Of a stretch of DNA of 64,000 nt, positions 1-64,000 are shown piece after piece; position 1 is the first letter of the stretch; each line of letters opens with the position of its first letter. The notes under the pieces are model-generated. The model did no database searches and had not been told where the DNA came from. It saw only the letters and a list, made by a program, of their open reading frames with translations. Source of the stretch: Schmidtea polychroa. Taxonomy: Eukaryota. The position numbers and the translations under genes are program-made. Where the stretch lies: the NCBI GenBank assembly GCA_044892525.1, contig CM097885.1, forward strand, positions 14,510,001 to 14,574,000, in the 5' to 3' direction.

Positions 1-545
1 AATAAACAAGAGGCAGTAAGAAAATCTCTAGAGAAAAATTGGAACAGATTTGTGAACGAAAAACAGGAAAGGAGCCATTAATTTAGACAAGGTAAAAGGA
101 GTTCATTATTTGTGTTGTGTAAGGATAAATTATTATCCTTGTGAATTGAATTAATTAAGCGAACACAAAGCACCGATAGCGGCTTTCGTGTTACCTGGTA
201 GCCCCAAAATCAGCCCTCTTTCTTTACCGTCATCTTTCCAATTTATTTAGCGATCGTTGTGCTACACAGGAGCCATCGATCTCTTGCAGGCTGTGGTAAA
301 CAGTAAGGATTAATAAATCCGTTTTCTTGTATTCTTTGCACATATATTATAAATTCCTGTTGTAAATTATTAAATACATTTTTATAAAAAGAGAAAGGAG
401 TTTGTTTTAATTCAGTGATTTAAACTTACACTTTGCAACCACATTAAATATAACATATTTATATTTATTTGTATTTATTTATCTTAATTAAATTATTGGA
501 GTCATTTGTGTTAAGATCTGTAGTCCCCGTTTTTCGATCTTAACA
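1..545 (+). mobile_element. Probable 3' part of an LTR, cut by the window edge
   Basis: Less AT-rich non-coding stretch with AATAAA, ending in ...GATCTTAACA at 545. No partner LTR or TSD is visible. Confidence 0.3.
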
Positions 546-1176
546 ATATGGACAGAGGACTCTTAGTCCCAGGTTATTTTTGCACACTAAAAAGTGCTAA
601 TATTGATTCAAAAGTGTAAGAGAAGATTCTTTGAGATTTTTAAAAAATTATCGCTGAGTACTACATCTAAAATAAAATATGAAAAAAGTTGATTTTGTGG
701 AAGATGGCGAAAATTGTAACGTTACGTTTTATATTTTCATTTTGCAACACTGGCTATTATCTTTAGTGGAACACAGAAATCTACAAATATTCTTTCGAAT
801 AATACCGGTACAGGTGAACATTTAATCGGCTTTAAATTTTATTATTATTAATTTTTGTTTATTGCACAGTTCAATATATTGTATTACTTCTCAGATTATT
901 TATATTTTGAACAATTTTGAATTCGGCATGACATAAAATATTATTAAAATTAACTCTTTCATTACTTGTAACCCACCTCTGTAGTGCTTCTGACTTCCAC
1001 ATTAATAAAAATAATTAAACTTAAAATATATTATTAAATTAATTAAATTGAAATAATTGTTTAAATATTCAAAAAAACAATTTAAAAAAAAGAAAAACAT
1101 TATTAACAATTCATGCATCTTTCATCATTTCAATCACTAACCCACATCAAAACCTTTAAAAATCAAACGCCAATAA

Positions 1177-1467
1177 TTTGTCTTCCAAGTCGAGATTTCT
1201 CTGTTGATGACCTTGATCATCGACACCTTCTATTTGACCAAAAAAAATTTCCGTATCAGCTGAACTGACCCATACGTCTTCGATTGCAAAAAAGAAGTTA
1301 ATAATCAAAGTTGTTCCAATTAAATAATCCAATACTTTTACATCATATGATACTGGAGTCGACATGCTGAAATGCGAATTCATCATCAATCTCGGTACAA
1401 TAGCCAGATCAAGTGTCCATGCTTTCGTGGAAACATTGACTGCTGGAGCAAATATTTCTATCATTGT
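1177..1467 (+). pseudogene. HSP90: Hsp90 N-terminal ATPase-domain pseudogene fragment (copy 1)
   Basis: Manual translation gives FVFQVEISLLMTLIIDTFY...KKLIIKVVP..SYDTGVDMLKCEFIINLGTIARSSVHAFVETLTAGANISII. This matches Hsp90 [19 protein letters not shown]...[39 protein letters not shown]. Stops and frameshifts are present. The listed ORF 1156..1473(-) is its antisense shadow. Confidence 0.9.
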
Positions 1468-1777
1468 TTTCAATAAAAACTTTATGCACCATTTTGAATT
1501 CGGTGTGACACAAAATATTATGTCTGAATAAAATCAACTCTTACATTACTTGTATCCCACTTCTTTGAGTTTTCTATTTTTATAATGTTTTCCTTATCTT
1601 CCAAAAAAATAATAAAATAAAAATTTATATTACGTTATAACGTTATATTTAATATAAAACCTTTTATTGGGAAGCAAGATAAAATCACTAACAATTGATT
1701 AAAAAAGTTGTAATAAAATGTTCTAAACAAAAATAAAATCATAAAATTATTTAATGACAGCTGATAAACATAAATTA

Positions 1778-1997
1778 TTGGAATCTTTATCTGGAATAAC
1801 TTTGACCATTAACTCCTTTTGGCAATCGAAGACATATGGCTCTCGTAACAAACTTTATCATGAGATTCATTAGAATCGCGAATTAGTTTTCTAAGGTAAA
1901 TTTATTTGGTTGAATAGAAGGTGTTGATGATCAAGCTCATCAACAGAGAGACCACAGCTAGGAAAACGAAGATTTCAGCTTCTCGAATTTTTGGCAT
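1778..1997 (-). pseudogene. HSP90: Hsp90 N-terminal pseudogene fragment (copy 2, inverted)
   Basis: From ATG at 1997: [52 protein letters not shown], then after a frameshift KELMVKVIPDK. Confidence 0.9.
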
Positions 1998-2479
1998 ATT
2001 TTTTTATTGATTTTGGTGAGAGTTAACGTTTGAGATGTCGAATGATGCATGAATTGTTTTATATCATTTTTGAATGAAAAGAATGTTTAAACAGTAATTT
2101 TAATTTAATTAATTTAATAATATATTTTAAGTTTAATTATTAAGTTGATATTATTAAGTCAGAGGCAACTTCAGTTTCAACTAAAAATGCTAAATAGACG
2201 ACATATTTATACATAACCAAAATTAATGCATCTTCTAATGAATCTTCATCTATATTTGCTTCTTTTATCTGTTAACCCGATTTTTCCCAATGCAACCAAT
2301 TGGTCACTCAAAAAACCCAAAAAGTACAACTTCGTGACAAAATGGTAACTTCTCCTATAGGTCAAACCCTTAAAGTTTTCTAATTAATTAACAATTATTA
2401 CTTCTAGAAGCTCCTTAAGTAAAATAAATAATAAAAATCTATGCATTTTAACAAAAATAAATCTGGGACAAAATAGGTA

Positions 2480-3605
2480 TATATCCACATTATCGCTGAA
2501 AAAAGTCTTTCAACCGAAACCTGTGTCGCAGATGCAGCTAGGGGGATTTTTCCTGCTTTCACAATTCTTTTATCTTTCTTATCCCAGAATTCAAAACCAT
2601 TTGTAGAAGATTGCTGAATTTCAAATTTATCAAAACTGTTGTTATCGTAACTCCAAAATACGCTATAATTAACACTATAAAAAATTTATTAGATACGAAA
2701 TTCTTGTACAGCTGTGATCGGAATTTGATCAGTTTATGATATTGACTGATTGTAGTTCTGGTGCTGGGTGATGAATTGCATATGAATCTTTAGTGAACTC
2801 CATCTTTACTTCACTATGCTCCATTTTTGAACGTGCGTTTTTCTATCGTTTTATTTAAACAAAGTTTTTTAAATCTTTTATTTTTTTATATAATAATTTA
2901 GTATAATATAATATAATATTATCTATTTATGTAAATTTCTAAATATACATAAAATAGAGGCACTATAACTATTTATTAGTGAATCTAGAGAATTTCTTTT
3001 TCATTTTTGTTTTCATTTGACTTAGCTAATTAATTTTCATATAATAATTTAATAAATCATCACCTGTCGTTTCAGTTGGCATTGATATTTGCGTTGCTAT
3101 CACCGTTGATCGGATCAAGTCATTATTATTGCTATTTAGATTTTCAAATTCATTGAATACTAAGTTATATGATTTTGCTAAATGCTGCTCACCTAAATCT
3201 TTAGCAGGACCATTTAATAAATTTTGTTAACTCAGATCATCATACATAACAGCCATGATAGGCGCACGATTGGACAATAAACATTTTTCTCTGTTTTCCA
3301 AAGTAGATGCTAAAAATTTACAAAATGTACTTTGAGAGGTAGGCATAGGCTTCACTCATGATCATTTCATTTGATCGAAGACAAATAGCTGTTTCATATG
3401 AATGTTTTAACGCTGCTATCACATTTTCCATTTTGAATTCCACCTTGTTATCACATTTTAGATCGGTTTTCTTATTTCTTTGGTTCTTGTCGATGCAAGA
3501 ACCGTCAGAGTTTTTAATTTGATTACCATAACTGGTGTTTTTTCTCTATTTGTTTTAAAAACGGATACCTTTGTTAGAACGTCTTTAATTGCAAGTTGTA
3601 GCGTA
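2480..3605 (-). mobile_element. Decayed hAT transposase
   Basis: Collinear broken motifs TLQLAIKDVL, RKPI*NVITRWNS, FEFW...PLAASATQVSVERLFS (hAT TRWNS and dimerisation motifs). Confidence 0.75.
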
Positions 3606-4504
3606 TATATCATACATATAATAAGTGTTAAAATGTTGATTTGATAGTAAGCAATTCATTCATCACCGTGCTGTTACTTACGGGGGCCCAATGCGATTGC
3701 ACCTTTTACGCTTGCTATAGTACGGCGCTTAATTCAGTTCATCTCTAACTAAATCTAAATCGTTTCTAAATCATTTTCATATCCTATTTGGGTGATCCCA
3801 ACCAATGCAGAATTTTATAATAAATTACGTCCAATGTATAAATATTTTTTGCTTAAATGTTATATTTTTTAAAGGGTTTTGTAATTTTATCACAAATATA
3901 CGGACTAGTACGCATTAAGGTCATCTATCCCTTAAGGTCAGTAATCAGTAATCCTTTAAGGTCATCTATCCAATTCCTTTGTTCTTCCGTTGAGGTCACA
4001 ATTTTACTTGAAAACCGAACTTTCACTGGTGATTTCTATGTCGATACAAAAGAAATCTATTTAGAAATATTTATTAATAATAAAAATTTACCGAAAAAAT
4101 TTGACATCTGTGAATACTTTTCTAAATTTCGATTTATCTTTTCAAATTTAAAATTTCCAACGATCGTGCGTGCTATGTAAATTGTTATATGTTGTGTTAT
4201 ACTTGCTTTGTGTTTGCGTGCAAAAAAGTACGTGTAAGACGTTTCTGTCTGTCTTTTAAAATGATAAAAGTCTCTTGGAGATTAACTAAACAAGACTCAG
4301 GAATCAACGTAAAGATTTTTAGGCGAACAATACTGTTTTTTTGTGTCGCTATTTATATAAATCTTGTAAATAAATAATTTACAAATAGAACGCATTACAC
4401 AGTGTTGTTTAAATAAATGTGAACACAACTAATAATTTAAAGAAATTATTTATTGATTACAAACACCAAATCAGAGAAAAGTATTACATTTGCATGTTTT
4501 AAAT

Positions 4505-4770
4505 AGCAAATATGTCCTCCTTTTGCTTTTACAACGTTTGCAACACGTCGTTTTTATCCATATGAGATGTAGACTTTCGTTGTCACTTTTTTTTGTCACG
4601 AGATCTCGGTCCTTGTACCAGAAATTGTTTTCATGAGAGAACAACACGTTTCTTCAATCTTCAACAATCCAGCTCACATATTTTTTGGCCCAAATATATC
4701 TTTTTTTCTTCATGGCAGCGGCCAATCTTAGCAAGAGTCTTGATACGCTTTTTGACAGAAATATTCATGT
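4505..4770 (-). mobile_element. Tc1/mariner transposase relic
   Basis: RRVANVVKAKGGHI resembles the Tc1 C-terminal RRLxAVIKAKGGHT motif. The rest is highly decayed. Confidence 0.4.
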
Positions 4771-5194
4771 TCTAAAATAAAAAATAGGCAGTCTGGATAC
4801 AACCTTAGTAAAACAATTGTGATTGAAATTGATTGAACGACTTACCCATCATGATTGAAATTGTTTTTTTTTGTAATTTCTATAACTTCATGTAAAAGTT
4901 TTTTGACGTGAGAAAGCATCTTTACAAATTTGTTTTCTATATTTTTTTCATAGATATCGGAATGTTAGCGTTTTAAATGCTGTTAGGGATTTCCACTATG
5001 ATTTCCAGCAATAGACATTTACTTCTATTGTTCATATATTTTCAATTTTGACTTATCTTTCCATATCTCAGTGTGGTCCAACCTATGTGTCGTGGCGCAT
5101 GATCAAGTGTATCGCGGAAACTTTATAAAAAATTTATAAAAAAACGTACTTTGCATATCTTATTCAGAAAAATAATTGTTTTTTTCATTAATAA

Positions 5195-5445
5195 AATTTA
5201 TTAAAAAGAGAGTTTGAAGACTATAAATCAGTAATATATCGATGTTTGTTGATACTCACGAATCTTCGGCACTGCCTTTTTCAAGGTCTCTTTTTAATAA
5301 ATCCCTTTCATTATATTTGTCGATAAAAATGTTTTTTTTTAAATTTATCTTTGTAATTTTCAAGGCAGTGCCGAAAATTCGTGAGTATCAACAAACATCG
5401 ATATATTACTGATTTACAGTCTTCAAACTCTCTTTTTAATAAATT
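5195..5445. repeat. Fold-back element with 84-bp inverted arms (MITE-like)
   Basis: 5195-5278 is the reverse complement of 5362-5445 with about 2 mismatches. Related pieces lie near 42205-42295, 48477-48550 and 50957-51043. Confidence 0.85.
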
Positions 5446-5539
5446 CAATGGAAAAAATAATCAGTGGTGAAATTGGAAGAAAAAAAGTTCTTATAATACA
5501 TTAATAAAATATTTAATATCGGTTTTTTCAAAAATTTAG

Positions 5540-13971
<8,432 letters not shown>

Positions 13972-15850
13972 ACAATTTTTGTGGTAAACAATGAAAGATA
14001 TTTCATAGCTATATTAAATATGGTAAATGATAAATTATTGAACTAAATGAATTCAGAGAAATTGATTTGTGAATATCACTTATTTGCAAGTAGAAATCAA
14101 TTATTGATAACATCTAACCAATAAAATTAATATATTGAATCCAACCAATGAGCAACTGCATTAAGTTGATTGCATAGAAGCTAACCAATGACAATGCATA
14201 AAATATCAATTAACCAATACTCGATGTGTTGGAGTTTGGCGTTACTTTATGTTTGTATTATCAGCAATGTTGCTATCAGATTTGTGCCGTTAAGCATTTA
14301 AAATGTTTATTGATGACTTAGTGACGTGAAATTATTGCTCGTAAGCCCTCAGGTGTAGAAATGGTTATTTCTGTTCAGTGGCGGACTAAGCGGTACTGAA
14401 GGCCTCCGAGGTCTTAAAAAGTCTTTTCATTTGGGTTCGAGGAAATTTATTCTTTTTTGTATATCAAATAATTATTTTCCGTTTATTTAAAGCTAACTAT
14501 TTTAAAACGATTCTTTAATATACCTTTTTCTTTCGACCAATTAAAAACTAATTAAATTTGCAAAAATGTAAAATTAATATTTTTCGGTGGAGAAAATGGT
14601 AAACGCTGCCAAATGAAATGTTAGCTCACGGGTAATCATTCAAAAAAACCGCATAAATTGTTTGAGAATAATAGATAATATTCATTTGGGCGTCTCAGTG
14701 AGTAAGAATAACAAATCCCATTAAAGGAGGAAGGAATTGATATACATACGCAATTCGACAAATAGTAATTTATCACTGGATATAGTTGAAAAATGAAATG
14801 AGCGAATTAAATTGGAATTATAAAAGGGTCCCTTCCCTGGAGATTCTCGTTAACTTGATTGAACGAAGTGTAATTTATTTGTGATTCCATAAAGCAGTAA
14901 TATCCCAGTATTATTAGGATATCTTATAATTTTGAAGATATTTTTATAAAAGAAAACATTAATACTTTTCGTTTTAGATTTCTTGTAACTGCCTGCAGTT
15001 TTCCGAGTTAAACAAAGAAATAGTCTTTCATTTATTTAGGATCAAATGATAATATATATTTGCACATAGCTCACGTAGAAATATTTATTGCCATTAAGCA
15101 GCGGTTAGCTTTAATAAAATATCTGAATTTTATTTCATTTAAACAAATTTCACTGCAACAGATTTTAATTTTGTTTTGTTCATAGCTGGTAAGCATTATT
15201 TTATGCATCTTTATTACTCACAAATATATGAGATGGATATAAATTCTTACAAATTGCTAATACGTTTTTAGAACAAATACGCGTTTCTCTCACGCACCAA
15301 CTCAATGGTAAAATAAAGCAAATCATAAAAAATTTTCAAGACAACTGAGTATGCCTATTTGAGGCTTCAAAATTGCAGTGTTCCTGATGAATAATGAAGA
15401 ATTCCTTTGAATAATGAGGAAATAATGAACAATTCCTTTAGATTTCAAAATGGTTCTTATTGATGATGATATTTGAAAGAGTAAAAATGGGAATTTTTAG
15501 AAAATTATTGAAAACTAATTAAATATGCAAAAATGTAAAATTAATATTTTTCCTTGAAGAAAATGGTAAACGGTGCCAAATGAAATGTTAAAAACGTAGA
15601 GTTAGGTCATTCACGAAAAACCCATAAATTGTTTGAGAATAATAGAATAAAGCAGTGGTTTCCAACCTGGGAGGCGCCAAAAATTTTGGGCAAAAAAATA
15701 ATTTTCATACCATAATTATTATTTCGTCTCTTTTAGCACTTCGAGTCTAAAATTACCAAATAAAAAATAAAAAAATTTAAACTCCTTTACATAATAACAA
15801 GAAATGTCAAATTCCAGCTATTCTTTACCTTTAAACATCAAGATAATTAA

Positions 15851-15957
<107 letters not shown>

Positions 15958-15964
15958 TAAAAAA

Positions 15965-16480
15965 TCACTCTCCATTTTGTTCTTCCGAACAGCTTACACA
16001 AATTGACGCCGCGTGTCTAGAGCATATATTTTACCGTATGAAACGCATACTGTCGAATATTTTCTGTCAAGATTTCGAGGGCAATGTATGCATCTTTTTA
16101 TGGCTGGTCGAACTTCATTTTGAGATTGTTCTTGTAAAATATTGTTACTATGAAGTGCATAATATGTCGGCGTTGTGTTCGTGTGAGGGTTTGTATAGTA
16201 CTTCTATATTTCAGGTAGTCATCAAAAAGAGAAAAATCTAATCAAGCAAAAAAAATACGTAATCGGTCGCGTGGGGTCTTTACAAGCCCACGCGCAAACA
16301 AAAATCTGCTCTACTCATGCGTCGTGCGAAAACTCAGCTGCGCATATTGAGACAGCTATTGAGACACACAAACCTCTAACTTAAATAATTAAAAATTTAT
16401 TTCAGTTTTTCTAAGCTCCGGTCCTCTAAAGACCCCACGCGACCGACGATGTAAGAAAAATGGGCGCTACCGACGTAGAG
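15965..16480 (-). mobile_element. Internally deleted piggyBac-like element
   Basis: Minus strand gives [32 protein letters not shown] (piggyBac cysteine-rich C-terminus). 20-bp subterminal inverted repeats at 16263-16282/16427-16446, and TTAA at 16481. Confidence 0.7.
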
Positions 16481-17049
16481 TTAATTAGTAGTTTAATATA
16501 CAAATAAATATACATGTTCTTATGTTATAGCAAAACCTTGTTTTTTTTCTGTTAATTGTAGTTTTAATTTTTTTGTGATAAAGTTATTATTGTTTAAAAC
16601 GTGTTTGTATTATTATATATATATTAAAAAAGAGATGGGTAGGCGCGGTAGCATAAAGGTTGGAAACCGCTGGAATAAAGACATAAATCAAGTAGAGAAT
16701 TTCGTACCATTAATAATAGAGAACCAAGACAACTTGAAGTATGCTGAGTATGACTATTTGAGACTTCAAAAATAAAGTGACAAAAATGCATACACATTTT
16801 TGCACTGAATAAACGCATCCTATAATGTAAAAATAAAATCAATACGTGTATATTATATAAACATACAAACTTAAACACACAAAAACAAACATACAAAAAC
16901 AAACATACATACAAACAAAAACATGTTAAATTTAGCACGTTGAATTCCGTATAGATTACAGGTAAAGTAACGTTGTGGCGTTTACCGGTGAATGAAAAAT
17001 TAATGAAATATTTAACATAATATTTTTTTTTATTTCAATACAACATGTA

Positions 17050-17480
17050 AGATTAAATTCTCTCAATGGAGGTTTATTTGGAATAGTTTGGAATAGGTTT
17101 CTTGAATCTTTTTCATCACAATATTTCAACACAACTTCTTGATACTCGATTTGTTTTCTGCACTATATTTGAAGGAAATAATTTAACTTCTCCATATCGA
17201 TAATGATTTTCTTTCAAATATTGTCGAAATTTTACGCCATCGAAACCATTAATGATCTTAGCATAAAACTGTGATTATACTGCAAAGTAGATACTCCATA
17301 TGATGAAACCAAATAAAACACTTCATTTCATCAGAATTCGTTCCAGACCATTTATCCAGACGATGTTCTCGTTTTCTGATTTTCTTTGCGCAGCATGTGT
17401 TCGTTGGATGCGTATAATTTGAAGAGAAAATAAAAACTAGGGAATTCACCATATTATTATAACAGATATTATTATCTAAT
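17050..17480 (-). mobile_element. piggyBac transposase relic
   Basis: KWSGTNSDEMKCFI and GFDGVKFRQYLKENHYRYG resemble the piggyBac WxxTxxxEMKxFIG and FxGRxxFRQYxPxKxxxYG motifs. Confidence 0.6.
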
Positions 17481-17998
17481 TGTTCGACGCGCTCAACATA
17501 AATGAGCAATTTGACAAAGAAAGAAAAAAAAGAAAAGTCACTGAATTCTTGCGAAACAAAGAAAAAGGTAACCAGTGATCTCCACTACATAATATTTCAT
17601 CAAAATATGTAATGCATAAGACGAACAGGCAATGTTACGTGTTGGAGAAAGATTAAATTTGATGTCAATTGATAAATGGTTTCAGTTCCAAAAAGTTCAT
17701 TACATTATCTTAAGGACAGAGGATTTTATCTAACATCTTCAGATTGTTCATAATCAGGATTTACAAGAAATATATTTTGTTCCATTAATTTATATCAAAA
17801 ATACAAAACAACAATAAACATAAGAAAACATATCAAAATAAAAAAATCTTTACAACTGACAAATATTATCAATTTCTTTTCAAACTATAAATCAATATTT
17901 ATGATTAAAAATAACTCAATGGCCAATTAAAAATGGCCAATGAAAATTAAAACAAAAAGAAATTTCATTTATAAATATTTCTAAATAACTCGCTTTCA

Positions 17999-19235
17999 TC
18001 ATAATTGTGTCTTGAATCTCTAAATTGAAAAATAATTTTTCTAAATAAAAAAAAATTCATTCGACTTACTCTTGGTTTTTTAAACTGATACTCCTTGGGT
18101 TTTCCAGTGAATTTATTCTTCAAATTATTCAACAATCCAACAAACGGGCCGTCCTTAAATGAAAGAAATATTTTTCATCCTTGAAATAATTTAACATACT
18201 ACTAAAGCTTCAATAATTAGCTGGGAATTTGCCTCATTATCTGCACTCTCTGAAGATCTCATTGCTATTTCCAGTGCGTTAAGATTTTCACGATTTTTCA
18301 TGTGTTTTTTTGCACCGTTTTTCACCAACTTTTTAACGATTTCTAAATTTTTTTTTGCAGTTGCCAAATGAAGAGGAGAATCGTGATTTTCGTTTAGTTC
18401 ATTAACGTTGCTCTTAGACTTTATTAATAACTTTGCTGCGCCCGTCTTATCCTGCCTAATGGCCGCGTGCAGAGCCGTGTCTCCGTACTGAAATAACACG
18501 TAAAGATTTTAAAGTGATTTTTGTCTATTACTTTGTTTTTTGCATTAACATCTGGCTTGTATGATAAAATTAATTTTAAAACGTTTACATTGCCCGTTTT
18601 GGCAGCCATATGCAAAGGTGAATTGAAATCCTGAAAAAGAGAAATTTTATTTGATTTTTTGAAAATTATTTTTTTATTACGCGATTTTTTGAATGTAAAT
18701 TCATTTTCTCATCGTCTTTTTCAAGGAGATATTTTATGAATTCAGTCGCCTCCTGTTCAACTGCCAAATGCAATAGATTCTTGCCATCTTGGTTCTTCAT
18801 GTTCACAACAGTCAAATTGCAAAGAAGTTTAAACGAATCTAAATTTTTGATTTTCAAAGCAAGACCCGCTGGCGTGAGATTATCCTATTGGTAAATGGGA
18901 TGTTAATGTCGCTCTTAATTGTCTAAGCAAGTCTTACTTCGTTCATTGATTCTGTCATTTTTCTGAAGGTTTTAACAAGAAATTTAATGACTTCAATTTT
19001 GTTTTTTCGAGTTGCATAATGAAGTGGAGTGTCGTAATACTTTATAAGAAATATCAAAATGGTAACTAAAACAAATAAATTCAACCTCATGCAAACAATC
19101 AATTGATATTCCGTTGAAATCAACCAGTGTTTTAGATCCTTCATTATATCTGACATCCTTGAGTAACTTCTCCAATTCAATAATATTTTCTCCATCAATT
19201 AATTCAAAAAGCTTTATTTTCGCTAAATTTTCCAT
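17999..19235 (-). CDS. Ankyrin-repeat protein, 7 exons, ~315 aa
   Basis: Exons 19235-19086, 19039-18938, 18884-18681, 18630-18532, 18487-18200, 18153-18070 and 18019-17999, joined by six phase-0 GT-AG introns of 44-53 nt. Repeats include TPLHYA, NLLHLA, SPLHMA, TALHAA and SPLHLA. Confidence 0.9.
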
Positions 19236-19873
19236 TAAATTTTGAACAAATTGTTTTAATTATTGAGTTTAATCAAACAAATAATTTCTCTTTATATCTT
19301 TCGAAAATTTTTACAATAATTTCAATAAGTTTTTAAATTTAATGTTTTATTTTAGAAGAATTTTTAAAAATATTTTTTAAATAGAACTTTAATTGAAAGG
19401 CATTTTATCGCTAATAATATTCGATTTTAAAATTGTTTTGAAAATTTTTGAAAATTATTTTTACATATAATAAAATATTATTTATAAAAAAATATTATCA
19501 CAAAGTTTAGTGATAAAAAGATACAGTGATAATTATGAGTAGTGTTGGTGTAAGGGGTTTGTTCTACCTCTATATTCATTTTTTTTTGAAATTTGAAAAA
19601 CTTTTAACTGAAAAAATCGAAAAAGTTAAAAAATTTTAAATAATTTGTCTTCTAAAACGAGTAAGACTTTCTAATTTCCGTTTTCGTATATGTTTCATAG
19701 GGTTTCCAATACCGGTATTTTTAAAATCAGAATCCCGTTAATACCGGTTAAAGGTCAATACCAAAATTCATAATTGCCGAAACTCTGACCCGGTAATATT
19801 GATATCAATAAAAAAGTCAGCAAATGAGCTTCTAAATTATTTAATACTGAAAACAGATTTCCACCCATCTTGG

Positions 19874-21020
19874 CAGTGCCGGTTCTAGGAGTTTTCTGTG
19901 TGTAGGCAAGATGCGAATTTGCCGCTGCAAAAATAAAAAATGTAATTTTTAAATTGGAGAAAAATAGAAAAACACTGAATATCTGAACTTAATAAATATA
20001 TTTGTATTTTAATACGAAAAATTAAACACAATTCAGTTTATAAAAAATAAAAAATAACAAAACATATAATAATGAAAAGTGAATTTTTCTCGCTTTTAAT
20101 TCTCCAAAACCCTTAACCAAATCTTCCATGTCTAATTGATCAGCAATTTCTTTTTCTATGGAAGTTGTGGCTAGACCAACTAAACCAGTGTTGTCCAAAC
20201 TGTGTGCCGCGGCGGGTGGCCAGGTGTGCCGTGAAATTTTTTTAAAAAAAGTCAAAAAAACCCTGTTTTCCAAACAACTTAATAAAAGGAAATTGAATTG
20301 TGGATATTTTAACAGTTATTTCAAATTTAAATGTTAATCAGTCAATTAAGTGCGAAATTTATTTATTTACATATTTATATTTCATATTTATATTTCTTAC
20401 TAGAAATATTGCACATAAATCTCATTAACTATGTTTTATGAATTTTTCATTCACTAATTTTTCTAAATTTAAAATTTTTTACATTAAATTTATTTCAAGT
20501 AAATAAGTTTTTCATTTCTTATTAAAAGATTAGTAAAAGTGCAATAAAAAATTGCAAATAAAGCAAAAAAAATTTAGGTGTGTCGCGAAAATTTTTAATT
20601 CAGCCAAGTGTGCCGTGGCTCAAAAAAGTTTGGACAACACTGAACTAAATGATCTTGACACATTTGTGATCTCAGACAAGGTTTTATTATTTTCAGCTTT
20701 GATAAACTTCTTTCAGCACTAGCAACTGTGACTGGTAACGTTAGCAGTATTTGAAGTGCTATCAACAGGTTGGGGACTACTTCAACAATTTTAGACGTGT
20801 AAATATATTTTAACACACTTTTTAGATCGCTTTTCGAAGTATCAAGTCGTTTTCCTATAGCTTTAATTTCATCCCAAAGTTCGACCCCACTGATGTCTGA
20901 TTGGCCATTGGATGTAAGCACTAACTGCAAGTTCTTACATTGTTTTAATAATTCATCATCCATAAATTTCTTACTACCGATATTGTAAAGAAACCCAAAT
21001 AACTCCCAAATAAAACCCAA
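19874..21020 (-). mobile_element. hAT (Tip100/Zaphod-type) 3' end with transposase C-terminus, split by a MITE
   Basis: LLTLPVTVASAERSLSKLKIIK..LRSQMCQD continues past the MITE as GLATTSIEKEIADQLD..F..LKARK. Terminus CAGTGCCGG at 19874. Confidence 0.85.
20186..20642. mobile_element. hAT-type MITE, 457 bp
   Basis: TIR CAGTGTTGTCCAAACT...AGTTTGGACAACACTG, with 8-bp TSD AACTAAAC/AACTAAAT. A related single end is at ~5069. Confidence 0.92.
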
Positions 21021-21784
21021 ATTGTCCCAGAGAATTTCTAATAATTACTAAAATAATTTAAATGCATACAAATGCATTAGGATCTGGGATTTTAGTACTG
21101 CACAGTCATAGGCTAGAAAACCATATGCTCGTCAGGTCATTAGCAGTTCTTATTGTAGAACTCACTTATTGCAGAAAGTCACCCGCTAAATCTTAGTATC
21201 AACGTCGCTTGAGACGGGCTTTTAGTAATCGATAAAAATAATTATGTGTGGTTACTAGTGGTACTGAAGACAGCGAAGGTGTTGAGCAGATAAGCTGCTA
21301 GAAGTGAAAGATTCTCCCCATAAGTAACCCATCATACGTGCAACTGCTTGCGCATATAAATTTATTATTTTTGTTTTACTTTTTATTTAATTTTTGTCAT
21401 ATGATTATTTTAGATTTTGATTGAAGTTTTTTGTTAAATATAAATAACTTCAGACGGTTCATGTGTTCGCTGACCTCGTCTCGACCTATTATTCATAATT
21501 ACTTTAGATTAATTTTTACTAATTTTTAGAAAGTTCTTAATAACGAACATCGAGTGTCTCAAACAGTTTCAATGACGGATATTACCTCCAAGGATTTCCA
21601 TAATTAATGTATTCATAACTAATTTCAAAATTTTGGGAAATTTCCCCAGAAACAATATACTCAACACGTTTTAATTCCAGAATACGTATAATTTGAACCT
21701 CTATATTAACTTTGCCTAAAAATTGATTAATTTAAGAAACAACAAAATTCAATACTAATAATGCATATTGAAACACTTTATGTA

Positions 21785-22077
21785 CAGAGGTGAGCTATGA
21801 AATTTTAAAAAGGGGTTCGCTCTTTTTTTCCCTCGAGTATCGTATGAAAGAGTACCATAGTAATGTGTTACTGCATCTGACATATAAAAAAACAAAATAA
21901 TGTCAATTAAATGGTTTATTTTACAAGAAACTCATCCTTTACAAATGTATGTAATGAAAATGATTTGAATGTATTATATAAAAATAGTTACCAAGAAGAA
22001 CAAGGGACTCTAAATCATAGAATAATTTAACAAAGGGCTCGCACGAGCCCCCTTGAGCCTCCTAGAGCTTACCACTG
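21785..22077. mobile_element. hAT-type MITE, 293 bp
   Basis: CAGAGGTGAGCT...AGCTTACCACTG with a perfect 8-bp TSD TTTATGTA. Confidence 0.88.
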
Positions 22078-22387
22078 TTTATGTACCATTTAATTTATCA
22101 TATTTAGTTATATTATTAGGTAGGCTATCAATATCAATTATTGTATACCGTTGGATAGGACAAATAGTTAGTTATTATTATTAAAAAAAATTATATTTTT
22201 TTCATTCAAATACAAACAATTATCGCTCTCATTCTCTCTCATTCTATTGCATTAAGCCATATACATTTAAACATTTGTTGTCATTCTCATTATTTCCTTG
22301 ACCTATCTCAACTAGTTCTAAATATTGTCGCCTCCTATTTTATCACAGTTCAAAGCATTTATGCCTGAAATGTCCTGCATATGGCAT

Positions 22388-22934
22388 CAGTGGTGTATTG
22401 GTAAAATAAGAAGTGACGGAACGCATGATGAGAGCAAAAAAATAGTCCACGACTTTCCAAAAGCAGCTTCCTGAAAGCTTATCGGAGATCATCTTATTTT
22501 AAGCAAATTAATGTTTTCCTTGTAAGTTTTTCATTTATTTTTATTCTTACTATACAAAATATTAACACACACACAAAAATAAGAAATTCGAAAAAAGATA
22601 AAAATAAGGCGTTATTAAAAATTGGCGTTATACACAATAACACAATCTAAACAACAACGTTACTGGCACAGTTACTGGTTACTGGCGCAATTCGCTCTAT
22701 TGTTGAAGTTTATATTTTAGTAGTATGCTACGTAGAATAGCCAACACAGAACACATGATTTAAAAGAGAAAAAGAAACAAGACACAAAAAGCAAGATAAA
22801 TTCTCTATTAATTAACATATTTTTTGAAATGTTTTTGCAAATTCGCCAATTTATAATATAATTTTCATTTGAAAAAAACAAAATGACAACTAAAAAAAGG
22901 ACCGGAACGTCGTTCCTCCCCCAATACAACCCTG
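22388..22934. mobile_element. hAT-type MITE, 547 bp
   Basis: CAGTGGTGTATTGG...CCAATACAACCCTG with TSD TATGGCAT/TATGGTAT. Confidence 0.85.
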
Positions 22935-22981
22935 TATGGTATTAATCTCATCAAAAGTTTGGATAACCTAAATGTATATAG

Positions 22982-23640
22982 CAGGGGTGTGTTGCCAAAA
23001 AGTTAACAACCGGCTCACTAAAAAAATTGTATATTTTAATTATATTGAAATAAGATGATACATATAATACATTAAGCATACATTAATACATAAATATAAA
23101 CAGTATTACAGCGGAAAATGAAGTATATGAAGCCCTTATTATATAATTCTTGCCCAAATTTTTCACAACGCTCTTTCAAGTAGCTGGTTTAGGCTTTAAA
23201 ACACAACCTTTACTTATCAAGAAGAAACACAAATTTTTCATCAATTTCTTCTAAACGAACGCTTCTACTTTTTAATTCATTGAATAGACGGTCGACAGTC
23301 GATTTCATAACTCTTTCCATTTTGTCATTAGCTGATAAACCAGCATCTCTCAATGTTTCGCCATCCATTCTTTTCCTTCTTCTGTGTCGTCTTTCAAATT
23401 CAATGTCCCATTCATTGCAAATTCGAATTCCTTCTTTCACTGAGTCACTAACTAACACTTCTCATTCATCATGAAAATAATTTTGGAAAGCTTTTAAATA
23501 TAAAGCTGCTTCATGAAAATTCATTTTAGGGTCCTGCAACCTCTTTTGATCGCGGTCAATACGAATTAATATCTTGTTCCAAAACCCTAGCAACGTTAGA
23601 AAGTCATATGTTAGTATTCGATTATAGAGTTGCTTTGTGT
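22982..23640 (-). mobile_element. hAT (Tip100-group) deletion derivative with transposase fragment
   Basis: Terminus CAGGGG..TTAACAACCGG. Translation includes RLQDPKMNF...RRRKRMDGE...STVDRLFNELKSRSVRLEEIDEKFVFL. Confidence 0.7.
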
Positions 23641-26545
23641 CGCTTTTAGTTTTACTAGTCGCCCTTATGTTTATAAGAAATAAAAAACCTTATAGTGGTA
23701 TGGTTTCTGAAAGATTTTCTTTTGGAAAGTTTGCGAAGAATTTTCGTAATGTCGAAAGTGGAAGGATATTTGGACTACTATTTGGTATAGGTGTGAATGT
23801 TGTTACTTGGATATTTGTTGATATATTCCACACAGTAATAATAGAAAATAGTCTTTGTCTCCTTGATTTGTTCTTGCGATTGTAAATTATTCAATTCAAT
23901 ACAGTAAAAATACAAAATAGTTCTAATTTCTTTGATTTGTTCTTGTGTTTATAAATTATCCAATTCTATTCAGTAAAAATATAAAGTAGTTCAAATTTCT
24001 TTTGAATTTTTTTATTGATTTTTTTTCCAATTTTTAATTTTTTCATTTTTAATATAGCGATAATTTACTATAGTACTATTAGTTTTTTTTAAAGTAATTT
24101 ATTCCTTGGCGTTAAGGACACCATAACGGGAGTAAAAACAAAACCTAATTGAGGTTCTGTTTTGACTCGTAATTAAAATAAAAATATATCATTCTACTAC
24201 ATTTACCATTACTTTTCACTAATTAATTTTCTTTGCGTTTTGTGTTAAATATTTTAATTCTGTATCTACATTAATTTTACATAACATCAACATTTATGAT
24301 TGAGAAGTCTCTGGAAATTTTTAAACAAAACTAAAAGCAACTTTAAATGAAATAAATGGTGTAAAATTAATACTTCTTTGATGTTTTTGTGAGTCTGAAA
24401 AGAACAAATATAATAAGTAATAAAATAAGTGTAACAGGTATTAGGTATTAGGATCGATCTAGGTGGGGTTGATTCTTGAAACTAACTTAAATTTTATCTG
24501 ACTCCAAATATGAAACTTTCTGGCGAGTAGCTTTAATAAATATTTGTGTATTCGTAAATATAGTTCAAATGAATAAGTCTCAAGAGTGTTATACAAATAA
24601 ATATATTAAGCAATATACCATATTTTACAAAGTATGTGTAACTAAAAATGCCTCTTGGTATAAGATAGAAATCGATTGTTCAAACCGTCCTCAGATGGCT
24701 AAGATGCCATACACTAGGACTAAGTGGTTACCCAAGCGTCGATCGATTTACCCGAATTTTGCTCAATCCCTTAGAATCAGGTTTTTCTAACGTTTCTTAA
24801 TTTTAATCCCTTTTGAATTTTATCTCAAAACAGGTAACTCAACAGAAGAATCACTGACACCTGTTGACTGGTCTAAATATATAAATTGAAACTCAAAATA
24901 ATGATAAATTAACGTTAAGACGAGTACCTTTTGAATTAAAAAAAATATCTTGCAAAGTTGAGAAGCTATCTTTTATTATTCTCTCTAATCAATTATTATT
25001 TATTATCGGTCTAAATTCTGCTTTTTTTTGTTCTTTTTTAGCACAAACTTTTCTCAATACTATATTTAAAATCTATAAGCTTTTTTATATTTTCTGTTAT
25101 CCAAGAATTTAAAAGTTCATCACAAATTTTAGTAATTATAAAATTTTAAAAATATTCCATTTATTACTTAGCCCATAATGGCCATCCCAACCCCAACATA
25201 AAGACAAGTTATCATTTCTTTTAAAGTAAGAATTTGCAATTGAGTTTAAAGTAGTAAAAAAAAGTTGCGATTACAACCAATCAACTCTAAACCAATTAAT
25301 AACGCACACAGGGCATTGTTTTCGCTTTTCATTATTCCATATTTATCAGTCCACCAATCTTGAAACGATCTGTTAGAGTTGGACTCTGTTCTATTTTTCT
25401 TATTTTCTGACATTCTAAAGTTGAAATATGTATATTATTTATTTATAATTAAAATCGTTAATGAATTACCCTTTTAAATCAATTATATTATTTGTCCTCA
25501 AAAAATATAAATATGTATTTTTTCTATAAGCAAAAAATAATATAGTAAAATAAGATAACACAACTTTCTATCGCACTTACAAAGTATCAACTATACTGAA
25601 TTAGTGAATATGAAATGAATTCTGCAAATATCCATATTCATATGTATATATTTGAAAATCCAAAGCATACTATGTTCAAATAAAAACAATAACCGTCTAA
25701 AAATTGATAACACATTTTTTATATTTAAAACCACGTGTACATATTTGTACATACACAAATAATATAATTACATATCTTATAACGTTGAAATAAAATCGCC
25801 AGAAATCTGTGAAAACTCTTAATTTTGCTTTTTAAATATCATATTTTTGCATTGAATTTGAATTTAGTTCACAATTTTTTTCAAAATCGATAAACGATTT
25901 TGTGTTAGTTAGAGTATGAAAAACGAAAGATATTATACGTGCCAACGAAAATTTATCTGCATGCCACTTTGAGCACGCGTGCCACAGGTTCGCCATCCCT
26001 GTTATAAACTATATAACTATGGATTAAAAATCTAAATTCCTAAATTGTAGATTATAAAAGGGTGAATCATAACTACAAAGTCTAAAATGTAAGATCGTAA
26101 AATGTTGAATATAAAATTATAACCAAAAAACTATACAACCATAAAGTAAAAATCTAAATTTCTAAATGGTAGACTATAACTGTATAAATCATAACCATCA
26201 AGCCTAAAATATAACATCGTAAAATATTGAATATCAAATTATAAACCATATAACCATAAATTAAGAATCCAAATTCCTAAATGGTAGACTATGAAACTAT
26301 AAATCTGAAAATATAAAATTAGGAAGTAGAAAATATAAAATTGTAAGATGTTAAATAAAAATTTATAAATTATAAAGTGTATAACGAGAACTTGTAAAGT
26401 ATGAATTTATAAACTGTAAGATATAAAATTGGAAATTGTAGAACGAAAACCTGTAAAGTGCAAAATGTAACAATCTAACTCATATAATATGAATCTCTAA
26501 ATTGTGAAAGACAAAATACGAATGGTAAAATATAAAGTTATATTA

Positions 26546-26714
<169 letters not shown>

Positions 26715-27820
26715 TACTATTAGCATTATTATTGTTCTTATTACTATTCTTATTATTCTCATTGTTATTATTATCATTATTATTATTATTATTATTATTA
26801 CTATTATTATTATTACCACTATGATCACTTGCTATCCTTGTTACCACCATTTTTACTGTTATGATCATAATTAGTATTACTTACTAAGAAAGCAAAGATC
26901 AGTTATATATTTTTTGCTGATTCCCATATCTAGATTTGGAGTCAATTCTGTTGCCCAATAAAAACGTTCCTAACCTAAAAAATCTATATTTAGCAACACC
27001 CCCCCCAGAGAAATATCAAGGAAAAATTCAAGACGGGGATACGACCATCAAGAGTTTCCAGGAGACGGTGAGAATGACTCCGGCGAACCATGCAATCGAA
27101 TGAATAAGCCATAATTCGCAGAGATTTACTTACGTACAGAATACAAATATTCCCGGAAAATTTCCAAATTCGGCGAGTGACAAATTGCGGGTCCAAATCA
27201 AATATTGGGCATGAAATGACATTCCCTGGGAAGGATTATGGGAAGACTGCTCCAAGCTAACCTATTCCCTCTTACTCGATCGAGGTTCATAATAATATCA
27301 CCTAAAAATTAAGGAATTAGGAAAATTAGATAAATTACTTGCATGTAGAGCAAACCACTCATAACGAGCACAACCGAAGGAAAGGTAAGCAGACGAAGAG
27401 CTTAGTTCGTTGCTAGTACCTGTCGCCCCAGCGAGCCCGAATTTAGTGGCCTAAAAATGACGATCTAAAAAACCACACATTTTATTAAAATATAAATTAA
27501 AATTCATAAATAGTAATTAAAATTACCACTTAGTGGTAAACAAAATTTTTGAATGTAAAAGATTAATTTAAACAACGAATTTTGACGAAAATTTTTTTTG
27601 TTATCTAGTTGATAAAGTGTGAGATCTTATTCTACTGTTCCTAGGATTATAGATGCTGGTTTTAAAATAAATGATTTTTTCTTTAACTTTGAATTTTTAA
27701 AAAAGGGGAAAAGGGATCAACAAAATCCCGTGTTTAACCTCGTAATACAATCTATATAAAGTGGCCTGATTGTTACTTTGTAGAAATGTCCTACTCAATA
27801 CTATATTTAAAATCTATAAG

Positions 27821-28125
27821 CGTACCCGGTACATTTGGTACCACATCCATCGGTGGAGTCAGGGGCGGGACCTGAATTGCGCAGATCGAGTGATCCGGCA
27901 AGGCCCCGAAGCAGATGCCCGGCGTGGGTGAAGACGGAGCCGGAGAACAACCGGTGGCAGGAAGCCCGCGATCAAGCGGCCTGGGACGTAGAAGCCGCTC
28001 AGATCCAGCTTAAGAAGATAGACTTGCAGATCAGGGCAGAAAGGGAGGGGGTGCCCCTAGAAGAGCTAGAGGAAGCCGACGTACCCCCGAGAAAGAGAGG
28101 GAGGCCCCGCAAGTATCAATTGTGA
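27821..28125 (+). CDS. Small AT-hook protein, start unresolved
   Basis: Open frame ending ...EELEEADVPPRKRGRPRKYQL* (AT-hook core RGRP), with VKTE SUMO consensus. TATATAAA at 27753 and an ATG at 27786 are present, but that ATG is out of frame. Confidence 0.6.
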
Positions 28126-28404
28126 TTAAGAGCCGACATGTGACTTACTTCAATAACTTCTTATCTAGTGGGTGTGGCTTAATTAATGATCAATTTTGAC
28201 TAATGTTATTGTTCAATAATAATCTCTTATTCATTGGGTGTGTATTAATTAATAATTACAATTGACTGGGGTTTATTATCAAATGAAGTGTTTTCCTTTT
28301 AAATTGAGTTGTTGTAACAAGTATAACAATGTCCTAGCGACACATTATTAGTATTGATTAATCAGTAAACTCTTTTAGCAGGTGTAAAATTAATAACACC
28401 CTTT

Positions 28405-28884
28405 ATGTTTTCAGTGTATAAGTTAATGGAAAACCTGCGGAAGGATCGGGAGCTTGCACAGCAACAAGCAGACGAACTCCGGACCCGAGTAGATAAACTA
28501 AAAGGGAAATGTCGGGAGTTTGAGGGGACCTGGTTTAGCCCTGAGGCGATGAAAAGGAAAACAACCCAGATTCTCCAGCTGCAGACACAAGCCGCCCAGG
28601 ATCAAATGGAGATTCGCGCCCTAAAATTGCAGGTGCGGGCGCTCGAAACCGAACGGAATGAACGGTTCGTGCAGGAATCCGCAGCAAGGCAAATCCGGCC
28701 GCTGACCATCGAGCTGGCAGCGATATATCCTCCGGCCGCTGAAAGCAAACCTAAACGAAAACGGCTAGGACGAAACATCCGTGAAAAATTAAAGAAGGCC
28801 AGGCTGGCCGAGTACGAAAGGCAAGTGGACTCATCGCAAATGTCTACGACGGGACTAATTGGTCCCACTATTAAGCCGAGTTGA
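28405..28884 (+). CDS. Unknown coiled-coil/basic protein, EGTWFSP family paralog A
   Basis: 159-aa GC-rich ORF (or 152 aa from ATG 28426 after acceptor-like TTTTCAG). Collinear similarity to the 30010 ORF, with NLS-like KPKRKRL. Confidence 0.75.
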   Translation: MFSVYKLMENLRKDRELAQQQADELRTRVDKLKGKCREFEGTWFSPEAMKRKTTQILQLQTQAAQDQMEIRALKLQVRALETERNERFVQESAARQIRPLTIELAAIYPPAAESKPKRKRLGRNIREKLKKARLAEYERQVDSSQMSTTGLIGPTIKPS

Positions 28885-30009
28885 ACTGTTATTCCGTTTT
28901 TTTGTAGTGTGTTTTGTATATTTGTAGTATTAAAATAATATTTTTATTGTTATTACAATAATACATATTTTGTAGCGTTAAAATAATGTCTGGTATATTT
29001 ATGATTGTCGGAGAAACGAGAGGTTGTGCGTAAGGTTGGGAAAACAATCTTGATAAGGGACCTGAGGAAATCGGACACAAACCTTCTAACGGTAGTCCGT
29101 GAACCCATGGAGTACTCGACGATTATAGTGCCTCGATGCGCTCACTTTTCGCGGGTACTCAACCCCTTGGTACAGTACCAACGTTGATTACTCAACGGGT
29201 ACCAAGGGGAAACTAATGTTGTATTTTGGGTTACGCTGGTAACAGCACTTAATCATTCGACCACCTGTAACCCACCATAGGGAATAGATTATTAGCTTCA
29301 GTTCATTCGCAATTCTCCGAATCAGACACACACTACATAAAGCTTTTACTCGTGAGAACTCTAGTAGAGATTCCAATCGACAATGTCATGAGAGTACACG
29401 CATTGACACACTATAGAGAAATTCCGTATTTTCATGCAGTGACATGATATTTTCAAACGGCATTCGCAATACAAACAGATAACTATATTCCTATACAATC
29501 ACTCACTAGTTTGCGTCGTTATGACGACGATTACGGCGGAGATTTAAAATTAAAAATTGGAAATAATAAATGGAGAGGTGAAAGTTAGTCGTTATGAACT
29601 CTTCGTCTAATTGATCGACTTTAGCGTAGAGCCAGGAACCTAAACGGGCGAGACATAACACAAAAAATAATCGAGTGACATAATAAACAAGATTAATGAT
29701 AATAAAATAATATTGTAAAACGGTAATAATATACTTAATCATAATCGACCAACCCCGAGATATAGACGAATAAATCATTGTGAATATTCCCATTTTCTTT
29801 TAAATAAATTACAGGGATTTGTGCGAATTATCGTGGATGTTTTGAGGCATGAATGAGTTTAGGGACGAACATTGGGATGTATGTGTGAGATATTTTTCTT
29901 TTAATCTCATTTTATATATAATGTGGGCGGTAAAACTCGCGTCGTGAAAGTACGATTGTCGATCAAACTAAATGTTAAAAATGCAAATGTGAATATCTTT
30001 AATCTTTAG

Positions 30010-30771
30010 ATGACTACCCCAACCAATACTGGGAAAATTCTTCGTCCTTGTTTTTCCTGCGCTGATAAAAATGCTGACATCGCGCAGCTTCATCTCTACA
30101 TCGGGGCACTGAAGAAGAGAATTGACCTTTATGAAGGCACGTGGTTCTCCCCGCCACAAATGAAAGAGGAAAAGAGTAAGATATTACGTCTGGAGCACTG
30201 CCGTGACAGTCTCCTAGAAGAGAGTAGGTGCCAGAGGCTAACTATAAAAGCCCAATCAGAAGCACTCCATAAAGTATACTCCGAGTCCGAAATAGCAAAG
30301 CGAGTTCGGGAATATCCAGTACAAGACGGGACCAATGTGTTCCCGATCCATCACCAATCATCAAAGCCATCAACCACTGGTTGTAAGGGGCACGGCCCGA
30401 ATCTGCCACCAATTCCCGCTCCAATTTTCTCGGGTTATAGGCCTATGGCAGGAGGCTCATCGGACCCTATCTTGGCTCCGATTCTCGTCTCTCAACCTAT
30501 CACCCAGTCTCCATTAGAAGCTACCCAGCCACATCGGAAACGCAAGAGGCTGACGCGCTCTGAGAAGAATCAGAAGCGCAGGAACGCCATGGCGGCGCTA
30601 GAAGCTTCTCTATCCGTGGCCCAGTCCACCATTAAGGATATCTCAGCCTCCCACGTAATTCCGGCCAAGGAGATATTCAGGGTAGTTCCGGCCGATGGTA
30701 TTAAGTACCTTGCGGATCGCCGGTTGCCAGTAGACATAGACGAGGTATTCGCCGATGGAGATGTTTTCTGA
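30010..30771 (+). CDS. Unknown coiled-coil/basic protein, EGTWFSP family paralog B
   Basis: 253-aa ORF. TATA-like 29913-29921 and a plausible 60-nt 5'UTR intron (29950-30009, GTACGA..TTTAG) ending at the ATG. Contains CxxC, a Pro-rich linker and HRKRKRL. Confidence 0.78.
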   Translation: MTTPTNTGKILRPCFSCADKNADIAQLHLYIGALKKRIDLYEGTWFSPPQMKEEKSKILRLEHCRDSLLEESRCQRLTIKAQSEALHKVYSESEIAKRVREYPVQDGTNVFPIHHQSSKPSTTGCKGHGPNLPPIPAPIFSGYRPMAGGSSDPILAPILVSQPITQSPLEATQPHRKRKRLTRSEKNQKRRNAMAALEASLSVAQSTIKDISASHVIPAKEIFRVVPADGIKYLADRRLPVDIDEVFADGDVF

Positions 30772-32606
30772 ATTTCCAACGCGACGAACGTGTCCATCTC
30801 TTATTTAGAGGAGACCTAGGAACTAACATCCCTGTATATAACAATTTATTGGTGTTATTTAGTTGATATTTTATTAAACGGTGGTGTACGATGTTCGGTT
30901 CCGATAATCGTGAATGTAATATAAACAATACAAATTTTTATTTATTATTTGTTGATTTAATGGTGAGAGCGATGAGTGAAATGCATGGATGAATTGATAA
31001 ACTGGATATATGTCATTGAATGAAGGCCGTCCCCTTGGACCAGGGTCGGGCCAAATGCAAGTGTAGGAACGGGTAAGTCCTTCTAAGGCACCATAGAACC
31101 TGAACTGAGGAGGGGTTAGGAGTAGTCTTAAGGCAGAGGCTCACCTGCTAACTTCTTCCGACCCGTGTGGGCAGCACGAACGTAGAACATCATTACGGGC
31201 TCATACGCGGGAATATTTGCATGATCATGTGGTGTGTGTAAGGGAAGTGTCTGAGCGGAACGATGAGGATTGGTGTGTGCAATAGTGATGTTTATTGTTT
31301 TCCCCTACATGCGCCCAACAATATATATAATAATAATACAGAAAGAAGAAAATTTACATACTCATCAACGAGTCACTACACACTATGTTCTCGGACTACG
31401 TCAATAGATATTCAGTTACATACCTGGCTGATGTTGCGCATATACTTTGTATAAACGTCGTGCAACGTAATAATTTTGACTAAAGATAATTAACGTATGA
31501 TTTAAATATAATTTTTTTGTTTAAAATCAACAATAATAATGTTGTTACATTTTGTCCTAGTACTTGGACTTGATACCAGAAGCATTAGTAGAATAATTTT
31601 ATAAATCATTACATATAATCGCTTGTCAATTTCAATAGAAGAGTCAACAAATCTAAACGTTATTTAAAAGATTTTCCATAGAATTTACACAAAATCGATA
31701 ACAAAAAATTAAGTTTTATTAACACAAACTTACAAAATCATAAGTGCATAAGAATTCGATTATATTATTTGTCACTTGATTGATATCGATATATCATTAA
31801 ATATCTCTCTCTCACTATATATATATCTATGTATAATTTATTACAGGATTTGTTACAACGAATTTCTATCTCTATATCATGCTGGCATTATAAATGTACA
31901 ATTACTATTAATGTTATTATTATTATTATTATTATTCGATATCGTTTATACAATTTCTTGCTGTCCACACACACGCACACACACAGATTCATTTGGGCAT
32001 TCAATCACATATCTATATTTTTCCATGATACCATAAAAATAAATTATATATTAAATTTACAAAAAAATCTCAACAATTTTTGATTACAAAAAAATCAAAT
32101 GGAAAAAAACAATCTGCATAATTAGAATGAAAATATTTGGTGGTATGACAATGAACATTGACTGTAATCTCGCTGAAAATTGAAACATCGCCATCATCAT
32201 TTTAATAATAATTAATAATTCCTATTACAATTATTAAATTTGTCAACAAACTAATATACGGTTGCTGATTAACGATAGTCAATGAACAAATAATGTCATT
32301 GGTAACAATAACAATAATATCAATATTAATAAATATATCAATAATAATAATTATATCAATAATAATAATTATATCAATAATAATAATTATATCAATAATA
32401 ATAATTATATCAATAATAATAATTATATCAATAATAATAAATATATCAATATCAATAATAACAATTTGTCAATAAAAAGCAAGTTGATCCGTTGTAGTAT
32501 TTATATGACAATGAAAACTGCTTCCAGTTTGCGAATCAGATAAAAGTAAATATAAACAAATTATTGAATTTGTATTCGGAAAAAGTGGTTTACGATCAAA
32601 AATACT

Positions 32607-32694
<88 letters not shown>

Positions 32695-32891
32695 GATGAA
32701 AAATATTCTGATTTGTGTTGAAATAAGCGTATATTAGCAGCCTACGATTGGGCATCATTTGGAATAATAAAGCATCACAGAAAAGTTTAGAAAGTATATG
32801 ATATTGCAATTATTTGCAGTCTGAAACCAATAGAAAAATCAATATTGATAGAAACTGGTAAGTCAAAAAACAACGTTAATAAATTAATTAC

Positions 32892-59506
<26,615 letters not shown>

Positions 59507-60030
59507 CAAAACTTCAAAATCTAACCTGAAATAATTATTGACATATATTTCTATTCTTTTAGGTAATTAAGAAAATATGAACTACTTAATTAGAAAAAAA
59601 TACTTCTTTTACTTAAAATTACTTTACACAAATAATAATTATTAAAAGAAAAATAATAAGCACTATATATTTGCTTTTTCTATTAAAAATAATTTTCAAA
59701 TTAGTAAATATAATAATTTGAAAAAAAATGTGATCTTAAACAAACAACTTAATAAAAATCCTCAATGATAATTTTGAGGTGTTTTTAGCTGAGAGTTGAA
59801 AATTTCAAAAAATTATTAAGATAATTTTATATGATAAATAATTGATTATTTAAAATAACTTTGAAAAATTTAAAATTTTTAAATTAAACAAGTTTTTTAA
59901 CCTGATCATTTTTAAATAAATATATTTTAAATATCGAAATTTTAATAAATGGTTTTTTGAAATATTTTATTCAACGCTGAAAATTTGTTTAGAAATTATA
60001 CAATTTTTCATTAAATAAATACTTGGAATT

Positions 60031-63000
60031 ATGTCGTTAACTTTTGAACAGGATTTAAAATATAATTTAGAAGATGTTTTAGCAGCTTCTAATATGGCGA
60101 CCACGTCTATGGATTTTTTCATAAAGAAGCTATTCCCAAATGCTTATCATATAGGAGATTATGTTGAAACATTCATTAAAGAATGCGATAAATATTTTAA
60201 AGTGGTACAAATGCCTACTTCAAGACAAGAAGTGATGATCGAATTACTGATCGATAAAGAGATCAGAGATATATATACAGGAGTTGACCAAAATATCAAA
60301 TGTTATAAGGAAAGATTGCGGAAGGCATTCGTCCAGAAAACAAGTTTGGCAGAGGATTTACAATCTGCTATATCTTATAGACAGACGACTGAGGAGCCCG
60401 ATAAATATTTTACTATCATAGACGAGTTAGTCGATAAAATATTGGGGCATGAGTTAACCAAGGAAAGTCTAACAGAATGTCTGCTAGTACACTGTGCAGC
60501 CGAGCAGACTTTAAAACGAGAATTGTGTCAAAATGACTCTAACGGAACAACAGAAGTGAAAAAAAAATCAAGAAGTTACACGAATCTTATATAGTTGCAG
60601 AAGAGATCTTTGCAGTGAGAGAAAGGAGGCCAGAACAGAATATAACAAGAAGTTACAGAGATGCGGTAACAAATCAAGCAAGAAATATTGTATCAGCAAG
60701 ATATAATAGCGAGCCGATAGATTATCGAGAAGAAATACCGAACAGAACTAAGAACGAATGTTGGACATGTCACAAGGTAGGACATTTGAGTAGCGATTAC
60801 ATAACAAAGAATGCAGTTACATGTTTTACATGTGGAAGACAAGGACATTTAAGAAGTCAGTGTCAACAGATGCAGAGAAAGGTAGTCGAATGTTATGCGT
60901 GTTGTAACCCGTGACACGTGAGAAGAAATCGTCAAAAAATAAAGTGTACGAGGTGTAGCTTTAGAGGTCATAAAGAGGCAGATTGTTACACAAATTTGGA
61001 GAGAATGAGATATCGGAGAATCAATGAGAATTTTGGAAGACAAGAAGAGCGATACGAAGCAGGGCATGGTTATCAAGGAACTAGAAAGGATACCAGACAA
61101 GCATACAAGAGATAAGTAGCATTCATAAACGAACCAAGTGATAAAAGAATAGAAGATAAATACAGAGAATACCCAAATATCAACACCCAGATAGAAGAGG
61201 AGATAGTCGGGCAGTGTGTTAAACAGCGATGCTGACTCCCAAATTATTAATTATTACAATAAAAGTAAAATATCATGTATTATAGAAAAAGATGTGAAAG
61301 ATACGGAGGTAACGGAAGAAGAAAATAATGTAATAAGAAAAGTAAACAGATTCCTAAAAAGAATTTTGCAGAAATAAAAAAAGACAAAATAGGAATTCTC
61401 ACATTAGACGAGTGGAAAAATGATATTATTAGTGCAAGACCGACCAAGTGTAACTATTAGAATACAAGACCAGAATATGGAATGCTTGCTCGATACAAGA
61501 GCTACAGTAAATGTCATGAGTTGGAGCAAATTTGAGAAACTTAAAGATGTAGAACTAACAATAACGACTGATACATTGAGATGTTCAAATAATAGTGTTT
61601 TAGAAACGAAAGGTAAAGCAATATTAAAAATAGGAATAAATGGTAGCAAAAACATGTAAAGTTTACGATGGTAAGATATATGATTCCAGAGGTAATTGGT
61701 GGTAGAAAGTTGCAAAAGCAATTTGGTATACAACTAAAGTTACCAGTAGAAGAGGTCTAGAAAATGAAGCAAGAGCACATATGCAGTATCGAAGCCAAAA
61801 ATAATAACTGAGATGGAACGATTTCAAAGAGCAAAGAATACTTTAAAGATAAATATCCCAATACTTCTAAACACTATAAAAAAAGAATCAAAATGTTTTT
61901 ATGGCTGATAAATGAGACATTGGCTGCACAAGGCTGTTGAAGCATAAAATAGAAACTATTTTAAAACCGATAAATATTAAACCTTCTAGACAACCAGTCA
62001 ACTTGGAAGGTAAAATAGTTGAAGCGATAAAAAACTTATGGGAAAATGATATTATCAAAAAGTGTAATTCGCCATGGAACACTCCATTAATATGCGCCTG
62101 AAAGAAAGAAAAGCAAGATTTCAGGCAATTATACCTGGTAACAGAGAGACAGGCGTTCCCTATGCTGAATATAGCAGTAATGTTAGATAAATTGGGTGGA
62201 GCAAAGTATTTCAGCTCGAGAGATCTTGAAAATGCATATTATCAAGTAGAACTAGAAAACGAATCCAAGTTGAAAACGGCGTTTTCAACCAAATCAGGTC
62301 AATACTGTTTTAACAGAATGCCTTTTGGAATAGCAGCGGCACCAGGTACGTTTCAGGAACTGATTGGAAAAGTATTAATGGGTACGAGATATGCAGCAGT
62401 GTACCTAGACGATATTTTGATATTTACAGAAACGATCAATCATAACTACGAAGTTTTAAATGAAGTGCTGTATAAAATTGGAAATGCGGGTCTTAGGATA
62501 AACCCTGAAAAGTGCCATATCCTTAAAGAAAAAGTAAAATATTTAGGTCGCATAATTAACAAGGATGGAATACAGACGAACCCGTCAAAGCTAGACGCTA
62601 TTAAATCATTTGAAAAGCCAAAATGTGTTAAGAATCTGAGAAGCTTCCAAGGAATATGCAATTACTACAGAAGATTTATAAATGAACACGCAAAAAATAT
62701 CAAGAGTTTTAGAAAAGATATGCGGGTTAAGCAACAAATAATTAATTTGGACTGACAAATGCAACATCGCATTCGAAAATATTTAATGTCCTCACCTATT
62801 CTAGGGTATCCAGATTTCGAAAGAGAATTCATTTTAGATACAGATGCGAGTTTTGACACGATTGGAGCAGTATTATCACAGAAAGACGACAACGGGTGCG
62901 AAAAGGTTACAGCATACGGTTCTCATGCAACGAAAAATCATGAAAGGGGATATTGCATAACAAGGAAAGAGTTGCTGGCAATCTATTATTTTTATCAACA

Positions 63001-63530
63001 CTTCAATCATTATTTATATGGAAAACGGTTCGCTTTGAGAACGGACCATAAAGGTATCAAATTTTTGTTATCTACAAAGATACCAATAACAACGCAATAT
63101 CAGACATGGATTAACTACCTCAGTAGTCCGGATCATGCAAATGCAGATATGTTGTCTAGGAGTACATGTGGAACATGCATACAATGTTTATTGGCACACG
63201 AAGACGCGAAAGTGGAAAGAATTGAAACCCGAAGAATAAACACGATGGAAAAAGCTGAAGATTATAAATAGCAAAAAGATAATACAGAAATAGAACAAAT
63301 AAAAAAGGAAAGGACAATGAAAGAACGAAAGTTGTGACAGCATAGATGAAGGAAGAGACAATAAAACTGACAGCACAGGATTCAAGTTGGAAATTTATAC
63401 TGGTTGACAACACGGGGAAAACTATTGAGGGTAAGATATGGATACCTAGATACAAAAGACAAGAAATGATAAGGAGTGTGCATATTTTGCTATCACACGC
63501 AGGAGCAGAACATTTAGTTAAATTTTTCTT
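60031..63530 (+). mobile_element. Decayed Ty3/gypsy element related to the 6.4-kb one, truncated early in integrase
   Basis: PBS TGGCGACCACG at 60095-60105, gag with several zinc knuckles, LLDTRATVNV protease, YLDD RT, DTDAS RNase H and HILLSHAG integrase start. Many stops and frameshifts. Confidence 0.93.
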
Positions 63531-64000
63531 CAACAAAATTTTTTGCGTAGCTAAATTTGCAAACTACTAAATAGAAACGAAAATTTTGAATTAATTGAAA
63601 ATTCAAAACAACTCATAAAATATATTTTTACAGTAATATATGGATTTTCAAAAGATGACTCCGCTAAATAATATCTGGAATTCTGCGAACATAATTTATC
63701 ATAATTCCAAAAATAAAAGTAAAAATTATTTATTAAAAATATTGCAATAGATTATTAAAAATAATAAAAAAAATTATTAATTATTTAAAAAAAATATTAA
63801 AAATGATAAAATAAAACATTATATTAAAGCTAATAAATTAATAAAATTTAAGGAGTCTAGAAATGAAATATTAAAATTAATAATAAAACTGAATTTTGAA
63901 AATAATTAAAAATAATACAGAACTTTAATAAATTTATGATCATAATAAAAATCAAAATCAAAATAATATTAAACAAAATGAAAGAATTAATAATTATTTT

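Follow-up and report, generated by a model that had tools for sequence, protein, structure and literature searches.

Two nested, 5'-truncated long terminal repeats of Burro-type giant gypsy retroelements in Schmidtea polychroa, and the genes encoded within them

The window analyzed is a 64,000-nt stretch of Schmidtea polychroa contig CM097885.1. A block at 26949-31320 has 41.8% GC, versus 25.5% and 27.4% in its 4-kb flanks, and the three forward-strand open reading frames (ORFs) described there in the original prediction are present (27820-28125, 28369-28884, and 30010-30771). As also predicted, a Pfam profile search identified no transposase, reverse transcriptase (RT), or capsid among the three, and ATTAAA occurs 3' of both ORF2 (at 28929) and ORF3 (at 30873). 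Rfam (25900-31400) and ARAGORN (whole window) returned no matches. Our analysis largely shows that in this block two long terminal repeats (LTRs), each lacking its 5' part and belonging to different families (A and B) of Burro-type giant gypsy retroelements, meet at a junction that occurs only once (Table 1).

Table 1. Coordinates of features identified in and beside the block (window numbering)
Feature	Position	Strand	Description
DNA-element piece	25301-26001	.	Right-hand 700 bp of a multi-copy element of greater length; inverted-repeat-like terminus
Piece A	26001-29277	+	3'-terminal 3.28 kb of a family A LTR that is ~4.8 kb when complete; end ...ACCCACCA
122-bp tandem array	26002-26305		Inside piece A
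(ATT)n	26541-26815		Inside piece A
LTR A intron	27385-27533	+	149 nt, GT-AG
ORF1	27786-28125	+	Small family A LTR gene; 121 aa in intact copies
ORF2 exon	28415-28884	+	Coiled coil, EGTWFSP, helix, basic motif
Candidate R/U5 of LTR A	29000-29277	+	Non-coding; most conserved 3' terminal segment
Piece B	29278-31320	+	3'-terminal 2.04 kb of a family B LTR that is 3.9-4.2 kb when complete; end ...GCCCAACA
TAGG	29278-29281	+	Target duplication (4 bp), probably the right-hand copy from insertion of LTR A into LTR B
ORF3	30010-30771	+	253 aa, intact

The block was previously considered a single unit bounded by TGTTG and CAACA. On the right, CAACA (31320) does mark the end of an LTR. The left-hand TGTTG (26949) is internal: homology to other copies continues across it and the (ATT)n microsatellite, as far as 26001-26004 for four of the seven closest copies and 26173-26306 for the remaining three. 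This internal position rules out TGTTG...CAACA as element ends; within 25901-31400, TGTTG occurs five times and CAACA four times. None of 63 other genome matches crosses the whole block. They break at query positions 2329-2332 (window 29277-29280) or cover one side alone, so that both sides are multi-copy and split at 29277/29278, and the sequence of the A/B junction occurs once in the genome. One 4.4-kb uncharacterized element or viral cargo island would account for the GC contrast, the three ORFs, and the genuine right end, but the internal left "end," the absence of any other spanning match, the unique junction, and the lack of mutual DNA similarity between the family A and B LTRs at E 1e-3 make it extremely improbable.

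Piece A aligns at 77-86% identity with an intact LTR of 4,793 bp, over its positions 1719-4793, and the closest copies of piece A are 91-95% identical. The 3' end of LTR A is conserved at 93-97% identity per 50-nt bin from 29050 on, and 28990-29277 has a folding z of -2.84. Piece B is 88-94% identical to two solo LTRs (L068 and L069), with a 116-nt deletion near 29424 in the comparison with L069, and its 30000-31320 segment is 96% identical to one paired LTR. The B copy closest at the junction reads ...ACATAATAGGGAATAG, approximately 1.8-2.0 kb into its own LTR. Both families make 4-bp target site duplications (TSDs), and TAGG is probably the right-hand duplication left by a family A LTR inserted into a family B LTR. 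On its left side, piece A is truncated by a DNA element, for which genome matches start at 25301 and stop at about 26001, with a terminal motif at 25988-26001; two other copies align with each other over ~2.2 kb. This element may be hAT-like.

The nest may have arisen in three steps. First, a family A element would have inserted into an LTR of family B. LTR A would next have received a DNA transposon, and the left parts of all three would finally have been lost by deletion. The order of events is an inference, because a search of the window, of 60 kb upstream, and of 30 kb downstream yielded neither the 5' halves nor the left TSD copies. The block has no TSD because of truncation. An intact or autonomous element, with both ends, a TSD, and linked gag-pol, is not present at the locus, and tiles of the internal region gave only distant matches (63-68%), all outside the window.

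LTR pairs, TSDs, and linked gag-pol were found in relatives of both pieces elsewhere in the genome. We identified three family A LTR pairs (~4.8 kb, 99.4-99.96% identity) and two family B pairs (99.3-100% identity), each with a 4-bp TSD, and the primer-site-like sequence TGGGGGCTCAGCC lies 3' of the 5' LTR in all five. Three of four solo LTRs have an exact 4-bp TSD and the fourth has one mismatch. These relatives thus display TG...CA ends, 4-bp TSDs, the primer site, and solo copies, of which the window pieces keep the 3' CA alone. The family A element is 35.1 kb long, with 4.8-kb LTRs and a 25.5-kb internal region; the family B elements are 33.0 and 44.3 kb, with LTRs of 3.9-4.2 kb. In family A, an open frame of 3,111 + 1,691 codons continues in frame across two tiles, and the order of Pfam domains is CCHC, MATH, fusion glycoprotein, protease (PR), RT, RNase H (RH), integrase (IN), and ankyrin, followed by TRAF-MATH and BIR-RING ORFs. 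A family B copy encodes gag, fusion, PR, RT, RH, and ankyrin, split over several pieces (the integrase stretch fell outside the scan). Whereas MATH/TRAF, BIR, RING, and ankyrin cargo all occur in the A element, TRAF-MATH and ankyrin were identified in the B element, with no BIR among seven family B frames scanned.

This organization resembles that of Burro/GYPSM1, giant planarian gypsy LTR retroelements described in the text of PMC6431247 as exceeding 30 kb, with an internal region of up to ~25 kb. According to that text, Burro1 has a single 4,873-aa ORF with env between gag and PR, followed by PR-RT-RH-IN, and Burro cargo comprises MATH/TRAF, BIR, RING, and ankyrin plus BCL2-, dUTPase-, and SUMO-like motifs. 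The likeness extends to size (relatives of both window pieces exceed 30 kb), to the ~4,800-codon frame of the A element with env between gag and protease, and to its MATH, ankyrin, TRAF, and BIR-RING domains. No Pfam match at E 0.01 was obtained for the BCL2-, dUTPase-, or SUMO-like motifs, some of which were detected with HHpred in PMC6431247. The full family A element has the published Burro layout, and the family name is given by layout. The intact A element is only 77-86% identical to piece A, which counts against the assignment. Two differences are that the window holds two truncated LTRs alone and that genes inside the LTR are unmentioned in the text of PMC6431247. The earlier suggestion of a giant LTR of a Burro-like gypsy element thus stands, and that of a cargo module of an uncharacterized element with its own ends does not.

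Genomic copies indicate that the LTR transcripts are processed. The family A intron is precisely absent from one genomic copy, which is present twice (L009/L010, an inverted duplication rather than an LTR pair, scored as one event), and its donor, AAG/GTAAGC, is conserved in all 19 aligned copies (20 tried). In family B, the solo LTR L097 is missing a 2,090-nt GT-AG intron, so that an upstream LTR segment is joined to the ORF3 ATG; the donor of this intron is kept in all four assessable B LTRs. Because GT-AG introns have been lost precisely and independently from these two copies, genomic DNA alone shows that LTR RNA is spliced and that the splice sites work. Four sets of contigs, uncertain in kind, were uninformative on splicing, start, and strand, and a joint in them at 28112-28409 was set aside for want of GT-AG ends. 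Of the splice-like signals first proposed, the acceptors at the starts of ORF2 and ORF3 are conserved. An in-frame ORF1-ORF2 fusion via the GT at 28113 was rejected: the phases are incompatible, and this GT falls short of the 90% conservation threshold. Neither of the proposed TATA boxes is conserved among aligned copies: the candidate at 27752 reads TATATAAA in 5 of 13, and that at 29914 is unchanged in none of 25.

The ORFs have the properties of selected genes with nuclear-protein features, as had been proposed. The ORF2 exon starts at an acceptor (AG at 28413-28414) kept in 27 of 29 copies. Its ATG in the window copy is at 28426; the youngest A copies have no ATG at this position, and an upstream coding exon was not found. 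ORF3 is immediately preceded by YAG in 28 of 29 loci (TAG in the window copy). For copies selected by DNA similarity, dN/dS is 0.14 for both ORF2 (18 copies) and ORF3 (13 copies), versus 1.2-2.1 in the other two sense frames and 0.53-1.26 in five non-coding stretches; the copies are related, so these values are non-independent. By-eye counts found no internal stop in ~135 of 150 ORF3 matches and 124 of 150 ORF2 matches, in a ranking by protein score that favors intact copies.

The protein encoded by ORF1, which is seen so far in family A only, is helical in one stretch and has an AT-hook (28087-28113) at its C terminus. The AT-hook-like motif of the original prediction was confirmed, at a score under the Pfam cut-off (16.3 vs. 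17.4 bits); the frame as read was not, because in the window copy it is broken near 27918 when set against other copies and the first third of 27820-28125 is therefore not in the selected frame. An acceptor YAG lies 5 nt upstream of the ORF1 ATG in 18 of 20 copies. For DNA-selected copies, dN/dS is 0.23 over the 3' portion, and an intact query copy gives 0.17; the values cited above for other frames and non-coding stretches are the comparison here too. All of the best 150 matches to the intact protein are free of internal stops, yet they are 97-100% identical, and a word-based protein search yielded no significant match among 21 candidates. The protein would act as an AT-hook DNA binder on the AT-rich LTR.

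ORF2 and ORF3 are homologous (E 2e-9). From sequence comparison, they are shown to be members of one family, and the LTR's own coding genes under purifying selection. The homology holds across families A and B despite LTR DNA that cannot be aligned, and the protein family occurs in at least four lineages in the genome as well as in outside database proteins. ORF3 encodes, in order, a CxxC, a helical hairpin with EGTWFSP at the turn, a Ser/Pro linker, a basic helix, and an acidic-hydrophobic tail, with helices at residues 15-42, 49-101, and 183-214 of the predicted model. The C-terminal motif (DIDEVF, DLDDLL, or DLEELL) is kept in families B and C despite a diverged linker, and family A ORF2 is without it. 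We rejected the CxxC zinc hook as a defining feature, as neither family A nor the outside homologues have it.

Of 17 representative outside matches, 16 align over the same hairpin as ORF2 and ORF3; the other, a TPR protein (P0007), was dropped as a helical-repeat match. Most are fused to unrelated host domains. The partner differs each time, and for this reason we interpret the fusions as probable gene-prediction chimeras with repeats. The ORFs match no Pfam family above cut-off. A word-based protein search with ORF3 found none of 367 candidates significant, a PDB sequence search and fold searches (using a model of pLDDT 63) gave no match at E 0.001, and top ESM Atlas scores of 0.83 and 0.90 are to unnamed clusters that serve as leads only. 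Such null results, and outside matches largely joined to host domains, would suit ORFs that are open by chance in the GC-rich LTR DNA or that are exons captured from the host. However, third-position-biased change is limited to the ORFs, dN/dS is frame-specific, the proteins are homologous between families with unalignable DNA, and the outside fusion partners are never the same. We regard this explanation as very improbable, and it is highly probable that the pieces are Burro-type LTRs and the ORFs real genes of those LTRs.

The function of the ORF2/ORF3 protein is less certain. We tentatively favor a nuclear RNA-binding regulator with a basic motif, analogous to Rev or to CERV, the accessory protein of the gypsy-type element Cer1 of C. 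elegans (described in the text of PMC10309623). A short spliced mRNA would give rise to a nuclear protein that oligomerizes via the helical hairpin and binds element RNA via the basic helix. The ~30-kb intron-containing genomic RNA would thereby accumulate and exit the nucleus. As far as the text of PMC10309623 describes CERV, the likeness is that both are small accessory proteins of nuclear type that a gypsy-like element makes from spliced RNA, and that both combine helical segments of the oligomerization type with a basic motif; it is one of motif type rather than of demonstrated homology, and an export role here would be by analogy. An RNA-level role fits ORF2 and ORF3 at least as well as the "chromatin or transcription regulators" first suggested. 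A spliced mRNA is indicated in genomic DNA by the intron-less L097 and the conserved donor. Against a Rev-like role, the 3' end of LTR B folds unremarkably (z 0.27), and the basic motif of proteins from the S. polychroa genome is an Arg/Lys mix (4-6 of each per 17 residues) that also fits a plain nuclear localization signal (NLS); in 4 of 13 outside homologues examined it contains 10-12 Arg per 17 residues. None of 17 aligned family members matches Pfam REV (PF00424), and one of the 17 outside matches does so weakly (E 0.0013, 19.1 bits vs. a cut-off of 22). A pattern resembling a nuclear export signal occurs in ORF3 and some homologues, but not in ORF2 after the basic motif or in family C; patterns of this kind are widespread, and the tally is uncontrolled.

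The main rival, which accepts the same gene identity and which we consider rather unlikely, is a transcriptional transactivator of the LTR. The hairpin would dimerize, the basic helix would be an NLS or a DNA- or nascent-RNA binder, and the acidic tail would activate. It would work like foamy-virus Tas, HTLV Tax, or HIV Tat. Retention of the acidic-hydrophobic end in families B and C while the linker diverges is consistent with this role, as is the separate AT-hook gene adjoining ORF2 in family A; the basic helix resembles an AP-1 Jun fragment weakly and without significance (E 6.3). However, family A ORF2 lacks the tail, and sequence and structure searches revealed no DNA-binding fold. We judge it unlikely that the same proteins counter host silencing or associate structurally with the particle or the integration complex, as in AT-hook tethering to AT-rich DNA. 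Repression of Burro by nuclear PIWI, as the texts of PMC8532177 and PMC10558129 describe it, speaks for such a role, as does the cargo for modulating the host (BIR-RING, TRAF) that the element already has. Against it, the searches revealed no domain of a chromatin modifier or of a known anti-silencing factor.

In plant Ogre elements, LTRs also reach several kilobases and extra ORFs have unknown function; as the text of PMC6431247 presents them, those ORFs lie in the internal region and the env-in-polyprotein layout is lacking. Burro-type LTRs, in contrast, have coding sequence inside the terminal repeat. LTR-resident ORFs occur in retroviruses (MMTV sag, and the overlap of HIV nef) and are copied to both ends. 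Here, a whole coding exon and an intron of up to 2.1 kb lie within a 4-5 kb LTR, the family A LTR holds a second gene, many solo copies persist, and the proteins look nuclear. In the literature searched, a scope short of three key Burro papers, figures, and supplements, we found no description of ORFs inside Burro LTRs.

A broader, somewhat doubtful possibility is that Burro-type LTRs are self-contained cassettes, in which transcription would start within the first ~0.8 kb, the RNA would be spliced to the conserved regulator gene, and the transcript would end in the same LTR. Solo LTRs as well as full elements would then make the protein, which has no detected relatives outside such elements, and a 30-kb gypsy element would possess a Rev-like early-to-late switch, possibly active in planarian stem cells, the setting in which Burro1 reportedly aids regeneration.

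As a locus, this is unremarkable repeat debris. Its interest lies in a protein family that Burro-type LTRs of at least four lineages encode. Repeat masking conceals such ORFs, and gene predictors appear to join them to host genes. Burro1 has been reported to aid planarian regeneration (cited in the text of PMC13465017), and the LTR genes are direct candidates for the expression and export of a ~30-kb RNA with many accessory ORFs.

The GC-rich block at 26949-31320, originally predicted to be a single multi-gene island with LTR-like ends, consists of two LTRs from giant gypsy retroelements of the Burro type, both truncated and one nested in the other. The name Burro is assigned from element layout, not from comparison to a Burro reference sequence. 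The block does stand out in composition (41.8% GC versus 25.5% and 27.4% in the flanks) and holds three open frames on the + strand, none above the Pfam cut-off. It is not one unit. In a genome search with the block (5,113 candidates, 40 scored, 64 matches), no match listed spans it in full except the window itself; the others have edges at window 29277-29280 or are confined to one side. A 23-mer across this junction occurs once in the genome, allowing up to two mismatches. The TGTTG at 26949, proposed as the left end, is internal, because homology continues leftward across an (ATT)n run, to 26001-26004 in four of the seven closest copies and 26173-26306 in three.

The left-hand piece (A) corresponds to positions 1719-4793 of a 4,793-bp LTR at 77-86% identity, and the right-hand piece (B) to the 3'-terminal part of an LTR 3.9-4.2 kb long; DNA similarity between the two LTRs was sought and none was detectable. 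Linked gag-pol, LTR pairs, and target site duplications (TSDs) were found, as the original prediction had proposed to check, in full-length relatives of both pieces. In the three family A pairs examined, the LTRs are 99.4-99.96% identical and separated by ~30 kb; every pair is flanked by a 4-bp TSD and has TGGGGGCTCAGCCGGG shortly 3' of the 5' LTR, which we take to resemble a tRNA-Pro primer site. Two family B pairs (99.3-100% identical) enclose elements of 33.0 and 44.3 kb, both flanked by 4-bp TSDs and carrying this primer-site motif too; the 33-kb element encodes gag, fusion, protease, RT, RNase H, ankyrin, and TRAF-MATH. Solo LTRs were found for both families, with an exact TSD in three of four. 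One family A element spans 35.1 kb; its open frame, 3,111 + 1,691 codons across two tiles, encodes in order CCHC knuckles, MATH, fusion glycoprotein, protease, RT, RNase H, integrase, and ankyrin, and TRAF-MATH and BIR-RING ORFs come next. This matches the Burro/GYPSM1 layout as given in PMC6431247. Thus, the suggestion of a giant gypsy LTR of the Burro kind is borne out by the layout of full relatives, whereas that of a single uncharacterized element with its own ends gives way to two LTRs. The element family is already known, and the locus itself is ordinary. The repertoire of elements suggests a planarian host.

At the junction the 3' end of A is intact, and B lacks the first ~1.8-2.0 kb of its LTR. 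At this place the closest B copy has the same four bases (TAGG) as those just 3' of A, which is what a 4-bp TSD would give. To the left of A, 25301-26001 belongs to a longer repeat, of which it is the right-hand 700 bp. The 5' parts of A and B were looked for in the window and in 60 kb of sequence upstream and 30 kb downstream, and none was found. We infer two nested insertions followed by one deletion, a history that would account for all three truncations, the left TSDs having been lost.

Features of the window, of loci compared elsewhere in the genome (L), and of further genome regions (G000)
Location	Strand	Feature
26001-29277		piece A
29278-31320		piece B
27786-28125	+	ORF1, in A
28415-28884	+	ORF2, in A
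30010-30771	+	ORF3, in B
31075		strong donor-like GGGTAAGT, ~200 nt past the ATTAAA downstream of ORF3
6412-11132		small gypsy element; LTRs of 153 bp, 99% identical; ORFs for gag and pol, the latter broken at a run of (TA)n around 9749-9775
60019-63271	+	second, more broken gypsy-like gag-pol (label from translation)
59141-59566; 18191-18508	-	exon-like frames, with presumed likeness to casein kinase 1 and to ankyrin repeats
20595-21044; 41586-42017; 44534-44851	-	fragments presumably resembling DNA-transposon proteins, one with what we take to be a Cys-rich piggyBac-like tail
55777-56623		tandem array, ~7 copies of a 123-bp unit (length divisible by three), 93% match, raised GC
L053:8584-9669; L054:297-866; L054:1143-2168		further A-element internal accessory ORFs, none reaching the Pfam cut-off; two appear basic and coiled-coil, and in the third a hydrophobic N-terminus is accompanied by another hydrophobic stretch
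L039:934-3261	+	776-codon open frame inside a family B element, on the opposite strand to it; either a nested insertion or an antisense gene
L042-L046		large inverted duplication containing the intron-less A copy together with a gypsy ORF and with repeated ORFs presumably resembling Polinton capsid genes
L037:6069-6827	+	intact 253-aa ORF in a diverged (69% DNA) B-like LTR, in opposite orientation and adjoining the end of a family B element
G000 C1:145063312-145163763		LTR-ORF matches, evenly spaced ~33 kb
G000 C1:39424582-39472440		same, ~16 kb
G000 C1:72646551-72699609		same, ~26 kb
G000 C4:44132295-44192255		same, ~30 kb

The evenly spaced runs, of three or four matches each, suggest tandem elements that share LTRs, or assembly repeats.

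The ORFs noticed in the sequence are real genes of the LTR. Pooled dN/dS was 0.12 for both ORF3 (29 copies) and ORF2 (32 copies) when copies were chosen by protein score; as that choice is biased, a second set was chosen by DNA. This gave 0.14 for ORF2 (18/18), 0.14 for ORF3 (13/13), and 0.23 for the 3' part of ORF1 (18/18), values from mutually related copies that are not independent trials. The controls gave 1.2-2.1 for the other two sense frames, 0.53-1.26 for five non-coding stretches, and, as expected, 0.21-0.33 for the antisense frame whose third codon positions coincide with those of the ORF. Counted by eye, ~135 of the best 150 ORF3 matches (6,934 candidates) and 124 of the best 150 ORF2 matches (6,349 candidates) have no internal stop. 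ORF2 is homologous to ORF3 (29% over 92 aa, E 2e-9). ORF1 is frame-broken near 27918 in the window; intact copies encode 121 aa with a C-terminal AT-hook. We found no account in the literature of genes inside Burro LTRs, and the primary Burro descriptions and supplements may already show these ORFs.

Two splice acceptors are conserved: YAG lies immediately 5' of the ORF3 ATG at 28 of the 29 loci, and 27 of 29 copies retain the acceptor of ORF2. Neither of two candidate TATA boxes is conserved among copies. In family C, a third lineage of the ORF2/ORF3 family in this genome (~249 aa), the copies displayed have YAG 9 nt 5' of the ATG; a fourth, ORF2-like lineage is also present. Apart from a 116-nt loss in the window itself, scanning all retrieved loci for deletion-like junctions revealed three kinds, two of them with exact GT-AG borders. 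Window 27385-27533 is absent from one A copy, which occurs twice. Solo LTR L097, the lone ORF3 locus of the 29 without YAG directly before the ATG, is missing a 2,090-nt stretch that begins with GTAAGT, ~780 nt from the LTR start, and ends with the AG before the ATG; this donor is kept in all four assessable B LTRs. The simple reading is intron loss by reverse transcription of spliced RNA, which shows working splice sites and does not bear on where transcription starts. The youngest A copies have no ATG at the ORF2 start and so need an upstream coding exon, which was not found.

A profile search of 1.84 billion representatives returned 17 matches, 16 aligned over the same hairpin; a TPR protein among the 17 was dropped from the family. 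Most outside matches are joined to unrelated host domains, with a different partner each time. Specifically, P0005-P0020 (database proteins) fuse the LTR ORF to transporter, actin, phosphatase, ion channel, and other host domains, and are probably gene-prediction chimeras. One outside piece has 31-51% identity to its best 150 matches in this genome, a divergence that suggests another species; a second reaches 86%.

The ORF3 structure model (mean pLDDT 63, built on a 17-row alignment) has helices 15-42 and 49-101 connected by a conserved GTWFSP turn; a disordered linker then leads to a basic helix (183-214), after which comes a short acidic helix. Fold and family searches gave no match. An acidic tail in the B and C proteins would suit an LTR transactivator, a role we consider unlikely and one to which its absence in A is contrary. 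Anti-silencing or structural roles seem less probable still. Arg makes up 4-6 of 17 residues of the basic motif in this genome's proteins and 10-12 in four of 13 outside homologues, and one outside homologue matches Pfam REV weakly, below the cut-off. Several internal accessory ORFs start just after YAG (in the A element, four of six within 5 nt or 32 nt, a count without a control set), which makes it probable that the element relies on many spliced RNAs; it would still have to export a 30-kb unspliced one. For the gypsy-type element Cer1 of C. elegans, RNA is exported by the accessory protein CERV, according to PMC10309623. By analogy, the LTR ORF protein may quite possibly, if tentatively, have a Rev-like RNA role, a likeness of action that makes no claim of family membership.

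Follow-up and report, generated by a model that had tools for sequence, protein, structure and literature searches.

Related protein genes inside the LTRs of separate families of giant Burro-type Ty3/gypsy retrotransposons in Schmidtea polychroa

The window, the whole stretch of 64,000 nucleotides of Schmidtea polychroa DNA that we analyzed (assembly GCA_044892525.1, contig CM097885.1, positions 14,510,001 to 14,574,000), contains two open reading frames, A and B, that share the motif EGTWFSP and lie in an island of ~40% GC within sequence of ~27% GC. Both frames occupy the 3′ parts of LTRs, which meet at position 29278. The features of the locus, in window coordinates, are as follows.

25986–26001, − strand: terminal inverted repeat, presumably hAT-type, that terminates another element, at the point where the A-type LTR is truncated
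26002–29277, + strand: A-type Burro LTR, 3′ part; the 5′ part is missing and matches to other copies end there
27786–28125, + strand: AT-hook ORF of the A-type LTR, ~121 aa, coiled coil and AT-hook, acceptor-led; broken in the window copy
28405–28884, + strand: ORF A, 159 aa, the ATG-led frame as first listed
28415–28884, + strand: putative coding exon of ORF A; EGTWFSP at 28522–28542, basic helix KRKRLGRNIREKLKK, acceptor AG at 28413–28414
29161–29215, + strand: bulged RNA hairpin of the A-type LTR end, with the conserved 8-nt bulge AGTACCAA
29278–31320, + strand: B-type Burro LTR, 3′ part, with the end of the A-type LTR breaking into it at 29278
30010–30771, + strand: ORF B, 253 aa; EGTWFSP hinge at 30133–30153, acceptor AG at 30008–30009; from N to C terminus CxxC, coiled coil, EGTWFSP hinge, coiled coil, Pro-rich linker, basic helix and acidic ΦxxΦΦ tail
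31073–31078, + strand: splice-donor-like GTAAGT of the B-type LTR end, a putative donor
31160–31214, + strand: bulged RNA hairpin of the B-type LTR end, one bulge letter changed in the window copy

The element that abuts the A-type LTR at 26001 is one that we take to be of hAT type; its second end was not found within the window. An exact 28-bp duplicate occupies 25053–25080 and 27794–27821, the second copy at the rearranged 5′ part of the AT-hook ORF. Elsewhere in the window are two ordinary Ty3/gypsy elements with broken gag-pol frames (6412–11118 and 60031–63271).

The original prediction, that A and B are homologous frames, agrees with a BLASTP alignment of 27/92 identities (E = 2e-9) and a Smith-Waterman score of 99, which was reached by 0 of 5000 global shuffles and 0 of 5000 shuffles in 10-residue windows (maximum 70). 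Since masking EGTWFSP lowers this score to 48, within the shuffle range, the pairwise signal rests largely on the motif; in multiple alignments, the likeness spans the whole helical core and the basic stretch. A first look at the 781-Mb genome gave 6457 candidates for A and 6936 for B, and the best 150 matches scored per ORF were 83–100% identical for A and 78–100% identical for B. A degenerate codon pattern for EGTWF[S/T]P occurs at 2545 genomic places and its reversed control at none. Among the first 30 of these places was a third family, C, that carries the motif, and a genome search with a remote homolog uncovered further diverged lineages. Across families A, B and C, the LTR proteins are only 25–38% identical.

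A profile search returned 17 proteins at E ≤ 0.001, of which one (P0015, a TPR protein) was dropped as spurious, as it matches only profile positions 4–40. The core is common to the other 16, and W45, P48 and R73 are invariant in the 13 of these that were aligned. Most of the remote homologs (P0002–P0017) are public gene models that join the exon to unrelated proteins (SNF transporter, S8 peptidase, actin, phosphatase, hAT and others). Such models are to be expected, because gene predictors catch the LTR exon; they are probably mis-predictions, with exonization through the acceptor a possibility, and the LTR exon would thus explain a class of false chimeric gene models that makes up most of the database homologs. 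Searches of proteins for homologs, confined to near lengths, found 0 among 65 candidates with A and 0 among 6384 with alignment A3. In Pfam, A, B, C and the remote hits had no matches other than weak coiled-coil ones or ones below the cut-off, a sequence search of the PDB gave a single match (E = 4.5), and Foldseek found nothing in the PDB at E ≤ 0.001. The best Atlas scores (0.90 and 0.88) were both to unnamed clusters and serve as leads only; a bZIP row scored 0.83. The bZIP fold was rejected, as the basic helix lies C-terminal to the coiled coil, not directly N-terminal to a leucine zipper, and Pfam bZIP was not matched. Judged by these Pfam and PDB sequence and fold searches, the A/B/C protein appears to belong to no recognized family, as had been proposed.

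Many ORF B matches form same-strand pairs ~26.4 kb apart, and in the stretches that we fetched, direct repeats 93–99.9% identical flank internal regions with gag/CCHC, Monjiviricetes_fusion, PR-RT-RH-IN, ankyrin plus BIR-RING or RING, TRAF-Zn and MATH ORFs. Pfam searches of the internal ORFs of A, B and C elements recovered the order PR-RT-RH-IN together with gag CCHC knuckles, an env-like fusion glycoprotein between gag and pol (PF24664, E = 1e-24 to 1e-67), and cargo of ankyrin, MATH/TRAF, BIR (in the A type only) and Bcl-2-like (weak, E = 0.04) domains. The elements span ~29.8, 31.5 and 38.7 kb. Full A-type LTRs measure 4.1–5.3 kb (TGTTGGG...CCCACCA) and full B-type solo LTRs ~4.0–4.2 kb (TGTTGGG...CCAACA). 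Target-site duplications of 4 bp are perfect around all 4 A solo LTRs, all 4 full elements examined and 4 of the 5 B solo LTRs, the remaining one having a mismatch, and 5′ LTRs lead into a primer site that matches the genome's own tRNA-Pro(TGG); termini, duplications and primer sites were scored in other copies, as those in the window lack 5′ ends. The LTR ORFs run in the same direction as the polyprotein, their stop codons lying ~390 nt upstream of the LTR end in A, ~550 nt in B and ~540 nt in C, and the core profile has no match in the internal tiles of A, B or C elements.

This layout is that of the planarian Burro/GYPSM1 elements, which share a length of ~30–39 kb, multi-kb LTRs, accessory BIR/RING/TRAF ORFs and the order gag-CCHC-(MATH)-Bcl2-like-env-PR-RT-RH-IN-ankyrin (PMC6431247, in extract). 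The elements that carry A and B are Burro-type by domain layout, rather than by comparison with the named Burro1–4 sequences. Their pol regions are far more alike than their LTR proteins: 94% against ~37% for B and C, 73.5% against ~25% for A and B. Some B and C elements (L053/L054 versus L094/L095; L048 versus L096) have polyproteins 86–94% identical and LTRs that cannot be aligned as DNA, which suggests LTR exchange.

Several observations on these and neighboring elements may be recorded here. The primer tRNA, tRNA-Pro(TGG), is encoded in long tandem arrays with a 475-bp period (L119–L121, G000:C1:130.90–130.95 Mb), and there are 2164 pattern matches genome-wide. Directly upstream of the window lies a much more diverged env-bearing gypsy element (L052), with pol 34–39% identical to that of A, B and C elements; its neighborhood contains no clear copy of the LTR gene, only a weak relic in L087. 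An 898-bp high-copy insertion interrupts one B-element LTR (L048:4993–5891) and is also found beside a C element. A 14-kb inverted duplication (L021–L025) includes an A-type LTR and ORFs that we take to be Polinton capsid-like. The C4 pair, considered as two LTRs, was rejected, as it is an inverted duplication.

Why do A and B adjoin in the window? In two intact B solo LTRs, B sequence continues upstream of the position corresponding to 29278. Since the window instead has an exact A-LTR terminus there, the A-type element likely integrated into the B-type LTR, making the adjacency a nested insertion. Matches of other copies to the A-type LTR stop at 29277–29280 in 7 of 8 stretches and at 29295 in the eighth. 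The partner is absent from the matching place in 9/9 other A loci and 9/9 other B loci. The families do cluster at times: at one locus (L044), an old A-type LTR lies ~1.5 kb behind a B LTR, the opposite order. Neither LTR end in the window is followed by a primer site, and neither the window nor seven tiles covering 70 kb upstream of it yielded the missing left halves of the two LTRs. The window copies are truncated LTR remnants.

Selection on the reading frames was estimated from open-frame natural copies, with interrupted copies left out, a choice that biases dN/dS downwards; with that bias, dN/dS is 0.075–0.12 for pairs at dS > 0.3 (12 A, 14 B and 5 C copies) and 0.13–0.30 for close pairs. 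Synonymous sites are saturated in 11/66 A, 33/91 B and 8/10 C pairs. Other frames give pN/pS of 1.2–2.9, and the antisense frame that shares third positions gives 0.24–0.37. By these ratios, purifying selection is acting in the element lineage, in keeping with the original prediction. That prediction had also leaned on both frames being open, which is true of the window. Taken alone, open frames are weak evidence, because the window copies are young (dS 0.07–0.11 to their nearest sampled relatives) and, by hand count, stops are present in 28 of the 150 best A matches and missing from the other 122. The private changes of the window copies are 4 synonymous to 1 nonsynonymous for A and 1:1 for B; all other copies also lean synonymous.

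A-type LTRs carry another gene. Its ORF is open in other natural copies, with YAG 2 nt before the ATG in 7/7; the window copy has a rearranged 5′ part, an in-frame stop and a frameshift. The ~121-aa protein has an acidic N terminus, a coiled coil and a C-terminal AT-hook (Pfam AT_hook, E = 0.006–0.008, below cut-off), and dN/dS is ~0.07–0.36 (15 pairs). We saw no counterpart in B or C LTRs. A TATA box before this ORF was considered and rejected, since it is not conserved, and the mid-LTR blocks showed no clear promoter.

The LTR exons have the marks of splicing. A YAG acceptor after a pyrimidine/AT tract lies at the coding start in 12/12 A and 14/14 B copies; in C it precedes the start by a few bases. 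The contigs inspected contained no splice joint at the acceptors, which carries no weight either way. As the first in-exon Met of ORF A is not kept in diverged copies, an upstream exon is inferred for A; the ATG at 28405 is probably not the true start, the coding exon appearing to begin instead at the acceptor. Donor-like GTAAG sequences occur in the last 270 nt of the LTR in 5/5 B ends and 4/5 C ends (the fifth is incomplete) and are absent there in A.

A structural model of B contains the helix-hinge-helix core and basic helix that had been predicted: helix 15–41, hinge 42–48, helix 49–100, a disordered linker and helix 183–214, in a full-length model that is weak (pLDDT 64, pTM 0.33). Two copies of residues 10–118 are modeled as a symmetric parallel coiled-coil dimer with the hinge in the interface (contacts agree ≥96%, pLDDT ≥81), scoring 0.61 against 0.00 for the best of three controls, in a test that coiled coils can pass through likeness to solved coiled coils and whose mark is reached by 21/30 solved homodimers (eukaryotes 17/29, animals 7/16) and 0/23 single chains. 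The A/B/C core is thus predicted to pair with itself as a parallel coiled coil, the GTWFSP hinge lying in the homodimer interface, and the dimerization that had been proposed passes in this model.

All 31 proteins contain a basic 15-mer with 8–10 K/R. An acidic ΦxxΦΦ tail is found in 14/14 B, 3/5 C and 0/12 A proteins; one read-through A copy fits the pattern, but its tail is positively charged. Nuclear export signal (NES) patterns revealed none common to families A, B and C in the 31 proteins. The NES-like matches in A and most of those in B fall in coiled-coil heptads; a match of the type MAALEASLS[VM] occurs in 11/14 B only, and none is conserved in the 5 C proteins.

Downstream of the coding exons, the LTR ends may form conserved RNA structures. 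In the last 290 nt of B LTRs, 97% of cells are paired, 8 pairs are changed on both sides, and 0/500 shuffles reach the covariation score while 28/500 reach the pair count, for a structure derived from the same sequences later tested. A similar fold is obtained for A LTR ends, in which 3 pairs have changes on both sides. Families A, B and C have in common a hairpin with an 8-nt bulge, on stems that differ between them: 181/182 cells are paired across 14 sequences, in a hand-anchored alignment that leans towards structure and omits 3 of 17 LTR ends (L026, which lacks the exact bulge pattern, L047 and L102). Strands swapped across families pair only 28–82%. RNAalifold finds 0 pairs in an ungapped cross-family alignment, which a 1-nt longer loop misregisters, and Rfam has no match for the LTR-end RNA.

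It is all but certain that A and B lie in LTRs, are under selection and are independent of one another. What, then, does the LTR protein do? A reading that we hold tentatively, giving it somewhat less than an even chance, is that A and B are accessory genes encoded in LTRs, brought side by side likely by nested integration, and that the product of each is likely a nuclear homodimer that activates expression of its own element. A spliced subgenomic mRNA would carry the coding exon. The basic helix would act as a nuclear localization signal (NLS) and bind nucleic acid from the LTR of its own element, the simplest target being the conserved bulged hairpin at the LTR end, in the manner of Tat and TAR. 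The acidic ΦxxΦΦ tail of B and C would recruit the host transcription machinery, following the logic of Tas- and VP16-like activation tails, and for the tail-less A, either an upstream exon or the AT-hook protein of the same LTR would supply the activation tail. Several points weigh against activation: the A exon has no acidic tail (0/12), the dimer result may reflect coiled-coil likeness in a protein whose full-length model is weak, and the bulge is near-invariant across families whose proteins have diverged so far, which fits a host factor or Gag (in packaging or priming) equally. No homology to Tat or Tas was found by sequence or fold (Pfam, PDB and Foldseek).

It is also possible, if rather unlikely, that the protein resembles Rev, Rex or CERV, oligomerizing on LTR-end RNA through its Arg-rich helix and so allowing unspliced genomic RNA of 30 kb out of the nucleus. 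Exons led by acceptors imply splicing and hence a need to export unspliced RNA, the LTR-end structure covaries, and CERV of the gypsy element Cer1 offers a precedent (PMC10309623, in extract). The basic stretch of the remote homologs is more Rev-like (NRNRRRRERRR), and one of them, P0003, matches Pfam REV (E = 0.0013, 19.1 bits, cut-off 22). However, this match is restricted to the basic stretch, the families have no leucine-rich NES in common, and the conserved tail is acidic-aromatic rather than NES-like, so that our best reading remains an activator over an export factor. Less probable still would be an accessory that manipulates the host, as an anti-silencing factor, an effector of chromatin or the nucleolus, or a coiled-coil decoy with dominant-negative action. 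In that case the basic helix would be an NLS only, and the hairpin would serve packaging or priming without any relation to the protein. In favor of such a role, divergence of the gene is much faster than that of pol, some remote homologs contain PPPY motifs, Burro elements are rich in host-modulating domains (BIR-RING, TRAF/MATH, Bcl-2-like and ankyrin; PMC6431247, in extract) and, in planarians, are under PIWI control (PMC8532177, in extract). Yet the protein has no likeness to any host domain in Pfam, PDB or Foldseek searches, and its gene moves together with the LTR, where the promoter and RNA signals reside. The original prediction, in contrast, had cast A and B as paralogs, possibly forming a heterodimer. 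As a host or domesticated two-gene cluster, they would have adjacent frames, both open, and window-copy changes that lean synonymous, as those of other copies also do. This is now highly improbable and largely refuted: A and B are each part of a different LTR family of mobile elements, with thousands of copies inside LTRs, each lacks the other at 18/18 other loci checked, the A-B junction is an integration end, and the AT-hook ORF of the same LTR is broken.

A broader picture can be envisioned, one that we consider possible but doubtful. Burro-type elements may be invertebrate "complex retroviruses," in which the LTR is a self-contained regulatory cassette that combines a regulator of a new family (coiled-coil dimer, Arg-rich helix and acidic tail) with its target hairpin. 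Whole LTRs would then be exchangeable between near-identical internal regions, and the many solo LTRs could provide the regulator in trans. In any case, the LTRs of at least three families harbor a protein gene under selection, beside a conserved RNA structure, at >2500 places in one genome. If the protein regulates its element, it and the RNA would form a directly testable pair in a stem-cell model animal group in which PIWI controls these elements.

The LTRs of Ty3/gypsy elements are regarded as non-coding. Although the element type is known, we did not find in the literature searched a gene for a protein of no recognized family that lies wholly inside Ty3/gypsy LTRs, nor a description of an LTR-internal Burro ORF; Grohme 2018, its supplements and Repbase, which lie outside the search, may annotate one. 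Unlike the elements here, Burro/GYPSM1 is described without naming an ORF inside the LTR (extracted text of PMC6431247, figure aside), and the word "Burro" is absent from the extracts of three supplement files of PMC11410931.

Among known systems, the gene position finds a parallel in MMTV, as sag lies in the LTR. As A and B probably are, sag is a spliced accessory gene, listed as singly spliced (PMC12789967, in extract); Sag is a membrane superantigen, whereas the A/B/C protein is basic and helical, with no membrane segment in the model. The genes for Tas and Tat, which consist of a basic region and an activation region, lie mainly between env and the 3′ LTR, so that no copy is present in each LTR. 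Tas of foamy viruses and Tat of lentiviruses are element-encoded activators made from a separate or spliced transcript (PMC12789967, in extract), but A and B lie in the LTR and no sequence or fold match to these proteins was found. With Rev, Rex, Rem and Rec and their response elements, the LTR proteins share an Arg-rich helix, predicted oligomerization and a probable structured RNA at or overlapping the LTR (PMC12789967, in extract); A, B and C differ in having no shared NES, and Pfam REV is matched below cut-off by 1 of 17 remote hits. Plant LTR retrotransposons have additional ORFs that are similarly conserved and selected, some with nuclear products, and proposed to be regulators (PMC7264820, in extract). 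A further parallel is CERV of C. elegans Cer1, a spliced, nuclear and oligomeric Ty3/gypsy regulator in an element with a tRNA-Pro primer site, likened here by description (PMC10309623, in extract). If the LTR protein regulates its element, it would be, as far as we know, the second case after CERV of retrovirus-style self-regulation in an invertebrate gypsy element.
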